Assembly (NCBI GenBank): GCA_041662525.1
Contig: JBAZSF010000001.1
Coordinates: forward strand, 41,383 to 105,382
DNA length: 64,000 nucleotides
Reading direction: 5' to 3'
Origin: Minisyncoccota bacterium
GTDB lineage: Bacteria > Patescibacteriota > Minisyncoccia > Phycocordibacterales > UBA9973
Both the position numbers and the translations under genes were made by a program. The notes beneath the pieces were generated by a model. That model saw nothing but the letters and a program-made list of their open reading frames with translations, made no database searches and was not told the origin of the DNA. Positions 1 through 64,000 of this stretch are shown one piece after another (positions within the stretch are counted from its first letter, which is position 1; each line of letters starts with the position of its first letter).

Positions 1-1
1 G

Positions 2-919
2 CTTATTTTTATTATACTTTTATTTATTACTTTCTATTTGAAATTTAAATATCAAAATTGGAAAATCTCCCATCAGTATTTAGGTATTGTTTTATTTTTG
101 AGCGGACTGCATATGTTTTTTGTGCCTAGTGATATTTCAAATAATACTATTTTAAAATACTACATGCTGGGATTATTTATTTTAGGTGCGTACTCTTTTT
201 TCTACAGAACTATTTTTAGAGTTTATAAAAAAGAGGAATATAAATACAAATTAGAAGAAGTAAAAAAAGTAAATGACAATATTGCTGAATTGAGACTCTC
301 TCCTTTGTCTAAAAAGTTAGAATTTTTACCTGGACAATTTGTTTTTTTGAGATTTGAAAACAAGAATATTCTTTCCGAATCACATCCTTTTTCTATTACT
401 TCTTCCACTGAAGATGAAGAGTTACTTTTAAGCATAAAAATATTGGGTGATTATACGTCTATGATTTATTTATTAAAACCTGGAGCTATTTGTAATATCG
501 AAGGGCCTTTTGGAGCTTTTTCTTACCTTAAAGCAAATTCAAAAAGACAGATTTGGGTTGCTGGAGGTATAGGCATTACACCGTTTTTAAGCATGGCTAG
601 AGAGCTCAATTTGAACAAGATGAGTAATAATGACTATGTTGTAGATCTTTATCATGTTGTTAACAATAGTACCGAAGCTGTTTTTGTGAATGAATTAATG
701 GAGATTTCAAAAAATAATGCTAATTTTAAATTCCACCAGTATTTTTCTGATGATAGTGGACGTATTTCAGCTGATTTTATTTTTCAAAATAGTCAGAATA
801 TTAAAGATGCTGAAATATTTTTATGCGGACCGGTTGGTTTTATGAAAAGTTTAAGGGATCAATTTGTAAAGTTAGGTTTTATTAAAAGTAAAATTTATTC
901 AGAAGAATTTAGTCTTTAA
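2..919 (+). CDS. NOX/ferric-reductase-like FAD/NAD(P)-binding oxidoreductase, 5'-partial (reading frame open to the window edge; ORF-track start at 38 is a TTG)
   Basis: HPFSITS FAD-binding motif and GGIGITPF NAD(P)-binding Gly-rich motif, typical of ferredoxin-reductase-type FAD/NAD domains of FRE/NOX enzymes. The upstream in-frame codons are hydrophobic (LIFIILLFITFY) with no stop, consistent with a truncated transmembrane heme domain. Confidence 0.6.
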   Translation, partial: LIFIILLFITFYLKFKYQNWKISHQYLGIVLFLSGLHMFFVPSDISNNTILKYYMLGLFILGAYSFFYRTIFRVYKKEEYKYKLEEVKKVNDNIAELRLSPLSKKLEFLPGQFVFLRFENKNILSESHPFSITSSTEDEELLLSIKILGDYTSMIYLLKPGAICNIEGPFGAFSYLKANSKRQIWVAGGIGITPFLSMARELNLNKMSNNDYVVDLYHVVNNSTEAVFVNELMEISKNNANFKFHQYFSDDSGRISADFIFQNSQNIKDAEIFLCGPVGFMKSLRDQFVKLGFIKSKIYSEEFSL

Positions 920-936
920 GGTTTTATTAAAATAAT

Positions 937-1821
937 ATGAAAAAATATATCACTGTATCTTTATTTGTTTTCTGGGCTATCATCGTTGCGGTACTTGTGG
1001 CTGGTTTGATTTCCCGTAATGACAATCAAATATTACTAGAACCAGATGTTAATGGAACTAATCAACCTGATAATATCACTGGAGTTAGCCCCAATACTTC
1101 TCCCTTAGTATTATCTATGACCGAACTTGTGAAGCATAATTCTAGCCAAAGCTGTTGGCTCCTAATTTCTGGCAAAATTTATAATGTTACCACTTATTTA
1201 AATCAGCACCCAGGTAATGCCAGCACGATTTTACCGACTTGTGGTAAAGATGCTACTGTAGCATACGATACCAAGGGCAGGCCAAACGGTAGCCCACATT
1301 CCAATAATGCAGAGACCTTGCTCGCGAATTATTTTATAGGTAATTTAAATCAAACTTTAAAAACTGGAACGAATCCAAATACTTCAACAAATACAAATCC
1401 TACTACAAACAAACCAACTACTCCTGTAGTTACACCAACTCCTGTACCTGTCACTCCTGCTCCGACACCCAATCCGACACTTGCTCTCACTATGGCTGAA
1501 CTCGCCAAACATAACTCAAGACAAAGTTGTTGGCTTCTCGTTTCGGGTAAAATTTACGATGTTACTACTTATTTAAATCAGCATCCGGCTGGCGCTAGTA
1601 CGATCTTGCAGACATGTGGCACAGATGCAACAGTGGCGTATAGTACTAGAGGTGGTAATGGCACACACTCGTCTTCTGCCAATGCACTTCTAGCTAATTT
1701 CTTTATTGGCAATCTAAATCAAACAGTTACTACTAGTCCAAACAATCCAACTACTCCGCCCACATCAAATCCAAATCCGACTACATCTAATTCAAGGGAT
1801 GATGACGATGATGACGATTAG
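937..1821 (+). CDS. N-terminally membrane-anchored protein with two tandem cytochrome b5-like heme-binding domains, Thr/Pro-rich linkers and a poly-Asp C-terminus
   Basis: Two ~80-aa repeats (WLLISGKIYNVTTYLNQHPGNASTILPTCGKDATVAY and WLLVSGKIYDVTTYLNQHPAGASTILQTCGTDATVAY) match the b5 core W-x-I-I-x-G-K-V-Y-D-V-T-x-F-x-x-x-HPGG ... AGxDAT, with a second His after each. N-terminal hydrophobic helix; TNPTTNKPTTPVVTPTPVPVTPAPTPNPT linker; tail SRDDDDDDD. Confidence 0.6.
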   Translation: MKKYITVSLFVFWAIIVAVLVAGLISRNDNQILLEPDVNGTNQPDNITGVSPNTSPLVLSMTELVKHNSSQSCWLLISGKIYNVTTYLNQHPGNASTILPTCGKDATVAYDTKGRPNGSPHSNNAETLLANYFIGNLNQTLKTGTNPNTSTNTNPTTNKPTTPVVTPTPVPVTPAPTPNPTLALTMAELAKHNSRQSCWLLVSGKIYDVTTYLNQHPAGASTILQTCGTDATVAYSTRGGNGTHSSSANALLANFFIGNLNQTVTTSPNNPTTPPTSNPNPTTSNSRDDDDDDD

Positions 1822-1869
1822 TTAACTAAATTATTTTGAAAAAAAATTAGTACAGGGTATACTGAATTC

Positions 1870-2955
1870 ATGCATGATTTAGCTTTGTATCGTAAATATA
1901 GACCTAAAACTTTTGATGAAGTTTTAGGTCAAGACCATATTGTGAAAGTACTAGAAAGCTCTATAGAAACAGATAAAGTTTCTCATGCGTATCTTTTTGT
2001 CGGTTCACGTGGTACTGGTAAGACTTCTGTGGCTAGGATTTTTGCGACCAGTATTGGAGTATCTGTAAATGATCTTTATGAAATAGATGCAGCTTCTAAT
2101 AGGGGGATAGAGGATATGAAGGAATTACGTGATGGTGTGCGGGTATTACCTTTTGATTCAAAATATAAAATTTACATCATAGACGAGGTACACATGCTTT
2201 CCAAGGATGCTTGGGGTGCATTATTGAAAACTTTAGAAGAACCACCCAAACATGTTATTTTTATTTTAGCTACGACCGAACTTCACAAGGTTCCTGAAAC
2301 AATTATTTCTCGTTGTCAGGTTTTTACCTTTAAAAAAGCTTCTGAAGCAGTATGTAGGAAAATGTTGCTCGACGTCGCAAAGTCCGAAGGATTTGAATTA
2401 GACACTGGGGGTGCAGAACTTTTAGCTATTTTAGCTGATGGATCATTTAGAGATGCATTAGGAGAATTACAGAAAATTCTCAACTTTATAGGTAGAGATA
2501 AAAAAACCCGCCTAGACCCGCTTCGACGCGAGGCGAGCTCGGCGAGGCTGGTAAAAAGAGAAGATGTAGAAAAAATAACTGGCGCGCCGAAAACAACTCT
2601 GGTGAATGATTTTATTTCTGCGATTGCAGAGAAAAATTTAGAGAAAGGAATATCTACTGTACGAATTGCTTCAGAAATGAATTTAGATATGAAATTATAT
2701 TTCAAACTTATAATTCAAAAATTACGTATGGCGATAATTTTACGCTATGCACCTAAATTAGAAAAGGAGATGACAGGGAATTTAGGAGAGCCGGATTTAG
2801 AATTTTTGAAAGAATTAATTAAAAAAGACAAAGAGGGAATGCTCCGCTCAGGAACATTGGCTATCCTTTTGGAAGCTTATCAAGATATGGACAATGCATT
2901 TGTCACCGAATTACCGTTAGAACTTGCTTTAGTGGAGATAATAAATAAAGAGTAA
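1870..2955 (+). CDS. dnaX: DNA polymerase III subunit gamma/tau (short form)
   Basis: N-terminus YRPKTFDEVLGQDHIV...LFVGSRGTGKTS (Walker A) and DEVHMLS box are classic DnaX. Confidence 0.9.
   Translation: MHDLALYRKYRPKTFDEVLGQDHIVKVLESSIETDKVSHAYLFVGSRGTGKTSVARIFATSIGVSVNDLYEIDAASNRGIEDMKELRDGVRVLPFDSKYKIYIIDEVHMLSKDAWGALLKTLEEPPKHVIFILATTELHKVPETIISRCQVFTFKKASEAVCRKMLLDVAKSEGFELDTGGAELLAILADGSFRDALGELQKILNFIGRDKKTRLDPLRREASSARLVKREDVEKITGAPKTTLVNDFISAIAEKNLEKGISTVRIASEMNLDMKLYFKLIIQKLRMAIILRYAPKLEKEMTGNLGEPDLEFLKELIKKDKEGMLRSGTLAILLEAYQDMDNAFVTELPLELALVEIINKE
2506..2552. repeat. GC-rich palindromic element inserted in frame in dnaX
   Basis: 47-nt segment cccgcctagacccgcttcgacgcgaggcgagctcggcgaggctgg sits in otherwise ~30% GC coding sequence and encodes TRLDPLRREASSARLV. 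It shares AAACCCGCCT(A/C)GA and TCGACGCGAGGCG with the guaA element at 26404. Confidence 0.6.
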
Positions 2956-2961
2956 AATTTA

Positions 2962-3564
2962 TTATTGGTTGTTTTTGTATTTTCTAATTAAGAATAAAAT
3001 AATGGCCATTATTGAAGCCCCTATTACTGTCATTATCATGTCTTTTTGCCCGTCAAAAAGGTCTGTTGAGCCATAAAATGAAGCCGCCAGGACAGGATTG
3101 ACTGTCAGAGCAGCGATCAATTCAAAAATCTCATAAAGCCCTGAAAGCGCAAACATGGTGGAGAGGGTAATATAATAATTCCATCCGTTTTCTTTTTCAT
3201 AATTTTTATTGAAATGCGATACAATCTCTTGCATTGGGTAAAACACTAAAAAGCCAAAAGAAAAATGAACCAGTTTGTCATACATATTTATTGATGATCC
3301 GAACAGTCGCCCTATTTCATATCCGAAAGGCACCTGTGTCACTCCATAATGGGAGGTTATTAAGGGCAGCACAATATACACAAGCAAGAAAGTATAAGAA
3401 ATATTTGAGAGTTTTTTATAGCGTTCTAAAATAAAAAGTGCCACTATCGCCAATACTACTGGGATATTCTCCAGCGCCCAATAAGACAAAGATGGGGGAT
3501 TAATTCCCGACCAAATGAAAACTATAATAAAAATTACTAACAAAAATAATTTATATTTATTCAT
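2962..3564 (-). CDS. polytopic membrane protein, function unknown
   Basis: 200 aa with multiple hydrophobic helices; clean ORF convergent with dnaX. Confidence 0.5.
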   Translation of the reverse strand: MNKYKLFLLVIFIIVFIWSGINPPSLSYWALENIPVVLAIVALFILERYKKLSNISYTFLLVYIVLPLITSHYGVTQVPFGYEIGRLFGSSINMYDKLVHFSFGFLVFYPMQEIVSHFNKNYEKENGWNYYITLSTMFALSGLYEIFELIAALTVNPVLAASFYGSTDLFDGQKDMIMTVIGASIMAIILFLIRKYKNNQ

Positions 3565-3655
3565 ATCATTATTACCACGAAGTGCATAATATCTAATTAT
3601 ACTATGATTTTTAATTTTTTAAAAATGGCTTTAATGTCTGGTCTGGGTGCATAAT

Positions 3656-4111
3656 CTATCTGCCTACTATATATACTACTAGTAAAATAAGAGCTCCCCA
3701 CCATAAAATGTCGGATATGATAAAACTGATTATGATTTTATTTTGCCACGAAGAAGGTAAAAGTTCTTTTGAGCGTCCGTCTTTTTCGCGTTGCAGTAAA
3801 AATGGACTGACTTTAAAAGAAAGAAAATAGCCGTTGATTATTAACCCCAAAGCCATAAAAGCATGAATCATCGGTATGCCGGCAAACATAGAATCACGAT
3901 AAAGTATAATGCCACCAATAATTGCCAAAGTGACGCCTGTCCAAATTAAAGGCTTTGTCACTTTGTGGGTTCTTGTAGTCGCTTCCGTCCAATAAGAAGA
4001 TTTTCTCCCCAAGAAGCCATGAATATCTATTACAGTGACGGCCCCAAGACCAATAACAAAACCAGATATAAAAATAAATAATCCTAAAAAATCTAATGTT
4101 ATATATTCCAT
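3656..4111 (-). CDS. membrane protein, unknown function
   Basis: 151 aa with 4 predicted TM helices. Confidence 0.4.
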   Translation of the reverse strand: MEYITLDFLGLFIFISGFVIGLGAVTVIDIHGFLGRKSSYWTEATTRTHKVTKPLIWTGVTLAIIGGIILYRDSMFAGIPMIHAFMALGLIINGYFLSFKVSPFLLQREKDGRSKELLPSSWQNKIIISFIISDILWWGALILLVVYIVGR

Positions 4112-4136
4112 AGTTTATGAAAAGATTATATCATTT

Positions 4137-4385
4137 CTAACCCGTAGCGAGCACCACCCAAATAGCAACAAAGGCGAGAAAGACAACTGTGCCGATGACT
4201 ACTTGATATTTAGCAACTCGTCTTGTCACAAAAAGAATAGTAGTTGCCATGACTACCCAAAATACCCAAGCGAAGACGAATTCGTTCCAATTCCAATTCC
4301 AGCCTTCAACAAATTGATTTCCCAACAATGGAATAATTAGTGCTACTGTTGCCCAGCCCATAATTTTAAAAATCGAGTTCTTCAT
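4137..4385 (-). CDS. small membrane protein, unknown function
   Basis: 82 aa with 2-3 hydrophobic helices; follows the previous ORF on the same strand. Confidence 0.35.
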   Translation of the reverse strand: MKNSIFKIMGWATVALIIPLLGNQFVEGWNWNWNEFVFAWVFWVVMATTILFVTRRVAKYQVVIGTVVFLAFVAIWVVLATG

Positions 4386-4487
4386 ATATTTATTTTATCA
4401 TAGTAAGGGTTCTTTGAGTGATTTTAGTATAGCAAATTGAAGCGCCTCAGTCGCCCTAGTGCCGTAAACTGTAGAAGTTTGAACTTG

Positions 4488-4496
4488 TGATAGAAT
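4488..4496 (+). promoter_or_regulatory. extended -10 (TGaTAGAAT) ending 6 nt before the msrB ATG; likely leaderless transcript
   Basis: tgatagaat at 4488-4496, ATG at 4503, no Shine-Dalgarno sequence. Confidence 0.4.
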
Positions 4497-4502
4497 TTAA
4501 AT

Positions 4503-4860
4503 ATGAAAGAACTAACTGAGGAAGAAAAAAGAGTAATAATAAACAAAGGCACAGAAGTACCGTTTACAGGTGAGTATGTTAACAATAAAGCAACCGGCGT
4601 TTATGTTTGTCGACAATGCGGGAATCCACTTTATAATTCCAAGGATAAATTTGAATCCAATTGTGGCTGGCCTTCTTTTGATGATGAGATACCTGGAGCA
4701 GTGCATAAGACTTTGGATGCCGATGGGAGTACGCACAGAGATAACTTGCACAAACTGCGGAGCACATTTGGGGCATTTGTTTATTGGTGAGCATTTAACT
4801 CCTAAAAACAAAAGATACTGCGTGAACTCTATTTCAATGAAATTTATACCCGGAAAATAG
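4503..4860 (+). pseudogene. msrB: peptide-methionine (R)-S-oxide reductase MsrB, disrupted by a +1 frameshift near 4727
   Basis: Frame 1 encodes the MsrB N-terminal half (PFTGEY...CRQCGNPLY...[10 protein letters not shown]...KTLDADGS). Frame 2 encodes the C-terminal half ([33 protein letters not shown]). Joining them needs removal of one nucleotide around agtAcgc. Confidence 0.6.
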
Positions 4861-4882
4861 TTTAATAAATTATTTTAAAAAT

Positions 4883-5371
4883 ATGATTAAAAAAATAGTA
4901 TTGGCGGGAGGATGTTTCTGGGGTCTTCAAGACTTGATAAGAAAACAAGCAGGCGTGGTGAAAACGCAGGTGGGCTATACAGGAGGAAAAGTTAAAAATG
5001 CAACATATGAAAATCATGAGGGGCATGCCGAGGCGGTAGAGATAGAATATGATACCGAAAAAACTTCTTATAAAAAAATGCTAGATTTTTTCTTTCAAAT
5101 ACACAATCCTACGACTATAAATCAGCAAGGGAATGATCGAGGAACTTCGTATCGTTCAGCAATATTTTACGGCAATGAGGAAGAAAAAAAGAAAGCAGAA
5201 AATTTCATAGATATCGTAAATAAATCAAAACGTTGGAAAGACCCTGTGGTTACAACACTGGAACCACTCTCTGATTTTTATCAAGCAGAAGAATACCATC
5301 AAGATTATCTACAGAAAAACCCAGGTGGCTATACTTGTCATGCTATTTATTTTGATAGTTATTTAAAATAG
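4883..5371 (+). CDS. msrA: peptide-methionine (S)-S-oxide reductase MsrA
   Basis: GCFWG active-site motif at the N-terminus; typical MsrA length. Confidence 0.9.
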
Positions 5372-5407
5372 ATAAAACAATTAATAAAATAACAAAGAAA
5401 AAATATA

Positions 5408-5509
5408 TGAAAGACGAAGGCTATAAAAATACTTTCCCTCACATTCGTTCGGGACCTTCGTCACTAATATTCGGGCCGAAGGCCCTGAGGAGCCTTAAGG
5501 CGACGAAGG
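5408..5509. other. GC-rich structured region 3' of tRNA-Gln (minus strand): nested hairpins including GGGCC-UUCG-GCCC and three copies of the complementary 8-mers GACGAAGG/CCTTCGTC
   Basis: gacgaagg at 5411, ccttcgtc at ~5447, gacgaagg at ~5502, gggccgaaggccc at ~5470. On the minus strand this is followed by a T-run, so it probably acts as the tRNA terminator. Confidence 0.4.
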
Positions 5510-5581
5510 GCTGGGAGACTAGGAATCGAACCTAGATTAAAGGCTTCAAAGGCCTCTGTCCTACCGTTAGACGATCTCCCA
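5510..5581 (-). tRNA. tRNA-Gln (anticodon UUG)
   Basis: Reverse complement folds as a cloverleaf: acceptor TGGGAGA/TCTCCCA, D-arm GTC-TAACGGTAG-GAC, anticodon stem GAGGC/GCCTT with loop CTTTGAA (UUG), T-arm CTAGG-TTCGATT-CCTAG, discriminator G. Confidence 0.8.
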
Positions 5582-5597
5582 ATGTTTACGTTTTGAT

Positions 5598-5840
5598 CTA
5601 ATTAAACAGTTTTTTAAGAAATTTTCTTCCAGAAGCTGATTTTAAATACTTTTCACGCTTTCTGGCTTCTTTTAGACTATCATATTTTTCATTATATATC
5701 ATTGTCCAAGGACAATGACGTTTTGTGTAAAAACTCTTTCCAGAATTATGTTCTGCTAACCTACGATTTAAATTGTTTGTTATACCTACATAACTTTTCA
5801 AGGAAACTGTACTTTTTAATATATAAAGAAAATAATTCAT
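5598..5840 (-). CDS. GIY-YIG nuclease family protein (UPF0213/YhbQ-like)
   Basis: YILKS...YVGITNNLNRRLAEHN is the GIY-YIG motif; 80 aa. Confidence 0.8.
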   Translation of the reverse strand: MNYFLYILKSTVSLKSYVGITNNLNRRLAEHNSGKSFYTKRHCPWTMIYNEKYDSLKEARKREKYLKSASGRKFLKKLFN

Positions 5841-5854
5841 TACATAGAGTATTA

Positions 5855-5896
5855 GACGACCTGCCTCGCCTTGATGCGAGTCAAGGCGGGTCTCCC
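5855..5896. repeat. GC-rich hairpin (CGCCTTGA-tgcgag-TCAAGGCG core), a member of the GC-rich palindrome family
   Basis: gacgacctgcctcgccttgatgcgagtcaaggcgggtctccc lies in the AT-rich promoter region between the GIY-YIG and ogt genes. Confidence 0.5.
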
Positions 5897-5983
5897 AATA
5901 TCTTTAAAACACATAATTTATAACATAAATCTTAACAAAAATCTATATTATTTGGTATGATGACTGAGACTAAATAAATTATT

Positions 5984-6277
5984 ATGGAAAAAATTAATAT
6001 AGTAAAATTAAAAGGTACACCTTTTCAGAAAAAGGTTTGGGTAGCTTTAACAAAAATAAAAAAGGGAAGTACTATTACGTATAAAGAACTAGCAAAAAAG
6101 ATAGGCAGACCCAGAGCCGTAAGAGCAGTAGGGAATGCTGTTGGGAAGAATCCTATACTTGTTATTATTCCTTGCCATAGAGTAGTCCGAAGTGATGGAA
6201 CCCTTGGTGGATATTCCGGTAGTGGTGGTATTAAAACAAAACGCGCCTTGCTTATCAAAGAAGGAGTAAAATTATAG
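5984..6277 (+). CDS. ogt: methylated-DNA--protein-cysteine methyltransferase (MGMT/Ogt DNA-binding/active-site domain)
   Basis: PCHRVV active-site motif (Cys acceptor) and HTH region YKELAKKIGRPRAVRAVGNA. Confidence 0.85.
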   Translation: MEKINIVKLKGTPFQKKVWVALTKIKKGSTITYKELAKKIGRPRAVRAVGNAVGKNPILVIIPCHRVVRSDGTLGGYSGSGGIKTKRALLIKEGVKL

Positions 6278-6296
6278 CTTACAACACATAATAGTA

Positions 6297-6512
6297 ATGT
6301 GGTTAGCTGGTGATTATCATCATAAATGTTATAATTTCATTATGACTAAAACAATAATAAACAATCAGGATTTTTTGGGGACTTTGTGGATGATAGGGTG
6401 GCTTTTTTCTATAGGTTTCCTTCGGCTTTCTTTTTGGAAAGGCGTTCTAGCTTTAATAGTTTGGCCTTATTATCTTGGGGTAAAATTTAGAAAAGATCCT
6501 GAAATTAAATAA
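6297..6512 (+). CDS. small hypothetical membrane protein (true start possibly at the internal Met, 6345)
   Basis: 71-aa ORF with one or two hydrophobic segments; weak support. Confidence 0.25.
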   Translation: MWLAGDYHHKCYNFIMTKTIINNQDFLGTLWMIGWLFSIGFLRLSFWKGVLALIVWPYYLGVKFRKDPEIK

Positions 6513-6520
6513 AAAAATTT

Positions 6521-7111
6521 ATGGAACCAAAAAATACAGTACCTCATAAGGGGAAAAGATTAATTATAACCGGCATTCCAACTATTGGTAAAACAACCTT
6601 GGCAAAACGCCTAGCAGAAGCAACTGGAGGAATTTATGTTTCTGCAGACGATATTCGTCATGAACTTCGACCAGACCCAAAATATACTGACGCTACAAAT
6701 TTTTGGAAAAATAAAAATAAAAGAACCTATTATATAAAAACATCTTATAGTCAACAATGGAAAAATATTGTTTCTCAATCTGAAAAATTATGGGAGGGGA
6801 TGTTGAACAAAATAAATAGTTATAAAGATGAAGAAAAACCAGTTATTTTTGAAGGGGTTAGTTTTTTACCACATTTAGTACACAAAGATTTGAATATTCC
6901 TTGCATGGTGATAGCTGGAGCAACGCTTGAAGAAGTTGTAGAAAAAAATAAAGATAAACCAATTTGGGAAAATACAGAACTAGAATTACAATCCGCCGCT
7001 TTTTTCTTGGGCGACCAGCCATATTTTAAAGCAGAAGCTGAAAAATATAACTATCCCGTATTTACCAATAATGACATAGCTTTCAAGGAAGCTCTTAAAA
7101 TTTTAGAATAA
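6521..7111 (+). CDS. P-loop NTPase / small-molecule kinase-like protein
   Basis: Walker A GIPTIGKTTLAKRLAE near the N-terminus; 196 aa. Confidence 0.5.
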   Translation: MEPKNTVPHKGKRLIITGIPTIGKTTLAKRLAEATGGIYVSADDIRHELRPDPKYTDATNFWKNKNKRTYYIKTSYSQQWKNIVSQSEKLWEGMLNKINSYKDEEKPVIFEGVSFLPHLVHKDLNIPCMVIAGATLEEVVEKNKDKPIWENTELELQSAAFFLGDQPYFKAEAEKYNYPVFTNNDIAFKEALKILE

Positions 7112-7446
7112 TGGCAACCATAGAAGATTTTGAAAAATTAGACATTCGGGTTGGGAAAATTATTGAGGTAAATGATTACCCAGAAGCCAGAAAACCTGGA
7201 TATAAGTTGAAAATAGATTTTGGTCCTGATGTTGGAATCAAGAATTCATTTTCTCAAATAGCTATTTTTTATGATAAAGAAGAATTGATAGGGAAGCTTG
7301 TCTTGGGTATTTTAAATTTTCCTATTAGAAAAATTGGTCCTTTTGAATCAGAAGTGTTAACTCTCGGTGTGCCTGACGAAGAAGGCAAAGTTGTTTTATT
7401 GGTACCAGACAAGAATAATGCAGTTGTTGGCGGAAAGCTGTATTAG
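7111..7446 (+). CDS. csaA: tRNA-binding protein (CsaA / EMAP-II-like OB-fold domain)
   Basis: LDIRVGKIIEV...KPGYKLKIDFG matches the tRNA-binding domain consensus (DLRVGKI...KL...IDVG). Start codon overlaps the previous stop (ATAATGG). Confidence 0.8.
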   Translation: MATIEDFEKLDIRVGKIIEVNDYPEARKPGYKLKIDFGPDVGIKNSFSQIAIFYDKEELIGKLVLGILNFPIRKIGPFESEVLTLGVPDEEGKVVLLVPDKNNAVVGGKLY

Positions 7447-7463
7447 TTTTAATTAAAATAAAA

Positions 7464-7501
7464 AAGAGGCTGTTGGCGAAAAAATCCGCTAACAGCCTCT
7501 T
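7464..7501. terminator. bidirectional rho-independent terminator between csaA (+) and cysE (-)
   Basis: aagaggctgttggcg-aaaaaatc-cgctaacagcctctt hairpin flanked by A-run upstream and T-rich downstream. Confidence 0.7.
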
Positions 7502-7513
7502 GATTTGATTGTG

Positions 7514-8035
7514 CTACACCTCCTTTCTATTTTTTCCGACAATTCTATCCAGCACGCCAACTGTCGTTGAATCATCAAGAACGTTCTTTAGAACAACAGC
7601 ATTAGCTCCTATTTTTACGTTAGAGCCAATTTTGATATTACCAAGGATTTTTGCTCCGGCTCCAACTTCAACATTATTGCCAAGAGTAGGATGCCTTTTA
7701 CCCTTTTCCTTCCCAGTTCCACCAAGGGTCGCTCCTTGATAAAGAAGACAATTATCTCCTATCTCGGCGGTTTCTCCTATGACCACACCCATTCCGTGGT
7801 CAATTACAAGCCCAACGCCTATCTTTGCCGCAGGATGAATTTCTATCCCAGTAAAAAATCTAACTAACTGGGACAGAATTCTTGCGCTTAGCTTCCAGTT
7901 TTTCATCCAAAGCCAGTGTGCAACGCGATGCCCAAGTATCGCATGTAATCCTGGGTAACATAGCAATACTTCTAAAACCGTCCGAGCTGCTGGATCCCTC
8001 TCAAAAATTGCACTTATATCCTTTGGTAATCTCAT
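7514..8035 (-). CDS. cysE: serine O-acetyltransferase
   Basis: N-terminal SAT region ([22 protein letters not shown]) plus hexapeptide repeats with IHPAAKIG...[18 protein letters not shown]. Confidence 0.85.
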
Positions 8036-8308
8036 ACTCTTAGTCCTCCCTTTATTTATTTATCAATTTACAAATTATATTTCTTAAAAAGAAACACCAG
8101 TCTTTTTAAAAGGCTGGTGTTTGGATTGTAGTTTTTAGAGATTATATTTACAGTTCAAAAATCAGCCTTTTAAATTAAAAGCTGAACAACAACAAACAAA
8201 CATAGTTGTGGAAGAAAAACTCTTTTGTATTACTTCTTCATTCATGATCAATGTATAGCATTTATCAAATTATATGTAAAGTGTTTCTGTTGGTGTTATA
8301 ATTAATTT

Positions 8309-9523
8309 ATGGAAAATAATGATTATAATATATGGCTTGAAGGAATAGAACGCGTAAAATATCCGCGAGATGTTTTGCCTGATGAGATAGAGACTTTAAT
8401 CGTGGGCGGAGGTATTACTGGAATAACTTGCGCATATTTACTGGCCAAAGATGGAAGACAAGTAGTTTTACTAGAAAAAAGAAAATTGGGAGAATGGATA
8501 ACCTACTGCACTACAGGTTTTTTGACGCAAGTGATAGACACAGATCCAGTTAGATTAATAAAATTATTCGGGGAAGAAAAAGCTCGTCTCATTTTCGCCT
8601 CACATCTAGAGGCCATAAATAATATAGAGAATATAATAAAATCTGAAATGATTGAATGCGAATTTAAACGTTGCAGTGATTATGTTTATGCCAACAGTAA
8701 AAAAGAAGAGAAAAAGCTTATAAAAATGGCAGAAACCTTCAAAAAGTTGAACGTAAAATGCGAATATAAAAAAGATAATAATTTAAACTTCTCCAAGTTT
8801 GGTTATATTGAAATGCCCAACCAGGCAAAATTTCACGTGATGAAATATCTAACTGCTTTGGCTAAAATAGCGAACGAACATGGCGCGATAATAGCTGAAG
8901 ACACAGAAGTTTTGAGCTTAAATGATAAAAAGGATTTTGTGGAGGTTGTAGTAAAAGATGTCGGAACCATAAAAGCCCGAAAAGTTTTTTCAGCCACCCA
9001 TAACCCTTTTGGGAAGCCATCTCATCTAATACATAAAATAAATACATATCGCACCTATGTTCTAGAATATAATATTCCGGTAAATTCTATTGTTGAGGCC
9101 ACCTATGAGGACAGTTTAAAACCATATCATTATTTTAGAATTGACCCGAAAAATGGTTTTGATAGAATGATTATCGGCGGTGCAGATCACTTAAATGTGA
9201 TTCAGATGAACAGGGAATTAAATTTCGAGACAATGAGAAATTATGTAAAAGAAATATTCAGAAAGACGTTTGAATATTCAGGCCTTGAAGAGATGCGCCA
9301 TTGGTCCGGAGTTATATTAGAGCCAGTCGATGGAATTGCTTTTCTAGGGGAATTAAAAGATAGTAATATTTTCCAAGCTTTTGCTTTTTCAGGAAATGGG
9401 ATGACTTATAGTTACATCGCTAGTAAAATCTTTTTTGATAAACTAACTTCACAAAAAAATATTTATACAGAAATTTATGATATCAAACGTAAAATTTCAT
9501 GGAGAGCAAATATCTTTGGTTAA
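8309..9523 (+). CDS. FAD-dependent oxidoreductase (DAO / glycine-oxidase-like family)
   Basis: N-terminal dinucleotide fold LIVGGGITGITCAYLLAKDGRQVVLLEK; ~400 aa. Confidence 0.7.
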   Translation: MENNDYNIWLEGIERVKYPRDVLPDEIETLIVGGGITGITCAYLLAKDGRQVVLLEKRKLGEWITYCTTGFLTQVIDTDPVRLIKLFGEEKARLIFASHLEAINNIENIIKSEMIECEFKRCSDYVYANSKKEEKKLIKMAETFKKLNVKCEYKKDNNLNFSKFGYIEMPNQAKFHVMKYLTALAKIANEHGAIIAEDTEVLSLNDKKDFVEVVVKDVGTIKARKVFSATHNPFGKPSHLIHKINTYRTYVLEYNIPVNSIVEATYEDSLKPYHYFRIDPKNGFDRMIIGGADHLNVIQMNRELNFETMRNYVKEIFRKTFEYSGLEEMRHWSGVILEPVDGIAFLGELKDSNIFQAFAFSGNGMTYSYIASKIFFDKLTSQKNIYTEIYDIKRKISWRANIFG

Positions 9524-9540
9524 AATTACGAAACTTGTTG

Positions 9541-9825
9541 CAGGCGTACTTTTTAGAAAGCCTTGCGCAGGCGGACGCGCCGAGCAGTTCGCTGGCGAAG
9601 CTTCGCCAGATAGATTGCTTTATAAAAAGTTATGCCAAGAAAGAGTTTCGTAATTAGATCTGAATTAAGAAACATAAACTTTTCTTCGGTACAGATTTTT
9701 TGAAGCTTAAAAAATCCTGCACGCCCCGCCAAAGGCGAGGCTCCGCCCAAAGGCGGGCCGAGGGAAGTTCTCGGCTCGACAGCCTACGAAACCCCGCAAA
9801 AAGTTATGTTTCTTAATTCAGGATG
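9541..9825. repeat. composite GC-rich structured element: 18-bp perfect palindrome (9592-9609), 18-bp terminal inverted repeats CTGAATTAAGAAACATAA (9660-9677 / 9804-9821) enclosing GC-rich hairpins, and direct repeat AAAAAGTTATG (9624 / 9798)
   Basis: ctggcgaagcttcgccag is a perfect palindrome. gatctgaattaagaaacataa and its reverse complement (ttatgtttcttaattcagga) flank a core containing ccgcccaaaggcgg and ccgagggaagttctcgg hairpins. The local GC content is far above the genome background. Confidence 0.55.
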
Positions 9826-9838
9826 TTATACTTAAAAA

Positions 9839-10927
9839 ATGTTTTTCATAGACCCCATTCGTAATTTTTATGGCAGGTTTGAACGGCCCATTTCATCTAT
9901 ATCCCTTGTTGGGGGTTTCGTTTTTGATGCTCTCACGCTCAAGCGCTTGGATACCCTTTGGGAGAATTTATGGGTTTTAGGTCACCTTCTTATTGTTGGA
10001 ATTTTTATTACTTTAATTCATCTGCACGAAAACGAAGTTGGTGGTGAAAAAAATCCTCAAAAAGCGCATTTCTGGTATGTGAATATTTTACAGTTTTTCT
10101 TTGGGGGAATTCTCTCGACTTATTTAGTTTTCTATTTTCGTAGTGCCGATATCTTTGTCACTTGGCCTTTTATTGTTCTCCTTGTTGGTGCTTTTATCGC
10201 CAATGAATCTTTAAAACGACATTACATCAGGCTTAGTTTTCAAATAAGCTTATTTTTTCTTTCGATTTACTCATTTGCCATTTTTTTAGTACCTGTAATT
10301 TTACACAAGATTGGCACCTGGGTATTTCTACTTTCAGGATTTCTTAGTTTAATTTTTATTGTCCTATTTCTTAAAATCTTATTTCACTTTATCAAAGATA
10401 AATTTAAAGAGAGTAAAAGATTGATAATTTCTTTAATTTTGGGGATTTTTATTTTAATTAATTTTCTATATTTTACCAATTTAATTCCTCCGATTCCTTT
10501 GTCTTTAAAAGATGCGGGGATGTATCACTCAATCCAAAAAAATACAGAAGGGAACTACGATATTACTTTTGAAGATTATGGCTGGAAAGGATACTTCAAT
10601 TTATATCCAGGATTTAAACAAGTTTCTGGAGAGCCCGTTTATGCTTTTAGCGCTATTTTCTCTCCAAAAAAACTAAACCTCACAATCATTCACGAATGGC
10701 AACATTATGATGAAAATGAAAAGAACTGGGTGACTGAAAGAATAATAAATCTACCCGTCATAGGCGGGCGAGATGGTGGTTTCCGTACTTATTCTATGCG
10801 TTACAACTTAGCCCTAGGAAAATGGAGGGTAAATGTAAAAACCCAACAAGGTCAAACTATTGGGGTTTTAAGATTTAAAATTATAGAAGCAGATACAGAA
10901 CCTATGCTTACTGCTGGGGTAAAATAG
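9839..10927 (+). CDS. polytopic membrane protein with extracytoplasmic C-terminal domain, function unknown
   Basis: 362 aa; ~6 TM helices in the first 220 aa, then a soluble domain. Confidence 0.5.
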   Translation: MFFIDPIRNFYGRFERPISSISLVGGFVFDALTLKRLDTLWENLWVLGHLLIVGIFITLIHLHENEVGGEKNPQKAHFWYVNILQFFFGGILSTYLVFYFRSADIFVTWPFIVLLVGAFIANESLKRHYIRLSFQISLFFLSIYSFAIFLVPVILHKIGTWVFLLSGFLSLIFIVLFLKILFHFIKDKFKESKRLIISLILGIFILINFLYFTNLIPPIPLSLKDAGMYHSIQKNTEGNYDITFEDYGWKGYFNLYPGFKQVSGEPVYAFSAIFSPKKLNLTIIHEWQHYDENEKNWVTERIINLPVIGGRDGGFRTYSMRYNLALGKWRVNVKTQQGQTIGVLRFKIIEADTEPMLTAGVK

Positions 10928-10933
10928 AAAAAA

Positions 10934-11503
10934 TTATTTATTGATTTCTTCCAAAAGACTTTCGGTATTTTGTCCTACATAGAGAATCGTTTTAAGATTT
11001 GAACATTTTTGAGGATCAAGATTTTCAAAATGACGAGCTACATCATCAATAAAAATTACTTTCTCATTCTTGTTTTCTAAACATATTTTTTCTACAGCAT
11101 CTTTTTTACTTTCTCCTCTTATGTGAATTTCAGAAAATAAAGAAGCAAGTCCGCTTCTTTCTACTTTGTCTTTTTGATGTTCGTATCCTCCATAAGTTAC
11201 TAAATAACAATTTTCTTTTCCAAATTTTTGCACAAGATTCACCAATTCAGTATTAATAAAATTAGGACACTCGCTCATTATTTCTTCGTGTAATTCAACA
11301 GGATTAATATCTTTCTTATTTTCAAGATTTATTAGTTCAGATATAAAATCTTTTAAAGAAAATTCTCCACCTCGTACTTTTTTATAATATGCTTCTGCTG
11401 TGTCATAAGGTATGCCTGCTTTATCTAAGCAGGAATATATCCGCTTTTTTAGTTTTTCACTATTGTAAAATAACACGTCATCAAAATCAAAAATAAATTT
11501 CAT
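10934..11503 (-). CDS. HAD-superfamily-like hydrolase
   Basis: FDFDDVLF (motif I, DxDx[TV]) and VIFIDDV (motif IV). Confidence 0.5.
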   Translation of the reverse strand: MKFIFDFDDVLFYNSEKLKKRIYSCLDKAGIPYDTAEAYYKKVRGGEFSLKDFISELINLENKKDINPVELHEEIMSECPNFINTELVNLVQKFGKENCYLVTYGGYEHQKDKVERSGLASLFSEIHIRGESKKDAVEKICLENKNEKVIFIDDVARHFENLDPQKCSNLKTILYVGQNTESLLEEINK

Positions 11504-11589
11504 CCCAGTACTAAAATTTTAATTAATAATCTTTATCCTTATGTCCCATAATCAAAAATTTAGTACGGGACAGGTATATTTAATATAGC

Positions 11590-11640
11590 ACAAAAAAAAC
11601 AAGCCCACTTACAACAACATAGTCGTGTAAGCAGGCTTGT
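11590..11640 (-). terminator. rho-independent terminator after the pfkB-family gene
   Basis: Minus-strand hairpin acaagcctgcttac-loop-gtaagtgggcttgt followed by an 8-T run (plus strand caaaaaaaac). Confidence 0.7.
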
Positions 11641-11668
11641 GATATTAATGATATTTTGAATCTATATT

Positions 11669-12595
11669 TTACCTTAACTGATGGCGTGAAGGGCCATTCC
11701 CTCCGCCTGCCATTGTGATTTTCTTTCCCGCGACTCGTGCCGCGAAATTAATCACCCCCATAAATTGTTTTAACTGAATAGTCAAAACGGATTCTCTAAG
11801 CCTAACAAGCTCAGAGATCATTGCTCCGAGGAACCAATCCCCGGCACCTGTCTCAAATCTACCGCCTGAAAAACTGACGGGTTTAAACGAAATACGGTAA
11901 TTAGAGAAGGAAAATATGCCTCCTTCTTTGTCATGAGTTACCACAACAATCTTGGGGCCACATTTGTGTATTTGTGAGAACCCCATCCCTGTTTCTTCAA
12001 ACTCGCGCTTATTCAGCACAAGTAGATCCACCAAGGGCAGGATCTTTTTAAACTCTTTGTTTGCACAAAGAGTGTCTTTCGCGTTCAGAACACGAAAGCC
12101 TTTCTTTACCTTTGCCTGAGACAGAAGTGCCTTAGCAAATAGTATTTCTACAGCTCTGAGACCGGTAATGACGACGAAGGTCTGCGGACCAATACCTATT
12201 TCCGGTCCAGCAAGAATCCGTAATGCCTGAGGCAGCTCAGAGTGTACAATGTCTCCCTTTTTGCCCCAAACCTCGTCATTACTTTCCCCAATAACGGGAA
12301 TGATGGCGTGGTTGGTCTCACTGAGGATCGGAATTGCGGTGAAAGGCACTTTGCCTTTCAAGACAGCGCTTCTCAAAAGAACATCTGCAACATCTTCTTT
12401 TTCATAAGCTGAAACAAGACCAAGAAGATGAGGACATCCGCCTAAACACTTAATTGCTGTAGCTGTGTTGCCCGATGATCCACTCAGGCAACAAGTCATA
12501 CACTTCAAAACCTTCTTTGGTCCTGGTGTATTTTCAATCACCAGTTCCATCTCGGGATTTACCGAAACCCCAATCACTGCATCAAATTTTTTCAT
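11669..12595 (-). CDS. PfkB-family carbohydrate/nucleoside kinase (ribokinase-like)
   Basis: C-terminal TGAGDWFLGAM (PfkB signature 2). Start moved to the ATG at 12595, which is preceded by AAAGGAGG; the ORF-track start at 12619 is a TTG. Confidence 0.75.
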   Translation of the reverse strand: MKKFDAVIGVSVNPEMELVIENTPGPKKVLKCMTCCLSGSSGNTATAIKCLGGCPHLLGLVSAYEKEDVADVLLRSAVLKGKVPFTAIPILSETNHAIIPVIGESNDEVWGKKGDIVHSELPQALRILAGPEIGIGPQTFVVITGLRAVEILFAKALLSQAKVKKGFRVLNAKDTLCANKEFKKILPLVDLLVLNKREFEETGMGFSQIHKCGPKIVVVTHDKEGGIFSFSNYRISFKPVSFSGGRFETGAGDWFLGAMISELVRLRESVLTIQLKQFMGVINFAARVAGKKITMAGGGNGPSRHQLR

Positions 12596-12796
12596 AACCT
12601 TTCCTCCTTTATCTTTCAACCACCAAGGGTGGCCGTTTTTATTTTGTACTCAAGCAACAAGTATAGAAATCTAATTCTAGAATAATAAAAATACAATTAT
12701 CCTGTCAAATATGTAGAAAATTTACTTTAAATTTTAGTATAAAAACCTAATAAATAAAGGTTTTAAGTGATATATTAATAAACTGTAGATGAAAAA

Positions 12797-12825
12797 TTGA
12801 CAAATTAGTCATAAAAATATAGTAT
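12797..12825 (+). promoter_or_regulatory. sigma70-like promoter TTGACA-17-TAGTAT ending 8 nt before the trmB ATG (leaderless)
   Basis: ttgacaaattagtcataaaaatatagtat at 12797-12825; ATG at 12834, no SD. Confidence 0.5.
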
Positions 12826-12833
12826 TCAAATAT

Positions 12834-13595
12834 ATGCAAATTCAAGTTGTCTTAAAAAATTTTGGTCTTTCAGAAAAAGAAATAGCAGTGTATTTGGCTT
12901 TAATAGAGCTCGGGTCTTCTTCAGTGCGAACTATATCCCAAAAAGCAAAAATAAATCGTGGTACTACTTATGATATTTTAAAATCCTTGATCAATCTTGG
13001 TATCATTTCCTATTACAATAAAGAATCAAAACAATATTTTATCGCTGAACGGCCGGAGACCTTGCTCGCAGTGATAGATAAAAAACAAGAAGAATTAAAA
13101 GAGGTTAAAGAAAATATTGAAGAAAACCTGCCTCTTTTTAAAACCATCTTTGAAAAACAAGGAGGTAAGCCAGTGGTGAAATTGTATGAGGGATTGATAG
13201 GTATCAGGCATATCTTGGAGGATGTATTGAAAAGTATGGATAGAGTAAAAGATAAGACTTACTATGTCTATTCTTCTTCAACGGTAAGAAAAAATGTGCA
13301 TCAGGCGATGAAAGATTTTAGTAAAAAAAGAATAAGGAGAAAAATCAAGGTAAAGACTATTGCTCTAGGTGAAGGAGGCGATACGGTGGGTCTTGATGAA
13401 AGAAAATGGATGGAATTACCAAATATGAAAGGGCAAGAAAATTTACGCTCTACGTATGAAATAATTTATGGCGGGAATAAAGTAGCGCATATCAGCCTCG
13501 ACAATGCAGAAAATCCAGTCGGGGTAGTGATAGAAAATCAAGAAATTTATCATACGCAAAAATTAATCTTTGAATATAATTGGAAAAAGTTGTAA
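12834..13595 (+). CDS. TrmB-family transcriptional regulator
   Basis: N-terminal winged HTH (LSEKEIAVYLALIELGSSSVRTISQKAKINRGTTYDILKSL) plus C-terminal TrmB-type domain; 253 aa. Confidence 0.7.
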   Translation: MQIQVVLKNFGLSEKEIAVYLALIELGSSSVRTISQKAKINRGTTYDILKSLINLGIISYYNKESKQYFIAERPETLLAVIDKKQEELKEVKENIEENLPLFKTIFEKQGGKPVVKLYEGLIGIRHILEDVLKSMDRVKDKTYYVYSSSTVRKNVHQAMKDFSKKRIRRKIKVKTIALGEGGDTVGLDERKWMELPNMKGQENLRSTYEIIYGGNKVAHISLDNAENPVGVVIENQEIYHTQKLIFEYNWKKL

Positions 13596-13602
13596 AAAAA
13601 AA

Positions 13603-13627
13603 TTAGGGAAAGCAGAGCTCTCCCTAA
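13603..13627. terminator. terminator hairpin between convergent genes
   Basis: ttagggaaagcagagctctccctaa followed by cgagtatctttttt. Confidence 0.6.
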
Positions 13628-13644
13628 CGAGTATCTTTTTTCTA

Positions 13645-13899
13645 TTATTTTTTATTCTTTTTTTGCATTCTCTTCCATCGAGAAATTGCTCTTTGGGCCG
13701 CTGTTTCCTCAGAGAGGTAAACCGACCCCTCTGACTCCTTGTTTGTTTTAGGTACCAGGAAAGAAATCCTGACCCCTTTTATTGTCCTGGTTATTTTTAC
13801 TCCAGGTAGAACTCTCATAGCCTCCTTGGTTGCAGAACCCAATCTGAATAAATCTGTTTTCATAAAGAACCTCCTTCTAGATTTTTTAAAACCATACAA
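13645..13899 (-). CDS. small basic hypothetical protein
   Basis: 84-aa ORF with a K/R-rich C-terminus; no recognisable motif. Confidence 0.3.
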   Translation of the reverse strand: MYGFKKSRRRFFMKTDLFRLGSATKEAMRVLPGVKITRTIKGVRISFLVPKTNKESEGSVYLSEETAAQRAISRWKRMQKKNKK

Positions 13900-13979
13900 T
13901 AACTTTAAATAAAAAGCAATAGCTAATAAATTATTCGTATTTATTTGTATTTGATTTTCCTATAAGGTAATATGTATTT

Positions 13980-16967
13980 ATGATTTCCCGAATATATGTA
14001 GCGTCCAAAGGAAAAGCTGACTTTATTAACTCTTACTTAATTTCCCATAAGTTGGGGAATGACAAAATCCTGAAAATCGCGGAAGCTCTAACAAACCCTA
14101 TCCTTGAAGAATTTTCTATAAATAAATTCCCAGCGACAGCTAAATTTTCTTATGCCATAGAAATAGGTTTCAAGCCAGGAGTCACAGACAATGTCGGGCA
14201 TACTGTGGAGGAAACTATTATGGACTTATTGCATATTGCTCCGGACGTTGGACGTCGGGGATTCGGACGTCCAACGTCCGGAGCTGATTTAGCAGTTTAT
14301 ACTTCTAAAATTTATTTAGTTTCTAATTCTAAAACAGAAGAGGTTGAGAAGATAGCTCTCTCGCTACATAATCCTCTGATTGAGCGTTCACATATCATAA
14401 GTATTTCTGATTTAAAAAAGAAAGGTTTACCATTAGAAGTTCCTAAAGTCATTTTGAAAAAGGCTACCCCAGTCATAAATGTCTCTCTTGATGTATCTGA
14501 CGAAGAACTTATAAAAATCGGTAGTGGAGGAATAATGGATGATAAGACAAAAGAAAGACGCGGTCCTTTGGCTCTTGATTTAGCGTCAATGAAAGTAATC
14601 CAAGAACATTTCAAAAAATTGAAAAGGGAGCCGACTGATATTGAGCTAGAATCTTTGGCACAAACTTGGTCTGAGCATTGCAAACATACTATTTTTGCAA
14701 ATCCTATCGATGACATCAAAGACGGTTTATATAAAACATATATAAAAGGCGCAACGAATTTAATTCGCAAACAAAAAGGAGCAAAAGATTTTTGTGTTTC
14801 TGTATTTAGTGATAATTCTGGAGGAATTATTTTTGATAAGGATTATTTAATTACTCATAAAGTAGAAACACACAATAGTCCTTCAGCTCTAGATCCATTT
14901 GGTGGAGCCATCACTGGCATCGTAGGTGTAAACCGGGACACAATAGGCTTCGGACTAGGCGCTAAACCGGTAGCTAATCTTTATGGTTTTTGCTTCGGTA
15001 ACCCTGAAGATAAAAGATCACTCTTTCGTGATAAAAATCTAACTCAAAAAATGCTTTCACCGAAAAGAATTATGGAGGGTGTAGTAAAAGGAATAAATGT
15101 TGGTGGAAATTGTTCTGGTATACCGACTCTTTCTGGTTTCGTTCGTTATGATGATAGATATAGAGGAAAGCCTTTGGTTTTTGCTGGTACGGTAGGGTTG
15201 ATTCCAAGAAATTTACCAGCCTCACCGAGTCTAGGCGGGCCCACCTTGGAAGGAAAAAAAAGGCTTTCACATCTCAAAAAAGCGCAAAACGGAGATTATG
15301 TCGTAGTTGTCGGAGGGAGAGTAGGTCTAGATGGTATTCATGGGGCGACTTTTTCTTCAGTGGTGATGGATTCAAGTTCTCCGGCGACTGCAGTGCAAAT
15401 CGGTGACCCAATAACTCAGAAAAAATTAAGTGATGCATTAATCAAAGAAGCGCGAGATCTGAATTTATATAACAGCATCACAGACAATGGCGCTGGAGGA
15501 ATTTCTTGTTCAGTTGCTGAAATGGCAAAAGAATGTGGCGGTGCAAAAGTTTCTTTAGAAAAAGTTCCATTAAAATACCCCGATCTTCGTCCATGGGAAA
15601 TTTGGATTTCAGAATCACAGGAACGTATGACTTTATCTGTGCCAAAGAAAAAATGGAATTTATTTAAAGAATTAATGGAAAAGAGAGGAGTAGAAGCTAC
15701 TATCATTGGAGAATTCACAAATTCTGGTAAATGTATTGTGGAATATTCTAATAAAAAAATCATGGATATTCCTATGGATTTTTTGCATGATGGTTTGCCG
15801 GAACAGCATTTATATACAAAACCCATTCAATTCACCTCTCCCCAAACCCCTCTCCATTATTTAGATAATGGAGAGGGGAAAGCAAGGGGTGAGGATTATA
15901 CGAAAGCCTTAGAAAAATTACTCGGTAGTAAAAATATCAGTGGATTTTCTTTTATTTCAGAGCAGTATGATCACGAAGTTCAAGGATCTTCTGTTTTAAA
16001 ACCACTCTCTGGACGAGGTCGTATCAATACCGATGCACAAGTTTTTCAGCCTGTTTTAAATTCAAACAAAGGAGTCATTCTATCTTCGAGCACTTATCCT
16101 TCATATGGAGACATTAGTACTTATCATATGGCCGCCTGCGCTATCGATAATGCTATTAGAAATACTCTTTGCGCTGGTGGAACACTTACACACTTAGCAA
16201 TTTTGGACAATTTCTGCTGGTGTTCATCCTATGATCAAACACGTTTAGCACAGCTCGTAGATTCAGTAAAAGCTTGTTACGACTATGCCGTCGGTTATGG
16301 AACACCCTTTATTTCTGGTAAGGATAGTATGTTTAATGACTTTAGGGGTTACGATAGTGACGGTAACCATGTGACTGTTTCTATCCCACCGACACTTCTT
16401 ATTTCAACGATTAGTGTTATGCCCGATTTAAATAAAACTGTTTCTCCAGAATTTAAAAATATAGGTGATATAATTTATTTATTAGGAGAAACAAATGATG
16501 AACTCGGAGGAGGAGAATATCTTAAAATGCTTGGAGCTATTGGCAACATTGTGCCCAAAGTAAATTTAAAAAAGAATATCAAAACTTATCGCGCCCTAGA
16601 AAAAGCAATTCAAAAAGAATTAATAGTTTCGGCAATGTCTGTTAATTCTGGCGGGCTGGCTATAGCACTCGCCAAAGCATGCGTAGGAGGAATGGTTGGA
16701 TGTAATGTTTCCCTTGACCCCATAGGCAAGATCTATGGGGTAGATGTAAAACTTTTCTCTGAAAGTCAGGGAAGGATTTTAGTTTCTGTAAATCCTAAAA
16801 ATATTTTAGGATTTGAAAAATTAATGAAGAATATTTTTTATGCCAAGTTGGGCAAAGTGGCCAAAGATAGTAAATTTGTTATTACGGATGGAAATAAAAA
16901 GATAATTGAAACAAGTGTAAAAAAATTGCACGATGCTTATCATAAATTTTCTAACTCACAAAAATGA
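13980..16967 (+). CDS. purL: phosphoribosylformylglycinamidine synthase subunit PurL with ~180-aa N-terminal (PurS-like) extension
   Basis: REPTDIELESLAQTWSEHCKHTIF and THNSPSALDPFGGAITGIVGVNRD motifs. The FGAM-synthetase core starts at about residue 215. No glutaminase domain (a separate purQ follows). Confidence 0.9.
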   Translation: MISRIYVASKGKADFINSYLISHKLGNDKILKIAEALTNPILEEFSINKFPATAKFSYAIEIGFKPGVTDNVGHTVEETIMDLLHIAPDVGRRGFGRPTSGADLAVYTSKIYLVSNSKTEEVEKIALSLHNPLIERSHIISISDLKKKGLPLEVPKVILKKATPVINVSLDVSDEELIKIGSGGIMDDKTKERRGPLALDLASMKVIQEHFKKLKREPTDIELESLAQTWSEHCKHTIFANPIDDIKDGLYKTYIKGATNLIRKQKGAKDFCVSVFSDNSGGIIFDKDYLITHKVETHNSPSALDPFGGAITGIVGVNRDTIGFGLGAKPVANLYGFCFGNPEDKRSLFRDKNLTQKMLSPKRIMEGVVKGINVGGNCSGIPTLSGFVRYDDRYRGKPLVFAGTVGLIPRNLPASPSLGGPTLEGKKRLSHLKKAQNGDYVVVVGGRVGLDGIHGATFSSVVMDSSSPATAVQIGDPITQKKLSDALIKEARDLNLYNSITDNGAGGISCSVAEMAKECGGAKVSLEKVPLKYPDLRPWEIWISESQERMTLSVPKKKWNLFKELMEKRGVEATIIGEFTNSGKCIVEYSNKKIMDIPMDFLHDGLPEQHLYTKPIQFTSPQTPLHYLDNGEGKARGEDYTKALEKLLGSKNISGFSFISEQYDHEVQGSSVLKPLSGRGRINTDAQVFQPVLNSNKGVILSSSTYPSYGDISTYHMAACAIDNAIRNTLCAGGTLTHLAILDNFCWCSSYDQTRLAQLVDSVKACYDYAVGYGTPFISGKDSMFNDFRGYDSDGNHVTVSIPPTLLISTISVMPDLNKTVSPEFKNIGDIIYLLGETNDELGGGEYLKMLGAIGNIVPKVNLKKNIKTYRALEKAIQKELIVSAMSVNSGGLAIALAKACVGGMVGCNVSLDPIGKIYGVDVKLFSESQGRILVSVNPKNILGFEKLMKNIFYAKLGKVAKDSKFVITDGNKKIIETSVKKLHDAYHKFSNSQK
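14238..14284. repeat. 47-nt perfect GC-rich palindrome inserted in frame in purL
   Basis: gctccggacgttggacgtc-ggggattcg-gacgtccaacgtccggagc has a 19-bp perfect stem and encodes APDVGRRGFGRPTSGA within the N-terminal domain. Confidence 0.7.
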
Positions 16968-18748
16968 AAACAGAAACTAAACCACATTCGACAGGCTCAG
17001 TGTCTACAACCTGCCAAAACTGTAAAGAAGACTTCGTTATTGAACCGGAGGATTTTAATTTCTACGAAAAAATGAAAGTTCCAGCTCCGACTTTTTGCCC
17101 TCTTTGTCGAGCAGAGAGGAGGTTTGCTTTTAGAAACGAACGTAAACTTTTTAAGGTAAAAGATACTTTTACTGGTAAAGAAATTTTTTCATTATACCCA
17201 GAAGAAAGTGGCAGAAAAATTATTACTCAAGAAGAGTGGTATGGGGATGGCTGGGATGCGATGGAATATGCCCGCGAATATGATTTTTCTCGACCGTTTT
17301 TCGAGCAATTTTTTGAACTTCAAAGAGAAGTGCCTATTTACAATCTAAATGTACAAAGAATGATTAATAGTCCATATTCTGGAAACGCTACAGCGTTAAA
17401 AAACTGTTACCTCTGTTTTCATTCTAATTATACTGAAGATAGTATGTATGGCAGTGCGAATGATCATTGCAAAGATTGCGTGGATAATTCTCACATTCAA
17501 TATTCAGAACGATGTTATGAATGTTTTTGGTTAGAAAAATGTTATCAATGTTATTTTTCTATAATGTGTGGAGAATCACACAATCTTTTTTTATGTCGTA
17601 ATTGTTTAGGATGCAATGATTGTTTTGGCTGCGCAAATTTACGCAAATCCTCTTACTGTATTTTCAATAAGCAATATTCTAAAGAAAATTATTTTAAAGA
17701 AATAGAAAGTATGAAATTGAATACTATTTTCGGCTTAAAAAAAATGCGAGGTAAAGCTAGAGCCTTTTGGTTAACTCAGCCAACAAAATCTCAACATGGT
17801 CTTAAAAATTTAAATTCAACAGGTTCTCATGTTACACATTGTAAAAATGTGAATGATAGTTTTTTGATCAGAGGAAGTGAAAATATGCGTTACTGCCAAC
17901 ATATGCAAGTACCTGCGAATAAAGATTGCTATGATGTTTCTAATTGGGGAGAAAATACAGAACTTTCTTATGAGACTTTAGTGTGTGGTGAAAATGCCTA
18001 CAACATGAAATTTAGTTTCAATTGCTGGCCGACATGCACGGACAGTGAATACTGCATGGATCTCTTTAGTTGCTCAGATTGTTTTGGCTGTGTGGGTTTA
18101 AAGAAAAAACAATATTGTATTTTCAATAAACAATATACTAAAGAAGAATACTATCAGATAATAGAAAAAATTAAAAAACAAATGGATGATATTCCTTATA
18201 CTGACAAGCAAGGTCTTATTTATAAGTACGGAGAATTTTTCCCAATAGAATTTTCTCAGTCTGGATATAATAATACTGTCGCAATTCAACATTTCCCACT
18301 TACGAAAACAGAAGCAGAAAAAAAGGGATACCTATGGGTAGAAGCGCCCCAGAGTGAATATAGAATTACTATTAAATCATCCGAACTTCCGAATTCTATT
18401 CCTGAAGAAAATGAAATTTTAAAAGAAATTATAGAATGCGAGAATTGTAAAAAAGCTTATCGGATAATGGAAAATGAATTAATTTTTTTGCGTAAAGAAA
18501 ATCTGCCTCTGCCTGATTTGTGTCATGATTGCAGATATGATAGAAGAATAAAGGATAGACTATCGATCAGATCGTATGACCAATCTTGCATGTGCGGAGG
18601 AACTTTAGACGAAACTGGAATTTATAAAAATACCGTTAAACATCTCCATGCAGATGAACCGTGCGGAGAGAAATTTAAAACTGGACACGCTCCAGAAAAT
18701 AAAGAGATAGTTTATTGTGAAAAATGTTATCAACAAGAAGTTTACTAG
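16964..18748 (+). CDS. cysteine-rich multi-zinc-ribbon-like protein of unknown function (594 aa); paralog of 47951..49681
   Basis: ATGA start/stop overlap with purL. About 50 Cys arranged mostly as CxxC pairs. N- and C-terminal C-x2-C...CP-x-CR ribbons; two internal ~170-aa repeats ending YCIFNKQY(S/T)KEEY; CRNCLGCNDCFGC run. Confidence 0.75.
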   Translation: MKTETKPHSTGSVSTTCQNCKEDFVIEPEDFNFYEKMKVPAPTFCPLCRAERRFAFRNERKLFKVKDTFTGKEIFSLYPEESGRKIITQEEWYGDGWDAMEYAREYDFSRPFFEQFFELQREVPIYNLNVQRMINSPYSGNATALKNCYLCFHSNYTEDSMYGSANDHCKDCVDNSHIQYSERCYECFWLEKCYQCYFSIMCGESHNLFLCRNCLGCNDCFGCANLRKSSYCIFNKQYSKENYFKEIESMKLNTIFGLKKMRGKARAFWLTQPTKSQHGLKNLNSTGSHVTHCKNVNDSFLIRGSENMRYCQHMQVPANKDCYDVSNWGENTELSYETLVCGENAYNMKFSFNCWPTCTDSEYCMDLFSCSDCFGCVGLKKKQYCIFNKQYTKEEYYQIIEKIKKQMDDIPYTDKQGLIYKYGEFFPIEFSQSGYNNTVAIQHFPLTKTEAEKKGYLWVEAPQSEYRITIKSSELPNSIPEENEILKEIIECENCKKAYRIMENELIFLRKENLPLPDLCHDCRYDRRIKDRLSIRSYDQSCMCGGTLDETGIYKNTVKHLHADEPCGEKFKTGHAPENKEIVYCEKCYQQEVY

Positions 18749-18795
18749 CGTCGCGCTTTGATGGACGATTGCGCGACATGATTTCGTAAAATCAA
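18749..18795. repeat. conserved hairpin element GTCGCGC-(14)-GCGCGAC + CATGATTTCGTAAAATCAA immediately 5' of the purQ ATG; homolog at 33583
   Basis: Near-identical 45-nt element also precedes mrdA, with a compensatory T-A to C-G change in the stem. Confidence 0.65.
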
Positions 18796-19551
18796 ATGAA
18801 AAAAATAAAACCAAAAATAATAATAATGTCGGGATATGGACTTAATTGTGAAGAAGAAACAAAGTTTGCTTTTGAAAAAGTCGGAGGGCTTGCAGACATT
18901 GTACACATTAATGACTTAATTACTAAACCTAAAATACTTTCGGAATATAAAATATTAGTTTTCCCAGGGGGATTTTCTTTTGGAGATGATACTGGTAGTG
19001 GAAAAGCGTATGCAAATAAATTTAAAAATCATTTAGCGAAAGAATTAACTGAATTTCTATCACGTGATACTCTTACTATTGGAATCTGTAATGGATTTCA
19101 AATAATAACTAATCTAGGAATTTTACCCGGAGGGCTTACTTATAATAAAAATGGGCAATATATAGATAGATGGGTTGACTTAGAAGCAAAAGGAAACAGT
19201 CCTTGGCTCCAAGGGGTTAAAAAAATATCACTACCTATAGCGCACGGTGAAGGACACTACGTAATTTCTCAAAAAGAATACCTAAAAATGAAACAAAATA
19301 AGGAAATTGCTTTTATTTATACAAATGGAGAAATATGTAAGTTTCAAAACCTCGAGAAAAATCCAAACGGATCAGAACATGACATTGCGGGAGTTTTAGC
19401 ATATAATGGCAGAGTGCTCGGCATGATGCCACATCCAGAAAGAGCCATGTTTTCACATCAAAGTCCTACGTGGCAACTAAATAAAAAGGTTTCAAAAGAT
19501 GGAGTAGGATTACAGATTTTTAAAAACGGTATTAATTATTTTAAAAAATAA
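18796..19551 (+). CDS. purQ: phosphoribosylformylglycinamidine synthase subunit PurQ (glutaminase)
   Basis: GICNGFQI catalytic Cys; HGEGHY...MMPHPER triad region. Confidence 0.9.
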   Translation: MKKIKPKIIIMSGYGLNCEEETKFAFEKVGGLADIVHINDLITKPKILSEYKILVFPGGFSFGDDTGSGKAYANKFKNHLAKELTEFLSRDTLTIGICNGFQIITNLGILPGGLTYNKNGQYIDRWVDLEAKGNSPWLQGVKKISLPIAHGEGHYVISQKEYLKMKQNKEIAFIYTNGEICKFQNLEKNPNGSEHDIAGVLAYNGRVLGMMPHPERAMFSHQSPTWQLNKKVSKDGVGLQIFKNGINYFKK

Positions 19552-19553
19552 AA

Positions 19554-20951
19554 ATGAGTGAGCTAAAAGAAAAATGTGGGATCGTAGGAATATACGGCAA
19601 GAATTTGCCTATTTCCAGATTGGCATTTTTTGCTTTATTTGCACTACAACATAGGGGGCAAGAAGCATCAGGAATTACTACAAATGATGGTAAAAAATTT
19701 CGTACCCACAAAGGCGCAGGACTCGTATCTCAGGTGTACACAGAAAAAACAATAAAAAAATTGACGGGACATATCGCTATTGGGCACAACAGATATTCTA
19801 CTTCAAAAGGCGGAGCCTTAAATCACGCTCAACCAGTTGTAAATAACGATAAATCTTTTGCCCTAGCGCACAATGGTAATTTACCAAGCACAAAAGCATT
19901 AGAAAATTTTCTTTCTTCAAAAAAAGTATTGAAAAAAGACCGTAATGATTCGGAACTCATGGCTGATGCGATTGATTTTTATATCAAAGAAGGTAATTCA
20001 ATTTCAAAATCTGTAGAAAAATCTTTTCCTTTATTTACTGGGGCTTTTTCATTAGTAATGATGACTAAGGATACCTTGGTCGCTGTGCGTGATGCTTATG
20101 GAATGCGCCCACTTGCCATAGGCAAGCTGGAAAAAGGTTATGTTGTTGCTTCAGAAACATGCGCTCTACAAACTGTCGGTGCAATATTTTTGAGAGAAGT
20201 AAAACCCGGAGAAATGATTGTTATAAATAAGAATGGTCTAAAAAGTATCCAATTAGCACCACCCAATCCGAAGCACGACATATTTGAATATGTTTATTTC
20301 GCTAGACCGGACAGTGTACTAAATGGTAAATTGATTTATGAAGTAAGGAGAAATTTTGGGAAAGTTCTCGCTCAAGAATTTAAGAAGAAAGTTGATATTA
20401 TCGTACCTGTCCCTGATACAGCTATGCCGGTAGCTATAGGATATAGTCAGACTTCAGGTATTCCAATGGAAATGGCTTTAGTGAAAAATCGCTATGTCCA
20501 TAGAACTTTTATCGAACCTGATCAAAAATCCAGGCGGAATAGTGTGGCGCTCAAACTCATACCTCTACCTCAAATTTTGAAAGGTAAAAAAATAATAGTA
20601 ATAGATGATTCTATTGTAAGGGGACACACTTGCAGAAAATTAGTTAAAACACTTTTTAAATCAGGCGCCAAAGAAGTGCATCTTTTGATTTCTTCTCCAC
20701 CAGTCCGCTTTCCAGATTTTTACGGTATGGATACTCCAAATCAAGATGAATTAATTGCGTCTTATAAAACTATAGAAGAAGTTCGTAAATTCATGGGTGC
20801 TACATCACTGCACTATCTTTCACTCGATGGATTGATAAAGGCCATTGGTCTACCAAAAGATAAATTATCTACTTCCTGCTTTACAGGTATTTATCCTATA
20901 GATTTAAAAGAACGCAGAGAGGAAGTGGATTATAATATTTCAAAGGAATAA
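19554..20951 (+). CDS. purF: amidophosphoribosyltransferase
   Basis: N-terminal MxxxCGIVGIYG (Ntn Cys) and PRTase domain; 465 aa. Confidence 0.9.
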   Translation: MSELKEKCGIVGIYGKNLPISRLAFFALFALQHRGQEASGITTNDGKKFRTHKGAGLVSQVYTEKTIKKLTGHIAIGHNRYSTSKGGALNHAQPVVNNDKSFALAHNGNLPSTKALENFLSSKKVLKKDRNDSELMADAIDFYIKEGNSISKSVEKSFPLFTGAFSLVMMTKDTLVAVRDAYGMRPLAIGKLEKGYVVASETCALQTVGAIFLREVKPGEMIVINKNGLKSIQLAPPNPKHDIFEYVYFARPDSVLNGKLIYEVRRNFGKVLAQEFKKKVDIIVPVPDTAMPVAIGYSQTSGIPMEMALVKNRYVHRTFIEPDQKSRRNSVALKLIPLPQILKGKKIIVIDDSIVRGHTCRKLVKTLFKSGAKEVHLLISSPPVRFPDFYGMDTPNQDELIASYKTIEEVRKFMGATSLHYLSLDGLIKAIGLPKDKLSTSCFTGIYPIDLKERREEVDYNISKE

Positions 20952-20964
20952 AAATAGTATCAGC

Positions 20965-21585
20965 ATGAAAAAAAAATTAGCAATATTAATTTCGAATGCT
21001 GGTACCGGCACTAACCTAAAAGCCATTATCGATGGAATTAATTCTGGGGTAATTAATGCCGAAATTTGCGCAGTTATTTCAGATACTGTAAATGCAAAAG
21101 GTCTAGAACACGCTAGAGCAAATAATTTAAAAGTCGAAATTTGTGAAAATAAAGAAAACCTATTGCCACTTTTGCAAAAATTAAATCCCAGTGAAGACTT
21201 AATGTATATTTGTTTAGCAGGTTGGAAACAAATTATCACAGATGAGGTGATTCTTGCTTTTCCAAATAAGATTTTAAACCTACACCCTGGATTAATCCCT
21301 GATACAACTAATGAAAATGTTAAAAATCCAGACGGAACGGAAGCCCTGTGGAATAAAGGCATGATGACCAATAAAGCAATTAAAAATTTCTTTGATCTAA
21401 AAGCTACTTTTGCTGGTTCAAGTATTCATTTTTTAACCTTAAATTTTGATTTTGGGCTAGTTTTAGGAAGAACTTTTGAGAAAATTGAAGAGGATGACGA
21501 TGTTGAGTCATTGTATTCAAGATTAAAGGCAAAAGAGAATCATTTGTATATAGAAGTTTTAGAAAAATTGTGTCAAAATGAATAA
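20965..21585 (+). CDS. purN: phosphoribosylglycinamide formyltransferase
   Basis: LAILISNAGTGTNLKAII ... NLHPGLIPD motif. Confidence 0.85.
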   Translation: MKKKLAILISNAGTGTNLKAIIDGINSGVINAEICAVISDTVNAKGLEHARANNLKVEICENKENLLPLLQKLNPSEDLMYICLAGWKQIITDEVILAFPNKILNLHPGLIPDTTNENVKNPDGTEALWNKGMMTNKAIKNFFDLKATFAGSSIHFLTLNFDFGLVLGRTFEKIEEDDDVESLYSRLKAKENHLYIEVLEKLCQNE

Positions 21586-22870
21586 CATGCAAAAAATATT
21601 AATAATTGGGGCTGGAGGAAGAGAGCATGCAATCGGATGGAAAGTAGCACAATCGCGGAACGCTGGGCAGATTTTTTTTGCTCCTGGAAATGGTGGCACA
21701 AGTAATATTGGAATTAATGTAGACCTAAAGGCAACTGATATTTCAGGGCTGTTAGAATTTGCCAAAAAAGAAAAAATTGATTTAACCTTGGCTTTACCCG
21801 ATGATCCGCTTGCTCTTGGTATCGTGGATGAATTTAAAAAAAATAATTTGCGTATTTTCGGTCCGACAAAACAAGCTAGTAAAATCGAATGGTCAAAAGC
21901 TTTTTCAAAAGATTTTATGCATCGACATAATTTGCCGACAGCGAAATTTGAAATATTTGATAATTTTGAAAAAGCAAAAGAATATGTTTCAAAACAATCT
22001 TTACCTATAGTTATCAAAGCAAGCGGTTTAGCTTTAGGTAAAGGTGTAATAATTTGCCAAAACTTAGAGGAAGCAAATGAGGCCCTAGAAAATATGTTTA
22101 TAAAAAAAGTTTTTGGGGATGCTGGTAATGAGGTGGTGGTAGAAGAGTTCCTCATTGGTCCAGAAATTTCTATTCATGCATTTTCAGATGAGAAAAATTA
22201 TAAAATGTTTCCGACTTCTCAGGATCATAAAAAGATAGGGGAAAATGATACTGGACTGAATACTGGCGGAATGGGTACGATAGCCCCACTTCCTTTTGTA
22301 ACAAATGAACTTTTAGAAAAGATTGAAAAAGATATTGTTGTTCCGACCGTGCATTCAATGGAGAAAGACGGAAATCCTTTTTTAGGTGTGATATACCCAG
22401 GACTAATACTCACAAAAGATGGTCCTAAGATTCTTGAATATAATGCGCGTTTTGGTGATCCAGAAACTCAAACTTATATGAGACTTTTAGATACAGATAT
22501 TTTGGATATTTTCAATTCATGTATTGATGGAAAACTTGATCAAATAGAAATAAATTGGAGCAAAAAATCTGCTTGCACCATAGTATTAGCTTCTGGAGGG
22601 TATCCAGAAAATTACGATAAAGGGAAGATAATTTCAGGAATTTCTGAAGCAGAAATGCAACCTGATATCGTTGTTTTTCATGCTGGTACAAAAATAAAAA
22701 ATGACGAACTTGTCACTAGTGGCGGGCGAGTACTAGGAATTACCGCCACAGGAGATACCCTAGAAGAAGCCCTTGCAAAAGCTTATAAAGCCATAGAAAA
22801 AATTTCATTTGAAGGAATGCAATATAGAAAAGACATCGGCCAGGGTGCATTAAAAATAAAAAATATTTAA
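21578..22870 (+). CDS. purD: phosphoribosylamine--glycine ligase
   Basis: ILIIGAGGREHAIGWKVAQS N-terminus and ATP-grasp core; 8-nt overlap with purN. Confidence 0.9.
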   Translation: MNNMQKILIIGAGGREHAIGWKVAQSRNAGQIFFAPGNGGTSNIGINVDLKATDISGLLEFAKKEKIDLTLALPDDPLALGIVDEFKKNNLRIFGPTKQASKIEWSKAFSKDFMHRHNLPTAKFEIFDNFEKAKEYVSKQSLPIVIKASGLALGKGVIICQNLEEANEALENMFIKKVFGDAGNEVVVEEFLIGPEISIHAFSDEKNYKMFPTSQDHKKIGENDTGLNTGGMGTIAPLPFVTNELLEKIEKDIVVPTVHSMEKDGNPFLGVIYPGLILTKDGPKILEYNARFGDPETQTYMRLLDTDILDIFNSCIDGKLDQIEINWSKKSACTIVLASGGYPENYDKGKIISGISEAEMQPDIVVFHAGTKIKNDELVTSGGRVLGITATGDTLEEALAKAYKAIEKISFEGMQYRKDIGQGALKIKNI

Positions 22871-24204
22871 TTATCCCAATTGAAGAATTGCTCTCTGTCT
22901 GGGCCGGTGCCGACGGAGATAATTTTTACATTCAGATCAGAGAGTTTATTTTTAATGTATTTTAAATAAGAAACAAGCTCTTTGGAAACTTTCTTTTTGT
23001 TATTTACTCCAGAATTTTTTTCTCCCCAACCATGAATATTTTCGGTCATCACATCTGTAACTTCATTTAAGTAAAGTGGAAATTCTTTTAGAATTTTTGT
23101 TTTGTTTTTCTCTTTAACTTTATACCCAGTCACTACTTTTATTTTATCACTCAAGCAAATATCAGCTTTATTAATGAAAATTCTATTGGCCCCCGATAGG
23201 GTAATAGCGTAACGCAAAGCAAATAAATCAAGCCAACCGCACATTCGTGGTCGTCCAGTCGTCGCTCCAAATTCTTGTCCTGCGTCTTGGAAAAGTTTTT
23301 CCAGAGCCGGATCTTTTATTCTAGCAGGAAAGCTTCCACCGCCTACTTTTGTCGTATAAGCTTTTATTACGCCATATATATTCCGTAAATAAGTATGAGG
23401 TACACCCAAGCCCAAGCAAACATTGGCTGGTAGGGTATTACTACTGGTGACATTAGGATAATCACCAAAATCAATATCCAGCATCACCGCCTGCGCACCT
23501 TCCGCTAAAATGTTTTTTCCTTCTTTTAATCTTTTTTGTATCAAAGATGCTAAGTCACAAATCTTCAATTTTTTAATTTCTTTTACTGCATTCAACCATT
23601 TTTCTTTAGCTTCTTTTATTTTTTTTATATCAATTTCAAAACCATATTTTTCTTTATACATATTTAAAAGATTCATATGAAATTCTGACAAAATAAACTC
23701 TTTCTTTTCAAAATCTGACAACAATATATCACCGATTAAAAACCCTCTCCTGTTTCGCACATCACCATAAGCAGGACCTATACCCCTAGATGTCGTACCT
23801 ACCTTGGTCCCCAGCTTGCCTCGGCGATGTTCTTCTGCTTGATCTAAAAAAGGATGTAAGTATGAAACTAACTTTGCCCGATTGGAAATAAAAAGACGGG
23901 GGGAGACATTGAACCCTAAATTTTTTAATTGCGATATTTCTGAAACTAAAGACAGGGCATCAACTACGACACCATTGCCAATATATAATTCTATATTTTT
24001 ATGAAGACAACCAGAAGGGATAATATGTCCGATAAAAGTGGTATTGCCTAATTTTAAAGTATGTCCTGCATTGGCTCCTCCTTGAAAACGTGCAACTCCA
24101 GAATAAATACCGTGGGATAAAAGTTGATCTATGTTTTTACCTTTTCCTTCATCTCCCCACTGAAGACCCACGACAACATCAATAAAACCATTTTTTTTAT
24201 TCAT
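22867..24204 (-). CDS. purA: adenylosuccinate synthetase
   Basis: VVVGLQWGDEGKGK P-loop and GNTTFIGHIIP motifs. Confidence 0.9.
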   Translation of the reverse strand: MNKKNGFIDVVVGLQWGDEGKGKNIDQLLSHGIYSGVARFQGGANAGHTLKLGNTTFIGHIIPSGCLHKNIELYIGNGVVVDALSLVSEISQLKNLGFNVSPRLFISNRAKLVSYLHPFLDQAEEHRRGKLGTKVGTTSRGIGPAYGDVRNRRGFLIGDILLSDFEKKEFILSEFHMNLLNMYKEKYGFEIDIKKIKEAKEKWLNAVKEIKKLKICDLASLIQKRLKEGKNILAEGAQAVMLDIDFGDYPNVTSSNTLPANVCLGLGVPHTYLRNIYGVIKAYTTKVGGGSFPARIKDPALEKLFQDAGQEFGATTGRPRMCGWLDLFALRYAITLSGANRIFINKADICLSDKIKVVTGYKVKEKNKTKILKEFPLYLNEVTDVMTENIHGWGEKNSGVNNKKKVSKELVSYLKYIKNKLSDLNVKIISVGTGPDREQFFNWDN

Positions 24205-24215
24205 AAAAAAATAAA

Positions 24216-25730
24216 TTACTGTCCAATACTATAGTTAGGGGACTCTTTAGTAATTGCAACATCATGAGGATGGCTTTCTTTTATGCCGGAATTAGTAATT
24301 TTAACAAATCTTGCATTATCTTGAAGAGTTTTTATGTTGGGTGTTCCACAATACCCCATACCAGCTCGAAGACCTCCGACGAGCTGATAAATCACTTCTG
24401 ATAAAACACCCTTAAAAGAAACTCTACCGACTATCCCTTCCGGTACAAGTTTTTTAATATCTTCTTCCATGTCTTGAAAATATCTGTCTTTAGAGCCGAG
24501 CTGCATAGCTTCAATAGAACCCATACCACGATAAGTTTTATATTTTCTAGATTCAAAAATAATTATTTCACCAGGAGATTCTTCAACTCCAGCAAAGAGG
24601 GAACCAGCCATTACAGAACTAGCTCCGGCGGCTATAGCTTTAGTAATATCTCCCGTATATCTAATACCTCCATCAGCAATAATAGGTACGCCAGAACCTT
24701 TTATGGCTTCCGCCACCTCATACACTGCAGAAAATTGAGGATAACCTACGCCAGTGATTATTCGAGTAGTACAAATCGATCCTGGCCCAATACCGACTTT
24801 TACGGCATCTGCTCCAGCTTTCACTAAAGCCAAAGCTGCATCTGCTGTAGCAATATTTCCCGCGATTACTTCTAATTGAGGAAATACTTTTTTTATTTTT
24901 TTTAACATTTCGATCACCCCTTTTGAATGACCATGAGCAGTATCAATAGCCACCACATCTACTCCATTTTGCACTAATGCTTGGACTCTTTCCAAGGTGT
25001 CATTTGATATCCCAACTGCCGCACCCACACGCAGACGACCTAAATTATCTCTAGAAGATTTCGGACGAGATTTTACTTTCATAATATCTTTGTAGGTAAT
25101 GAGACCGATAAGTTTATTTTTACTATCAACTAGTGGTAATTTTTCAACTTTGTATTCTGTTAATATCTTTTCAGCTTCTTTTAGATCGGTACGAATATTT
25201 CCAGTTATTAAATTTTCTTTAGTCATTATTTCACCTACCGAAAGTTCTAAATTTTTCTGAAATCGAAGATCCCGATTAGTTAAAATTCCTTTTAATTCCA
25301 TATTTTCATCAACAATTGGAATTCCACCGATCTTATTTTCTTCCATAATAGAAAGAGCTTCGCTCAATAAAGATTCTTCTGTTAGGGTTATGGGGTCATG
25401 GATCATTCCACTTTCGGAACGCTTAACCTTACGCACCTCGGCTGCCTGTTTTTCAATATTCATATTCTTATGAATAATTCCTATGCCTCCTTCTTGGGCC
25501 ATCGCTATAGCCATCGCACTTTCAGTGACCATATCCATGGCGGCAGAGACAAGAGGAACACTAAGTGTTATTTTTTTAGTCAGCTTTGAAGAAATATCAA
25601 CGTCACGAGGTAAAGTTTCGGAGTATTGTGGCACAAGCAAGACATCATCATAAGCCAAACCTTCTTTGAAGTTTTCGTTAAATTTTTTATTTCTATTTAT
25701 TACTTTATTTATTTTTACTTTCAAAGCCAT
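24216..25730 (-). CDS. guaB: IMP dehydrogenase
   Basis: [11 protein letters not shown], tandem CBS domains, catalytic loop [11 protein letters not shown]. Confidence 0.9.
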
Positions 25731-25746
25731 AATATATCGTGTATAC

Positions 25747-27321
25747 TACCATATTATGAATGATATACAAATACTTGTTGTGGACTATGGGTCGCAATAT
25801 ACACTAGTTATCGGCAGAACTCTACGCGAGCTTGGTGTGCGAAGCATAATATTACCTCCAAATAAAGCAGACCAGTGGCTAAAAAATAATACTCCAAAGG
25901 CAGTTATCCTCTCTGGTAGTAATTGGAGCGTACACAACGAAGGAGCACCAAGTATTCCTCAGGCACTCGATACTACTGGTAGAAAATATTTAATTTTAGG
26001 AATTTGTTATGGTATGCAACTTCTAGCGCACAAGAATGGTGGCAAAGTAGAACGACCACTCGATCATCGTGAATATGGACCAGCCATGGTTACCTTAAAC
26101 ACCTTGCATCCGCTTTTTAAGGGAATTTCTAAAAAAACCCAAGTCTGGGCAAGTCACGGGGATACTGTAACCAAGCTTCCAAAAGATTTTGTTTCCATAG
26201 CTACGTCCGGCGGAAATGCTGCCATGAGCGACAAAACTAATAGTGTTCTAGGAATTCAATTTCATCCAGAAGTTGTGGACACCAATGAAGGTAAAAAAAT
26301 ATTACAGAATTTTTTGAATATGGCTAATTGTAAAAAAGATTGGAATCCCATAAATTTGATTCACGAAATTCAAAAAGAAGTTTTAGAAATTGTAGGAGAA
26401 AAACCCGCCTCGACTCGCGGAGGCTCGTCGACGCGAGGCGGGGATAAAGTTATTTTAGGAGTTTCAGGCGGAGTGGATTCTACTACTTTAGCTGCTGTCT
26501 TGGCTCCAGTCTTAGGGAGTAGGCTCGTTTGTGTGGCTATAGACACTGGAGGATTAAGACAAAATGAATTAGTAGAATTAAAAAATAATAGTAAAAACGC
26601 TGGCATAAAAAATCTTATAATAATTTCTGCTGAAACTGAATTTATAAAAAATATTGAAAAAACTATTGACGGAGAAGAGAAGAGAGCAAAATTTCGTACT
26701 GTTTATAAAAAAATATTTGAAGAACAAATAAAAAAAACGGGTGCAAAGTTTATAGTGCAAGGTACTTTGGCAACAGATATCATTGAAAGCGGTAAAGCAG
26801 GAGAGTCAGCCATGATAAAAACTCACCACAACGTAGGCCTTAACTGGAAAGTAGAGGATTTACATCCTTTTCGCAACTTATTTAAATATGAAGTTCGAGA
26901 ACTTGCTCGTGCACTCAAACTTCCAAAAGCTATCTCTGAGCGGAATCCTTTTCCAGGTCCTGGTTTATTTTTAAGAATTGTTGGTACACCGGTCTCAAAA
27001 GAAAAACTGGACCTCGTACGAGAAGCAGACAAAACCGTAGCGAATATATTAAAAAAATATGATGTTGCTAAAGACATTTCCCAACTCATCGTCGCCCTTC
27101 TCGGTGTCAATTCTGTCGGCGTAAAAGGTGATGAACGGGTTTATGGTCACTCCTTGGCTATCCGTGCCGTACAAACAGTAGATTTTATGACAGCTAAAGG
27201 TTATTATTTTTCGGAAGAAATTATAAATGAAATCACCAACTCTCTCACAAAACACAAAAACATAGTTCGTGTATTTTTTGATATGACTCCAAAACCTCCG
27301 GCCACAACAGAGTTTGAGTAA
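25747..27321 (+). CDS. guaA: GMP synthase (glutamine-hydrolysing)
   Basis: ILVVDYGSQYT GATase start, SGGVDSTTLA PP-loop. Start chosen at Met 25747 rather than the ORF-track 25666, which would overlap guaB. Confidence 0.9.
   Translation, partial: YHIMNDIQILVVDYGSQYTLVIGRTLRELGVRSIILPPNKADQWLKNNTPKAVILSGSNWSVHNEGAPSIPQALDTTGRKYLILGICYGMQLLAHKNGGKVERPLDHREYGPAMVTLNTLHPLFKGISKKTQVWASHGDTVTKLPKDFVSIATSGGNAAMSDKTNSVLGIQFHPEVVDTNEGKKILQNFLNMANCKKDWNPINLIHEIQKEVLEIVGEKPASTRGGSSTRGGDKVILGVSGGVDSTTLAAVLAPVLGSRLVCVAIDTGGLRQNELVELKNNSKNAGIKNLIIISAETEFIKNIEKTIDGEEKRAKFRTVYKKIFEEQIKKTGAKFIVQGTLATDIIESGKAGESAMIKTHHNVGLNWKVEDLHPFRNLFKYEVRELARALKLPKAISERNPFPGPGLFLRIVGTPVSKEKLDLVREADKTVANILKKYDVAKDISQLIVALLGVNSVGVKGDERVYGHSLAIRAVQTVDFMTAKGYYFSEEIINEITNSLTKHKNIVRVFFDMTPKPPATTEFE
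26404..26442. repeat. GC-rich palindromic element inserted in frame in guaA
   Basis: cccgcctcg-actcgcggaggctcgtcgacg-cgaggcggg (9-bp outer stem) encoding KPASTRGGSSTRGGDK. It lies between the GATase and ATP-PPase domains and is related to the dnaX element. Confidence 0.65.
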
Positions 27322-27352
27322 TATGCTATAATTTCTTTTCAAATATAAATTC

Positions 27353-28852
27353 ATGAATAAAAAAATAACAAAAAAAATTCAAAGTGCACTTATTTCAGTT
27401 TTTAATAAAGATGGGCTTGAAGAAATCATTAAACTTCTTGCTAAACATAATGTAAAAATTATTTCTACCGGTGGTACTGCAGAATTTATTCGTAAACTTA
27501 ACGTATCAGTGACTGAAGTAGAAGAAATCACAAATTACCCTGCTTTATTTGGAGGTAGAGTAAAAACACTTCAACCGCAAATTTTCGGTGGGATTTTAAA
27601 TCGCCGAGATAATATAAATGATCAGAAAGAAAAAGCAGAACACAAAATAGAAGACATAGATTTAGTAATCGTAGATCTATATCCATTTGAAGAAACCCTT
27701 GCAAGTGGTGCAAGTGAAGAAGAAATTATCGAAAAAATAGATATCGGTGGAATATCTTTAATCCGCGCGGCTGCCAAAAATTTTAATGATGTTGTAGTTA
27801 TTCCTTCAAAGAATCAATATAAGGAGCTTAAGCAGATATTAAAGAATGGTAATGAAACTAGTTTAGAAGAACGCAAAAAATTTGCCGGTGATGCATTTGA
27901 AATTACAAGTATTTACGACAAAGCTATTCGCGGATATTTTCAGGGGACAAAATTGCGTTATGGAGAAAATCCACATCAAAAAGCAGAATTTATAGGGATT
28001 TTAGAGGAAAGCTTCACCCAACTTCATGGCAAAGAACTTTCTTATAATAATCTCATAGATACAGAATCAGCTATCATGGCCGTATATGATTTTAAAGATC
28101 CGGCTTTCGCTATTGTGAAGCATATGAATACTTGCGGTCTGGCTGTTAGAGAAGAAGGCCATTTATTCGAGGCATACGAGGCAGCTTATAATGCAGACCC
28201 GCTCTCAGCTTTTGGTGGGATACTCGCAGCCAATAGAATCATCGAAGAAGATATTGCGAAACTTATAAAAGAACAAAAACTTTTTGTAGAAGTGATCATT
28301 GCGCCAGACTTTTCAAAAGAAGCTCTAAGTATATTAATGGAGAAAAAAGATTGTAGAATTTTAAAATGGAAAAATCCAATACTTTCACAAAAACAAAACC
28401 GCACTTGTTTTACAGGAATTCTTTCACAAGACCGAGACACTCACATAGAAACTGAAACAGATCTTAAAGTAGTCACTAAACGTGAACCAACAGAACAAGA
28501 AAAAAAAGATTTACTCATGGCCGCGGTAGTGACTAAGCATTTAAAATCTAATTCTATAGCTTTAGTTAAAGATGAAACACTTATCTCTATGGGTTGCGGG
28601 CAAACATCTCGTATTGATGCATTGACACAAGCTGTAGACAAAGCCAAAAAATTTAATTTTTCCTTAAAAGGTGCAGTGATGTCCTCAGAAGCATTTTTTC
28701 CTTTTCCTGATTGTATAGAGTTGGCGGGAGAAGAGGGTATAACTGCGGTAATTCATCCTGGAGGTTCAAAAAACGACCAAACTTCGATAGATATGGCTGA
28801 TAAATATAATATAGCAATGGCAACAACTGGTTTTCGGCATTTTAAACATTAA
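27353..28852 (+). CDS. purH: bifunctional AICAR transformylase / IMP cyclohydrolase
   Basis: N-terminal MGS-like domain (ALISVFNKDGL...ISTGGTA) plus AICARFT domain; 499 aa. Confidence 0.9.
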   Translation: MNKKITKKIQSALISVFNKDGLEEIIKLLAKHNVKIISTGGTAEFIRKLNVSVTEVEEITNYPALFGGRVKTLQPQIFGGILNRRDNINDQKEKAEHKIEDIDLVIVDLYPFEETLASGASEEEIIEKIDIGGISLIRAAAKNFNDVVVIPSKNQYKELKQILKNGNETSLEERKKFAGDAFEITSIYDKAIRGYFQGTKLRYGENPHQKAEFIGILEESFTQLHGKELSYNNLIDTESAIMAVYDFKDPAFAIVKHMNTCGLAVREEGHLFEAYEAAYNADPLSAFGGILAANRIIEEDIAKLIKEQKLFVEVIIAPDFSKEALSILMEKKDCRILKWKNPILSQKQNRTCFTGILSQDRDTHIETETDLKVVTKREPTEQEKKDLLMAAVVTKHLKSNSIALVKDETLISMGCGQTSRIDALTQAVDKAKKFNFSLKGAVMSSEAFFPFPDCIELAGEEGITAVIHPGGSKNDQTSIDMADKYNIAMATTGFRHFKH

Positions 28853-28863
28853 TTATTGTAAGA

Positions 28864-28892
28864 TTGACAGTTTATTCTAGGATATGTATATT
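28864..28892 (+). promoter_or_regulatory. near-consensus sigma70 promoter TTGACA-17-TATATT
   Basis: ttgacagtttattctaggatatgtatatt upstream of ORF 28978, which has the strong SD AGGGAGG. Confidence 0.5.
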
Positions 28893-28977
28893 GTAAATGA
28901 ATACATTAAGGGTACATTGCTGGGGTTTGCTAAAACAAATCCTTTTGACAAACAATATTTAACCAGGGAGGTTTCAG

Positions 28978-29358
28978 ATGAAAGATCAGATGGAAAATGA
29001 AGGTTATTCTTATTTTAAGCATACCTCAATACGTGAGTTATGCAATTTACTGGCAGTAAACGATGAAATGCCGATTCTCGACAAATCTTTGATGATACTA
29101 TTTTCTTCAGTATCAACGAGTAGCCTAGATTCGGATTTTGGAATACTCCTTAACCTTCACAAAAAATGCAAAAAGCATTTTGAAAAACTTTTAGGAATGA
29201 GAGGATCATTCTTCGAAGGTTTTATTTTGTTTATCAAATCAGAAAAGGAGGGAATGCTCGTCGGCATAGGAACCGATGAGAGGTTCTATGCTATTGCAGC
29301 ATGGGATAGCTATGAGTGTGATCTCTGGGAACCAGAAGAGATCATACACTATAATTAA
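28978..29358 (+). CDS. hypothetical protein (126 aa)
   Basis: Own promoter and SD, and terminated by a hairpin; no recognisable motif. Confidence 0.45.
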   Translation: MKDQMENEGYSYFKHTSIRELCNLLAVNDEMPILDKSLMILFSSVSTSSLDSDFGILLNLHKKCKKHFEKLLGMRGSFFEGFILFIKSEKEGMLVGIGTDERFYAIAAWDSYECDLWEPEEIIHYN

Positions 29359-29378
29359 TAACAGGTGAGACTATCGAA

Positions 29379-29424
29379 AGGCCAGCATGCTCCGGGAGGA
29401 AGTGTGCTGGCCTAATTTGTTTTA
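29379..29424 (+). terminator. rho-independent terminator
   Basis: aggccagca-(17)-tgctggcct followed by aatttgtttta. Confidence 0.6.
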
Positions 29425-29449
29425 TATTAAAAAAATGATAAGATAAAAT

Positions 29450-29968
29450 ATGGAAAAAAAATCTATTGTCGGCATAGTGATGGGGTCAGACTCAGATTTG
29501 GAGGTAATGGCAGAAACAGCGAAAGTTCTCGAAGAATTTAATGTACCCTATGAAATGACTGTGGCTTCTGCACACCGCAGCCCTGAATTAGTGCACAAAT
29601 ACACAACTAGTGCAAAAGCTCGAGGACTCAAAATGATCATAGCTGGAGCAGGAGGGGCAGCACATCTAGCAGGGGTTATTGCATCCCTCACAACCCTGCC
29701 TGTTGTTGGTGTACCTATTAAAACAAAAAATTTAGACGGCCTTGATTCAATTCTTTCTACTATCAATATGCCTCCAGGAATTCCAGTCGCAACCGTAGGG
29801 ATTAATTCTGCCAAAAATGCTGGGTTGTTAGCTGTTACCATCCTTGCCCTAAATGATAAAAATTTAGAAAAGAAATTAGTTACCTATAAAAATAAAATGA
29901 AGATTGAGGTTAAAATAAAAGGAGAAAAACTTTTAAAAATTGGATATAAAAAATATTTAAATAAATAA
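29450..29968 (+). CDS. purE: 5-(carboxyamino)imidazole ribonucleotide mutase
   Basis: VGIVMGSDSDL...ASAHRSPE...IAGAGGAAHLAG. Confidence 0.9.
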   Translation: MEKKSIVGIVMGSDSDLEVMAETAKVLEEFNVPYEMTVASAHRSPELVHKYTTSAKARGLKMIIAGAGGAAHLAGVIASLTTLPVVGVPIKTKNLDGLDSILSTINMPPGIPVATVGINSAKNAGLLAVTILALNDKNLEKKLVTYKNKMKIEVKIKGEKLLKIGYKKYLNK

Positions 29969-29969
29969 A

Positions 29970-31010
29970 ATGAGTGACTTGTATAAACAAGCTGGTGTAG
30001 ATATTGAAGCTGGTAATGAAGTCGTAAAACGAATAAAAAAAAGTGTGGCAAGCACTCACACTGATGCAGTGCTTACAAATATTGGGCACTTCGGTGGACT
30101 CTATGATTTAGGAGAAATTTTAAAGAATTACAAACACCCAATTTTAGTACAAAGTATTGACGGTGTAGGAACAAAACTCTTGATAGCTAAAATGGCCAAT
30201 AGATATGACTCCGTAGGGGAAGATATCGTCGGACACAGTTGTGGAGACATCTTAGCTATGGGTGCAAAGCCCATCACATTTTTAGACTATGTTGCTAATG
30301 AAAAACTCATTCCTGAAGAAATGGAGCAAATGGTTTCTGGCATGGCAAAAGCTTGCAGAGAAGCTGGAATAGCGATTATCGGCGGCGAAACCGCTGAAAT
30401 GCCAGGAGTGTATATGAAAGGAGAGCACGATATCGCTGGATGTATTACTGGCATAGTAGAAAAAGATAAAATAATAACTGGAGAAAAAATTAAAGAGGGA
30501 AATGTTATTCTCGGTCTTGCTTCATCAGGATTACACACAAATGGATTTTCATTAGCGAGAAAATTAATTTTTGAAAAAGCAGGACATTCTGTAGACGAAA
30601 AAATTCCTGAACTTGATATGACAGTAGGAGAGGCGCTTCTGCAAGTTCATACTAACTACACAAAACCAATACTAGAAATACTCGATTCGGGAATTGAAAT
30701 AAGGGGCATTGCGCACATAACCGGTGGAGGATTCATCGAAAATATTCCCCGCATTCTTCCTAACAGCTTGGACGCAGAAATAAAAAAAGATTCATGGCCC
30801 ATACTTCCAATTTTCTCTTTTATGCAAAGAATTGATAATATTAGTGAGCAAGAAATGTATACAGCATTCAACATGGGAATCGGAATGGTTTTGGTTTCTC
30901 CAATGTTAGAAAAAACAAAAATTGAAGAAATTTTTAAAAAATATCCAGATTTTAAAATTTACGAAATTGGTAAAATTATTAAAGGGGAAGGCAAGGTACA
31001 ATTAATATAA
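29970..31010 (+). CDS. purM: phosphoribosylformylglycinamidine cyclo-ligase (AIR synthetase)
   Basis: YKQAGVDIEAGNEVVKRIK N-terminus; PurM fold length. Confidence 0.9.
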   Translation: MSDLYKQAGVDIEAGNEVVKRIKKSVASTHTDAVLTNIGHFGGLYDLGEILKNYKHPILVQSIDGVGTKLLIAKMANRYDSVGEDIVGHSCGDILAMGAKPITFLDYVANEKLIPEEMEQMVSGMAKACREAGIAIIGGETAEMPGVYMKGEHDIAGCITGIVEKDKIITGEKIKEGNVILGLASSGLHTNGFSLARKLIFEKAGHSVDEKIPELDMTVGEALLQVHTNYTKPILEILDSGIEIRGIAHITGGGFIENIPRILPNSLDAEIKKDSWPILPIFSFMQRIDNISEQEMYTAFNMGIGMVLVSPMLEKTKIEEIFKKYPDFKIYEIGKIIKGEGKVQLI

Positions 31011-31024
31011 TTATTTTTAATAAA

Positions 31025-31960
31025 ATGAATATTTTAGAAAAAACAGATTTTAAAAATTTAGGTGAAAAATATATTGGCAAAGTCAGAGACGTATATACTC
31101 AAGATGATAAGGTTATTTTAATTTCTACTGACAGGTATTCGGCTTTTGATCGCAACTTGGCACTTATACCTTGTAAGGGGCAAGTACTTACACAAGTAAG
31201 TAAATTTTGGTTTGAAAATACGAAAGATATTGTGAAAAATCATGTTCTAGATTTCCCTGATCCAAATGTGGTTGTGGGTAAAAAATGTAAAGCAATTCCA
31301 GTAGAATTTGTAGTGCGAGGTTATATCACAGGGGTTACAAGTACATCTCTTTGGACGCATTACATGGAAGGTAAAAGAGATTTTGGTAATTTTGTCTTAC
31401 CTGATGGACTTAAAAAAAATCAAAAGCTAGAAGAACCTGTTTTTACCCCGACAACAAAAGATGAACATGATAGACCGATAACTCCAAAAGAAATTGTAGC
31501 TGAAGGGATACTTTCAGAAAAAATGATAGTGGAATTAGAAAGAATTGCTAAAGCTTTATTCAATCGAGGACAAGAAGTTGCTCTTGCTCACGGACTCATT
31601 TTAGTAGATACAAAATATGAATTCGGCTTAGATGAAAATAATGAAATAATATTGATAGATGAAATCCATACTCCAGATTCTTCTAGATATTGGCAAGCAG
31701 ATTCTTATCAAACTAAAATAGACCAAGGATTGGAACCAGAAAATTTTGATAAAGAATTTTTACGATTATGGTTTAAGAAAAATTGCGACCCTTATAAAGA
31801 CAAAGTCCTACCAGAAGCGCCAATTGATATGGTAAAAGAATTGTCTAGCCGATATATCCGAATTTGCGAACAAATTACTGGTATTCCTTTTAAAGTTGAA
31901 ATAGGAAACATAGAAAAAAGAATAGAAAATAATATTAAAAAATATAATTATGATAAATAA
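31025..31960 (+). CDS. purC: phosphoribosylaminoimidazole-succinocarboxamide synthase (long form)
   Basis: GKVRDVY...STDRYSAFDR SAICAR synthetase motifs; 311 aa. Confidence 0.85.
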   Translation: MNILEKTDFKNLGEKYIGKVRDVYTQDDKVILISTDRYSAFDRNLALIPCKGQVLTQVSKFWFENTKDIVKNHVLDFPDPNVVVGKKCKAIPVEFVVRGYITGVTSTSLWTHYMEGKRDFGNFVLPDGLKKNQKLEEPVFTPTTKDEHDRPITPKEIVAEGILSEKMIVELERIAKALFNRGQEVALAHGLILVDTKYEFGLDENNEIILIDEIHTPDSSRYWQADSYQTKIDQGLEPENFDKEFLRLWFKKNCDPYKDKVLPEAPIDMVKELSSRYIRICEQITGIPFKVEIGNIEKRIENNIKKYNYDK

Positions 31961-33311
31961 CGCAATAAACCCATTAGACGGAAGATACTTTGATAAAACT
32001 CGAGCTATCGCTCAATATTTTTCTGAGGAAGCTTTAATGAAATACAGAGTAATGGTGGAAGTTGAATATTTGATTGCTTTGTCAGAAAAAAAAATATTCC
32101 GCAAATTTACCCCAAGTGAAATAAAAATAATAAAAAATCTTTATGAAAAATTTGACGAAGTCTCCTATGGTGAAATTAAAAAAATAGAGACAACAACTAA
32201 TCATGACGTCAAAGCAGTTGAATATTTTATTAAGGAAAAGTTATCAGAAACATCTCTAAAAGATAGTATTGAGTGGGTGCATTTTGCTTTAACCTCAGAA
32301 GATACAAATAATTTGGCTTATGGATTGATTCTAAGTGAAGTTACTGCAAATATTTTGACGCCTAAATTAAAAGAAGTCAATCATGAGCTGAAGCTTTTAG
32401 TTAAACGTTATAAGGATTTACCTATGCTCGCACGCACCCACGGACAACCAGCCAGCCCTACGACTTTCGGTAAAGAAATGAATGTGTTTGCTTGTAGACT
32501 TGAACGAGGATTAGATCATTTACTCGGACAAAAAATTATGGTTAAACTTAATGGTGCTTCTGGAAATTATAACGCACACATAGTGGCTTTTCCTAAAATT
32601 GACTGGTTAAAATTTTCTAAAAATTTTGTTATTAATTTAAATAAAAATTTAATATTCAAATTAGAATTAAATGAAGCAACAACCCAAATCGAACCCCATG
32701 ACTCTTATATTGAACTCTTTGATCGTTTTAAAAGGATGAATAATATGCTCATTGATCTCAATCAAGACATGTGGAGATATATTTCTGATAATTGGATAAC
32801 TCAAAAAGCAAAGGAAGGAGAGGTAGGTTCTTCTACTATGCCACATAAAATAAATCCAATCGATTTTGAAAACAGCGAAGGAAACCTTGGTCTAGCAAAC
32901 GCACTTTTTGAATTTTTTGCTAGAAAATTGCCGATTTCACGTCTTCAACGAGACCTTTCGGATTCTACTGTAGAACGCGCTTTTGGCACGGCTTTCGGAC
33001 ATTCATATCTAGCTTACACTTCACTTCTTAAGGGATTAAGTAAAATTAGTGTGAATGAAATAAAGATAAAAGAAGATTTAAATAATCATCCAGAAGTAAT
33101 TGCTGAAGCTATCCAAACCATTTTGCGACGAGAAAAAGTAACTATGCCATATGAAAAATTAAAAGAATTGACTCGTGACAAACAAGTAACATTAATAGAC
33201 ATTCACAACTTTATAAAATCTCTAAACGTAGATGACAAAATAAAAAAGGAATTATTGACAATCACTCCAGAAAATTATATCGGTCTTGCTTCAAAACTCG
33301 CTTCCAAGTAA
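31950..33311 (+). CDS. purB: adenylosuccinate lyase
   Basis: PLDGRYFDKT N-terminus; fumarase/ASL signature-region GSSTMPHKINPIDFEN. Confidence 0.9.
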   Translation: MINNAINPLDGRYFDKTRAIAQYFSEEALMKYRVMVEVEYLIALSEKKIFRKFTPSEIKIIKNLYEKFDEVSYGEIKKIETTTNHDVKAVEYFIKEKLSETSLKDSIEWVHFALTSEDTNNLAYGLILSEVTANILTPKLKEVNHELKLLVKRYKDLPMLARTHGQPASPTTFGKEMNVFACRLERGLDHLLGQKIMVKLNGASGNYNAHIVAFPKIDWLKFSKNFVINLNKNLIFKLELNEATTQIEPHDSYIELFDRFKRMNNMLIDLNQDMWRYISDNWITQKAKEGEVGSSTMPHKINPIDFENSEGNLGLANALFEFFARKLPISRLQRDLSDSTVERAFGTAFGHSYLAYTSLLKGLSKISVNEIKIKEDLNNHPEVIAEAIQTILRREKVTMPYEKLKELTRDKQVTLIDIHNFIKSLNVDDKIKKELLTITPENYIGLASKLASK

Positions 33312-33320
33312 GATAGGGGG

Positions 33321-33593
33321 ATGGTATACCGTATATTAGCTTCCGTTTTACTTTTATTTTCAATACTTTTTATGCCTTTATGGGTGTCAGCTATTTTGGC
33401 ACTTGGAGGTATGGTTTATTTTAATATTTTTTGGGAAGCAGTCCCGCTATTTCTTTTGTCAGACTTACTTTATGGGGTAAAAGAAATAAAATTTAATAAT
33501 ATAATTTTTATTTCTTTTATTGCATCAATTATTATCCTAATAATCATAGAAATTATAAAAAAGAAACTTAAATTTTACCCAAGCCGCGCTTAA
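33321..33593 (+). CDS. small membrane protein, unknown
   Basis: 90 aa with 3 hydrophobic helices. Confidence 0.35.
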   Translation: MVYRILASVLLLFSILFMPLWVSAILALGGMVYFNIFWEAVPLFLLSDLLYGVKEIKFNNIIFISFIASIIILIIIEIIKKKLKFYPSRA

Positions 33594-33628
33594 AGGACGA
33601 TTGCGCGGCATGATTTCGCTAAATCAAC
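33583..33628. repeat. conserved hairpin element GCCGCGC-(13)-GCGCGGC + CATGATTTCGCTAAATCAA immediately 5' of the mrdA ATG; homolog of 18749
   Basis: Left arm overlaps the last codons and stop of the upstream ORF; the 3' tail is identical to the purQ copy apart from 2 nt. Confidence 0.65.
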
Positions 33629-35356
33629 ATGATAACAAGAATAATTAAAAAGAATAAATTAAAACACAAGAATTCCTTTGTAGAGCCCGATGAAATTTTT
33701 CTGGATTCAAAAAATTTACAAAATTTTGATCGTCAGCAATTTGAAGGAAGAATCGAACGCCCAATTTTAAAAAAAACTATTCTGATGTTGGGTATTTTGT
33801 TTTTATTTTTTACTGGAATTTTCGGGGCTCGTCTTGCTTATCTTCAAATTCAAAAAGGCCAAGCATATTTCAACCGAAGCCAAAATAATATGTTAGAAAA
33901 AACTATTATATTTACTGGTAGAGGTATTATTTACGACCGGAATAAAAAAGAACTAGTGTGGAATAAAAAAGAAAACCCAGGAACTGATGTGCTCAGAGAG
34001 AGTTCAGTTTCTCGTCCTCCCACTCGTGCATATTTATCACCAGGATTCTCACATCTTTTGGGTTATGTGAGTTATCCATCAAAAGACGATTCAGGTAACT
34101 ATTGGCAAGGTGAATTCATAGGCAAAGATGGATTAGAGAAAGAATATAATGATTTACTTAAAGGAGAAAACGGAGCAAAAATAATTGAAACAGATGCCTT
34201 AAAAAAAATATATTCAGAAAATATTGTAAATGCTCCGAAGCAGGGAAATGATCTAGTGACGACGATTGATGCCCGGGTGCAAGGAGAATTATTTAATCTT
34301 ATTAAAAATCTTTCAACTGATAGAACTTTTAATGGTGGGGGAGGAGTAATAATGGATGCTACAAATGGAGAGATAATAACTACTACGAGTTTTCCTGAAT
34401 ATAATTCCGAAATTCTTTCATTTGGAAAAGATGTATCGACTATTAATAGCTATCTCACTGACAAAAGAAAAGTTTTTGTAGATAAAAATATTTCAGGACT
34501 TTATACTCCTGGATCAATCGTAAAGCCCTTTTTTGCTTTAGGGGCTCTGACAGAAGGTGTAATTGATCCCTATAAAAAAATACTTTCTACAGGTTCTATT
34601 TCTATTCCTAACCCTTACTTAAAAGATCAAAAAACTATTTTTAAAGATTGGCAAGTAAATGGCTGGACAAATATGATGGAGGCAATAGCAGTATCTTCAG
34701 ATATTTATTTTTATGAAATTGGAGGAGGATTTGAAGACCAAAAAGGACTTGGTATAGCAAATATAGAAAAATATGCCAAACTTTTTGGCTTTGGAGATAA
34801 AACTGGAGTTGACCTTCCCGACGAAAAAAAGGGAACAATCCCAAGCCCAGAATGGAAAGCGTTAAACTTTAAAAATGATCCTTGGCGTGTTGGGGACACT
34901 TATCATACTGCCATCGGACAATATGGTTTCCAAGTAACTCCAATGGAAATGGCTCGAGCGGTAGGAGCTATTGCAAACAATGGAAAATTATTAACTCCAC
35001 ACTTGATATTAAATGATACTGTAAAAGAAAATCAAAATACTATAATAAATTTAAATAAAGAATATTTTGACACTATCCACCTTGGTATGAGAATGGCTGT
35101 AACTTCTGGAACTGCTGTCTCACTAAATATACCCTATGTACAAGTCGCTGCTAAAACTGGTACAGCCCAAGTTGGTCTAGCAAAAAATAAAGTGAACTCT
35201 TGGGTCATCGGTTTTTTCCCATACGATAATCCTAAATACGCTTTTGCAATAATGATGGAAGCAGGACCATCTTCTACTGGAACTGGTGCAGCTGCTTCTA
35301 TTATGCGTCAACTTTTAGATTGGATGTTCATCAATACTCCAGAGTACTTTAAATAA
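33629..35356 (+). CDS. mrdA: penicillin-binding protein 2 (peptidoglycan D,D-transpeptidase)
   Basis: SIVKPF (SxxK), SSD (SxN) and KTGTAQV (KTG) motifs; N-terminal TM anchor. Confidence 0.85.
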   Translation: MITRIIKKNKLKHKNSFVEPDEIFLDSKNLQNFDRQQFEGRIERPILKKTILMLGILFLFFTGIFGARLAYLQIQKGQAYFNRSQNNMLEKTIIFTGRGIIYDRNKKELVWNKKENPGTDVLRESSVSRPPTRAYLSPGFSHLLGYVSYPSKDDSGNYWQGEFIGKDGLEKEYNDLLKGENGAKIIETDALKKIYSENIVNAPKQGNDLVTTIDARVQGELFNLIKNLSTDRTFNGGGGVIMDATNGEIITTTSFPEYNSEILSFGKDVSTINSYLTDKRKVFVDKNISGLYTPGSIVKPFFALGALTEGVIDPYKKILSTGSISIPNPYLKDQKTIFKDWQVNGWTNMMEAIAVSSDIYFYEIGGGFEDQKGLGIANIEKYAKLFGFGDKTGVDLPDEKKGTIPSPEWKALNFKNDPWRVGDTYHTAIGQYGFQVTPMEMARAVGAIANNGKLLTPHLILNDTVKENQNTIINLNKEYFDTIHLGMRMAVTSGTAVSLNIPYVQVAAKTGTAQVGLAKNKVNSWVIGFFPYDNPKYAFAIMMEAGPSSTGTGAAASIMRQLLDWMFINTPEYFK

Positions 35357-35391
35357 TTAGATTTTTCATAGTTTATTGTTATAATATAACA

Positions 35392-36411
35392 ATGTTCTCT
35401 TGGCTTAAAAAACACTTCATTCCACACGAAGGAAATGAACATCGTCCACATATTTTGCGTAGCGGTAGTATTCGCAATATCGTTATTGTTATTATTTTCT
35501 TAGAAATAATAACTTTTCTTTTACCGACATTTACTCATTTAAATACAACTGTAAATATGGCGGCTGTTTTGCCAGCAGTCTTGGCTGATCTTACTAATAC
35601 TGAACGACAATCCCAAAATCTTCCAACTCTTACCGTTAACCCGGTCTTAAACAAAGCGGCAGAAATGAAAGCGACAGACATGGCAACAAAGAGTTACTTT
35701 GCTCACACTAGCCCGGAAGGAAAAACTCCTTGGTATTGGCTCACTCAAGTGGAATATAAATACCAATACGCTGGTGAAAATCTAGCTATTAATTTTAGTG
35801 ATTCAAAAGATGTGACAAATGCTTGGATGGCAAGTCCTACCCATAAAGCAAATATCGTGAAAGGAAACTATACAGAAATAGGCACCGGTATTGCTAGAGG
35901 TATCTATGAAGGTAGGGAAACAATATTTGTAGCACAAGTGTATGCAAATCCTTTACCTGTATCTAACGTAGTAGCGCAAATTGAACCTGAAAAAATAATA
36001 ACTAAGCCTGTGAATACAACACCCAAGGTCGTCGTCACAAAAGAACCAGAAAATGTTCTTGGAGTAGAGATCACCACCCCTAGCGAAACCCCAGCAAAAA
36101 CAGGGGAAGTAACTAATACAGAAAATATCCAAAACATTCCTTCTAACCCAATTCAAAATCCTACCTTCTGGCAAAAATTGATTTCTTCTCCTCGAAACAA
36201 TATGAACATAATTCTTTATATTATTTTTGGAATAGTTTTTATTGCTTTGCTTTTCTATATTCTTCTAAAAATAAAAAATTATCATATTGACCTAATAACA
36301 AATGGATTAATAGTTTTGTCTATCATTGGAGTAATTTTTATTTTTAATTATTATTTAACCCATCACAATATGGTCATCACTCAAAGTTTAGATTATTCAA
36401 GTGAGTCTTAG
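35392..36411 (+). CDS. CAP (SCP/PR-1-like) domain protein with N- and C-terminal TM segments
   Basis: YFAHTSPEG...GENLAINFSD...NAWMASPTHKANI...GNYTEIG resembles CAP signatures; hydrophobic segments at both ends. Confidence 0.6.
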   Translation: MFSWLKKHFIPHEGNEHRPHILRSGSIRNIVIVIIFLEIITFLLPTFTHLNTTVNMAAVLPAVLADLTNTERQSQNLPTLTVNPVLNKAAEMKATDMATKSYFAHTSPEGKTPWYWLTQVEYKYQYAGENLAINFSDSKDVTNAWMASPTHKANIVKGNYTEIGTGIARGIYEGRETIFVAQVYANPLPVSNVVAQIEPEKIITKPVNTTPKVVVTKEPENVLGVEITTPSETPAKTGEVTNTENIQNIPSNPIQNPTFWQKLISSPRNNMNIILYIIFGIVFIALLFYILLKIKNYHIDLITNGLIVLSIIGVIFIFNYYLTHHNMVITQSLDYSSES

Positions 36412-36437
36412 AGATTATTGTGATATAATTAATATAA

Positions 36438-37214
36438 ATGAAGAAATATATCATTACATTATTTATTCTTTTTGTTTTACTGGTCTTATCTTTGTTTTTT
36501 TACTACAAATTTGACCCATCTTTGTTCACAAGGCTTTCTTTTTATATGAGTCTGGCGAATCCTTCTATGCGCATAGTGAAGGTCCAAGAGGGTCTGCGTA
36601 AAGAAGAAGTAGCGCAAGTAATAGCGAACAAGCTCAACTGGGATGTACAAGAAAAAGAGGATTTTATAAATAACGCAAGTGTAGAAGGGTATTATTTTCC
36701 AAAAACTTACTTAATTTATAAAGATGATGATCCTTCTGCAGTCAAAGCGACTATGCTTGATGAATTTAACAAACAAGTAAATACAATAAAAAAACCAAAA
36801 TCAAAACAGATAATAAATGAAGATACTGCTATTAAAATTGCTTCCATTATTCAGCGTGAAGCAGCCGGTAAAAAAGATATGAATTTAATTTCAGGAATAA
36901 TTTGGAATCGTATTTTTAATGGAATGAAATTGCAAATAGACGCAACTCTTCAATACGCTAAAGGAAGTGAAGAAGATGGTTGGTGGCAACGAGTTAATTC
37001 TGAAGATAAAAAAATAGAATCTACTTATAACACTTACCTTTATGCTGGATTACCGCCTGGGCCTATCGCAAACCCCGGACTAGCTGCTATCTCTGCCGCT
37101 TATAATCCACAAAAAACAAAGTGCCTTTTTTACTTGCATGACAAAAAAAGAAAGATCCACTGTGCAGCGACCTACGAGGAACACAAAAAAAATATAGAGA
37201 TTTATCTCAAATAA
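36438..37214 (+). CDS. mltG: endolytic murein transglycosylase MltG (YceG-like)
   Basis: ASIIQREA...YNTYLYAGLPPGPIANPG; N-terminal TM. Confidence 0.85.
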   Translation: MKKYIITLFILFVLLVLSLFFYYKFDPSLFTRLSFYMSLANPSMRIVKVQEGLRKEEVAQVIANKLNWDVQEKEDFINNASVEGYYFPKTYLIYKDDDPSAVKATMLDEFNKQVNTIKKPKSKQIINEDTAIKIASIIQREAAGKKDMNLISGIIWNRIFNGMKLQIDATLQYAKGSEEDGWWQRVNSEDKKIESTYNTYLYAGLPPGPIANPGLAAISAAYNPQKTKCLFYLHDKKRKIHCAATYEEHKKNIEIYLK

Positions 37215-37268
37215 AAGATAAGGTAACTAAACTTGCATATATCCGTCTTTTATTGATACAATATACCT

Positions 37269-37508
37269 ATGCAAAAAGCACGTATATTTTTAGTTTTGGG
37301 TATTTGGATAGCAGTATTGCCATATTTAGGTTTCCCATATTCTTGGAAAGATGTTTTGACAACTCTTTCCGGAATTGGACTTATTTGTGCAAGCTATATG
37401 ATGTACAAAGAATCTAAACTAAAGGAAGTTCAAAAAGAAAAAACTTTTGATAATTTTAGAGAGAATGATTTCAAAGAAGAACCTGAAGAAGAAAAATATA
37501 ACACATAA
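37269..37508 (+). CDS. small membrane protein, unknown
   Basis: 79 aa with 2 TM helices and an acidic tail. Confidence 0.3.
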   Translation: MQKARIFLVLGIWIAVLPYLGFPYSWKDVLTTLSGIGLICASYMMYKESKLKEVQKEKTFDNFRENDFKEEPEEEKYNT

Positions 37509-37512
37509 TCTA

Positions 37513-38751
37513 ATGCAAAAATTTTCTGATTTTTTAAACACAAAACGTATCGCTGCTACTATTTTGATAGTTTTTTTATTTATTGCTACTTTTATCGGAG
37601 GTGTGTACGTTGGTGATTCTAATCGACCCGAGATAGATAAAGTTTTAGGTATTTCAAATAAAGAAACACAAGTTATAACAACAACAGATTTTTCTCCATT
37701 TTGGAAAGTTTGGAATACCATTAATGAGAAAAATCCGTCTGCAAGCGGGGTAACTGACCAAGACAGGGTATATGGAGCTATCGAAGGGCTTGTAAGCTCA
37801 TTAAACGACCCGTATAGCGTATTTTTTAACCCAGACGAGACGAAGTCTTTCGAAGAAGAAATATCCGGCAATTTTGACGGTATTGGTATGGAGGTCGGAA
37901 TAAAAGACAAAATCCTTACTGTTATCGCTTCACTCAAAGATACTCCGGCTTATCGAGCAAATATAAAATCTGGTGATAAAATTCTTAAAATTGATACTAC
38001 TGTCACCACAGACTTAAGTATTGAAAAAGCAATTAAGTTAATACGTGGACCAAAAGGAACGACTGTCACACTTACAATTTTTAGAGAGGGAAGTCAAAAG
38101 CCAGAAGAAATAAAAATAGTACGAGACACTATAAATATACCGACATTAGATACGGAATTGAGAAAAGATGGAATTTTTGTAATTAAACTCTATAGTTTTT
38201 CTGCTAATTCTGCTAATCTTTTTCGTAATGCGATGAAGCAATTTGCAGAATCTGGATCTGATAAACTTTTACTTGATTTGAGAGGGAATCCTGGAGGCTA
38301 CTTGGATGCATCTGTGGATATGGCAAGCTGGTTCTTACCAGAAGGAAAGACAGTCGTAACTGAAGACTATGGTAATAGTAAAAAAGAAAAAATATTTAGA
38401 AGTAAGGGTTATAATATTTTTAATGATAAATTAAAATTTGTCATTTTAATTGATGATGGTTCCGCTTCAGCTTCTGAAATTCTCGCAGGTGCCATGCAAG
38501 ACAACGAGAAGGCAAAATTAGTAGGAAGCCAAAGTTTCGGTAAAGGATCAGTACAGGAAGTCATCGACATAACTCCAGATACGATTTTAAAAATAACAGT
38601 AGCAAAATGGCTAACACCTAACGGAAATTCTATTTCCGAAAAAGGATTAACACCAGATTATCCTGTAGAAATTACTCAAAAAGATTTAGATGCAAAAACA
38701 GATCCACAATTAAACAAAGCAGTAGAATTATTACTAGCACCTATCAACTAG
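37513..38751 (+). CDS. ctpA: carboxyl-terminal processing protease (S41)
   Basis: PDZ region plus LDLRGNPGGYL and ILIDDGSASASEI motifs. Start set at Met 37513 rather than 37447, which overlaps the previous ORF. Confidence 0.85.
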   Translation: MQKFSDFLNTKRIAATILIVFLFIATFIGGVYVGDSNRPEIDKVLGISNKETQVITTTDFSPFWKVWNTINEKNPSASGVTDQDRVYGAIEGLVSSLNDPYSVFFNPDETKSFEEEISGNFDGIGMEVGIKDKILTVIASLKDTPAYRANIKSGDKILKIDTTVTTDLSIEKAIKLIRGPKGTTVTLTIFREGSQKPEEIKIVRDTINIPTLDTELRKDGIFVIKLYSFSANSANLFRNAMKQFAESGSDKLLLDLRGNPGGYLDASVDMASWFLPEGKTVVTEDYGNSKKEKIFRSKGYNIFNDKLKFVILIDDGSASASEILAGAMQDNEKAKLVGSQSFGKGSVQEVIDITPDTILKITVAKWLTPNGNSISEKGLTPDYPVEITQKDLDAKTDPQLNKAVELLLAPIN

Positions 38752-38764
38752 AAACTGATTATCT

Positions 38765-39208
38765 ATGAAAGTTATATTTTTAAAAGATGTGCCTAGGGTA
38801 GGGAAAAGACACGATACAAAAGAAGTAAACGACGGCTATGCCCTCAATTTTCTAATTCCTAGAAAGTTTGCTGAAATGGCGACTCCAAATGCTCTTGCCT
38901 TACTAGAAACAAAAAAGAAAAATATTAAAATAGAAAGAGAAATGCAAGAAGATCTTTTGCTAAAAAATTTGGAAAATATAAAAGAAAAAATCGTCACAAT
39001 AAAAGCCAAAGCAGATGAAAAAGGACATTTATTCTCTGGGATAAAAAATAAAGAGATTATAAAAGAGATGAAAGCTCAACACAATGCTGAAATCAGTGAA
39101 GAATCTATTGTTTTAGAAAAACCAATTAAAGAAATAGGGGAGTTTGAAATCCAAATTTCCATGAAAGACAAAAAATCTTCTTTTAAGCTAAAAGTAGAGA
39201 GAGCTTAA
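38765..39208 (+). CDS. rplI: 50S ribosomal protein L9
   Basis: [33 protein letters not shown]-terminus. Confidence 0.9.
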
Positions 39209-39480
39209 ATTACTACATTTACAACCTTTTTAACTGCTGTTTTGCCGTTAAAAGATGTTTTTCGTTTAGAGCCGAATTTAACTATGCCGTCTTTGAGAGC
39301 AAAAAGAGTGTGGTCTTTACCAGCAGAAACATTTGTACCAGCCATAATAGCTGTGCCACGCTGACGAACGATAATAGAGCCAGATTGAGCCTTTTGGCCG
39401 TCAGTAAGCTTTATTCCAAGGTATTGTGGATTAGAATCTCTTAAGTTTTTCGCGGTTCCACCCGCCTTTCTATGTGCCAT
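39205..39480 (-). CDS. rpmA: 50S ribosomal protein L27
   Basis: [24 protein letters not shown]...IIVRQRGT. Confidence 0.9.
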
Positions 39481-39546
39481 TTGATGTTATTTTATTTAAT
39501 GCTAAAATTCATTTGTAATTGAATTACCACAAGTATATATAATTTT

Positions 39547-39915
39547 ATGGAAAAAATCAAGCAATTTATAAATGAAACAATTCAAAGTGAAAAAGGAAAG
39601 GATGTTTTAGTAGTTATTATTGTTATTTTAGTTGGCTTGATATCATTTGAACTAGGTAGACTATCTAAGGAAAATGACCAAGGGGGCCTTAAAATCGAAT
39701 ATACAGACCCAAATCTCACTCAAACGGCTAATATAATCTCTACGGTTACTAATAACAAAACAGGAAAAAATTTCTTTGCCTCCAGTAAGGGAAGTAAATA
39801 TTATTCTCTAGGATGCTCTGCTGGTAAAACTATTAAACAAGAAAACAGAGTTTACTTTGCAACAGGGGAAGAAGCAGAAGTGGCTGGATATACACTTTCT
39901 AGCTCGTGTAGGTAA
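39547..39915 (+). CDS. membrane-anchored protein with Ada-N-terminal-like (metal-binding-domain-like) fold lacking two of the four Cys
   Basis: YYSLGCSAGKTIKQENRVYFATGEEAEVAGYTLSSSCR resembles the Ada_Zn_binding pattern (C...ENRVFF...EA..AGYRPC.C) but only 2 Cys are present. Confidence 0.35.
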   Translation: MEKIKQFINETIQSEKGKDVLVVIIVILVGLISFELGRLSKENDQGGLKIEYTDPNLTQTANIISTVTNNKTGKNFFASSKGSKYYSLGCSAGKTIKQENRVYFATGEEAEVAGYTLSSSCR

Positions 39916-39952
39916 TATATATGAGTGTCGCACAATATATGTTTGGGTAGTA

Positions 39953-40153
39953 TTACTTAACACTATTAAAGAGATCCTTGAACCAATTTAATGCTTCCTT
40001 AAGCCAATTGATAATTTCAATCCAAGTAAGATTAAAATAACTTAAAATACCAGTTATTGTAAGATTAAAATATCTCATTAAAAGTAAAGCTAAAACAATA
40101 AGAATAATAATTTGCAAAAATCCACTTTGTTTATTTTTTATTTCATTTTTCAT
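39953..40153 (-). CDS. small membrane protein, unknown
   Basis: 66 aa with 2 TM helices. Confidence 0.3.
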   Translation of the reverse strand: MKNEIKNKQSGFLQIIILIVLALLLMRYFNLTITGILSYFNLTWIEIINWLKEALNWFKDLFNSVK

Positions 40154-40176
40154 ACTTATATTTTACCACACTAAAT

Positions 40177-41478
40177 TTATTTAAACATACTTGAATTCGT
40201 TGGTGGTAAATAATACATCGGGTCAAGATAAGCATTTATAGGTGCTAAGGGTTGAGTCAATGATTTTCCAGGGCAAGACTTGCTAGGAAGGTTCTTTACT
40301 TCGGCTGCATTAGGAGCATAAACAGACACATGCAAATGTGGACCTGTGGAATAACCTGTATTGCCACTATAAGCCACTACTGTGCCTCTCTCTACTCTTT
40401 CCCCCACTCTCGCTTTAACTAAAGACAAATGCCCAAAAGCACCAGAAAGACCATTATCATATTTAATAAAAACAAATTTTCCAAAAGAAGCACCCGGGCA
40501 TTGAACATCAGTATCTCCTACGCCAGCCACAATACCAGAAGCCATAGCTTTAACCGGTGTACCTACTGAGGCGCGAAAATCTACTCCACCATGAGAGCCA
40601 GATACATAAAGTCTTTTGGAATCCACTGTTTTGCCAAAAAGTTGAGTTATCAATACGTAATCAAGTGGCCAAGAAAATACTCCGGCATCAGGTAATTTCG
40701 AGGGATCTAAAATATATTTTAATTGAGATTCATAATCTCGAAGCTCTTTTTCAATTGCATTCTTTTGGGCAAGTCTATCTTTTAAAAGTTTTTGATAATT
40801 AGCTTCATTATTTTTTGTTTGTGATAAAAGTTTATTCTTTTCTTTTGTATTTTGCGCCACTATTTTTTGCTGATCAGAAAGTTGTATTTTGAGTTTTGAA
40901 AGTTCATTTTTTGTATCGATAGTCACCTTCCTTGTATCCTCTAAAACACCTTTTGTCTGTTTTAGTATAATTATATCTGCCCTCATTCTTTCACGAACAG
41001 TAATTATGTTATCTACATCATCCCAAACCACAGCTAAATCATTATTGGATAATATGTTTTCTATTAAACTGGTCTGCTCAATTTCATTCATGTTTTCAAT
41101 TTCAAGTTTAATAGATTCTATGTTATTTGTTATAGAATCTTCTTTATTGTTTATATCTGAACTTAAATTTTGTATTGTAAAATTTGTTTTATCGATTTTT
41201 TTTTGAGTAATAGTGATGTCTGCATCTAATTTTTTTTTAGTTAAATCAAGCGCTTTCAAAGAACCATTTAAGGAACTTTTTTGTTGCCCTAAACTATTAA
41301 GCTGTACTTGATAGTTAGCTATTTCTTTTTCTAATTGTAGAATATCAGCATTTTTTTGACTTATTTGGTTTTGAATTTCAGTAGCTGTTTGCGCATAAGA
41401 AAAAGCAAAAGGAGCTAAAAGCAAAATTATTAACAACAGTGTACTAAGCTGCTTTTTGTAATCGTGATATGGTTTCAT
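40177..41478 (-). CDS. M23 family metallopeptidase with N-terminal coiled-coil (EnvC/NlpD-like)
   Basis: Long coiled-coil then LytM motifs HGGVDF...GHLS...GNTGYSTGPHLH. Confidence 0.8.
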   Translation of the reverse strand: MKPYHDYKKQLSTLLLIILLLAPFAFSYAQTATEIQNQISQKNADILQLEKEIANYQVQLNSLGQQKSSLNGSLKALDLTKKKLDADITITQKKIDKTNFTIQNLSSDINNKEDSITNNIESIKLEIENMNEIEQTSLIENILSNNDLAVVWDDVDNIITVRERMRADIIILKQTKGVLEDTRKVTIDTKNELSKLKIQLSDQQKIVAQNTKEKNKLLSQTKNNEANYQKLLKDRLAQKNAIEKELRDYESQLKYILDPSKLPDAGVFSWPLDYVLITQLFGKTVDSKRLYVSGSHGGVDFRASVGTPVKAMASGIVAGVGDTDVQCPGASFGKFVFIKYDNGLSGAFGHLSLVKARVGERVERGTVVAYSGNTGYSTGPHLHVSVYAPNAAEVKNLPSKSCPGKSLTQPLAPINAYLDPMYYLPPTNSSMFK

Positions 41479-42889
41479 TTTTTCCTAAAATTTCCGCTAT
41501 GATAAATGGATCTGGTGATTTATCTAATCCTGACAAGGCAAAACGCACAGGGTGCAATAACTCTCCCCTGCTGTCTAATTTATCGGCTATTAACATTAAA
41601 GCATTTTTAATATTTTCTATTTTAAAATCTTTTTCAGTCAATCCGTCTAGCGTTTTTATTGCTAGCTGTAAATTTTCAGATATTTTTTCAGGCGAAGTAT
41701 TTTTAAAAATTAGTTTTTCTTTAGGGTAACTTGGCTGTTTAAAGAATAAATCTAGCTCCCCTCTCGTAGCCATGTCTTTTACATCCCCCCATTTTGAAAT
41801 TCGTTCTAAAATAATAGGAACGAGTTTTGGATTACGCATTTCTTTAGGTAGCCATTCTAGAATATTTTTTTCTACTTCATCGTAAGAAAGTAATTTTATA
41901 TGCTCTTTATTTAGCCAATTTAATTTATCATCACTCCATTGCGCTCCAGAACGCTGAATTTTAGTTAGATCAAAGATATTAATTAATTCTTCTCTTGTAT
42001 ACACTTCTTTTTCTCCACCTGGATTAAAACCAAGAAATGCTAAATAATTTATCATTGCATCAGGTAAATATCCTTCTTTTTCATAATCTAAAACATCTTT
42101 CGCGCCGTCACGTTTGCCGAGTTTTTTGTTTCCATCCGCACCCATTATCGGAGGAGTCGTCACGAAATATGGAGGGGTAACACCGAGTGCTTCATAAACA
42201 GACAAAAACTTCGGGGTTGAAGATATAAATTCTTGTCCTCGTACCACATGAGTCACCTTCATTTCTATGTCATCCACAATATGCGCGAAGTTGTACGTAG
42301 GATATCCATCGCTTTTTATTAAAATAAAATCATCTAATGCTTCTGGTCCAGCAGAGAGCTCTCCCCATACAATATCATTCCAAATTGTTTGTTTTAGTTC
42401 TACTACCTTGAATCGAAGTGGCGTAGACCCATCCCACACAGATGGATTTTCTGGCCCGCCTAGACTCGCACTAGTCGAGGCTGGTCTATGCTCTCGATAC
42501 AAAAATGGTTTTTTATCCGCCTCAGCTTCTTGCCTAAATTTTCCTATTTCCTCTTCTGTATAAGGATCTGCATATGCCAAGCCTTTTTTTATTAAAATTT
42601 CAGCATATTTTTTATATAATTCTAATCTCTCTGATTGAATATAAGGCGCACAAGGTCCACCGATATCTGGTCCTTGATCCCAATTCAAACCAAGCCATTT
42701 TAATGATTTTTGAATATGCTCTATAGAGCCTGCCACTTCCCTTTCCTTATCAGTGTCCTCGATTCGTAAGATAAATTGACCATTGTTTTTTCTAGCCAAA
42801 AGCCACGCATAAAGCGCAGTTCTTACTCCCCCCACATGCATAAAACCTGTCGGGCTAGGCGCAAATCTTGTTACTACTTTCTTTTCCAT
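41444..42889 (-). CDS. gltX: glutamate--tRNA ligase
   Basis: VVTRFAPSPTGFMHVGGVRTALYAW (HIGH region). Confidence 0.9.
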   Translation of the reverse strand: MEKKVVTRFAPSPTGFMHVGGVRTALYAWLLARKNNGQFILRIEDTDKEREVAGSIEHIQKSLKWLGLNWDQGPDIGGPCAPYIQSERLELYKKYAEILIKKGLAYADPYTEEEIGKFRQEAEADKKPFLYREHRPASTSASLGGPENPSVWDGSTPLRFKVVELKQTIWNDIVWGELSAGPEALDDFILIKSDGYPTYNFAHIVDDIEMKVTHVVRGQEFISSTPKFLSVYEALGVTPPYFVTTPPIMGADGNKKLGKRDGAKDVLDYEKEGYLPDAMINYLAFLGFNPGGEKEVYTREELINIFDLTKIQRSGAQWSDDKLNWLNKEHIKLLSYDEVEKNILEWLPKEMRNPKLVPIILERISKWGDVKDMATRGELDLFFKQPSYPKEKLIFKNTSPEKISENLQLAIKTLDGLTEKDFKIENIKNALMLIADKLDSRGELLHPVRFALSGLDKSPDPFIIAEILGKNETISRLQKAA

Positions 42890-42905
42890 TACTGTATTTT
42901 AACAT

Positions 42906-44036
42906 CTATTCCTCATGACTCAAAGCTATATCCACTAGTTCTCGAGCTATTTTTTCAGCAGCGCCTTCTTTGTTGAAAGCTTTTGCATTTTGTGTCATTT
43001 TTTCATAACTTACCTTGTCTTCTATTATTCTTTCAATTTCTAAACTTAAAATATTAGCTGTCATATTATCTTCTTCAATAACACTACAAGCTCCAGCTCG
43101 TGCATAACTAAAAGCATTTTTTCTTGAGTGATCAGCATTTGAATTCTTAAAAGGAACTAAGATTGACGGCACACCCCAAGAAGCTATTTCAAATAAAGTT
43201 GATCCAGCACGAGAAACAATAATAGTAGCAACACCTGCCGTCATTTTCATTTGTAAAGAATTTAAAAATGGAAAAGGTAAATATCTTGCCTTGTTCTTAT
43301 TCTCTGCTAATATAACTTCCGCTTCTCCAGAAACTGTTTTAAATTTTTGAACTCCAGTTTGGTGAACAATTTGATAATTTTTTATTAATATTGGTAATGC
43401 ATCCAAAACAACATTATTTATAAGTTCTGCTCCTTGAGAGCCACCAAGTATAACAATAATAGGTATTTCTTCTTCTAATTTTAAATATTTTAATGCTTCT
43501 TTTTGTGGTGATTTATGCTCTATTTCAGTCCTTATGGGTTGTCCTGTCCAAGCGACAATTTCCTTTGGAAAAAAAACAGCAGCCTCAGCAAAAGACACAG
43601 CAACTTTTTTAGCAAAATGTCCTGCCCAAAGATTCACTCGTCCAGGAGCAGAATCTGATTCATGAATTAAAACAGGGATACGTAAAATTCTAGCTGCGAA
43701 AATCGTCGGAAAAGAGGCATATCCTCCTTTGCCAAAAACAACATCTGGATAAATTGAAAATAATTTAAAAATTGCATTAATAATACCAAAAAAAATTTTG
43801 AAAATATCAATAAAATTTTGAAATGAAAAATAAGTACGCATTTTCCCAGATACTATTTTTTCATACAAAAGTTCATTTTCAACAAGTATTTTTTTATCAT
43901 AAGGACTATCAGAAAAATAATAAAGTTTCGCTCCTACGATATGTTCCTGGTCTATTATTTTATTAACTTTTTGGGCAATAGCAATAAGTGGATAAAAATG
44001 TCCACCCGTCCCACCACCCGTAAAAACTATTTTCAT
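42906..44036 (-). CDS. murG: UDP-N-acetylglucosamine--N-acetylmuramyl-(pentapeptide) pyrophosphoryl-undecaprenol N-acetylglucosamine transferase
   Basis: MKIVFTGGGTGGHFYP N-terminus. Confidence 0.9.
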   Translation of the reverse strand: MKIVFTGGGTGGHFYPLIAIAQKVNKIIDQEHIVGAKLYYFSDSPYDKKILVENELLYEKIVSGKMRTYFSFQNFIDIFKIFFGIINAIFKLFSIYPDVVFGKGGYASFPTIFAARILRIPVLIHESDSAPGRVNLWAGHFAKKVAVSFAEAAVFFPKEIVAWTGQPIRTEIEHKSPQKEALKYLKLEEEIPIIVILGGSQGAELINNVVLDALPILIKNYQIVHQTGVQKFKTVSGEAEVILAENKNKARYLPFPFLNSLQMKMTAGVATIIVSRAGSTLFEIASWGVPSILVPFKNSNADHSRKNAFSYARAGACSVIEEDNMTANILSLEIERIIEDKVSYEKMTQNAKAFNKEGAAEKIARELVDIALSHEE

Positions 44037-44155
44037 CCCGTTAGAAGCAGATCGCGATCAACTCGCGTATCTGATGTTTTAAGTTATTAATTTTTTCTAT
44101 GTTTAATTTCATGTTTTGTTTATTTTTAAATTGCGATCGCGGCTTCTAACGGGAT
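44035..44155. repeat. 121-nt inverted-repeat element (termini ATCCCGTTAGAAGC ... GCTTCTAACGGGAT) exactly filling the ftsW-stop/murG-start junction
   Basis: Imperfect ~23-bp terminal inverted repeat around a ~75-nt AT-rich interior. Outer bases include the murG start codon and abut the ftsW stop. Confidence 0.7.
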
Positions 44156-45258
44156 TAATTATTTTTACGCTGAAATCTAGATATATTAAGCACAATACCC
44201 ATTGCCATCATGAAAACCATAAGTGAAGTACCTCCTTGACTCATGAAAACTAACGGCACTCCTGTCAATGGAAAAACACCAATTACAGAAGCGATATGCA
44301 TAAATGATTGTGCTGTAATTAGTATAACAATTCCATAAACTAAAAGTCCACTAAAAGCATCTGGAGAGCGATTAGCGATACGAAAACCACGTAAAATAAA
44401 AAACAAATAAAGAAATATTGTAATTATTGACCCAACAAAGCCCAATTCTTCACCCAAGACAGCAAAAATAGAGTCACCTTGTGGCTCAGGAAGATAACTA
44501 AATTTTTGAATACTTTGACCAAATCCACGTCCAAAAATACCACCTGATCCCAAAGCAATAAGCGATTGTTGAATTTGATAAGAAGACCCTTGCGCATCTC
44601 CCGATGGATTAATAAAAGTTTTTACTCTTTCTTGTAAGTATGGCTTAAAAAAAACTAGAGTTCCGAGTAGTAGAACTACTCCAAAGATTGTACCAAAAAT
44701 ATACTTTAAGGGAACACTAGAAATAAAAAGCATCGAGATTCCAGTAATAGAAATAAGAATAAAACTTTTTGTATCTGGTTGTTTTAATAAAACAAAAGCA
44801 ATAACTGTAATCATTATTAAAAATGGTAAAATTCCAAATCTAAAATCCTGCACTTTATTTTTTACCCACGACAACCAAGCTGCAAAATAAATAATAAAGC
44901 CAAATTTTAAAAATTCTACTGGTTGAAATTGAAAGGTTCCGATTTGTATCCACCTAGACGCTCCTCCATGACTCCATCCAAGAGTTGGAATAAAAACCGC
45001 GGCAGTTAATAATATGGACCCTAAAAAAAATAAAAAGGAAAATTTACGCCAAAATTTATAATTTATTTTAGAACAAAAATACATACCTAAAAATCCAAGA
45101 CCAAGACCGAGGACCAATTGACTAAAAAGCACTGAATAAAATATTTTTTCATTTTTTGCCAAAATTCCCAAAGAGGCCGAAATAAACATAGCCACTCCAA
45201 GGGCTAATAAAATAAATATAATTATAAGAAAAAATTTATCTACTTTTTTTTCTTTCAT
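44155..45258 (-). CDS. ftsW: SEDS-family peptidoglycan glycosyltransferase FtsW/RodA
   Basis: 10-TM SEDS topology with conserved SQGGTS motif. Confidence 0.85.
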   Translation of the reverse strand: MKEKKVDKFFLIIIFILLALGVAMFISASLGILAKNEKIFYSVLFSQLVLGLGLGFLGMYFCSKINYKFWRKFSFLFFLGSILLTAAVFIPTLGWSHGGASRWIQIGTFQFQPVEFLKFGFIIYFAAWLSWVKNKVQDFRFGILPFLIMITVIAFVLLKQPDTKSFILISITGISMLFISSVPLKYIFGTIFGVVLLLGTLVFFKPYLQERVKTFINPSGDAQGSSYQIQQSLIALGSGGIFGRGFGQSIQKFSYLPEPQGDSIFAVLGEELGFVGSIITIFLYLFFILRGFRIANRSPDAFSGLLVYGIVILITAQSFMHIASVIGVFPLTGVPLVFMSQGGTSLMVFMMAMGIVLNISRFQRKNN

Positions 45259-45379
45259 CCCGTTAGAGGTAGGAAATGCTCTGCATTTCCGTAGTTATAT
45301 TACTTATAATTAAAATTTTCAACATTAATTGTTTTTCTATATTATTTAAAATAATAAACTATACAACCTCTAACGGGAT
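45257..45379. repeat. 123-nt inverted-repeat element (termini ATCCCGTTAGAGGT ... ACCTCTAACGGGAT, 14-bp perfect) filling the mraY-stop/ftsW-start junction; second copy of the 44035 family
   Basis: Shares the 11-nt terminus ATCCCGTTAGA with the 44035 element. Contains an inner 8-bp hairpin ggaaatgc-tct-gcatttcc. The right arm ends at the AT of the ftsW start codon. Confidence 0.7.
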
Positions 45380-45382
45380 TCA

Positions 45383-46438
45383 TTACCTACTCACTATTGC
45401 TAAAATCACACCTACAATAGCAAATACAATTGAAAGAATCCAAAAACGCATTGTCACTTTATAAGATGGCCAACCAAGTGCTTCAAAATGATGATGAATA
45501 GGTGCTAATTTAAACAATCGTTTTCCTCCCCTTATTTTTTTTGAACATATCTGTAAAACGACAGAACCAGATGAAATCACAAGAGGTAGGGCAATAATGG
45601 GAAGAATTAAAACTGAATCAGTTAAAAATGCAAATGTCGCCAAAGTAATAGTTAGACCCATAATACCAGTCTCTCCCATATAAAATCTAGCAGGCGGAAT
45701 ATTAAACCAAAGAAATGCAAGAATCGCTCCAGTGATAACTCCTGAAAAAGCAGCGAGATCTATTTGATTATTGGCAAAAGCTATCGCCGAATAAGCGGCA
45801 AAAATGGACGCAAGTACTCCCCCTGAAAGTCCGTCTATACCATCGATTACTCCGCCAGAAAAAGTCGCTACTGCCACTATTATAAAAAATGGAATTATAA
45901 AAATACCTAAGTAAATATTTCCTGCAAACGGGATATGAATCGATGTCATACCTAGTTTATAAAAAAACCAAAACCCTATAAAAAGAGAAATAAGAGTCAC
46001 AAGAAAAACTTTCCATTTGCGCCATGATTTATCATCCCGAGCAAATTTTCCCGCACCATAAATTTGAATAAGATCATCCCAAAGCCCTAGCAATGAGCCT
46101 AAAAGGAGTGTAAAAAAAGGTATTAGAGTTTGGTTACGACTCAAGAAAGTCATTTTTTCTGTACTAATTGATGGAAAAAAATTTGATGCTAGAAAAAAAA
46201 GGATTGTAGTAAAAAGAACAGAAACCCAGATTATTATTCCACCAACACGGGGTGTTTTTAATTCTTCTTTTTCATTATGTACTTTATGAAAATCAGATGC
46301 AGACGTACCAATATTCCTAGAATATTTTTTCCACATTTTATATTTATAAAAAAAATGAGTAGCAAATGGAGTAAGCAAAAGACCTAAGAAAAAAGCAAAT
46401 GTTGTCGGCACAAAAATTTTAACTAAATTTAAAAGCAT
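45383..46438 (-). CDS. mraY: phospho-N-acetylmuramoyl-pentapeptide transferase
   Basis: LLGLWDDL and polytopic MraY topology. Confidence 0.9.
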   Translation of the reverse strand: MLLNLVKIFVPTTFAFFLGLLLTPFATHFFYKYKMWKKYSRNIGTSASDFHKVHNEKEELKTPRVGGIIIWVSVLFTTILFFLASNFFPSISTEKMTFLSRNQTLIPFFTLLLGSLLGLWDDLIQIYGAGKFARDDKSWRKWKVFLVTLISLFIGFWFFYKLGMTSIHIPFAGNIYLGIFIIPFFIIVAVATFSGGVIDGIDGLSGGVLASIFAAYSAIAFANNQIDLAAFSGVITGAILAFLWFNIPPARFYMGETGIMGLTITLATFAFLTDSVLILPIIALPLVISSGSVVLQICSKKIRGGKRLFKLAPIHHHFEALGWPSYKVTMRFWILSIVFAIVGVILAIVSR

Positions 46439-46473
46439 TGATTTATTATAGCAATAAATGCTATCGTTCTCAA

Positions 46474-47310
46474 ATGAACAGAATCAATTTGAAACTTATA
46501 TTTGCCTTAATTTTATTGGTTTTTGTATCTCTACCAATATTCACCTCCTCTCTCTTAAATTTTGAAAAAGAAAGAATAAAAGAATTAAATTATCAAAAAC
46601 TTTTACAAGAAGAATTGGTTCGAAAGGAAGCTCAAGAAAAAATAGAAGAAAAAAATTATTTAATGGGTAATTTTGATCCTAGCACTAGAAAAGATTTTGT
46701 TTTAATACCCATAGAATACACGACCAATAAAAGTAAGATGTATTTAAGAAAAGAAACCTTGGAAGCCTTTTTAAAAATGCGAGATGCCGCTCTAAAAGAT
46801 AAGATAGATTTAAAAATAGCTTCCGCGACTAGGAATTTTGATTATCAAAAAGATTTTTGGAATAAAATATGGACTGGGGCCATATTTTTAAATAAAGAAA
46901 ATTTATCAAAAAGCATACCCAACAATCAAGAAAGATTTAAAAAAATATTAGAGTATGTCGCTGTTCCGGGTACATCTCGTCATCACTTCGGCACAGATAT
47001 AGACCTAAATGGTGGAAATATTTATTATTTTAATTCTGAAGTAGGTAAAAAAGAATATGCATGGCTTGTAAAAAATGCCCCGCTTTTTGGCTTTTGTCAA
47101 CCATATAATTTAAAAGAAAATAATAGGATAACAGGTTTTAATGAAGAAAAATGGCATTGGTCTTATCTACCTCTTGCAAAAAAATTTATGGAAGAATATA
47201 AAGATCTAGTGAAAAATGAAGATATAGAAGGATTTTTAGGAGATGAAAATGTATCTGGAGAGGATCTAATAAATAATTATGTGCTCAGTATAAATCCTAT
47301 CTGTCTTTAA
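46474..47310 (+). CDS. D-alanyl-D-alanine carboxypeptidase-like (peptidase M15B/VanY family), secreted
   Basis: VPGTSRHHFGTDIDL...WHWSY (LAS metallopeptidase H-x-D / EWWH-like motifs). Start moved to Met 46474 (signal peptide MNRINLKLIFALILLVFVS) to avoid overlap with the mraY start. Confidence 0.7.
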   Translation: MNRINLKLIFALILLVFVSLPIFTSSLLNFEKERIKELNYQKLLQEELVRKEAQEKIEEKNYLMGNFDPSTRKDFVLIPIEYTTNKSKMYLRKETLEAFLKMRDAALKDKIDLKIASATRNFDYQKDFWNKIWTGAIFLNKENLSKSIPNNQERFKKILEYVAVPGTSRHHFGTDIDLNGGNIYYFNSEVGKKEYAWLVKNAPLFGFCQPYNLKENNRITGFNEEKWHWSYLPLAKKFMEEYKDLVKNEDIEGFLGDENVSGEDLINNYVLSINPICL

Positions 47311-47924
47311 CTTTTAAAATATTTTTTATAAAGACCATACTCTGACAATACCTCTCGCAAAGTTAAAGTTACTACAATAGAAATAATTATAGCTAAATTT
47401 ATGTTTACAAACATAAGAAAATAGAACGTAACAGCGCCTGCAAAAACTGCCATAATATAACCAGATTTTTTATGAAAAGCGAAAGGCGCATCCCCCATCA
47501 CCGCATCCCGAAGAACCCCACCACCAAAACCAGTAATCATCCCCATAAAAATACAAGCGAGAGTAGTCATAATTCCATAACCGTTATTATGAAATAAATA
47601 ATTATAAGTTATGGAAGTTCCAATAATCGCAAAAGCGGCCAAACCGACTGAATCCAGAAAACGAAAAAAAGTAAACCATCTTTTAAAAACATGCGGTACC
47701 AAATAAGTCGCAATTCCACCGGCTATCGCAAGCAAAAGATAATTTGGATCTTTGAGATAAAAAAGTGGTGTACGCCCGATGACTAAATCACGAAAGGTTC
47801 CCCCGCCCACCGCCGTAATCACACCCAAAAGCACTACCCCAAAAACATTTAGCTCCCGTCCTCGCGCTTTAAATGCTCCCGCCACCGCAAAAGCTAATGT
47901 TCCAATGAGATCAAGAATATACAT
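47307..47924 (-). CDS. UPF0126 / TRIC-like membrane protein (YadS/YicG family)
   Basis: Two internal repeats each with GGGxxRD (AVGGGTFRDL, GFGGGVLRDA). Confidence 0.7.
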   Translation of the reverse strand: MYILDLIGTLAFAVAGAFKARGRELNVFGVVLLGVITAVGGGTFRDLVIGRTPLFYLKDPNYLLLAIAGGIATYLVPHVFKRWFTFFRFLDSVGLAAFAIIGTSITYNYLFHNNGYGIMTTLACIFMGMITGFGGGVLRDAVMGDAPFAFHKKSGYIMAVFAGAVTFYFLMFVNINLAIIISIVVTLTLREVLSEYGLYKKYFKS

Positions 47925-47950
47925 AAATTTATTTTAACACATTGTATAAA

Positions 47951-49681
47951 TTAATAAACTTCTTGTTGGTAACACTTCTCGCAATAAACAATCTCTGGCC
48001 TTTCTGGGGCATAACTGGTCTCAAATTCTACTTCACATTTTTTGGTGCCGTGCGTATGATTTTCTTTATTGCACATACACTCTCTGCGCCAGAGTTTGCT
48101 GGGTCCTCTATTTTTAAAACGTTTAAGATGACGGCACTCAGGACAGTTACGTGGTATTGGTATTTGCATTCTTTTATAAAAAGCTAACTCATCTACAATA
48201 ACTCGATAATTTTTATTGCATTCCATGCATGCAAAAACCTCCTTATTTACATCAAAATCAGAAGATAATTCTAAAATGGAATCTGGGAAAGTTTTCCAAT
48301 CAATAGTTTCCTTGCCATATGTCCCACGCGGAGTATCTTCCCATTTGAAACCCTGCGCTAATGCTTCTTCTTTTGTTAGTGGAAATTCGTCCATAACCGA
48401 AGACTCATTATAGCCAAACGGAGATAATTCTTTTGGAAAAAAATCTCCGTAAATCCCCTCTTGTTTCATTTTTTCTACAATTTCTGCTTGGAGTTTTTCA
48501 TATTCTTCTTTAGAATACTGTTTATTTAAAATACAATAAGAACCTTTTATTAAACCAACACATCCAAAACAATTATTAGAATTCGGGCAATTTAAACAAT
48601 ATTCCATAAATTGTGAGCCCCAGCAATATTGAGAGCAAGTAACATTTGATGCTTCAAGCCCGGTATTTAGAGTATTATAAATCAATTCTGCCGTGCGCCC
48701 TGCAGTATTGCAATCCATACAATCTTTTGCCCCGCGCCAAACATGCATGGAATAAGCATTGTCTTCTGCGTCATAAGAATGAAAACACTGACGATTATTT
48801 TTGACGTTCGTCATATAATTTCCCGTAGAATTTACGGCATTAAAAATTTCAGCAAATTTTCTAGGTTTGTCTTTTATAAAATTTTGAAATTCTTTTTTAA
48901 AATTTTTCATACCCGAATGTGTGTCTAATTTAAAAGATTTTAATTTATTTTCATATTCTTCTTTGGTGTATGGTTCATCAAAAATACAATACTTTTGTCC
49001 CCGTAAATTTATACAACCCAAACAATTTGAGCAATTTCGGCAATCAAGAAGAAAGGAACTGTCAAGACAGCTATGGCATCCTTTGGAAAATCGTAAATTA
49101 TTACAGTCATAACAATCATCAACTTCGTACGATAGTTCTACTTTATTCGTAAAAGAACAATCGACTAGATCTTTTGAAAGCTGAATCCAATAACAATTGA
49201 TGCAATTCTCATTATTTGAGCTTTCTATGATCACATAACAGTTTTTATTATCAGCCGTATAATTTAAGTAATAACAATTTACATTTCTTAAGCCAGTCAA
49301 AGCTGGTTTTGGAACTTTTTTCCAAAGTTCACTAAACTGCTTAAAGAAAGATTCATTAGAATTATAATTTTGAGCATATTTATTAGCATTTAGGTCATCA
49401 CCATACCAACAATTAGAACACCAACTAGGGTAAGTTTTATTTGGACTAAAAATTGAAATTGTATCTTTTTTACAATTATCACAAATACGCTTGTAAAAAC
49501 ATCTTTCATTTTTAAAACAAAGTCGAAGTTGCATTCGACATTCTGGACAATTTTTAGGTGGCAATACTCCAATCTTTTCATAAAATCCAAAATCATCCGG
49601 CTCAATCGTGAAGTTTTTTTGACAACTTTGGCAAGTAGTAGGCACTGAGTCTTGCGAATGTGTTTTAGTTTGTACTTCCAT
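47951..49681 (-). CDS. cysteine-rich multi-zinc-ribbon-like protein of unknown function (576 aa); paralog of 16964..18748
   Basis: Same architecture as 16964..18748 and an identical C-terminal EIVYCEKCYQQEVY; 17-nt overlap with scpB. Confidence 0.75.
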   Translation of the reverse strand: MEVQTKTHSQDSVPTTCQSCQKNFTIEPDDFGFYEKIGVLPPKNCPECRMQLRLCFKNERCFYKRICDNCKKDTISIFSPNKTYPSWCSNCWYGDDLNANKYAQNYNSNESFFKQFSELWKKVPKPALTGLRNVNCYYLNYTADNKNCYVIIESSNNENCINCYWIQLSKDLVDCSFTNKVELSYEVDDCYDCNNLRFSKGCHSCLDSSFLLDCRNCSNCLGCINLRGQKYCIFDEPYTKEEYENKLKSFKLDTHSGMKNFKKEFQNFIKDKPRKFAEIFNAVNSTGNYMTNVKNNRQCFHSYDAEDNAYSMHVWRGAKDCMDCNTAGRTAELIYNTLNTGLEASNVTCSQYCWGSQFMEYCLNCPNSNNCFGCVGLIKGSYCILNKQYSKEEYEKLQAEIVEKMKQEGIYGDFFPKELSPFGYNESSVMDEFPLTKEEALAQGFKWEDTPRGTYGKETIDWKTFPDSILELSSDFDVNKEVFACMECNKNYRVIVDELAFYKRMQIPIPRNCPECRHLKRFKNRGPSKLWRRECMCNKENHTHGTKKCEVEFETSYAPERPEIVYCEKCYQQEVY

Positions 49682-50258
49682 TTTCTTCTTTTAATTCCCC
49701 CACCTCCGCAGATAAATCTTCTAAATTTTTAGCTGCAATATTAATAGAGTTATTAACTTCATCATAGCCTGGCAATTCTTCCACTGATCTTACTCCCATA
49801 AAAGATAGCAACTCAAAACTTGGTTTATAAATAAATTTCCGACTATCTTTCATATCTGTTGTTTTCTCTACAAGCCCTCGAATAGACAAAGCGCGTAAAG
49901 TGAAACTGGAATTTACCCCTCTTATATAATCAATCTCCGCTCTACTTACGCCATTTTTATAAAGAATAATAGAAAGTGTTTCCAAGCTCGCTTTAGAAAG
50001 CTCTTTATTCAACTCTTCTTTTTGCAAGTTTTCTATAAGTTCACTACATTCTGGAGCCGTGCCAAGCATAACATCATCTTCTTTCTCTATCACAACCACA
50101 CCTCTTTCTTTAAAACTTTCTTTCAATTTTTCTATTGCCTCGTTTATTTCTATCTGTCCCACTTTAAAAACTTCAGAAAGTTTCTTTCGTGACATTGGTT
50201 CTCCTTTCCAAAATAATATTGCTTCTATTTTCGATTCTAAATTTTTGTCTAAATTCAT
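49665..50258 (-). CDS. scpB: segregation and condensation protein B
   Basis: IEAILFWKGEPMSRKKL N-terminal winged-helix; 4-nt overlap with scpA. Confidence 0.85.
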   Translation of the reverse strand: MNLDKNLESKIEAILFWKGEPMSRKKLSEVFKVGQIEINEAIEKLKESFKERGVVVIEKEDDVMLGTAPECSELIENLQKEELNKELSKASLETLSIILYKNGVSRAEIDYIRGVNSSFTLRALSIRGLVEKTTDMKDSRKFIYKPSFELLSFMGVRSVEELPGYDEVNNSINIAAKNLEDLSAEVGELKEENGSTN

Positions 50259-50983
50259 AAAATTTGTTTTTCCATAATAATATCCCCTCCATCAGTTTCT
50301 TGGATTGCATCAAGTATCCCTTTCCTCACAAGTTCTAGCATAGCAAGAAAACCAACAATGACAATTACTTTTTCTTCACGGGTGACTTGTTTTCCACCAC
50401 CTGTAAAATCTTTAAAATTCATCTTAATAGAATTTTGTATCCTCTCTGTTAATTTATCTATCATTTCTTCGAGACTAATAACTTTTCGTACTTCTACTTT
50501 TGGTAAAAATACCTTTTGAGGCATGGCACCTACAACATCTCGAGCAAAAACCATCATAGAATCCTTAGTGATTTGTTCGTCCGGTAAAAATACTAAAACA
50601 TTATTTTTCTTCTCTAGTGGCGCGAAAATTATTTTCTGACCAAAATTATCTTTTATATTTCCGCCAAGTTTTGTAAAAAGCTCATAAAGACGAAGTCTCT
50701 CTTCTAGATTTTTTATATCTCCCTCTTCTTCATTTGTCAGATCTAAATTTGGCAATAATGATTTTGATTTGATTAAAAGTAAAGTAGATGCCACAACAAC
50801 AAAACTTGAAATATCTGAATAATGCAATCCACCTAATTTATTCATATAATTCAAATAATCTTCAGTCACTGCAGAAAGAGACACATCACTTATATGGAGT
50901 TTTCTTTTTTCGATTAATGTTAAAAGTAAACCAAATGGCCCCTCAAAACCAGTCATTTTTATTGTATAATTTTCTGTTCCCAC
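50255..50983 (-). CDS. scpA: segregation and condensation protein A
   Basis: FEGPFGLLLTLIEKRKLHISDVSLSAVTEDYL N-terminus. Confidence 0.85.
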   Translation of the reverse strand: MGTENYTIKMTGFEGPFGLLLTLIEKRKLHISDVSLSAVTEDYLNYMNKLGGLHYSDISSFVVVASTLLLIKSKSLLPNLDLTNEEEGDIKNLEERLRLYELFTKLGGNIKDNFGQKIIFAPLEKKNNVLVFLPDEQITKDSMMVFARDVVGAMPQKVFLPKVEVRKVISLEEMIDKLTERIQNSIKMNFKDFTGGGKQVTREEKVIVIVGFLAMLELVRKGILDAIQETDGGDIIMEKQIL

Positions 50984-51020
50984 CTTTATATAATATAACT
51001 ATTTTTAAATTTTAGCTAAT

Positions 51021-51884
51021 TTAAGCAATTTTAATCGTTAAAAGCATTAAGCCAATAATAATAAAAATAAATGAAATAATTTTGATTAACAAATGCTTCT
51101 CGTGAAAATATTTATTTCCTGAAATAATTGCTAATAAAACAGAAAAAGCTCTTTTTCCACTGGTAATTATAGAAGCAGGAGCATAAGCATATGCAATACC
51201 TAAAATAGCTCCCCCGGCTGCATTTGAAATCGATTGAATAAAAAAATTTTTCTTCAGAAGATAAATCAGTGGATTTTCTTTAAATTTCCACATAGACATA
51301 ATAAATAAAAAAATAATTAGAAAAATATGAGTGATGATCTGTTGGGCTTCGACAGAGTTATAATGTGTAATACAGTATTTATAAATAGAGATAGTTGCCA
51401 CAGCATTAATTGTAGAAAAAATAACATATCCAATTCCTTTTTTATTGATACCATGATTAAAAAGTAAAATAATGAGACCTAAAATTATTACTGAAATTCC
51501 AAATAAATTAAAAAAGTTTATCTCATATCCTAGAATAGTGTCTACTACGAGCAAAAGTGGTATTGTGCCGATCATTAAAAATCCAAAAGTACTACGATCA
51601 GCCTCAACTATCGCATGTAATGTACTATAAGTTTGCATAATTTCTAAAATTATTAATAAGGAAAGAATTGGTATTGACGCAGGATTAAATATAAAACTAT
51701 TTTTTATAATAGCGAGAATAATAAATATAAATAAAACCCAAAAAGAATTTAAAAAACCAAAAGTATAAATATTTTCTTTTTTGTTTAAAACTTCCCACTT
51801 TCCAAAAGATGAAGATATTTCATTCAAAAAAGTCCCTACAGCAGTTAAAATTATGCCGATCATATTAGGAAATATATTCCTCAA
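51021..51884 (-). CDS. 10-TM membrane protein (DMT-superfamily-like), unknown substrate
   Basis: 287 aa with about 10 hydrophobic helices in two halves. Confidence 0.45.
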   Translation of the reverse strand: MRNIFPNMIGIILTAVGTFLNEISSSFGKWEVLNKKENIYTFGFLNSFWVLFIFIILAIIKNSFIFNPASIPILSLLIILEIMQTYSTLHAIVEADRSTFGFLMIGTIPLLLVVDTILGYEINFFNLFGISVIILGLIILLFNHGINKKGIGYVIFSTINAVATISIYKYCITHYNSVEAQQIITHIFLIIFLFIMSMWKFKENPLIYLLKKNFFIQSISNAAGGAILGIAYAYAPASIITSGKRAFSVLLAIISGNKYFHEKHLLIKIISFIFIIIGLMLLTIKIA

Positions 51885-53292
51885 TAAATTTATATAAAAG
51901 TCTTACTGGGGTACCGAGGGCGCCCGTAGCTAGATTTTCCCCTGCCATAGGTGTCATCCTTGGAGCGATGTCTAAGTGCGCCCATTTTGGTATTTTCCCC
52001 TCTTCTTTTTTATTTTTAATAAATTGATATAAGAAAATTGCTCCGTAAATCGCTCCGCCGTAACGAGAATCTTTATTATGAACATTTGTGAAGTCTCCCA
52101 AAGATCCCTTTATCTCATTTTCATATTCTTCCCACATAGGTAAACGCCAAACATAATCTCCAGTTTTTTCTCCTGTTTCTTCAAGTTTTTTTGCCAATCC
52201 ATCATCATTTGTAAAAATAGCTGAAGCTCTCTCTCCGAGCGCTACTGCAGCGGCCCCAGTCAAAGTCGCAATATCTATTATCACTTCTCCATTATATTTC
52301 TCAGCATAAGTCAATGCATCTGCGAGAATCACCCTTCCTTCTGCATCAGTATTCAAAACTTCAATTGTAATGCCTGACATTGAACGAATCACATCCCCTG
52401 GTCTATAACTTTTTCCTGACGTCATATTTTCTACAGCAGGAATAAGACCAATCACATTCTTTTTTAATTTCATTTTTGCAACTAAAGCAATCGTGTGAAT
52501 CACCGCACTTCCACCGGACATATCCATATTCATACCAAGAAGTGAAGATGAAGGTTTCAAATTTATTCCCCCCGCATCAAAAGTCACTCCTTTACCGACA
52601 AGCACAATCGGCTTTTCACCTTTCTTGCCACCCCAATATTCCATAATAATAAATTTTGATTCTTCGTCTGACCCTCGTCCGACGGAAAGAATGGCTTGCA
52701 TTTTTAGATGCTCCATTTCTTTTTCCCCTAGCACAGTAACTTTGACGGGAAAATTTTTTACTGCTTCCTTCGCTTCTTTGGCTAAAATTTGTGGAGTCAT
52801 ATCACCGCCAGGCATATTGGAAAGAGAACGTGTTTTATTTACCACTTCAGCTATTACACTGCCTTTTAGAATAGCTTTTTCTGTTTCCTTACTAGCACCA
52901 GAAATAATAACTTCTTTTATAAGATTAAATCCTTCTTTTGGTGCCGTCTTGTAATAATTAAATTCATAATTGGCAAAATCAAGCTGAGAACCAATTATTT
53001 CTCCTAATTCTACATTAGAAAGTTTTATATTTTTAAATACAAGATCATTAAAATTAAAAGCTATTTTTTCTGTTTTGACGTTTTTTGCCATTACAATTAT
53101 CTTGCGTACAAGCAAAAAAAGCTTCCGTAAATTCATTTTTTCCTCCTTGTCGCATTTTAAATAAAGAGTTTTTACTCCGTTTTCCTTCACTATTTCATCT
53201 TTATTTTTAGAATGAATAGAAACAAAAAGAACCTCCCCTTTTATGTCTTTTACGTTATCTTTAAAAGTAATTTTCATTGATATATTATACAC
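51865..53292 (-). CDS. pepA: leucyl aminopeptidase (M17)
   Basis: NTDAEGRVILADALTYA signature. Confidence 0.9.
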   Translation of the reverse strand: MYNISMKITFKDNVKDIKGEVLFVSIHSKNKDEIVKENGVKTLYLKCDKEEKMNLRKLFLLVRKIIVMAKNVKTEKIAFNFNDLVFKNIKLSNVELGEIIGSQLDFANYEFNYYKTAPKEGFNLIKEVIISGASKETEKAILKGSVIAEVVNKTRSLSNMPGGDMTPQILAKEAKEAVKNFPVKVTVLGEKEMEHLKMQAILSVGRGSDEESKFIIMEYWGGKKGEKPIVLVGKGVTFDAGGINLKPSSSLLGMNMDMSGGSAVIHTIALVAKMKLKKNVIGLIPAVENMTSGKSYRPGDVIRSMSGITIEVLNTDAEGRVILADALTYAEKYNGEVIIDIATLTGAAAVALGERASAIFTNDDGLAKKLEETGEKTGDYVWRLPMWEEYENEIKGSLGDFTNVHNKDSRYGGAIYGAIFLYQFIKNKKEEGKIPKWAHLDIAPRMTPMAGENLATGALGTPVRLLYKFIEEYIS

Positions 53293-53375
53293 TTTTTACA
53301 GAAAAATTCAAAAAACTACTTTACGCCGAGCTTGCTCTAGCATGAAGTTATCCACATCCATATTCTCTACTTTAC

Positions 53376-53404
53376 TTGACTAAAGTACTTTACTTTGATA
53401 AAGT
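53376..53404 (+). promoter_or_regulatory. promoter TTGACT-17-TAAAGT with a 10-bp palindrome AAAGTACTTT in the spacer and flanking ACTTTAC/GTAAAGT inverted repeats (candidate autoregulatory operator)
   Basis: ctactttacttgactaaagtactttactttgataaagtag; -10 ends 6 nt before the ATG of the TrpR-like gene (leaderless). Confidence 0.45.
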
Positions 53405-53410
53405 AGCTGT

Positions 53411-53806
53411 ATGAGTAAAGGAATGAATAAAAATACATCAATCAATACAGTTAAACTAATCCAAGAAATTGGACCAAAAATGAATTGGGGTGACAAAAAA
53501 AATAGGCAATTTGTTGAAGCTATTTTAACTTTAAAAAACACAAATGAAACTGAGCGTTTTCTGCGTGACTTGATGACTGAAAGTGAAATAAAAGAATTTG
53601 CTAATCGCCTAGAAGCTGCTCGCCTGCTCTCAATAGATATTCAATATAATGCAATTATTGAGAGCACTGGTCTTTCTTCTGCGACTATCGCTCGAATAGC
53701 AAAATGGTTAAAAGGTTCACTAGGTGGATATCGTTTAATTTTATCTCGTTTATCAAATCACCATCACAACTCTTCCAAACTTAGGAAAGGGTTGCTTTTA
53801 AGCTGA
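53411..53806 (+). CDS. TrpR-like protein, YerC/YecD family
   Basis: FLRDLMTESEIKEFANRLEAARLL...STGLSSATIARIAKWLKGSLGGY matches the YerC/YecD (Trp-repressor-like) fold family. Confidence 0.75.
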   Translation: MSKGMNKNTSINTVKLIQEIGPKMNWGDKKNRQFVEAILTLKNTNETERFLRDLMTESEIKEFANRLEAARLLSIDIQYNAIIESTGLSSATIARIAKWLKGSLGGYRLILSRLSNHHHNSSKLRKGLLLS

Positions 53807-53836
53807 TAATATTTTTGTAAATTATTTTTTGAAACT

Positions 53837-53878
53837 AACCCCTTCCTAAGTTTGTTTAGGAAGGGGTTTTGCGTTTTC
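53837..53878 (+). terminator. rho-independent terminator
   Basis: aaccccttcctaa-gtttgt-ttaggaaggggtt then ttgcgtttt. Confidence 0.8.
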
Positions 53879-53939
53879 CTTTGAAACGCCATGGTTGCCC
53901 TCCATTAGGGGTAAATTTGTTCTTTGAAAGGAGAAAATT

Positions 53940-54113
53940 ATGGATGGTCGTATTTGGTGTCCTAATTGTCGTAAGTTGAATTTCGTTAAAATTTTAAAAC
54001 GAATGACAACAGAAGAAGGTGAAGAAATTTTTATTTTTAAAACAAAAACAATTAAAACAAAATACAAATGCACTACGTGTAAACACAAATGGACTGACAT
54101 AGAAAAATTTTAG
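53940..54113 (+). CDS. small zinc-ribbon protein (57 aa), not on the ORF track
   Basis: SD GGAG 8 nt upstream; MDGRIWCPNCRKL...KYKCTTCKHKWTD has two CxxC pairs; own terminator downstream. Confidence 0.45.
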   Translation: MDGRIWCPNCRKLNFVKILKRMTTEEGEEIFIFKTKTIKTKYKCTTCKHKWTDIEKF

Positions 54114-54137
54114 CATCGCGTCTCATAAGCGCAACAA

Positions 54138-54177
54138 AAGGGCTGCTCGTAAACGAGCAGCCCTTTACTATTTTTAT
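54138..54177. terminator. terminator hairpin (bidirectional position)
   Basis: aaagggctgctcg-taaa-cgagcagcccttt followed by actattttta. Confidence 0.75.
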
Positions 54178-55097
54178 TAAATTACGTTTTCCTGACTTTC
54201 TCGGAGTCTCGCAATTTTATAAATACTAAAGACGAGGATAATGGCAGCGAGCCATTGGGTAAAGGAAAGTACAGTATGGTTTACAATAAAATCCAATAGG
54301 ATAGCTACGAAAGGAAAAGTTAATTCTAAAATAGTAGAAATATGAACTGGGGTTTTTGCTAATCCTTTATAATAAATAAGCAAGGCAACCATACCCGTAG
54401 AAACAGCTATAAGTGCTAAAAGACTGAATTGAGAGAGGGTTGGTACCGCCAAAACGCCACCACTTCGGCCAAACAAAATCAGCAAAGGCAGAGCAATAAT
54501 TAATGTAAATAAAAATCTATAAAAAGTACTGACTTTAAAGTCTACTTTTCCTAAAAGCATTTTGGAAAATGTGGTAGAAGAGCCCCAAGCGAATGCTGCG
54601 CCTAGCGCATATAGTGCAGCAATTATTGTCCCCTCTCCAGTTTGTAAATTTACAACACCATTAGAAAAGGTAACGAAGTATGCAGAAATTATTGCGAGCA
54701 ATGCCCACTTTATATATCTTTTATCAAATTTTTCTTTCAAGAAAATCGTAGCGGTAGTGATAGCAAATATTGGCTGAAGTTTTTGCAAAAGAAATACTAC
54801 GGAGATGGTGATGAAATGGACCTTCCCCAGAGCTGTCGTAAACCAAAGCGTGCCTAAGAGTCCACTCAAAAATGCTATTAAAACAATGAGCCACCATTCT
54901 CGTGAGGTGAGCTTGGTTTGTAAAATATATTTAAAAACAAATGGAGATAGAATAATCAAACCAATCAAATGCTCGAAGAAAATAATAGTAATCGGTGGCA
55001 GAGAATACAAATGCTGGCGGATAAGCCCGTCAAAAGCCCACAAGGTCGCAGCAATAAGAATAAAAACAGGACCGCTATATTTAAAATCTTTTAACAT
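54177..55097 (-). CDS. EamA/DMT-family transporter
   Basis: 10 TM helices in two EamA-like halves; 306 aa. Confidence 0.7.
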   Translation of the reverse strand: MLKDFKYSGPVFILIAATLWAFDGLIRQHLYSLPPITIIFFEHLIGLIILSPFVFKYILQTKLTSREWWLIVLIAFLSGLLGTLWFTTALGKVHFITISVVFLLQKLQPIFAITTATIFLKEKFDKRYIKWALLAIISAYFVTFSNGVVNLQTGEGTIIAALYALGAAFAWGSSTTFSKMLLGKVDFKVSTFYRFLFTLIIALPLLILFGRSGGVLAVPTLSQFSLLALIAVSTGMVALLIYYKGLAKTPVHISTILELTFPFVAILLDFIVNHTVLSFTQWLAAIILVFSIYKIARLRESQENVI

Positions 55098-55420
55098 AAA
55101 TTTATATCTTTTTTTATTTGATTAATTAATTCTTCTTCCGTATCAAAATGTTTATATTCTCTCAAAAATTTTTTAATTATGAGTTTTACCTCTTTCCCAT
55201 AAGCATCTCCATCATAACCTATTAAATGTGCGTCAATTTTATTATTAGGTCCTATTGCAATGCCAGCTCGGTATAAAACATTATCTAAAAACGCTTCACC
55301 AGCATATACCCCAACTGGTGGAAATTCTTTTAATTGTGTTTCTAGGTTCACTGTTGGGAAACCAAGCTTCTTTCCATACCCATCACCTTTGATTACTTTT
55401 CCGGAAATTATATATTGCAT
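55091..55420 (-). CDS. riboflavin kinase (monofunctional, RibF C-terminal-domain-like)
   Basis: GKVIKGDGYGKKLGFPTVNL matches the riboflavin kinase G-x-V-x-x-G-x-x-x-G-R-x-LGFPTAN motif. Confidence 0.75.
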   Translation of the reverse strand: MQYIISGKVIKGDGYGKKLGFPTVNLETQLKEFPPVGVYAGEAFLDNVLYRAGIAIGPNNKIDAHLIGYDGDAYGKEVKLIIKKFLREYKHFDTEEELINQIKKDINLC

Positions 55421-55433
55421 TAAATTTTATTTT

Positions 55434-56783
55434 TTAAAATCCTTCTTCGTTCAACCTTTCATCTATTCTATTCATGTCTCTAGGAAACATACATGCTTCA
55501 CGAATATTTTTAAGTCCCAAAAGTTGCATAGTTATGCGCTCTGCTCCAAAAGAAAATCCTCCTTCTGGTGGAACCCCATATTTAAAAGCTTCAAGAAACA
55601 TTTTAATTTTATTTGGATCCATTTCCCAAAGTTTTACATGTTCGACAAGTTGTTCATAATTATTTATTCTGCGTCCACCAGAGAGCCATTCCACTCCACG
55701 ACATATCAGATCCATGCCTTCATTGTATTCTGGTTCGTCTGGATTTGGATAAACATAAAATGGTTTTTTGCGCGTAGGATATCCATAAATAAAAACGAAA
55801 TCGGAACCTGTCTCTTCTTTAATTATTTCAGAAATTTCTCTTTCATCTTGCGGATTGGTATCTTTTTCTCCTCGAACATCGCGACCAGATTTTTCAAAAA
55901 TTTTCTGTTGGACTTCTCTCAAAGAGAGAGACGGGGTTTTATCTAACATTATTGGAAGTGTAACATTCAATAATTTCAAATGTTCAGCATTTTTTATCTC
56001 TACTTGTTTTAAAATATATTTAAAAGTTTCTTCCGCCACGTCGCGTACATCAGTCCATGATTCTATAAAACCCATTTCAGCGTCTAGGCAAACAATCTCT
56101 GTCAAATGTCTGGTGGTCGATGAAGGCTCCGCGCGAAAAACCTTATTTACTGTAAAGCATCTCTCAAAAGCGGACATCACAATTTGCTTATAAAGTTGCG
56201 GGGATTGAGACAAATAAGCTTTCTTTCCGAAATAATCAAACTGAAAAACTTCTGCCCCACCCTCAGCCGCCGCCGGAGTGATGGAAGGCGCTTGAAATTC
56301 AAAAAACATATTTTGTTTCATAAATTCTCTAAAAGAATCAATAATCGTTTCTTGGATTTTAAAAATTGCTTGCACTTTTGGCTGTCTTAAAACCAATGCT
56401 CTATTGTCTAATTCGGTGGTAAGTTCTAAGTTATATCCATCAAGCGACATATCAAAAGGAAGCGCTTCTGCTTTTGCTAATACTTCAATCCCTACCACTT
56501 CCATCTCTACTTCCCCATTCAAAACTCCCGCTTTTATATTTTTTTCTGGACGTTTATTTACAATACCGGTAATTTTTAAAACCCATTCAGGACGAATTGT
56601 TTTTGCTACTTCTATCGCCTCAATATGGTTTGGTAAAGTAACACACTGCACTCGTCCAGTCATGTCTCGCATATCAAAAAAAACCATCTTCCCTTGATCC
56701 CGCCTGACATCTACCCAGCCGGCAATAATTATTTCCTTGCCAATATGATCTTTTAAATCTTTAATATATACTCGATTTTGCAT
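55434..56783 (-). CDS. aspS: class IIb aspartyl/asparaginyl-tRNA synthetase (archaeal/eukaryal-type AspRS or AsnRS)
   Basis: OB-fold N-terminus, motif 2 FRAEPSSTTRHLTE, motif 3 GGFSFGAERI; 449 aa. Confidence 0.85.
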   Translation of the reverse strand: MQNRVYIKDLKDHIGKEIIIAGWVDVRRDQGKMVFFDMRDMTGRVQCVTLPNHIEAIEVAKTIRPEWVLKITGIVNKRPEKNIKAGVLNGEVEMEVVGIEVLAKAEALPFDMSLDGYNLELTTELDNRALVLRQPKVQAIFKIQETIIDSFREFMKQNMFFEFQAPSITPAAAEGGAEVFQFDYFGKKAYLSQSPQLYKQIVMSAFERCFTVNKVFRAEPSSTTRHLTEIVCLDAEMGFIESWTDVRDVAEETFKYILKQVEIKNAEHLKLLNVTLPIMLDKTPSLSLREVQQKIFEKSGRDVRGEKDTNPQDEREISEIIKEETGSDFVFIYGYPTRKKPFYVYPNPDEPEYNEGMDLICRGVEWLSGGRRINNYEQLVEHVKLWEMDPNKIKMFLEAFKYGVPPEGGFSFGAERITMQLLGLKNIREACMFPRDMNRIDERLNEEGF

Positions 56784-56808
56784 AAAATTATTCTAACATA
56801 AATGACTT

Positions 56809-57828
56809 CTATTTCCCATTATGCCAAAGCTCGGTGACAGAATTGCCATTGTGTAAATTATCTATTACTTGCGCAATTAATTTCGCCGTAGAAATTACTT
56901 CCAAATTTTTTATTTTTTTTCGTACCTCTTCTCCTAGACAAGAATCCGTAAACCAAATACCAGAAAAATCTGCTTTGTTTAAATTCTCTATCGCATTACC
57001 AGAAAGCACAGCATGAGTGGTTGTAAAATAAACATCTTTTGCTCCGTTTTCTTTTAAAGTTTTGAGGGCTTTGATAGCTGTCCCACAAGTATCAGCCATA
57101 TCGTCCGGCATGATTATATTATATCCCCTCGGGTCCCCAATCACTTCCATGATTTCATTATGATTAGCTTTTTTAGGATCGCGAAATTTATTTATAATTA
57201 CAATATTGCCCGGAATTCCGAGTTGTTGCGCTAATCTTCTACAAGAAGGTGCCGCTCCTAAATCAGGCGCAACAATTTTAAATTTCTTCAAATCAAATTT
57301 CTTTGAACGAATGTGATTTAAAATAAGCGAATCTGTATTCACGTCCACCATAGGAATGGTTAGGGCGTGAGCGTTGTAGCTCGAAGGATTATGTAATTTC
57401 AAAACTACTATTCTGTGTGCCCCCGCCATCTGAAACCGCATTGGAATTTTTTGGGAAAGTACTGGCTCTCTGTGATTAGAAGATTCATCTTGTCTGGCAT
57501 AAGGCAAACATGGCATGACTACTGTTACTCGAAAAGGTTCGCCTTGTTTTAGAGCGAGAATCAAAGACTCGCATTCATCTAAATCATAAGAAAGTTTTTC
57601 TTTCTCGCCAAAACGAGGCTGGGAAATTATATAGACATCTCTATCTCGGACGGACTCTGTGTGATGCACTAAAAATTCTCCATTGCTGAATATTTTGTAA
57701 AAAAAGGGGTCTAATTTAGTTTTTAATAATTTAGCGACTTTTAAGGCAAGATCTTGATGGGTACCGCTAGCGTTTCCAAATAATTTTAAAGGGTAAGGGT
57801 TAAGGTTTGTCTGTTTTTGATTTTTCAT
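56809..57828 (-). CDS. prs: ribose-phosphate pyrophosphokinase
   Basis: PRPP-binding loop DDMADTCGTAIKA and N-terminal FSNGEF...VRDRDVYII. Confidence 0.85.
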   Translation of the reverse strand: MKNQKQTNLNPYPLKLFGNASGTHQDLALKVAKLLKTKLDPFFYKIFSNGEFLVHHTESVRDRDVYIISQPRFGEKEKLSYDLDECESLILALKQGEPFRVTVVMPCLPYARQDESSNHREPVLSQKIPMRFQMAGAHRIVVLKLHNPSSYNAHALTIPMVDVNTDSLILNHIRSKKFDLKKFKIVAPDLGAAPSCRRLAQQLGIPGNIVIINKFRDPKKANHNEIMEVIGDPRGYNIIMPDDMADTCGTAIKALKTLKENGAKDVYFTTTHAVLSGNAIENLNKADFSGIWFTDSCLGEEVRKKIKNLEVISTAKLIAQVIDNLHNGNSVTELWHNGK

Positions 57829-57893
57829 TACAAAAGTATTTTATCATAAGGATAAATAAAACAAAAACTTGCAAAAATACCGACGAGGACTTG

Positions 57894-57919
57894 ACCCCGT
57901 CGCTCGCGAGCGATGGGGT
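57894..57919. repeat. 26-nt GC-rich palindrome ACCCCGTCGCTCG-CGAGCGATGGGGT upstream of prs
   Basis: 13-bp stem with one G-U position; abuts a TTGACT -35 box. Confidence 0.5.
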
Positions 57920-58104
57920 TGACTTAAAAAAATTTTCATATATTATATTCTTAATGCAATCAAATATAGGTTTTAACAATTATTTCTTCTTTTTTAGCTT
58001 CTGGACCAAAGGTTCCAGAGTTCATTTCTGATATTGTTAAAATCATTCTAAACAAACATAACAATACAAGAAACGAGCCCTGGAACGGGCTCGTTTCTCT
58101 TTTC
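57919..58104 (+). promoter_or_regulatory. candidate promoter (TTGACT-16-TATTAT), ~150-nt leader with internal hairpin, and intrinsic terminator (58071-58104) upstream of the tandem paralog genes: attenuator-like leader or small RNA
   Basis: Terminator aaacgagccc-tggaa-cgggctcgttt + ctctttt. Upstream GGTTCCAG (58011) can pair with the CTGGAAC in the terminator (possible antiterminator). Confidence 0.35.
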
Positions 58105-58184
58105 AAGAGGAAATTTTCTTTGAAATCAAAATAAAAACAGCTATCTTTGATAGTTGAAAAGATAGAGAGAAAGGAGAAAGGAAA

Positions 58185-58613
58185 ATGACTCAAAAAGAAA
58201 AACAAAAAATAGTTTTTCGTAGTCTTCATGTGAATTTTGGCGACATGGTCGTCACTATTCACGAAATGAGTAGAGGGGGTGTCCTCTACTATTTTTTCAA
58301 CAATTTCGGAAGGTTTAAAGAAATATCTTTTCCGTCAGAAGAAGAGGTAGAGGAATTTTGTCAGGAACACCCTGATAAATTAGCTCCTAAGCTTTTTTCA
58401 ACCTTTTTTCTGTGCAAAAGAGAAAAAAGGTTTATCGTTATTAGGGTGGTAGTAAAAGATTTCCAAAAAATTGATCTGGAGGAGATTTCTCTAAGATCAA
58501 AGGAAGAATGGAGCCCTTGGCATAGGGTGGTAGTAGTGGTGCCACCAAAGAAATCTACAAAACAACAAACAGCTGTATTAGTAGCTACAAAAAACAAAGG
58601 GGGTAGTAAATAA
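58185..58613 (+). CDS. hypothetical protein (142 aa), tandem paralog A
   Basis: Strong SD AAAGGAG; shares FC-x-(E/D)HP(D/N)KLA, FFLCK and EWSP(W/L)H(R/W)VVVV(V/L)PP with the next gene. Confidence 0.5.
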   Translation: MTQKEKQKIVFRSLHVNFGDMVVTIHEMSRGGVLYYFFNNFGRFKEISFPSEEEVEEFCQEHPDKLAPKLFSTFFLCKREKRFIVIRVVVKDFQKIDLEEISLRSKEEWSPWHRVVVVVPPKKSTKQQTAVLVATKNKGGSK

Positions 58614-58614
58614 A

Positions 58615-59061
58615 ATGAAGAAAAAAGATAATTTTTATTTTTCAAAGGTAGGGTCGTTACTTGCAGTTAGAAAAAATAGCGTGCTTCGTAAAGCATACGA
58701 GAATTTATTCAACAGAAGTCCGCAAGTTATTTTTCGTGACCAGCATGTAGCTGGTTACGAAATGAGAGAAAGAGGCACTCTCGAAAATTTTTTCTCTAGC
58801 CTTGATCTCGGAAAAATTGAAAACCTTTGTTTCGAATTACGAAGCGAGATTGACGATTTTTGTCGAGACCACCCCAACAAATTGGCGAGGAATCGTCGTT
58901 ACACTTTTTTCCTCTGCAAAGAGGGGGGAAGTATAACAGTCATTCGCATCTGCGTGAATGACTACTCAGAACTCATTATTGATGAGTTTCCTATAAATTA
59001 TGGACTTGAGTGGAGTCCGTTGCATTGGGTGGTTGTTGTATTACCGCCCGAAAAGAAATAG
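58615..59061 (+). CDS. hypothetical protein (148 aa), tandem paralog B
   Basis: Starts 1 nt after the paralog A stop; same motif set. Confidence 0.5.
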   Translation: MKKKDNFYFSKVGSLLAVRKNSVLRKAYENLFNRSPQVIFRDQHVAGYEMRERGTLENFFSSLDLGKIENLCFELRSEIDDFCRDHPNKLARNRRYTFFLCKEGGSITVIRICVNDYSELIIDEFPINYGLEWSPLHWVVVVLPPEKK

Positions 59062-59080
59062 AAATATCGCTTTATCAATC

Positions 59081-59126
59081 ATGCCGCCCAGAGGTCTTCG
59101 ACCAAAAGGCGGCATTCTTATTTTAT
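59081..59126. terminator. terminator between the convergent paralog pair and trpA
   Basis: atgccgcc-(19)-ggcggcat followed by tcttatttta. Confidence 0.6.
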
Positions 59127-59909
59127 AACTTTATACATAAATTTATTAGCCTCTGATACGATTTCAGAATTTTTACTTTTTCTTATAACATCAATTATTG
59201 CACTTCCAATAATTCCTATTTCTGAATATCTTTTTATTAATTTTAAATCTTTTGATGAAGAAATACCAAAACCAACAGCAAGTGGAATTGAGGACCCACC
59301 TCTTACTCGCTCCAAATATAAACTAATATCTTTTGCAAATTTTTTACCTGTTCCTGTGGTTCCTTGCCTCGATGTGCAATAAATAAAACCACTCGCCAAT
59401 TTTTTAATTTCTTGAAGTCGATTATCTTCTATTGCCGGAGAAATTACATAAATAAGATGCACTCTTGCTTTTGTGGCATAATTTTGTAATGTTTTACACT
59501 CTTCTGTGTCATAAGGAAGGTCGGGAACAATCAGCCCAGAAACTCCAGAATCTTTACAAGCAACACAAAAACGCTCAATACCCATATGAATTAAAATATT
59601 TGCGTATGTCATTAAAACTACAGGTGTTTTAAGATTTTTACTCACAAATTTTGCCAACTCAAAACTATCTTTAATTCTTGTACCCGCATCAAGAGATTTC
59701 TGGCAAGCCTCAACGATTAATGTGCCGTCAGCCATTGGATCAGAAAAAGGGATTTGAATTTCTATAATATTTGCCCCGCCTTTTACTAAAGCTTTAGCAA
59801 TTCTTTTTGAAAGTGAAAATGTTGGGTAACCCGTCACCAAATGTGCCATTACTCCAATTCTTTTTCTCTCTTTAATTTTTTCTATAACGATATCAATTTT
59901 ATTTTTCAT
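59118..59909 (-). CDS. trpA: tryptophan synthase alpha chain
   Basis: TIM-barrel TrpA with conserved YxNP-like region (YANILIH...GVSGLIVPDLP) and C-terminal GFGISS. Confidence 0.85.
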   Translation of the reverse strand: MKNKIDIVIEKIKERKRIGVMAHLVTGYPTFSLSKRIAKALVKGGANIIEIQIPFSDPMADGTLIVEACQKSLDAGTRIKDSFELAKFVSKNLKTPVVLMTYANILIHMGIERFCVACKDSGVSGLIVPDLPYDTEECKTLQNYATKARVHLIYVISPAIEDNRLQEIKKLASGFIYCTSRQGTTGTGKKFAKDISLYLERVRGGSSIPLAVGFGISSSKDLKLIKRYSEIGIIGSAIIDVIRKSKNSEIVSEANKFMYKVIK

Positions 59910-61131
59910 ATCTTTTTATTTCTTCAACGAGAAACTTTTTAAATTCTTTATTATTAATAAAACGAGTAATGTTAAAAAGATCTTTATCTCCTCTTCCTGA
60001 CACATTCACAACCACAATTTTCTTTTTTGATAATGTTGGTAAAATTTTAAAAGCAGAAGCAAGTGCATGGGAAGACTCAAGAGCTGGAATAATTCCTTCA
60101 TATTTAGCCGTTATTTGAAAAGCTTCTATGGCTTCCTTGTCAGATGCAGATTGAAGCTCTATCCTTTTGTTTTTATAAAATTCTACAAGTTCAGGGCCCA
60201 TCCCTGGATAATCAAGACCAGCTGCAATACTATCTGTCGGAGCAATGTGTCCTTCTTTCGTTTGAAGAAACAATGATTTATATCCTTGAAAAATCCCCAA
60301 ACTTCCATTTTCTTTTCTTATTGCATTTTCTCCTATCTTTTTCCCAACTCCCCCTGCTTCTACACCAACAAGCCTGACATTTCTATTTTTTATAAAATCA
60401 TAAAATGCTCCAATCGCATTACTACCACCACCCACACAAGCAAATACAAAATCTGGAAGTTTTTGTTCTTTTTTTTCTAACTGTTTTTTAATTTCTTTTC
60501 CAATAATTGACTGAAAAGTTCGATTCATAATAGGATATGGGTGAGGACCAAGCACAGAACCAATCACATAATAACTTTCATCAGAATTTCCCATCCAATA
60601 TTTAAGCGCCTCATTTACAGCATCTTTTAAAGTCTTACTACCCGAAGAAACACTTATTACTTCAGCTCCCAATTGCTCCATCCAAAAAACATTTGGTCTT
60701 TGACGAGCAATGTCTTTTTCGCCCATAAAAATTTTACATTTAAAACCAAATTTTGCTGCAATAGTCGCAGTAGCTACTCCATGTTGGCCAGCACCTGTTT
60801 CTGCAATAAGTTCTTTTTTGCCAAGTCTTTTAGCAATAAGCGCCTGTCCAATACAATGAGTAATCTTGTGAGCACCTGTATGATTTGCTCCCTCATTTTT
60901 AAAATATAATTTTGCCCCTCCAAAATGTTTTGTAAGATTTTCTGCATAAATCAGAGGGGTGGGGCGCCCACTATATGAATCTAGAAGTTCAAAAAATTCT
61001 TTCTGAAATTTTTTATCTTTCATAGCTTTTTTAAATTCAGTTTCTATTTCCTTAAGCGCATGAACAAGCATTTCTGGTATGTAAGCTCCACCATATTGAC
61101 CAAAGTATCCATTTTTTGTTTTTGTTTTCAT
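59899..61131 (-). CDS. trpB: tryptophan synthase beta chain
   Basis: GQYGGAYIPE, HTGAHKI (PLP Lys), GAGQHGVATA motifs. Confidence 0.9.
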   Translation of the reverse strand: MKTKTKNGYFGQYGGAYIPEMLVHALKEIETEFKKAMKDKKFQKEFFELLDSYSGRPTPLIYAENLTKHFGGAKLYFKNEGANHTGAHKITHCIGQALIAKRLGKKELIAETGAGQHGVATATIAAKFGFKCKIFMGEKDIARQRPNVFWMEQLGAEVISVSSGSKTLKDAVNEALKYWMGNSDESYYVIGSVLGPHPYPIMNRTFQSIIGKEIKKQLEKKEQKLPDFVFACVGGGSNAIGAFYDFIKNRNVRLVGVEAGGVGKKIGENAIRKENGSLGIFQGYKSLFLQTKEGHIAPTDSIAAGLDYPGMGPELVEFYKNKRIELQSASDKEAIEAFQITAKYEGIIPALESSHALASAFKILPTLSKKKIVVVNVSGRGDKDLFNITRFINNKEFKKFLVEEIKRYEK

Positions 61132-61190
61132 ATTAAAAATTAGTTATTAATAATTTAAGCCAGCAGTGGTCCTCTCGGGCACTGCTGGCT
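61132..61190 (-). terminator. intrinsic terminator / attenuator hairpin immediately upstream of trpB
   Basis: Minus-strand agccagcagtg-(11)-cactgctggct, an 11-bp perfect stem, followed by a U-rich tract (ttaaattattaataactaattttt). Confidence 0.65.
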
Positions 61191-61198
61191 AACATCGA

Positions 61199-61414
61199 TC
61201 ACAACCCTATTATGCTACCCCAGCCATCTCTGGGACGCTCTATTGTCATACGAGTCTGTGGTTCTTTGTCCAAAGATTCACGTATGACCAAAGAGATATT
61301 GCATGTTTTGCAAAAACCCAACCAAACCTTAGGCATATCCTCAATAAAGACAACTCTGCTCTTACATTTTGGACATATTTTTACCGGAAGTTGAATTCTT
61401 TCTTCAAGCAACAT
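61199..61414 (-). CDS. small zinc-ribbon protein (71 aa) encoded in the trpB leader
   Basis: SD AAAGGAGG; ICPKCKSR...FCKTCNIS has two CxxC pairs. Confidence 0.45.
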   Translation of the reverse strand: MLLEERIQLPVKICPKCKSRVVFIEDMPKVWLGFCKTCNISLVIRESLDKEPQTRMTIERPRDGWGSIIGL

Positions 61415-61665
61415 AAAGACCTCCTTTCAAAGAACAAAATCAGCGCTTTTTATTGCGCTGTTTAATGGATTGCTTTTTTAGATTATATATAAAAGAAATC
61501 AACAGAATAGCGCAAAAACGTTTACCTTTGCGCCCCACCAAGAATTTAATTTATAAATTTCTTGTTTTTTATTTTGTTGATTTTTACTCAATATCATCAT
61601 ACTAGTATGCTAGTATATATAAAAAATAAAAGCAAGTATATAAATAATATAACTGTGGAAAACTT
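61415..61665 (-). promoter_or_regulatory. trp leader region: candidate promoter overlapped by palindrome ATACTAGTAT-gc-TAGTATAT (61598-61618), then two hairpins with U-rich tails before the leader ORF
   Basis: ACTAGT core as in the E. coli trp operator; hairpins gcgcaaa-(10)-tttgcgc and cagcgc-aataaaaa-gcgctg on the minus strand. Confidence 0.45.
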
Positions 61666-61962
61666 TTATTTCAAAACTTTTAAAGCTCGTCTGAGCCCTC
61701 CTTCTTTTTTGCGCATTTCACGAGATCCACGAGTAACTGTTGCTACTCCTAAATGTAAAGCTTCAGCGATAGCCTGATGATGCTCCCCTTCTGCTAGGCG
61801 CTTTACTATTTGCCACCTTACTCCAATATTATCGAACTCTCTCGGTGTTAAAATATCTTTCACAAAATCACCCAAAAGAGCTTTATCTTTGGAGATTTTA
61901 TGAATCACTTCAATTACTTCTTTTTTATATTGTTCTGAATTATTTTTCATACTAGTATACAT
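61666..61962 (-). CDS. TrpR-like protein, YerC/YecD family (second copy)
   Basis: ILTPREFDNIGVRWQIVKRLAEGEHHQAIAEALHLGVATVTRGSRE: HTH of the YerC/YecD family. The start overlaps the trpS end, and that overlap contains ATACTAGTATAC. Confidence 0.75.
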   Translation of the reverse strand: MYTSMKNNSEQYKKEVIEVIHKISKDKALLGDFVKDILTPREFDNIGVRWQIVKRLAEGEHHQAIAEALHLGVATVTRGSREMRKKEGGLRRALKVLK

Positions 61963-62923
61963 TCACCCCGATCTTTTCTCGCACTTCGGTCATTTTTTTA
62001 GAAGCGACGATTTTTGCTTTTTCGCCACCAGCTTTTAAGATTTCAAGGGCTTTAGGTATATCTTTTTCAAATTCTTTTCTCTTCTCTCGAAGTGGTGCTA
62101 TAAATTTTTCTAAATCTTCTATCAGCATTTCTTTCAGTTCCTTATACTTACCAGCTTTTTCTGCGTAAATCTTTTTTAGCTCTTCTTCTGAACGAAAGAG
62201 TTTGTGAATAGCATAAACATTTTGTGGAATTCCCCCACTAGAATCCGTCACAATGCTCATCACGCATTTTTTTATTTCTTCATATTCTGCAAAAAGCGGA
62301 ATGGTGTTACCATAACTTTTACTCATCTTTCTGCCATCTGTTCCAGGCACAATTGCTACTTCTTTCATAATCATTGGCTCTGGCAATTTGAAAGTCTGAC
62401 TTTCTGTCTGATTCCCTTCCCCATAAATATTATTAAATTTCTCGGCTATATCACGAGCAATCTCTACATGCTGTTTTTGATCAGCTCCCACCGGTACAAG
62501 ATCAGGACTATACATCAAAATATCAGCCGCCATTAAAACCGGATAATTAAAAGTACCTACATCGATTTCTTTATTCTTTGCCTCTGCATCTTTAAAAGCA
62601 TGCGCTCGCATTAGAAATGGCATGGTGGTAATGGTGTCGAAAATCCAGGCAAGCTCTGTGTGTTCAGAAATATCACTTTGCTTGAAAAATGTCACTTTTT
62701 TGGGATCAAGACCAATGGTTAAATAATCAAGCAAAACATTTTTTATATTTTCCTTCATTTCCTTAGGATTACGAAGAGAATGCAAAGCATGATAATCGGC
62801 TATAAAAACAAAGCCGTCATGCTCATTTTGCAGGTCCACGAATTGCTTCATCGCCCCAAAATAGTTGCCAATATGTGGCTTTCCTGAAGGCTGAACTCCT
62901 GATAAGAATATTTTTTTAGACAT
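61952..62923 (-). CDS. trpS: tryptophan--tRNA ligase
   Basis: GVQPSGKPHIGNYFGA (HIGH-like) and KMSKS. Confidence 0.9.
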   Translation of the reverse strand: MSKKIFLSGVQPSGKPHIGNYFGAMKQFVDLQNEHDGFVFIADYHALHSLRNPKEMKENIKNVLLDYLTIGLDPKKVTFFKQSDISEHTELAWIFDTITTMPFLMRAHAFKDAEAKNKEIDVGTFNYPVLMAADILMYSPDLVPVGADQKQHVEIARDIAEKFNNIYGEGNQTESQTFKLPEPMIMKEVAIVPGTDGRKMSKSYGNTIPLFAEYEEIKKCVMSIVTDSSGGIPQNVYAIHKLFRSEEELKKIYAEKAGKYKELKEMLIEDLEKFIAPLREKRKEFEKDIPKALEILKAGGEKAKIVASKKMTEVREKIGVNVY

Positions 62924-62980
62924 ATTTATATATTATCATAATTGTCCACATTTTAATAACATCTTTGCTAACTTTTAGGC

Positions 62981-63008
62981 TTTGCTATTCATTCAATTGT
63001 GCTAGAAT
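62981..63008 (+). promoter_or_regulatory. promoter TTTGCT-16-TGcTAGAAT (extended -10) ending 6 nt before the dnaB ATG (leaderless)
   Basis: tttgctattcattcaattgtgctagaat; ATG at 63015. Confidence 0.4.
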
Positions 63009-63014
63009 GACGTA

Positions 63015-64000
63015 ATGGTTAAGGTAATAAAAAATAATAATCTACGCATCCCCCCACAAAGCATCCCTTCTGAACAGGCAGTTCTCGGTTCTATAATGCT
63101 CCGCAAAGATGCGATGCATGAAGTAGAAGACATGGTCACACCGGACTCTTTTTATGTTGAAAAACATAAAAAAATTTTTCAGGCGATGCTTGATTTGTCG
63201 GCAAAAAATGAACCGATCGACATGCTTTCCCTCTCTACAAAATTAAAAGAACAAAAACTCCTCGAAGGAGTCGGTGGTAACCAATATTTAGCTGAAATTG
63301 TAAACGTTGTTCCTTCGAGTACTAACATCAAACATTATGCTGATATTGTCCAAAAAAAATATGTTCTGCGAAGTTTGATAGAGGCAGCAGACTATGTATC
63401 TGAACTTGCTTTTGAAGAAGGAGATGACCACATGGATGACATTTTAGATATGGCGGAAAAGAGAATTTTCGGTGTAGTTTCATCTCCGAAAAATCAAAAA
63501 TATGTGAACTTAAAAGATGCCTTGCCAGAAGCCTATGAGCGTTTGGAAAAATTACACGAAACTAAAGGTATGCTTCGAGGGTTAGCCACTGGATTTAAAG
63601 ATTTAGACAGCATGCTCTCTGGGTTGCAAAAATCAGACTTGGTTATCTTGGCAGCTAGACCAAGTATGGGTAAGACTACTCTCGCCTTAGACATAGCCCG
63701 CATGTCTGGAGTATTACATGAAAAATCTATTTTAATATTTTCCTTAGAAATGTCTTCTCAACAATTAGTGGACAGAATGCTCTCTGCTGAAAGCCGAGTG
63801 AATGCTTGGAATCTGCGTACAGGGCATTTGTCTTCTGATCGAGATTTTTCTCAATTGCGAGACTCGTTAGATAAACTCGCTAAAGCAAAAATCTATATTG
63901 ATGATCAACCTGGAAATTCTATTGTTAAAATGAAAGCTCTTTCTCGCAGACTCAAAGCAGAAAAAGGACTCGATCTCATTGTGGTGGATTATTTACAGCT
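63015..64000 (+). CDS. dnaB: replicative DNA helicase, 3'-partial (runs off the window end)
   Basis: N-terminal PPQSIPSEQAVLGSIML, then Walker A ILAARPSMGKTTLALD and LFSLEMS. Confidence 0.9.
   Translation, partial: MVKVIKNNNLRIPPQSIPSEQAVLGSIMLRKDAMHEVEDMVTPDSFYVEKHKKIFQAMLDLSAKNEPIDMLSLSTKLKEQKLLEGVGGNQYLAEIVNVVPSSTNIKHYADIVQKKYVLRSLIEAADYVSELAFEEGDDHMDDILDMAEKRIFGVVSSPKNQKYVNLKDALPEAYERLEKLHETKGMLRGLATGFKDLDSMLSGLQKSDLVILAARPSMGKTTLALDIARMSGVLHEKSILIFSLEMSSQQLVDRMLSAESRVNAWNLRTGHLSSDRDFSQLRDSLDKLAKAKIYIDDQPGNSIVKMKALSRRLKAEKGLDLIVVDYLQ

Follow-up and report, generated by a model that had tools for sequence, protein, structure and literature searches.

Mycobacterial interspersed repetitive units (MIRUs), reportedly described by Supply and colleagues in 1997, are 40–100-bp repeats that lie in operon spacers at stop/start junctions, in one orientation relative to transcription. 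The small ORFs of MIRUs overlap the flanking stop and start codons, and the units form tandem arrays. The ERIC (IRU) and REP (BIME) sequences of enterobacteria are short palindromic repeats scattered through transcribed intergenic regions. ERIC, a long palindrome of 127 bp, is conserved between genera and reportedly affects mRNA stability. REP has a GTAG head (GT(A/G)G placed 5' of a 20–40-nt imperfect palindrome), occurs in hundreds of copies in both orientations, mostly 3' of genes, and flanks RAYT genes. The IS200/IS605-derived PATEs have neither terminal inverted repeats nor target duplications; they carry hairpins near both ends and show precise gain and loss and a strong strand bias. The translation initiation region of E. 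coli rpsA is structured and lacks a Shine–Dalgarno (SD) sequence, with hairpins upstream of the AUG and GGA in an apical loop. Moreover, chloroplast intercistronic expression elements and mitochondrial tRNA punctuation are short structured intercistronic spacers of leaderless or processed mRNAs; PPR-type proteins bind them, or RNase P/Z cuts them at genuine tRNAs.

The element described here is an undescribed, dispersed family of about 50 nt with two hairpins that belongs to Paceibacteria (Patescibacteria/CPR). In its workings, it is closest to MIRU, ERIC or REP-type intergenic repeats together with IS200/IS605-derived hairpin elements. The stop/start position and the single orientation are shared with MIRUs, but the frame of its ATG is inconsistent, its copies are mostly single and it has two hairpins. 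Unlike ERIC, it is low in copy number, occurs in one orientation and abuts the start codon. The REP head test gave a 5' flank consensus of AGCG and a loop of 13–14 nt, with no GTAG head. The first-pass annotation, which had proposed either a REP-like element or a shared translational/processing signal, was right about a dispersed repeat family (84 canonical copies, approximately 64 genomes), but several REP-defining features are absent: besides the head, these are the high copy number, the occurrence in both orientations and the position mostly 3' of genes. MITEs differ from the element, which has no terminal inverted repeats or target-site duplication. Like PATEs, it has hairpins near both ends, precise gain and loss and a strong strand bias, but its two hairpins are dissimilar, it is far smaller, no transposase or target motif was found for it, and Y1 genes in the sampled loci were not adjacent to it. 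The rpsA leader, which like the element has hairpins before an SD-less AUG, belongs to a single gene and is not dispersed, and in the present element GAC rather than GGA is best conserved. In comparison with the organellar systems, cleavage of the element would be hypothetical. The unusual trait is the adjacency to the start codon in combination with sequence conservation across species.

The window, i.e., the whole 64-kb stretch of DNA that was analysed, belongs to a Paceibacterota genome according to protein matches and contains two copies, both on the + strand. Copy 1 lies at the purQ/purL junction, where a 594-aa ORF (16964–18748, +) is placed between purL and purQ. This ORF ends in TAG (18746–18748), followed by C at 18749; the last two bases of the stop and this C form the conserved 5' flank AGC (18747–18749; AGCG in the family consensus, alignment A2). 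Hairpin 1 (18750–18777) has a 7-bp G+C stem (GTCGCGC at 18750–18756 and GCGCGAC at 18771–18777) and a 14-nt loop, TTTGATGGACGATT. Positions 18778–18795 hold a linker A, hairpin 2 (TGATTT at 18779–18784, CGTA, AAATCA at 18789–18794) and a spacer A, and the purQ ATG (18796–18798; GATase_5) is located 1 nt past hairpin 2. In copy 2, hairpin 1 (33583–33609) is composed of the stem GCCGCGC (33583–33589) and GCGCGGC (33603–33609) with the 13-nt loop TTAAAGGACGATT, and the upstream stop TAA of a 90-aa ORF (33591–33593) lies inside this loop. A linker A, hairpin 2 (TGATTT at 33611–33616, CGCT, AAATCA at 33621–33626) and the 2-nt spacer AC occupy 33610–33628, and the ATG of a PBP2-type transpeptidase gene, assigned by a Pfam match, follows at 33629–33631. 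The flanking genes were identified by Pfam as purL, purQ, purF, purC, purB and PBP2.

The pattern CGCGC-N10-18-GCGCG occurred twice in the 64-kb window, compared with 0.01 expected from shuffles, and GGACGATTGCGCG had two exact occurrences. With filters off, the covariance model detected only these two copies in the 64 kb (81.9 and 68.7 bits; next 14.9); the scores are not independent evidence because the model was built including both. The G+C content in 2-kb windows was 30–38%, so the G+C stem is conspicuous. The flanks of the two copies are unrelated and show no duplication. RNA folding predicted that the 3' tail is a second hairpin, 6 bp long and A-U-rich. The promoter scan gave no sigma-70-type promoter inside either copy, the TAAAAT ending 3 nt before the ATG, and the terminator scan gave no intrinsic terminator at either site, with no T-run after either hairpin. 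No SD sequence exists in the element, in which positions −2 to −17 are UGAUUU-loop-AAAUCA. The first-pass annotation was correct that both copies are present, although its start at 18749 is one base before the stem, and that neither has an SD or a U-tract, which excludes a terminator; the two copies are the sole ones in the window. Its placement of both between an upstream stop and the ATG is accurate for copy 1 but not for copy 2, whose upstream stop sits within loop 1. Its single G+C hairpin is real, but the element has two, the tail being hairpin 2. Its tiny ORF (MIS*) exists in copy 1 but is absent from copy 2 and is not conserved across the family.

The family was explored by scanning the exact pattern GGACGATTGCGCGNCATGA against a species-representative genome collection. 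The scan returned 91 stretches, ten of which were chance matches in G+C-rich genomes without the tail. The full element was found in 84 copies, including the two in the window, and the 82 others came from approximately 64 assemblies, so the family extends well beyond the window. The covariance model added about 12–14 diverged copies in 596 kb of carrier loci. The consensus at the RNA level was AGCG-GYCGCGC-yUUAAUGGACGAUU-GCGCGRC-A-UGAUUU-CGnn-AAAUCA-N-AUG, and that at the DNA level (alignment A2) was AGCG-GYCGCGC-yTTAAT-GGACGATT-GCGCGRC-A-TGATTT-CG(n2-3)-AAATCA-N-ATG. GAC, not GGA, was the best-conserved part. Nearly all carriers were labelled Nomurabacteria, Paceibacteria/Paceibacterota, Minisyncoccia, Parcubacteria, Adlerbacteria, Taylorbacteria, Magasanikbacteria or "Patescibacteria group". 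Some third-party labels ("Saccharibacteria", "Gammaproteobacteria") were unreliable; for example, the MurG of L041, labelled "Saccharibacteria", was 73% identical to that of a Nomurabacteria genome. Therefore, only Paceibacteria and close allies are claimed, and the host range, as judged from record labels and protein matches, appears to be Paceibacteria/Nomurabacteria and close allies. The copy density, extrapolated from 8-kb blocks around matches, was about 1 per 30–40 kb in the sampled carriers.

The element corresponded to no known signal among those compared. No Rfam 15 family matched at the gathering threshold or at E up to 10, and cmscan with permissive filters on 18600–18950 gave only noise for ribozymes (hammerhead, twister, pistol, hatchet and HDV-like). 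K-turn, T-loop, HDV-like and pistol-like folds, judged from the sequence, had no Rfam support and were rejected. The degenerate pattern with the true gap of 6 nt had 0 matches in viral contigs, and no match was found in the phage and plasmid collections. The matches L092–L123, which were obtained in the metagenome scan with GGACGATT-N7-CATGATTTCG, were discarded as chance, the N7 gap being one nucleotide too long. Neither form of the 13-mer (GGACGATTGCGCG or its RNA version) was found in the papers searched, and three papers that matched a shorter 11-mer were unrelated (plant chemistry, Salmonella and Pasteurella).

The base pairing of the element was well preserved, with 98.7% of the cells paired in alignment A2. 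The second pair of stem 1 was CG in 42 copies and UA in 36 copies of A2, with one exception, and a further count gave CG in 46–47 and UA in 45, with 2 exceptions. These counts agree with the compensatory T-A to C-G difference previously seen between the two window copies, which was confirmed on both. This pair was not linked to other variable columns and hence does not divide the family into two subfamilies. Double changes occurred in 9 of 13 pairs, compared with 1.1 in shuffles, in alignment A3 (A2 plus the diverged copies), which was fitted to the covariance model and is therefore biased toward structure. Hairpin 2 had the compensatory variants CGAUUU/AAAUCG (L028) and GAUUC/GAAUC (L062), and in L058 it was wholly replaced by a G+C hairpin. 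Stem 1 had an A-U outer pair at L053:3490 and a U-A inner pair in L050 and L090. The compensatory changes support both predicted hairpins, and the covariation analysis is in line with the earlier view that the hairpin is maintained. At the orthologous PBP2 junction of L128, the stem was ACCACAC/GUGCGGU, i.e., two G-C to A-U double changes and one A.C mismatch; by the author's count, such double changes are an approximately 10% chance event under random GC-to-AT decay and are only suggestive as support for pairing. In the loop of L128, three of the eight conserved bases were different, and the element had diverged about as fast as the flanking coding DNA. Mismatches of the G.U and A.C types numbered 7 and 9, respectively, so the folding strand (sense RNA, antisense RNA or single-stranded DNA) was not indicated. 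Extra tertiary pairing was also considered and rejected, mutual information revealing only one stem pair.

The position of the element relative to genes was examined with downstream ORFs of at least 40 codons and upstream ORFs of at least 60 codons. In 53 of 84 copies, an ORF-opening ATG (once GTG) was located 33–34 nt after GGAC, which is 1–2 nt past hairpin 2, so the association with start codons noticed in the window holds family-wide; an ORF-opening ATG was within 12 nt of hairpin 2 in 68 copies. A same-strand upstream ORF ended −3 to +17 nt from the stem in 45 of 84 copies, and its TAG often overlapped the conserved AGCG. The spacing was thus tight on the start side and loose on the stop side, and the element was usually the whole intercistronic spacer. 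All copies with a downstream ORF shared the orientation of that ORF. Some copies sat after terminators and TATAAT-like boxes, with the predicted 5' end of the transcript a few bases from hairpin 1. Approximately six copies had no downstream ORF and were followed by a terminator (L026/L082, L088 after fusA, L062 and L090) or were in tandem (L065 and L090); such orphan or tandem copies (L065, 255–386, −; L090, 2248–2832), some of them followed by terminators, could be small RNAs. The 70 downstream proteins comprised 84 Pfam families, which argues against a pathway-specific regulator; the products included S5 (four copies), pilin (four), EF-Tu (two), L35 (two), MurG, SecY, DnaK, GyrA, SHMT, CTP synthase, ATP synthase and others.

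Stop codons in all three frames were read from the sequence of the element. The internal ATG opened MIS* in 21 copies and gave an extension in frame in 29, whereas the other copies had out-of-frame ORFs that differed in length. A conserved tiny ORF was rejected because its frame and length vary and because L028 has ACG in place of the AUG, the partner base having changed to match. Translational bypass of the T4 gene 60 or byp-like type was dismissed as well, the flanking ORFs being different genes. An identical purQ in a public record (P0001) was 241 aa long, compared with 251 aa from the element-adjacent ATG at 18796, and purQ homologues were 240–311 aa long. The choice of start near the element thus seems to vary between gene callers, which it misleads at purQ, where the database start is 10 codons downstream. 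The 594-aa ORF upstream of copy 1 has internal repeats with CxxC motifs (17618–17716 and 18077–18175) and no Pfam, NCBIfam or PDB match. Its position was occupied in L124 and not in L125–127, where purL and purQ overlap, and unannotated ORFs of similar size were seen at other pur-operon positions in L129; the ORF may be a mobile or recently inserted gene.

The conservation of the element was compared with its gain and loss. Copies at the same junction in different genomes (rplR–rpsE in four, murG, tuf, rpmI, miaA and two others) were 84–98% identical. Over the 31 positions not fixed by the search pattern, this identity was 88%, against 38–57% at the third codon positions of the adjacent genes; these pairs were all found via an exact 18-base match, which is an ascertainment bias toward intact copies. 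Copies within a genome were no more similar to each other than copies between genomes and hence gave no sign of a recent burst. The sampled copies shared approximately 17 pairs of junctions, compared with about 4 expected from a rough random estimate, and this excess reflects either common descent or hot spots.

The presence of the element among relatives was patchy. The purQ site was empty in L124, the closest relative, which has the same inserted ORF (585 aa) and reads TAA-AAAAAA-ATG, and in L125–127 purL and purQ overlap by ATGA. The PBP2 site formed a series in which the element was intact in the window, diverged in L128, a hairpin-2 remnant in L130 and L131, and gone in L129. Apart from this site, the relatives had 0 copies in 244 kb. 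At the rplR–rpsE site, the element occurred in four genomes and was absent from five of five relatives sampled independently of it; the ribosomal-protein operons of these five were chosen by S5 similarity only (80–85% identity) and contained no copy in 95 kb, and their spacers were 5–27 nt, A/T-rich and SD-free. Over all empty junctions (purQ, PBP2 and rpsE), the spacers were 4–27 nt, A/T-rich and without an SD. Carriers and non-carriers were interleaved in a 515-aa NJ tree without bootstrap. In the nested copy L023:2235–2330, the loop was interrupted by a second partial copy with its own compensatory stems. On comparing filled and empty sites, neither a target-site duplication nor a defined target site was found, and the two ends (AGCG... 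and ...AAATCA) do not form an inverted repeat. Y1_Tnp homologues (IS200/RAYT-like, HUH) were present in the sampled loci at 1.8–6 kb from any copy (L001, 170–592; L010, 3243–3611; L030, 21–563; L087, 569–907; L135, 19001–19675). In the 8-kb blocks around matches, four element-bearing blocks contained a Y1 gene and none had it next to a copy. The element strand was G-rich in 69 of 82 blocks, a bias that is confounded with the gene strand. The cumulative GC skew of the window peaked near 40 kb, where the gene orientation also converges, and this region may be the replication terminus.

The translation context of the genome was also explored. Most window genes had no SD, and a few had strong GGAGG sites. 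Many had TATAAT 6–8 nt before the ATG, e.g., upstream of 8309, 35392, 36438, 45383–46438 (−) and 51865–53277 (−), and the operon-internal genes mostly overlapped or had tiny spacers. This pattern suggests that the window genes may be expressed mainly from leaderless mRNAs; no CPR paper discussing leaderless or SD questions was found in the literature searched. Pairing of UGAUUU or GGA with an anti-SD was rejected because of wrong geometry in a hand check against the E. coli 16S 3' end. A tblastn search for a CsrA-type regulator with two CsrA sequences gave nothing credible in 0.8 Mb, a sampling too shallow to be informative.

Other repeats and loci were encountered in the same material. A second, unrelated insert family occupies the MraY/FtsW and FtsW/MurG stop-to-start gaps in the window (44036–44154 and 45258–45378; genes on the − strand). 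Its units are approximately 120 nt long with 13–14-bp terminal inverted repeats, (A)TCCCGTTAGARGY...RCYTCTAACGGGA(T); compensatory changes distinguish the arms of the two copies, the last base of the 3' arm is the A of the ATG, and the fold z-scores were −5.4 and −8.0. The gaps at these junctions are 9 and 3 nt in relatives, so the units are insertions; they are MITE-like and possibly have a TGAA duplication. The repeat end of this family was also found in L046, L031, L065, L066, L090 and L130. In the G+C-richer contig L058, hairpin 1 was canonical in three variant copies of the present element (426–487, 1391–1452 and 2223–2276). The first two have CGACCUC/GAGGUCG as hairpin 2 and lie after a repeated terminator module and before a TTGACA-type box; one copy also lies after an ORF that reads as GIY-YIG-like. 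The layout is reminiscent of a cassette array, in which hairpin 1 may serve a distinct purpose at the DNA level. In L132 (1174–2560), a reverse transcriptase gene (RVT_1) and a bAvd accessory gene, directly upstream of rpsN in a ribosomal-protein operon, look like a diversity-generating retroelement.

The reading that we favour, with a probability of about 0.45, is that the element is a small, probably mobile, transcribed insert of stop-to-start spacers that is tolerated or kept because it is compactly folded. It would fill the few bases between the upstream stop codon (or promoter) and the next ATG in the orientation of the gene, and from this position and orientation it would most likely be transcribed as the entire intercistronic spacer or as a 5' leader. 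It would have arrived as a small non-autonomous mobile insert: copies are found at dozens of unrelated junctions, are gained and lost between near relatives and can be nested, and they show neither inverted ends nor target duplications. Transposition of a single strand by an enzyme that recognises hairpins would fit, a step that we infer because no enzyme was identified. Resident copies would then be tolerated, and in part selected, owing to their predicted folding into two compact hairpins. Given the stop codons in three frames, any upstream reading frame would terminate, and the AUG would be left 1–2 nt beyond a weak A-U helix, without an SD. Since unstructured A/U-rich or leaderless starts are usual in these genomes, initiation at that AUG could continue. 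In the window, the second, unrelated insert family likewise occupies stop-to-start gaps. The data show the family, its anatomy and position, the conserved pairing, the patchy presence and the lack of any known signal; mobility, transcription, and neutrality or benefit for translation are what we infer here. The absence of a linked transposase, of target duplications and of a defined target site, and the lack of a recent burst, speak against this reading. Moreover, a decaying selfish insert would not usually be so conserved, with the bias of the exact 18-base search pattern to be allowed for, and mere tolerance does not explain the exact 1-nt spacing to the ATG. Strict gene orientation, this spacing, conserved loops and in-place compensation together imply that the element either is highly specific for its target or has a role in the mRNA.

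As an alternative, the element could be a dedicated host RNA signal for translation, either an SD-independent structured initiation region or a site at which a conserved protein, a ribosomal component or a small ligand controls initiation. The factor would read the conserved loop UUUAAUGGACGAUU displayed by hairpin 1, and the weak A-U hairpin 2 would set the position of the AUG as a spacer or switch. The strict co-orientation with the gene and the AUG 1–2 nt after hairpin 2 point to this, as do an element free of SD in a genome that uses SD at a few genes, and loop and linker sequences conserved besides the pairing, with variation in few columns and no subfamily structure. Same-junction copies are far better conserved than synonymous sites, many of the genes that follow have housekeeping roles or high expression (S5, EF-Tu, L35, SecY, DnaK, pilins), and the orphan and tandem copies (L026/L082, L088, L062, L065, L090) could be decoy RNAs. 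Nevertheless, such a role is unlikely, because the element is dispensable at rpsE in all five independently sampled relatives with their short A/T spacers, is missing also at purQ and PBP2 in relatives, and in L128 has altered loop bases and a divergence like that of coding DNA. The lack of a common function downstream argues against a specific riboswitch, and there was neither an Rfam family nor workable complementarity to the 16S 3' end of E. coli. Cleavage just after hairpin 2, by an endonuclease or by the RNA itself, would instead punctuate the transcript and release a leaderless mRNA from the AUG, and the hairpins would remain on the upstream fragment as a 3' stabiliser. The apparent reliance of the genome on leaderless starts is consistent with this, together with the single discriminator-like base between helix and AUG in most copies, the nearly invariable ATG start and the element being usually the complete spacer. 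Where a promoter-like box lies upstream, hairpin 1 is about 0–4 nt from the predicted 5' end, and known stabilising 5' hairpins lie near transcript 5' ends. However, a search relaxed to E up to 10 matched no self-cleaving ribozyme or other Rfam model, and RNase III needs longer stems. Genes with promoter-proximal copies could simply be leaderless, so that a cut would bring them no benefit, and the empty junctions of relatives do without any such signal; processing is thus distinctly unlikely. A signal in the DNA, either an alternative-sigma promoter giving a leaderless transcript or an operator on GYCGCGC-N13-14-GCGCGRC for a dimeric protein, would account for the fixed distance to the ATG, the roughly ECF-like spacing of GGAC ... 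CG(T/C) as read by eye and the hairpin 1 just upstream of a TTGACA-type box in L058. It is very improbable, because the near-perfect Y-R covariation of the arms within single genomes and the compensation in hairpin 2 point to paired bases and not to symmetric contacts with a protein. The window copies also lack a sigma-70-type site, the −10-like TAAAAT being only 3 nt from the ATG, and the sigma-54 spacing is off by 4 nt; the ECF-like and sigma-54-like readings of GGAC...CG and TGGAC..TTGC were rejected, since their spacing fails and the covariation is left unexplained. Finally, chance resemblance or a local segmental duplication, which the presence of only two copies in 64 kb might suggest, has practically no probability left: it was refuted by the family scan, with its 82 more copies in about 64 other genomes, and the window flanks are unrelated.

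Gene expression in CPR bacteria (Patescibacteria) is almost unknown, and an element at the starts of dozens of unrelated, often essential genes in approximately 64 species gives a concrete handle on it. Either a mobile insert has evolved into something innocuous at the point where an operon is most sensitive, as in the favoured reading, or the element is an SD-independent signal of a new kind for starts or processing. Use as a lineage marker is conceivable as well. It is possible, if doubtful, that the element is a portable translation-start module, in which a 50-nt structured RNA would recruit ribosomes without an SD in an IRES-like manner, or would be cut to release leaderless mRNAs, with a conserved factor recognising it and the orphan and tandem copies acting as decoys. 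If true, this would add a third mode of start-codon marking that has not been seen before, in a large bacterial lineage without experimental translation studies.

Follow-up and report, generated by a model that had tools for sequence, protein, structure and literature searches.

A probable family of non-autonomous, MITE-like elements that insert at start codons is found in the mraY-ftsW-murG operon of a Minisyncoccota bacterium

The minus strand of the window (by which we mean the whole 64,000-nt stretch of DNA analysed here) carries an mraY-ftsW-murG operon in which mraY (45383..46438; Pfam Glycos_transf_4, 1.4e-20) is the first gene, followed by ftsW (44155..45258; Pfam FTSW_RODA_SPOVE, 2e-95; 100% identity to a Paceibacterota protein) and murG (42906..44036; Pfam Glyco_transf_28 N- and C-terminal domains), the latter two starting at an ATG that is completed by an inserted element. 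The best promoter-like site of the region (TTGAGA-17-TATAAT with TG; 46445..46473, minus strand) ends 6 nt before the mraY ATG, and it is therefore likely that a single promoter gives rise to a leaderless transcript for the three genes. On the gene strand a consensus scan returned no outward promoter inside either element; TTGAAA-17-TATAAC, which had been seen by eye as an internal promoter, fails the -10 criteria. The original prediction that a Shine-Dalgarno (SD) sequence is missing at ftsW and murG is not disputed, but the absence is nothing special, since an SD is present in only 8 of the 70 window genes. Its further suggestion that an element occupies the place of murD is wrong, since relatives without the element also have mraY followed directly by ftsW.

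Both elements have the coordinates and sequences originally predicted, and both end in ATCCCGTTAGA / TCTAACGGGAT (45257-45379 at the mraY/ftsW junction and 44035-44155 at the ftsW/murG junction). Exact matches to ATCCCGTTAGA occur four times in the window (44035, 44145 on the minus strand, 45257 and 45369 on the minus strand) and nowhere else in it, while allowing up to one mismatch gives 5 matches against 0.70 expected, a count of at least 5 being reached in 0 of 100 shuffles. A search with the family profile returned just these two copies and no third in the window, each scoring higher in the sense of the gene than in antisense (nhmmer, 45.2 against 26.4 bits for the copy at ftsW and 57.1 against 18.1 bits for the copy at murG).

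The copy at the ftsW start codon (45257..45379, minus strand; 123 nt, hairpin subfamily) reads 5'-ATCCCGTTAGAGGT...ACCTCTAACGGGAT-3' in mRNA sense with exact termini, which form an inverted repeat of 14 nt at 100% identity (45257-45270 / 45366-45379). The 5' arm of its closing helix P1 (left terminal inverted repeat, or TIR, ATCCCGTTAGAGGT; 45366..45379) begins 3 nt past the mraY stop codon, and the final two bases of the 3' arm (right TIR, ACCTCTAACGGGAT; 45257..45270) are the A and T of the ftsW ATG (45256-45258). Located 1 nt upstream of the 3' arm is the inner hairpin ggaaatgc-tct-gcatttcc of the original prediction (P2; GGAAATGC-AGA-GCATTTCC on the minus strand, 45272..45290), which is predicted by folding and represents a polar module found family-wide. 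Directly upstream of the element lies ATGA, a putative relic of the original ftsW start (45380..45383, minus strand), whose A overlaps the mraY TAA stop (45383-45385) and whose GA is the upstream copy of a 2-nt target duplication, the downstream GA lying at 45255-45256.

The copy at the murG start codon (44035..44155, minus strand; 121 nt, extended-TIR subfamily) reads 5'-ATCCCGTTAGAAGCCGCGATCGC...GATCGCGATCTGCTTCTAACGGGAT-3' in mRNA sense and has an inverted repeat of 17 nt at 94% identity (44032-44048 / 44142-44158). The first A of its 5' arm of P1 (44142..44155) is the last base of the ftsW TAA stop (44155-44157), and the final AT of its 3' arm (44035..44048) belongs to the murG ATG (44034-44036). 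Relatives have an old ATG and a 9-nt spacer here, both of which are gone, and with neither duplication nor old ATG in place a secondary 14-nt deletion must be assumed for this copy, which counts against an insertion.

As minus-strand RNA the two elements are predicted to fold at -42 kcal/mol (z = -6.7, ftsW copy) and -34 kcal/mol (z = -4.6, murG copy), the termini forming a closing 14-bp helix in each case. The outer stem indeed ends on the A-U of the downstream start codon at both ftsW and murG, and helix positions 12-14 show compensatory differences between the two copies. Fold stability, inclusion of both start codons and compensatory positions are all features expected if the dcw operon had itself evolved, at both junctions, a conserved cis-regulatory RNA helix for translational control or processing, one of the two readings originally offered. 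However, neither junction carries the element in 12 loci from relatives whose FtsW is 80–91% identical, the very observation that the original prediction had named as speaking against a conserved helix. The gaps in these relatives measure 1–45 nt (mraY/ftsW) and -4 to 30 nt (ftsW/murG), and their empty starts read ...ATGAAAGAAAAAAA at ftsW and ...ATGAAAATAGTTTTT at murG, so that the filled and empty ftsW sites compare as ATGA-element-GAAAG against ATGAAAG. In a second sample of the same species (L249) both copies are present and the ftsW copy is 100% identical, while in another locus (L124) the ftsW start is occupied by a subfamily with a different TIR. By comparison of these sequences both elements are recent insertions, present in the window's species only. 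Two different subfamilies would thus have landed on the ftsW and murG starts of a tightly packed operon, and it is because of such recent landings on start codons that the elements appear to span precisely from stop to start.

The original prediction also called for a search for further copies, and elements with the same termini were found at over 240 further places (at least 120 each from genome and metagenome stretches). Among the matches listed the hosts comprise many Patescibacteria lineages, some Planctomycetota and Omnitrophota and two phages, many MAGs having several copies per genome. The elements are 39–133 nt long, and for 120 of 135 copies an ORF of at least 60 codons (median 245) begins at the terminal ATG. 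The targets are housekeeping genes of many kinds (108 proteins with 146 Pfam families among the matches listed), and the occurrence of the same termini before 146 different gene families again argues against a helix that evolved within the dcw operon.

The flanks of the copies define the insertion site. Of 129 copies, 76 have ATGA and 23 have ATGG on the left, and on the right 88 have GAA and 25 have GGA. The two flanking nucleotides are identical in 104/129 copies by direct check and vary together at the two sides: of the 25 copies with GG to the right, 23 have ATGG to the left. The old ATG is kept just upstream in 99/129 copies, in many of them still with its own SD or -10 box. These patterns suggest a non-coding mobile element with TIRs ATCCCGTTAGA(RRY) that would insert 1 or 2 bases past the start codon at ATG-R-A, duplicating 2 nt (GA or GG), although the same data may equally be read as a 4-nt TGRA duplication with a TIR beginning TCCCG. 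As the element ends in GGGAT, the ATG would be rebuilt directly before the interrupted gene. The longest duplication per copy is 2 nt in 105/135 copies (GA 80, GG 23), 1 nt in 10, 3 nt in 6 and absent in 14; its length is not strictly fixed and is looser than for many DDE transposases, which counts against such a mechanism. The sequence ATGRA occurs 434 times in the window (38 at gene starts, 27 elsewhere intergenic), and from these counts 58% of insertions are predicted at start codons as opposed to the 89% observed, an enrichment that could in part be survivorship.

Conservation of the ends differs along their length. Positions 12-14 of the paired termini are complementary in more than 95% of copies, and the terminal 11 nt are conserved by sequence, not by covariation. 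When the inner TIR was left free in the search, TTAGA was still found in 82/121 copies, which therefore points to sequence recognition and not to pairing alone. Mismatches in P1 give no significant sign of strand-specific selection on RNA (G-U against A-C, 42 and 30, p = 0.10). At the gathering score, Rfam returned only a tRNA elsewhere in the window, and at E up to 10 the region gave chance-level miRNA matches only. Termini that are kept in sequence rather than covarying, the lack of a strand-specific G-U excess and the lack of an Rfam match, added to the empty junctions of the relatives, make a dcw helix that evolved in place very improbable. The resemblance of the TIR to the T-arm/acceptor 3' half of tRNA, or to the anticodon stem of initiator tRNA, is taken to be coincidence.

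Strong support exists for the other reading originally offered, in which a mobile, MITE-like family provides the start codons: sites in relatives are empty, 2 nt are duplicated at the target, the element is found at hundreds of unrelated gene starts, and copies resemble each other more closely than the genes of their hosts do. With a copy before an unrelated gene of another genome (L116) the murG copy shares 92% identity, the flank being GA in the window copy and GG in L116. It shares 88% identity with a murG copy from a genome whose MurG is only 72% identical; a genome with an 89% identical MurG has none. Small non-coding size, common TIRs, target duplication and many copies with presence/absence polymorphism are those of a MITE. 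A conserved internal ORF was not found, the mini-ORFs that begin at the old ATG having a median of 19 codons and scattered stops and frames. Such mini-ORFs were considered as a coupling device and rejected, as the stop lies near the new ATG in only 35 of 118 and in the interior in 80. No autonomous partner, in the form of a TIR pair 200–4000 nt apart enclosing a gene, was detected in ~1.77 Mb of element-rich DNA (8-kb pieces around elements), a provisional result that speaks against a classical MITE. In four phage contigs a 1555-nt TIR "pair" recurs, but it falls within structural genes of the opposite strand and is a chance match, and apparently lone TIRs are degenerate copies with a mutated partner.

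The organization of some copies also recalls elements that move as single strands. In L276 and L266 the element is built of several short palindromic TIR-like units, and an internal third CGGGA(T) unit is found in 46/135 copies against 7 in antisense, within an interior that is otherwise variable and AT-rich. A hairpin of at least 7 bp at the P2 position is present in 34/135 copies (4.4% of shuffles), shows compensatory changes across 25 copies and lies on the ATG-proximal side in ~44:5, so that it is conserved in structure, variable in sequence and located beside one end only. Orientation relative to the gene is strict (52:1 for the extended-TIR type and ~44:5 for the hairpin type; ~96:6 in total, binomial p ~6e-22), as expected of strand-specific transposition. 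Together with the lack of a TIR-flanked transposase gene in the ~1.77 Mb, these features fit a REP/REPIN-like or IS200/IS605-like element moved by an HUH enzyme (Y1, RAYT-type), in which ATGR would be a cleavage/target tetranucleotide carried at the right end of the element. However, the co-varying dinucleotides and the GA/GG difference between 92% identical elements fit a real duplication better, perfect terminal inverted repeats of 11–14 nt are typical of DDE elements, and in place of the unduplicated, extragenic and mostly 3' sites of REP/REPIN sequences we find a 2-nt duplication and 120/135 copies on a start codon; we consider an HUH-mobilized element decidedly unlikely.

The termini resemble integron sites as well, since GTTAGA and TCTAAC are similar to the attC core sites (GTTRRRY, RYYYAAC), and the elements fall within the attC size range of 57–141 nt, which would make mraY, ftsW and murG cassettes. 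The order of the motifs is nevertheless reversed, with GTTAGA in the 5' arm (GTT outward) and TCTAAC in the 3' arm where attC has RYYYAAC first, and a conserved ATCCCG lies outside the core. Each insertion adds only 121–123 nt, and relatives have the same gene order without the site, therefore nothing moved as a cassette; we give integron sites practically no credence.

The best reading, and in our judgment a probable one, is that of a non-autonomous, MITE-like TIR element which targets start codons of the form ATG-R-A and reinstates the signals for initiation. Searches of the literature on the TIR sequence, MITE, CPR and start codon returned no description of the family, and a MITE survey of 183,232 genomes and a 2024 review make no mention of Patescibacteria or of start-codon targeting; the family is apparently undescribed.

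This MITE-like element is polar, its gene-side end having either a hairpin or an extended arm and, in SD-using hosts, an SD positioned 4–14 nt before the ATG, and the element therefore brings its own translation start signals. Where the element has an SD 4–14 nt before the ATG, an SD core is found in 40% of the neighbouring genes of the host, compared with 11% for the hosts of the other copies (Fisher p = 1.1e-8), and phage-borne mini copies contain AAGGAGG. In a Planctomycetota/Omnitrophota subfamily GGAGG lies in the 3' arm, 8 nt ahead of the ATG, and the 5' arm is an anti-SD-like CCUCC. These start signals also bear on whether the original start might still be used, with the element either removed from the mRNA as an intervening sequence or bypassed from the old AUG to the new one. 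The direct repeat ATGRA flanking the element would then provide matching take-off and landing codons, as in the programmed bypass elements of T4 gene 60 and mitochondria (byps), in accord with the frequent retention of the old ATG (99/129 copies, many with their own SD or -10 box). However, an SD before the new ATG in SD-using hosts would be pointless unless the new ATG initiates, the murG copy has no old ATG yet stands before an essential gene, and the variable AT-rich interior has neither a ribozyme-like conserved core nor an Rfam match, so that removal or bypass is hardly credible.

For the insertions at ftsW and murG, we infer that the operon is still transcribed from the promoter before mraY and that in the mRNA the two TIRs pair over 14 bp, with the A-U of the AUG inside the helix. 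The stop codon of the preceding gene lies directly against the 5' arm, so that a ribosome terminating there would unwind most or all of the helix, which would free the AUG and keep ftsW and murG translationally coupled to the preceding gene. Melting of the helix by the upstream terminating ribosome is in our model the most likely route of ftsW and murG translation across the element. With the A-U of the start codon inside the helix, translation is likely to be affected to some degree, as a result of the insertion and not as conserved dcw control.

The inserted element may instead have become a regulatory switch, in which P1 would sequester the start codon (and the SD where present) and place ftsW and murG under new control, with relief by upstream translation, by an internal decoy of the 3' arm or by RNase III cleavage. 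In addition to the A-U of the AUG within P1 and the GGAGG/CCUCC arms of the Planctomycetota/Omnitrophota subfamily, a decoy able to pair with the 5' arm over at least 5 bp is found in 26/135 copies and in 0 of the reversed control, and RNase III cleaves the Correia elements where their TIRs are paired (PMC10969869). However, the decoy is absent from both window copies and shows no significant link to the lack of an upstream ORF (28% against 39%, p = 0.20), and P1 mismatches give no significant RNA-strand signal; a switch at ftsW and murG seems rather unlikely.

Finally, the element may have evolved into a translationally transparent transposon, directed to initiation codons and equipped with start signals matched to the host, in which pairing of the ends would juxtapose the rebuilt AUG and the site where ribosomes originally entered, be it the AUG at the 5' end of a leaderless mRNA, the old SD or the stop codon upstream. 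Ribosomes would then cross the 120 inserted nucleotides by a mechanism that parallels, in bacteria, ribosome shunting or structure-mediated reinitiation, which would explain how insertion before the essential ftsW, murG, topA, pheT and ssb is borne in tiny, SD-poor, leaderless-rich genomes. We hold such transparency to be possible, if doubtful.

Patescibacteria (CPR) genomes are small, ~90% coding and usually thought to be poor in mobile DNA. A mobile element would here have found room at the start codon, the one position where the part that is destroyed can be replaced. An SD is present in copies from SD-using hosts and absent from those of SD-poor, leaderless-rich hosts, and the family would, if confirmed, be a clear case of transposon ends shaped by host translation initiation. 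It would also offer hundreds of natural cases of essential genes whose AUG is clamped by a 14-bp helix, a ready system for questions of initiation and coupling in largely SD-less bacteria. The elements create 120-nt "intergenic" gaps and spurious upstream ATGs, which is relevant to gene callers and operon predictors, and the copies in phage structural genes are possible markers of phage-host links.

Among known systems the Correia elements (CREE/NEMIS) of Neisseria (~100–155 bp) are similarly non-coding, with TIRs, a 2-nt target duplication and many gene-adjacent copies; a further likeness is that they are co-transcribed, pair their TIRs in the mRNA and affect expression of the neighbouring gene (PMC10969869). 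They differ in their TA duplication, in 26-bp TIRs of unrelated sequence, in a variable distance upstream of genes and in acting via promoters, IHF sites and RNase III cleavage, whereas in the present family the position is exactly that of the start codon, the ATG is rebuilt, orientation is fixed and the range extends over several phyla and phages. The Rickettsia palindromic elements are likewise small, palindromic and mobile, occur in reduced gene-dense genomes and are tolerated within essential genes by virtue of their site and mode of insertion (PMC10969869). However, they lie in frame within ORFs and are translated as an extra peptide, while the present elements have non-in-frame lengths and are positioned at the initiation codon. 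REP/REPIN sequences, which are mobilized by RAYT, share the arrangement of two short inverted conserved sequences around a variable spacer, a hairpin of ~100 nt and the lack of an internal transposase, and some of the present copies similarly consist of several palindromic units. REPINs are extragenic, mostly 3' of genes, produce no target duplication, bear GT[AG]G at their head and go together with a RAYT gene; the 2-nt duplication and start-codon position set the present family apart. ERIC/IRU and other enterobacterial MITEs are comparable as transcribed intergenic sequences of ~127 bp with inverted repeats that alter operon mRNA structure and stability (PMC10969869). Unlike the present family, ERIC/IRU have no start-codon specificity, do not regenerate an ATG, are of unrelated sequence and are confined to one bacterial family. 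In MS2-type coupling and in the split ribosome-binding sites of T4 genes 25 and 38, a helix at the downstream start is opened or bridged, and initiation depends on both the structure and the upstream ribosome. The route proposed here for ftsW and murG expression would be of this type, but whereas the MS2 and T4 structures are fixed and gene-specific, the helix modelled here would consist of the paired ends of a mobile element, repeated at hundreds of unrelated genes.

The spacers on either side of ftsW in the window are two copies of one element. In this AT-rich stretch (G+C ~33%), assigned by its closest FtsW matches to a Paceibacterota (Patescibacteria/CPR) genome, mraY (45383-46438), ftsW (44155-45258) and murG (42906-44036) are encoded on the minus strand. 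The mraY/ftsW spacer, which is the copy at ftsW (45257-45379; mRNA sense 5'-ATCCCGTTAGAGGT...ACCTCTAACGGGAT-3'), and the ftsW/murG spacer, the copy at murG (44035-44155; 5'-ATCCCGTTAGAAGC...GCTTCTAACGGGAT-3'), share a terminal 11-mer found at only four sites in 64 kb, all at the ends of these two spacers (5 window matches versus 0.70 expected when one mismatch is allowed). In RNA folding the ends of both spacers build a 14-bp closing helix (P1), and the spacers fold with -42 kcal/mol (z = -6.7, ftsW copy) and -34 kcal/mol (z = -4.6, murG copy). The first two bases of the ftsW and murG ATG form the last A-U of P1, while 3 nt separate the mraY stop codon from the 5' arm of the ftsW copy and the ftsW stop codon overlaps that of the murG copy by 1 nt. 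The 11-mer count, the folds and these positions at stop and start codons confirm the two inverted-repeat spacers of the original prediction.

The orthologous locus was retrieved from relatives with 80-91% identical FtsW (12 loci: L121-L123, L245-L248, L250-L254), and the element is absent at both junctions in all 12, where mraY and ftsW are 1-45 nt apart and ftsW and murG -4 to 30 nt. Empty sites read ...ATGAAAGAAAAAAA at the ftsW start region and ...ATGAAAATAGTTTTT at that of murG; the filled window sites read ...ATGA[element]GAAAGAAAAAAAA and ...[element]GAAAATAGTTTTT. The element is thus inserted DNA with terminal inverted repeats (TIRs) and a short duplication, and a conserved helix of the dcw mRNA, one of two readings proposed originally, is refuted by its own test, the orthologous junctions being empty. 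Nor does the element stand in place of murD, as had been suggested: relatives without it also lack murD between mraY and ftsW, and the mraY-ftsW-murG order without murD is the norm in all of them. Both copies recur in another sample of this species (L249), where the ftsW copy is 100% identical in the alignment, and the ftsW start of one relative (L124) carries a variant-end element (ATCCCG-AACGA/TACGA); elements have struck the same start codons more than once. Because an 88% identical copy stands at the start of a MurG only 72% identical in a Nomurabacteria genome (L049), another genome (L116) has a 92% identical copy in front of an unrelated gene and a genome with 89% identical MurG has no copy at murG, the copies resemble each other more than their hosts do and are scattered on the tree.

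Since L124 also holds a 583-aa ORF without Pfam hits between ftsW and murG (4128-5879), the mraY-ftsW-murG cluster is not fixed in the clade. In the relative L246 a 177-nt murG/gltX gap (4736-4912) contains a G+C-rich palindromic repeat (CAACCCTC...GGGGGTTGC) unrelated to the element, and in L245 (3620-6028) the gene calls split both murG and gltX into two ORFs, which could represent frameshifts, pseudogenes or assembly errors. Upstream of the window cluster lies a 576-aa ORF without a Pfam match (47951-49681, minus strand); relatives have a 582-587-aa ORF, likewise without Pfam hits, in the same neighbourhood. A DAO-type oxidoreductase gene and a DUF2914 gene are separated by 315 nt that hold two further inverted-repeat elements next to each other (9524-9655 and 9660-9821). 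With arms of 31 nt (74% complementary) and 24 nt (92%) around G+C-rich interiors (GCGCAGGCGGACGCGCCGAGC..., CGCCCCGCCAAAGGCGAGGCTCCGCCC...) against 33% for the genome, the pair resembles a separate family of small mobile elements or structured RNAs. Inside an FGAM-synthase-like gene (13980-16967) lies a perfect inverted repeat of 19 nt whose loop is 9 nt long (GCTCCGGACGTTGGACGTC / GACGTCCAACGTCCGGAGC; 14238-14284); it is G+C-rich relative to its surroundings.

Scanning one genome per species with ATCCCGTTAGA-N75-105-TCTAACGGGAT recovered at least 120 stretches with the element. Hosts among the matches listed include numerous lineages of Patescibacteria (Paceibacteria groups, Saccharibacteria, Kaiserbacteria with 53% G+C, Levyibacteria, Kerfeldbacteria) as well as Sedimentisphaerales/Planctomycetes, Omnitrophota and a WOR-3 bin. 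From the window and the stretches among the matches listed we extracted 138 copies, the basis of the family counts (n = 129 or 135), with the gene-oriented consensus 5'-ATG[A/G]-ATCCCGTTAGA-RRY ... RYY-TCTAACGGGAT-G[A/G]A-3', in which ATG[A/G] and G[A/G]A are flanks. Among these listed copies, 76 of 129 have ATGA and 23 have ATGG on the left, and on the right 88 have GAA and 25 have GGA; the flanking 2 bases are identical in 104 of 129 on direct check, and in 105 of 135 the duplication extends to 2 nt at its longest. The same sequences can be read equally well as a putative 4-nt TGRA duplication around a TIR beginning TCCCG. In 120 of the 135 listed copies, the ATG rebuilt by the element's end begins an open reading frame of 60 codons or more (median 245), the rest being mostly truncated by the locus end or tandem. 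The 108 downstream proteins, among them topoisomerase I, PheT and other aminoacyl-tRNA synthetases, SSB, adenylate kinase, L9, BipA and glycosyltransferases, contain 146 Pfam families, each no more than 4 times, so the element has no attachment to a particular gene family. It accepts unrelated genes as targets, and its presence varies among relatives.

When only ATGAATCCCG...CGGGATGAA was fixed and the inner TIR left free in a metagenome scan, 82 of 121 copies among the matches listed still carried ATCCCGTTAGA and ~10 carried ATCCCGTACGA. This conservation of the end as sequence suggests recognition by a protein. Positions 12-14 are variable yet complementary (A-T, G-C, C-G, T-A in >95%). No Rfam family matches the element, and the literature searched contained neither its sequence nor a description of such a family. 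In three loci (L062 5471-5712, L106 6502-6722, L014 ~7672-7800) copies stand in tandem with just the duplicated GA between them (...CGGGAT GA ATCCCG...). As an insertion leaves an ATGRA target on either side of itself, arrays can grow.

There are two main subfamilies, and the window has one copy of each. The hairpin type (ftsW copy) places a hairpin, ACGG-stem-loop-stem-CC-TR, directly before the 3' arm; its stems vary in sequence while pairing is kept (GGAAATC/GATTTCC, GGTCGTC/GACGACC, GGTTGCGGC/GCCGCAACC), with double changes in 10 of 22 predicted pairs (25 copies). A hairpin of at least 7 bp occupies this position in 34 of 135 copies versus 4.4% of shuffles, and lies at the ATG end in ~44 copies and the far end in ~5. 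The extended-TIR type (murG copy) has the 5' end ...GCCGCGATCGC and the 3' end GCGAYCTGYY, a signature that lies next to the ATG in 52 copies and at the opposite end in 1. Polarity relative to the gene is fixed (~96:6 with both subfamilies pooled, p ~6e-22), and the window copies at murG and ftsW score 57 and 45 bits, respectively, against the family profile in gene sense, 18 and 26 bits in antisense. About one third of genomic copies have, ~30-40 nt in from their 5' end, an internal CGGGA(T) unit in sense orientation (46 versus 7 antisense), which in 26 can act as a decoy forming at least 5 bp with the 5' arm; both window copies lack it. The gene-proximal end fits the initiation mode of the host. 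An SD-like pentamer stands 4-14 nt before the element's ATG in 15 copies, and in Planctomycetota and Omnitrophota copies (for example ...AAAGGAGGTCTAACGGGATG) the SD lies within the 3' arm, the 5' arm reading ...GACCTCC; neighbouring genes have an SD core in 40% of cases in hosts of SD-bearing copies versus 11% in hosts of other copies (Fisher p = 1.1e-8).

Mini versions of 39-96 nt, laid out as [5' TIR][internal copy of 3' TIR][AAGGAGG][3' TIR]ATG, sit exactly on start codons of structural genes (portal, capsid, SU10-type adaptor) in two real phage contigs, L266 and L276, the adaptor gene carrying one in both. Those with internal AAGGAGG in viral-collection contigs are at L266 4732-4778 and 9057-9118, L276 3734-3829 and L260 10173-10217. 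Phage-borne copies offer a route between hosts. Because nested in the L276 copy is a whole palindrome of 30 nt, made of variant ends set back to back (ACCCTGTTAGAGGT-TT-ACCTCTAACAGGGT), the smallest family unit may be a tiny foldback, with copies that can be nested or composite. Such multi-unit palindromic copies, the hairpin at one end only and the strict orientation would also suit movement by an HUH single-strand mechanism (REPIN/RAYT-like or IS200/IS605-like), which we consider unlikely; the anatomy of TIRs and duplication points to a DDE-type enzyme acting in trans. In ~1.77 Mb of element-rich DNA all ~235 TIR pairs are no more than 150 nt apart, and none could enclose a gene.

ATGRA begins 38 of 70 window genes, and the 434 ATGRA sites of the window comprise 38 gene starts, 27 other intergenic and 369 intragenic sites. 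Since random insertion at ATGRA with loss of intragenic hits already predicts 58% at starts, the start-codon association may partly reflect survivorship; the observed share is at least 89% (p ~1e-14), and the remainder needs targeting, or selection against other intergenic sites. SD sites are rare in the window genome (8 of 70 genes) and a -10-like hexamer ends 5-9 nt before the ATG in 21 of 70 (peak 6 nt), a combination that fits widespread leaderless transcripts and suggests that leaderless mRNAs are common in this genome. The original start codon left of the element (old ATG) is preceded at 6-9 nt by TGnTAtAAT, a crude pattern, in 45 of 118 copies, and insertion there gives a previously leaderless mRNA a folded leader of 120 nt.

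The best promoter-like site of the region (TTGAGA-17-TATAAT, 46445-46473) ends 6 nt before the mraY ATG, and a promoter scan of the gene strand found no passing site inside either window element. The three genes would be expressed as a single transcript from the mraY promoter, with translational coupling in relatives implied by their 2-9-nt or overlapping junctions. With the element in place, each upstream stop codon stands at the foot of a 5' arm. Because a bacterial ribosome paused at a stop codon covers ~12-15 nt downstream, it would open the 14-bp P1 largely (mraY stop) or fully (ftsW stop), presumably freeing the 3' arm and AUG, such that initiation at ftsW and murG would still require translation of the gene upstream. 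The murG copy has lost the old ATG and 9-nt spacer, which brings the ftsW stop right to the helix, a loss compatible with selection for coupling. A signal of RNA-level selection in P1 mismatches was not significant (42 G-U versus 30 A-C, p = 0.10), nor was the link between presence of the internal decoy unit and upstream-ORF context (p = 0.20), and mini-ORFs from the old ATG end near the rebuilt ATG in only 35 of 118 copies.

The other original reading, a MITE-like mobile family, is right: the element has all defining MITE features except an identified autonomous partner. Its closest known counterparts are Correia elements and ERIC, bacterial MITEs that are co-transcribed and fold in mRNA, and, where essential genes of reduced genomes tolerate an insertion, the Rickettsia palindromic elements (PMC10969869). 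Unlike these systems, the present element is placed exactly at initiation codons with regeneration of the ATG, keeps a fixed orientation with initiation signals matched to the host, and ranges across several phyla and phages.

Follow-up and report, generated by a model that had tools for sequence, protein, structure and literature searches.

The unit described in this work is located in a 64-kb stretch of DNA, referred to here as the window, from a bacterium of the Paceibacterota (CPR). It comprises a gene for a predicted repressor, designated here hisR, which is preceded by a promoter with a double operator and followed by a putative attenuator and a small gene encoding a zinc-ribbon protein (ribbon 1). 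The following features were recognized along this unit:

53348–53356, plus strand: DnaA-box-like element TTATCCACA, at about −63 to −55 of the hisR promoter; the only perfect copy in the window
53368–53387, unstranded: HisR box 1, TACTTTA-CTTGAC-TAAAGTA, with the −35 hexamer inside its spacer; it matches the HisR consensus cacTTTAnnnnnnTAAAgtg (PMC9413887)
53376–53404, plus strand: sigma-70-type promoter, TTGACT, 17 nt, TG-n-TAAAGT
53386–53405, unstranded: HisR box 2, TACTTTA-CTTTGA-TAAAGTA, whose right half-site is the −10 hexamer; 18-nt register
53411–53806, plus strand: hisR (YerC/YecD family), 131 aa, with the CPR-specific C-terminal tail SNHHHNSSKLRKGLLLS
53759–53767, plus strand: run of three His codons (CAC CAT CAC), its end lying 8 nt before region A
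53776–53801, plus strand: attenuator region A, the last hisR codons (KLRKGLLL), pairing with region B
53829–53854, plus strand: attenuator region B, made up of the terminator's 5′ arm and bases upstream of it, pairing with A (antiterminator) or C (terminator)
53837–53878, plus strand: intrinsic terminator B:C, AACCCCTTCCTAA/TTAGGAAGGGGTT plus T tract
53895–53933, plus strand: second small hairpin, U-rich tract ATTTGTTCTTTG and Shine-Dalgarno (SD) sequence AAGGAG; it includes a 17-mer also present at the trp locus
53940–54113, plus strand: gene that follows the attenuator, encoding the 57-aa zinc-ribbon protein (CPNC..CTTC), with AAGGAG and 6 nt ahead of its start
54137–54166, unstranded: strong terminator hairpin that closes the hisR unit and is common to the convergent EamA gene

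The product of 53411–53806 contains a Trp_repressor domain (PF01371; E 2.8e-18, 66 bits against a cutoff of 27) and is recognized by the NCBIfam model TIGR02531 (yecD_yerC) with 69.2 bits, above the cutoff of 42.2, while the TrpR model gives just 20.7 bits. Its nearest solved structures are 3FRW, 3KOR, and 3G1C (E 5e-11 to 1e-9), of which 3G1C served as the HisR structure in a study of the HisR regulon by the Rodionov group (BMC Genomics 2022, PMC9413887); E. coli TrpR is absent among the four chains of solved structures matching it at E <= 0.01. Judged from its sequence, this protein is a YerC/HisR-type repressor of the TrpR family, with approximately 1000 homologues in Paceibacterota. It is characterized by extensions at the N- and C-terminus, which are absent from Firmicutes HisR, and its CPR-specific tail, HHH..KLRKGL, is conserved at the amino-acid level. 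Histidine is presumably its corepressor, by the precedent of Ruminococcus gnavus HisR, the only HisR for which histidine-dependent DNA binding was shown (tested site CAGTTTAGTATAGTAAAGT; PMC9413887). For the CPR HisR, we infer the effector, box binding, transcription–translation coupling, and leaderless initiation alike.

The promoter of hisR is composed of a −35 hexamer TTGACT (53376–53381), a 17-nt spacer, and a TG-extended −10 hexamer TAAAGT (53399–53404). The hisR ATG lies 6 nt past the −10, which suggests a leaderless mRNA, and a gap of 6–7 nt is kept across the aligned loci. The promoter, the palindrome with its inverted flanks, the terminator, and both ORFs are present at the positions reported in the earlier note. 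The palindrome AAAGTACTTT (53382–53391) occurs as an exact copy only here in the 64 kb, and the inverted copies flanking it were confirmed; the element is better described as two overlapping 20-bp inverted repeats, TACTTTA-N6-TAAAGTA. The published HisR consensus operator, cacTTTAnnnnnnTAAAgtg, is a 20-bp palindrome of the form cacTTTA-N6-TAAAgtg, and sites of this kind are found upstream of hisR in about half of HisR genomes, autoregulation being common (PMC9413887). The earlier suggestion that the palindrome is the operator of an autorepressor gains support from this motif match and from these sites. Just these two boxes match the HisR box with fewer than two mismatches in the window, weaker matches are at chance level, and no other HisR box beyond chance was found in the 64 kb. 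Across 36 loci, the 38-bp operator core is 92–100% identical per position, while the proteins of these loci are only 57–87% identical, and the hisR operator is thus far beyond chance. HisR would bind both overlapping boxes, covering the −35, the spacer, and the −10 of its own promoter, and would thereby repress its own expression with histidine as the corepressor. Second HisR double boxes were observed 2–3 kb downstream in 8 other genomes.

The terminator that the earlier note assigned to hisR is real as a hairpin, a 13–14-bp GC-rich stem with a T tract at 53837–53868, but it appears to be half of an attenuator, which was missed there. Region A, at the end of the hisR coding sequence (CDS), pairs with region B in the minimum-energy fold of 53745–53885 (−37.8 kcal/mol, z −4.25). 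Among the 38 loci having both a HisR tail and a detectable terminator, 37 showed stronger pairing of B with the 3′ end of the CDS than with any other of the 90 CDS windows, with energies of −14 to −32 kcal/mol compared with means of −4 to −8 for other CDS windows. Covariation of both helices was assessed across 34 genomes: the 24 pairs of A:B are 94% paired, with double changes in 14 pairs (51 cells), no match in 500 shuffles, and slid controls at or below 61%, and the 13 pairs of B:C are 96.8% paired, with compensatory changes in 7, the percentages being inflated relative to slid controls by the derivation of the structure from the window sequence, which leaves the compensatory changes unaffected. 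HH or HHH is found at the corresponding tail position in 117 of the 120 best HisR homologues. The His codons, two to three here, are few compared with the seven of E. coli hisL. At gathering thresholds, Rfam recognized only a tRNA in the window and no match to His_leader (RF00514). A permissive Rfam scan yielded only weak matches of hairpin type, among them a PyrR site that was rejected (31 bits, with a gathering score of 54). Sequestration of the SD sequence of the ribbon gene was also discarded, as the pairing of 53874–53886 with this SD is, by eye, not conserved in loci L025 or L012.

The structure is supported by covariation, and as its mechanism we infer a ribosome-mediated histidine attenuator built into the 3′ end of the repressor gene itself. 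The last 26 nt of the hisR CDS (A) would compete, by complementarity to the 5′ arm (B), with the formation of the terminator B:C. When His-tRNA is plentiful, the ribosome would read through A to the stop codon, leaving A single-stranded, so that B:C forms and terminates transcription behind hisR. Under a shortage of His-tRNA, the ribosome would stall on the His codons, just abutting A, and the A:B antiterminator would form, allowing RNA polymerase to read into the next gene, which is the 57-aa zinc-ribbon gene here and hisI, hisG, a SLOG-family gene, or other small ORFs elsewhere. The C-terminal tail of HisR would thus serve as a built-in leader peptide. We consider it probable that the hisR unit is controlled in two layers, autorepression at the operator and a His-codon attenuator governing the next gene. 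In five of the aligned loci (L014, L021, L022, L026, L027) and three database homologues, the A:B:C arrangement is kept with one His codon or none, and histidine sensing cannot be the whole story there; the switch could report hisR translation in general. Also speaking against the model, tblastn found no homologues of hisG, hisI, SLOG, or phosphoribosyltransferase genes in the window.

An alternative explanation is that A:B is no switch. The HH..KLRKGL tail would be kept because the protein needs it, for example to bind a metal or ligand or as an arm in contact with DNA. The long helix would do no more than stabilize the 3′ end of a hisR mRNA whose termination is constitutive, and the ribbon gene would be transcribed from a promoter of its own. 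The amino-acid-level conservation of the tail and the single His codon of some homologues are in agreement with this, as is the ease with which promoter-like hexamers are found almost anywhere in this AT-rich DNA, where their counts are near the shuffled expectation. However, a stabilizing hairpin need not compete with the 5′ arm of a terminator, while here both mutually exclusive helices covary, and no promoter conserved in the aligned loci was found between 53806 and 53940. Moreover, locus L059 lacks hisR and carries a free-standing 24-aa leader peptide, MNIFSKNLNHHHTNLLQGLVFVMH, with a terminator before a ribbon-1 homologue; because an HHH peptide is retained there without a HisR domain, the His run is not there to serve the repressor protein. 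Tail and terminator are jointly lost in L015 and L017, and in the distant lineages L040–L043 the tail sequence differs yet still pairs with the local terminator, most clearly in minimum-energy folds, the window-rank test succeeding only for L041 and L042. We judge this explanation improbable.

It can also be proposed that the CPR protein resembles HisR in fold and operator but binds a ligand other than histidine, controlling genes of PRPP and nucleotide salvage (SLOG family, nucleoside phosphorylase, phosphoribosyltransferase-like, prs), with an attenuator that reports general translation status. The genes downstream of hisR fit this picture, as SLOG cluster-4 genes (9 loci), PRTase-like genes (8), prs (5), and PNP_UDP (4) are found there compared with hisG (4) and hisI (2), and the terminal extensions absent from Firmicutes HisR fit it as well. 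Complete amino-acid pathways are usually missing in CPR bacteria, which also counts in its favor. On the other hand, an HH or HHH run is nearly universal just upstream of region A, L059 has a free-standing HHH leader peptide, and the operator is of the HisR type. Furthermore, hisI and hisG are found 3′ of hisR in L003, L004, L010, L012, L037, L043, and L057, and in L057 they are directly coupled to the unit in the order hisR, ribbon, hisI, hisG. A ligand other than histidine seems unlikely to us.

The gene proposed to be governed by the histidine attenuator is the 57-aa ORF at 53940–54113, which the earlier note recognized as a zinc-ribbon ORF missing from the ORF track. Its dN/dS relative to the L025 orthologue is 0.20, and C7, C10, C44, and C47, which form two CxxC knuckles, are invariant together with one His across 7 sequences; this pattern marks it as a genuine gene. 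The family is tiny, with rare relatives, and neither Pfam nor NCBIfam contains a family reaching its cutoff. The predicted model of ribbon 1 is all-beta with four strands (pLDDT 72), and its best structural matches in Foldseek are zinc ribbons, none at E 0.001. Relatives of ribbon 1 occur downstream of hisR at 4 of 48 hisR loci (L020, L025, L033, and L057). In the five loci of relatives that were read closely, a His-codon attenuator lies upstream, and a sixth relative, seen just as an ORF that follows hisR, probably has the same arrangement.

A second regulatory locus of the window, which the earlier note compared with the hisR unit, is located on the opposite strand and contains the following features:

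61666–61950, minus strand: TrpR-like repressor, 94 aa from ATG 61950, directly after trpS
61598–61617, minus strand: TrpR-type operator TATACTAGCATACTAGTATG, CTAG-centred, overlapping the −10 (TAGCAT, 61612–61607) and the start of the leader ORF
61499–61600, minus strand: 33-aa ORF of the Trp leader peptide, its tandem Trp codons lying at 61540–61535
61428–61534, minus strand: Trp attenuator with hairpin 1:2 (61534–61509), the 2:3 alternative, and terminator hairpin 3:4 (61460–61441) plus ATTTTGTTCTTTG
61199–61414, minus strand: 71-aa CPKC..CKTC ORF (ribbon 2), between the trp attenuator and trpB; singleton cluster

The regulator of this locus had been described as YerC-like; it also contains a Trp_repressor domain, but it is TrpR-like instead. 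TIGR01321 (TrpR) is its best-scoring family with 43.3 bits, although below the cutoff of 67.25, while the yerC model gives 19.6. Its best PDB matches are to E. coli TrpR, with GVATVTRGS aligning with GIATITRGS and with TP..R..IV conserved. Translation probably starts at ATG 61950 and not at 61962, since the homologues are 94–97 aa long. The ACTAGT operator lies downstream of the trpR-like gene, in the promoter of the Trp leader peptide; TATACTAGCATACTAGTATG is conserved in L050–L056 (7 loci) and agrees with the TrpR motif quoted in PMC9413887 at 12 of 16 specified positions. WW leader peptides are kept in L050, L052, L053, L054, and L056, and a short one in L051. The Trp-Trp leader peptide had been overlooked in the earlier note. 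Across 7 loci, pairing in helices 1:2 and 2:3 amounts to 81%, compared with at most 64% in slid controls, helix 3:4 being left out of this count because its 3′ arm was misaligned by MAFFT; the pairing is compatible in these 7 loci, but covariation is not significant. The trp locus would represent a separate tryptophan system of the same logic, in which the TrpR-like repressor and the CTAG operator that covers the −10 are combined with a leaderless 33-aa Trp-Trp leader and a four-region attenuator, after which a small ORF is followed by trpB and trpA. The proposal that the two regulators are paralogues of diverged specificity holds in a broad sense only, as HisR/YerC and TrpR-like proteins are old branches of one family; their half-sites, of HisR type and TrpR type, have a TACT core in common.

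The similarity of the two loci had been explained by duplication of a two-gene module, a YerC-like regulator with a zinc-ribbon gene, whose copies diverged in operator specificity. The Trp_repressor domain is present in both regulators, ribbon-1 relatives follow hisR in the four loci named above, and at both loci hairpins are followed by a small CxxC..CxxC ORF (the 71-aa CPKC...CKTC ORF is indeed present downstream of the second regulator) preceded by the identical 17-mer TTGTTCTTTGAAAGGAG, which occurs twice in the window. This 17-mer was considered as a special RNA element and rejected; it is a terminator U-tract with a Shine-Dalgarno sequence, and elsewhere it stands ahead of hisI, hisG, and further genes. 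At the 90% cluster level, ribbon 2 forms a cluster by itself, and it has no counterpart in the 7 related trp loci, of which L056 alone has a small ribbon-like ORF at its position, without detectable similarity, the others having different ORFs or none. With regulators of different subfamilies that are 28% identical over 65 aa, ribbons that are not homologous (E 0.2–0.4) and have nothing in common beyond CPxC, and a ribbon at so few hisR loci, the duplicated module is largely refuted by lack of homology and must be regarded as very unlikely.

Both promoters also share an element at about −59. Of 36 hisR promoters, 33 have a TTWTNCACA box at a constant distance, and such a box occurs in trp-leader promoters as well; TTATCCACA is a perfect 9-mer match to the DnaA box, and the variants TTTTCCACA and TTATGCACA fit the relaxed form, TTWTNCACA. 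The fixed position of this candidate box is as expected for an activator site. Unlike the cluster of boxes at a DnaA origin, it is single here, and the window has no evident dnaA gene or origin context. The DnaA link claimed for E. coli his attenuation acts on RNA, not on a promoter box (PMC10989985). It is possible, though doubtful, that TTATCCACA is a site for DnaA or another global factor co-activating leaderless Paceibacterota promoters of PRPP-consuming pathways (the hisR unit, trp leader-trpBA, and a third promoter upstream of prs), countered by HisR and TrpR; together with the built-in attenuator, this would form a compact circuit through which reduced genomes tie the supply of amino acids and nucleotides to the status of replication or growth. 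In some genomes, an upstream HisR box overlaps the DnaA-box-like element.

These results propose a concrete role in regulation, together with a binding motif and a probable signal, for a protein annotated only as “YerC/YecD family TrpR-related”, which has about a thousand relatives in Paceibacterota, bacteria whose genomes belong to organisms not yet growable alone. Control by repression combined with attenuation, of the kind known from E. coli, appears to operate in this CPR lineage for histidine and tryptophan alike. If the attenuator model is true, the tail of a functional regulator doubles as a leader peptide, an economical fusion of two control layers, and a rare zinc-ribbon protein would be induced by histidine starvation. 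In the searchable literature, we found no earlier description of such a fusion and no paper on attenuation in Patescibacteria, a term absent from the text of the HisR study (PMC9413887).

Among known systems, the closest to the hisR unit is HisR/YerC of the B. subtilis family (PMC9413887), with which it shares the TIGR02531 family, structures of the 3G1C/3FRW/3KOR type, and a 20-bp operator of the type ACTTTA-N6-TAAAGT upstream of hisR itself. In some relatives, his genes adjoin hisR; the window contains none. Published HisR proteins are shorter than 100 aa, whereas the protein described here, at 131 aa, is longer by about 30 residues at the N-terminus and 17 at the C-terminus. In addition, the two boxes here overlap with an 18-bp register and fall on the hexamers of the promoter, and HisR and His attenuators, found in different lineages in PMC9413887, are here fused in one gene. 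For ribbon 1, the likeness is to the N-terminal zinc ribbon of NrdR, on which its predicted model superposes at 1.8–2.6 A over about 52 columns (TM 0.62–0.66, query-normalised), with no Foldseek match at E 0.001; the two CxxC knuckles of NrdR and ribosomal eL42-type zinc ribbons are present in ribbon 1 too, which unlike NrdR has no ATP-cone or other domain.

The proposed attenuator resembles leader-peptide attenuators, namely hisL of E. coli and Salmonella, Firmicutes His attenuators with 3–5 His codons, and E. coli trpL, where a run of cognate codons likewise lies just upstream of mutually exclusive antiterminator and terminator helices and a stalled ribosome leads to readthrough. It differs from them in that the sensing ORF of the his unit is the full-length 131-aa regulator and not a dedicated short peptide, such as those found in the trp locus (33 aa) and L059 (24 aa), and in having three regions (A, B, C), only 2–3 His codons, and no Rfam His_leader match. 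Both sensing ORFs described here, hisR and the Trp leader, are located on seemingly leaderless transcripts, also unlike leader-peptide attenuators. The trp locus follows the classic E. coli trpL-type pattern, with a 33-aa WW peptide and four regions. In comparison with the trp systems of E. coli and Chlamydia, the TrpR-like protein does not reach the TrpR equivalog cutoff, its gene lies behind trpS in the same orientation and ahead of the trp promoter, and an extra small ORF lies between the attenuator and trpB. Nevertheless, Chlamydia trachomatis trpRBA has the same placement of a repressor gene directly upstream of trpB-trpA, with regulatory sequence in the intergenic region, and the dual control of E. 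coli trp (TrpR at trpO, and trpL) offers the same combination of repressor and attenuator on one unit, with a CTAG-centred operator over the −10.

The window belongs to a Paceibacterota genome (Candidate Phyla Radiation, CPR; Nomurabacteria-like), the name under which NCBI and JGI list proteins that equal or nearly equal those encoded here. The gene at 53411-53806, here called hisR, contains a Trp_repressor domain and passes the curated YerC/YecD model (69.2 bits, cutoff 42.2). The closest solved structures to its protein are 3FRW, 3KOR, and 3G1C. In a 2022 comparative genomics study, YerC of B. subtilis was described as a TrpR-family histidine repressor and called HisR (PMC9413887). According to that work, whose genomes did not include Patescibacteria, the HisR operator is a 20-bp palindrome with the consensus cacTTTAnnnnnnTAAAgtg, a site upstream of hisR itself is found in about half of genomes, and HisR of R. 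gnavus binds the site CAGTTTAGTATAGTAAAGT only when histidine is present. The promoter region of the gene in the window has the following elements:

53368-53387: HisR box 1, a 20-bp inverted repeat (TACTTTA-N6-TAAAGTA) with the -35 hexamer within its spacer
53376-53404: hisR promoter-like site (TTGACT, 17 nt spacer, TG-extended TAAAGT)
53386-53405: HisR box 2, a 20-bp TACTTTA-N6-TAAAGTA inverted repeat whose right half-site is the -10 hexamer

The boxes overlap in a register of 18 nt and are the only sequences in the whole window with fewer than two mismatches to TACTTTA-N6-TAAAGTA. The earlier note had proposed that the palindrome AAAGTACTTT (53382-53391), located within the promoter spacer and present in a single exact copy in 64 kb, is the target of an autorepressor. 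Since the boxes match the core of the published HisR operator exactly, this idea is sound, and the region is probably an autorepressor site. The repressor and its operator represent the known HisR system, new here at the phylum level.

Relatives of the HisR protein were found in 49 loci by a scan with one genome per species (loci of related genomes carry handles beginning with L). In 36 of them, the double box (38 bp) shows 92-100% identity at every position, at a protein identity of 57-87%. The hisR mRNA is probably leaderless, because the ATG lies only 6 nt past the -10; this distance is constant at 6-7 nt across loci. The exception is four loci (L008, L010, L016, and L021), in which an insertion of ~80 nt with a hairpin (CTTGTCCCGTA...TACGGGACAAG) separates the promoter from the ATG and turns the otherwise leaderless transcript into a leadered one. 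A second 38-bp double box, absent from the window, is located 2-3 kb 3' of hisR in several loci (L001:7370, L010:6160, L014:6011, L016:3242, L021:5031, L022:7290, L027:6073, and L032:5934). Most of these copies are flanked by convergent genes and adjoin the 3' end of an operon for pterin-4a-carbinolamine dehydratase, S51 peptidase, and EamA; the L014 copy lies 5' of a PNP_UDP phosphorylase gene.

The 3' end of hisR contains a second set of elements:

53759-53767: His codons CAC CAT CAC, ending 8 nt before region A
53776-53801: region A, the last 26 nt of the hisR coding sequence, complementary to 53829-53854 according to a repeat finder
53829-53854: region B, including the 5' arm of the terminator hairpin
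53837-53868: terminator hairpin B:C, after hisR

In the minimum-energy fold of 53745-53885 (-37.8 kcal/mol, z -4.25), the A:B helix is formed and the terminator is not; the latter forms once the coding part is masked, which mimics a translating ribosome. Among the 38 loci with both the tail described below and a detectable terminator, the 3' end of the hisR coding sequence ranked top of 90 sliding coding windows for pairing with B in 37. Covariation was tested on an alignment of 34 genomes. For A:B (24 pairs), 94% of cells are paired, with compensatory changes in 14 pairs (51 cells) and 61% in the best slid control; for B:C (13 pairs), the values are 96.8%, 7 pairs, and 74%. For each helix, 0 of 500 shuffles were as good. 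The two helices are mutually exclusive and both are kept by compensatory change, which is the signature of a switch. That the hisR "terminator" is half of an attenuator is well supported structurally, and from this we infer that it would function as one. Consistent with a switch, L015 and L017, the two loci that lack the tail, lack the terminator too. Equally consistent are the distant lineages L040-L043, in which the tail has a different sequence, yet pairs with the local terminator in folds; the window-rank test succeeded there in L041 and L042 only.

Region A encodes KLRKGLLL, within a 17-residue C-terminal tail (SNHHHNSSKLRKGLLLS) that is absent from HisR of Firmicutes. Of the 120 best homologues, 117 carry HH or HHH in this place. 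With the usual toeprint distance of ~16 nt, stalling with the last His codon in the ribosomal A site would bring the ribosome up to the border of region A and leave that region unmelted. When His-tRNA is abundant, the ribosome would cover A up to the stop codon, B:C would pair, and transcription would terminate; when it is scarce, the ribosome would stall, A:B would pair, and readthrough would follow. A minority of relatives have one His codon or none, which counts against this model of histidine sensing. Locus L059, which fits the model, has no hisR and carries a free-standing 24-aa ORF (MNIFSKNLNHHHTNLLQGLVFVMH), apparently leaderless, followed by a terminator. Two direct repeats of GTAAATTTTTGCGAC (L059:2245-2290), directly 5' of the -35 of this His-leader promoter, could represent another type of operator, in a genome region that lacks hisR.

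The gene at 61666-61962 had been taken for a second YerC-like gene, which did not hold up: the TrpR model fits best (43.3 bits, yet below its cutoff of 67.25) and the YerC model poorly (19.6 bits). Structurally it is closest to E. coli TrpR, its reading motif is ATVTRGS, and its start is probably ATG 61950, as homologues have 94-97 aa. The sequence ATACTAGTAT has exactly two copies in the window, flanking this gene, and a third with one mismatch. Downstream are located:

61617-61598 (-): trp operator TATACTAGCATACTAGTATG, made by the downstream ATACTAGTAT copies, over a TTGCTT-17-TAGCAT promoter
61540-61535: tandem Trp codons of the leader ORF MMILSKNQQNKKQEIYKLNSWWGAKVNVFALFC (33 aa), which begins 6 nt past the -10
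61534-61509: hairpin 1:2; its 3' arm is able to form the alternative helix 2:3 with the 5' arm of hairpin 3:4
61460-61441: hairpin 3:4, then ATTTTGTTCTTTG

Judged by sequence, this leader has the classic four-region attenuator design, and 61428-61617 (- strand) is a putative full trp control region of the E. coli type in a CPR bacterium, conserved in the relatives L050-L056. The operator and WW leader peptides also occur in L050, L052, L053, L054, and L056; in L051 the leader is a short MGWSSLDDWWCLGL, and L055 has one Trp. Across seven loci, pairing in helices 1:2 and 2:3 reaches 81%, compared with at most 64% in slid controls; covariation in these seven loci is not significant. An 11-bp perfect hairpin (AGCCAGCAGTG/CACTGCTGGCT) with no clear T tract lies at 61158-61190 (- strand), between a 71-aa ORF and trpB.

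Both promoters are preceded by a DnaA-box-like element:

53348-53356: perfect DnaA-box sequence TTATCCACA, 19 nt 5' of the hisR -35, the sole perfect copy in the window
61662-61654: box TTTTCCACA, 18 nt 5' of the trp-leader -35, also present in several related loci

A TTWTNCACA box occupies this spot in 33 of 36 hisR promoters and is displaced by about one helical turn in two loci; the position, approximately -59 of both hisR and trp-leader promoters, recurs in many genomes (L001-L056). Relaxed matches number 112 in 484 kb (window and loci), including 43 at these promoters, and the remainder is close to our chance estimate of about 67. A role of DnaA in E. coli his attenuation has been claimed (PMC10989985), which is no more than a lead here. 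In L006, L008, L034, and L046, a third HisR box overlaps the element (TAAAGTTATCCACA); in the window, a 20-nt insertion appears to separate the upstream HisR box CTACTTTAC (53317-53325) from AAGTTATCCACA. Four further strict boxes (L054:4723, L055:1311, L034:7336 (-), and L051:4010) precede a third promoter type, which lies 5' of a small ORF (MKS..) in the neighbourhood of prs. This ORF starts ~47 nt past the box with ATGAAAAGTT (MKSLRN/MKSLKH/MKSYRN/MKGFKN), lies upstream of prs (PRPP synthetase) in L054 and L055, and may encode another leader peptide. Upstream of prs in the window, the stretch 57844-57960 (- strand) has the look of a structured leader, with a 31-aa ORF (MKIFLSQPHRSRATGSS...) that overlies a GC-rich hairpin (CCCCATCGCTCGCGAGCGACGGGG) preceding a T tract; no Rfam family was found for it. 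No Pfam match was obtained for the adjacent paralogous proteins of 58185-58613 and 58615-59061 (142 and 148 aa), which have motifs such as FC..HP.KLA...FFLCK and EWSP.H.VVVV.PP.KK in common.

The 57-aa zinc-ribbon ORF at 53940-54113 has AAGGAG 6 nt 5' of its start. Its dN/dS of 0.20 against the L025 orthologue (dS 0.78) shows it to be a real gene, as the earlier note held; seven aligned sequences share four invariant Cys and one invariant His. The family is tiny, with 2 matches in 5.8 billion clustered proteins and 7 at E below 1e-3 among 1.84 billion representatives. The predicted model is four-stranded and all-beta (pLDDT 72), and its nearest structural neighbours, non-significant, are NrdR and ribosomal zinc ribbons. 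Its settings are as follows:

Window, L025, and L033: immediately 3' of the hisR attenuator
L057: between hisR and hisI-hisG, with a 4-nt overlap with hisI
L059: 3' of the free-standing HHH leader
L020: probable further member 3' of hisR, known as an ORF only

Because of these contexts, the ribbon is regarded as sporadic cargo of histidine-attenuated units and not as an obligate partner of the regulator. A ribbon gene is present in only 4 of 48 hisR loci; elsewhere, the same position is taken by hisI, hisG, SLOG cluster-4, PRTase-like, prs, or PNP genes. No homologues of hisG, hisI, SLOG, or phosphoribosyltransferase genes were found within the 64-kb window. Another small-protein family (about 56-61 aa; C-EKSPTGKH-W ... 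PRGDWG ... C-x2-C) lies 3' of hisR in L005, L018, L019, L028, and L033; its PRGDWG motif resembles the C-terminal ERPRDGWGS of the 71-aa ORF in the window. The 17-mer TTGTTCTTTGAAAGGAG, considered as a special shared element, was rejected: it consists of a terminator U-tract and an SD, and it also lies 5' of hisI, hisG, and other genes.

The 71-aa CPKC..CKTC ORF (61199-61414), the supposed paralogue of the ribbon, is unrelated to it and forms a singleton cluster; related trp loci have unrelated ORFs or nothing in its position. The two regulators are paralogues, as proposed, though ancient ones (28% identical). What the loci share is therefore not a duplicated regulator-ribbon module; it is a common regulatory design in four parts: a repressor of the TrpR family, an operator that covers promoter hexamers, an apparently leaderless ORF whose cognate codons serve for sensing, and an attenuator with a small ORF behind it. 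At the trp locus, the E. coli-style features are the CTAG operator over the -10, the Trp-Trp leader (apparently leaderless, 33 aa), and the putative four-region attenuator. At hisR, no described precedent for a HisR-attenuator fusion was found in a literature search, in line with the published study, in which HisR and His attenuators occur in different lineages (PMC9413887). The attenuator embedded in the coding sequence of the repressor is thus a new arrangement of a known mechanism.
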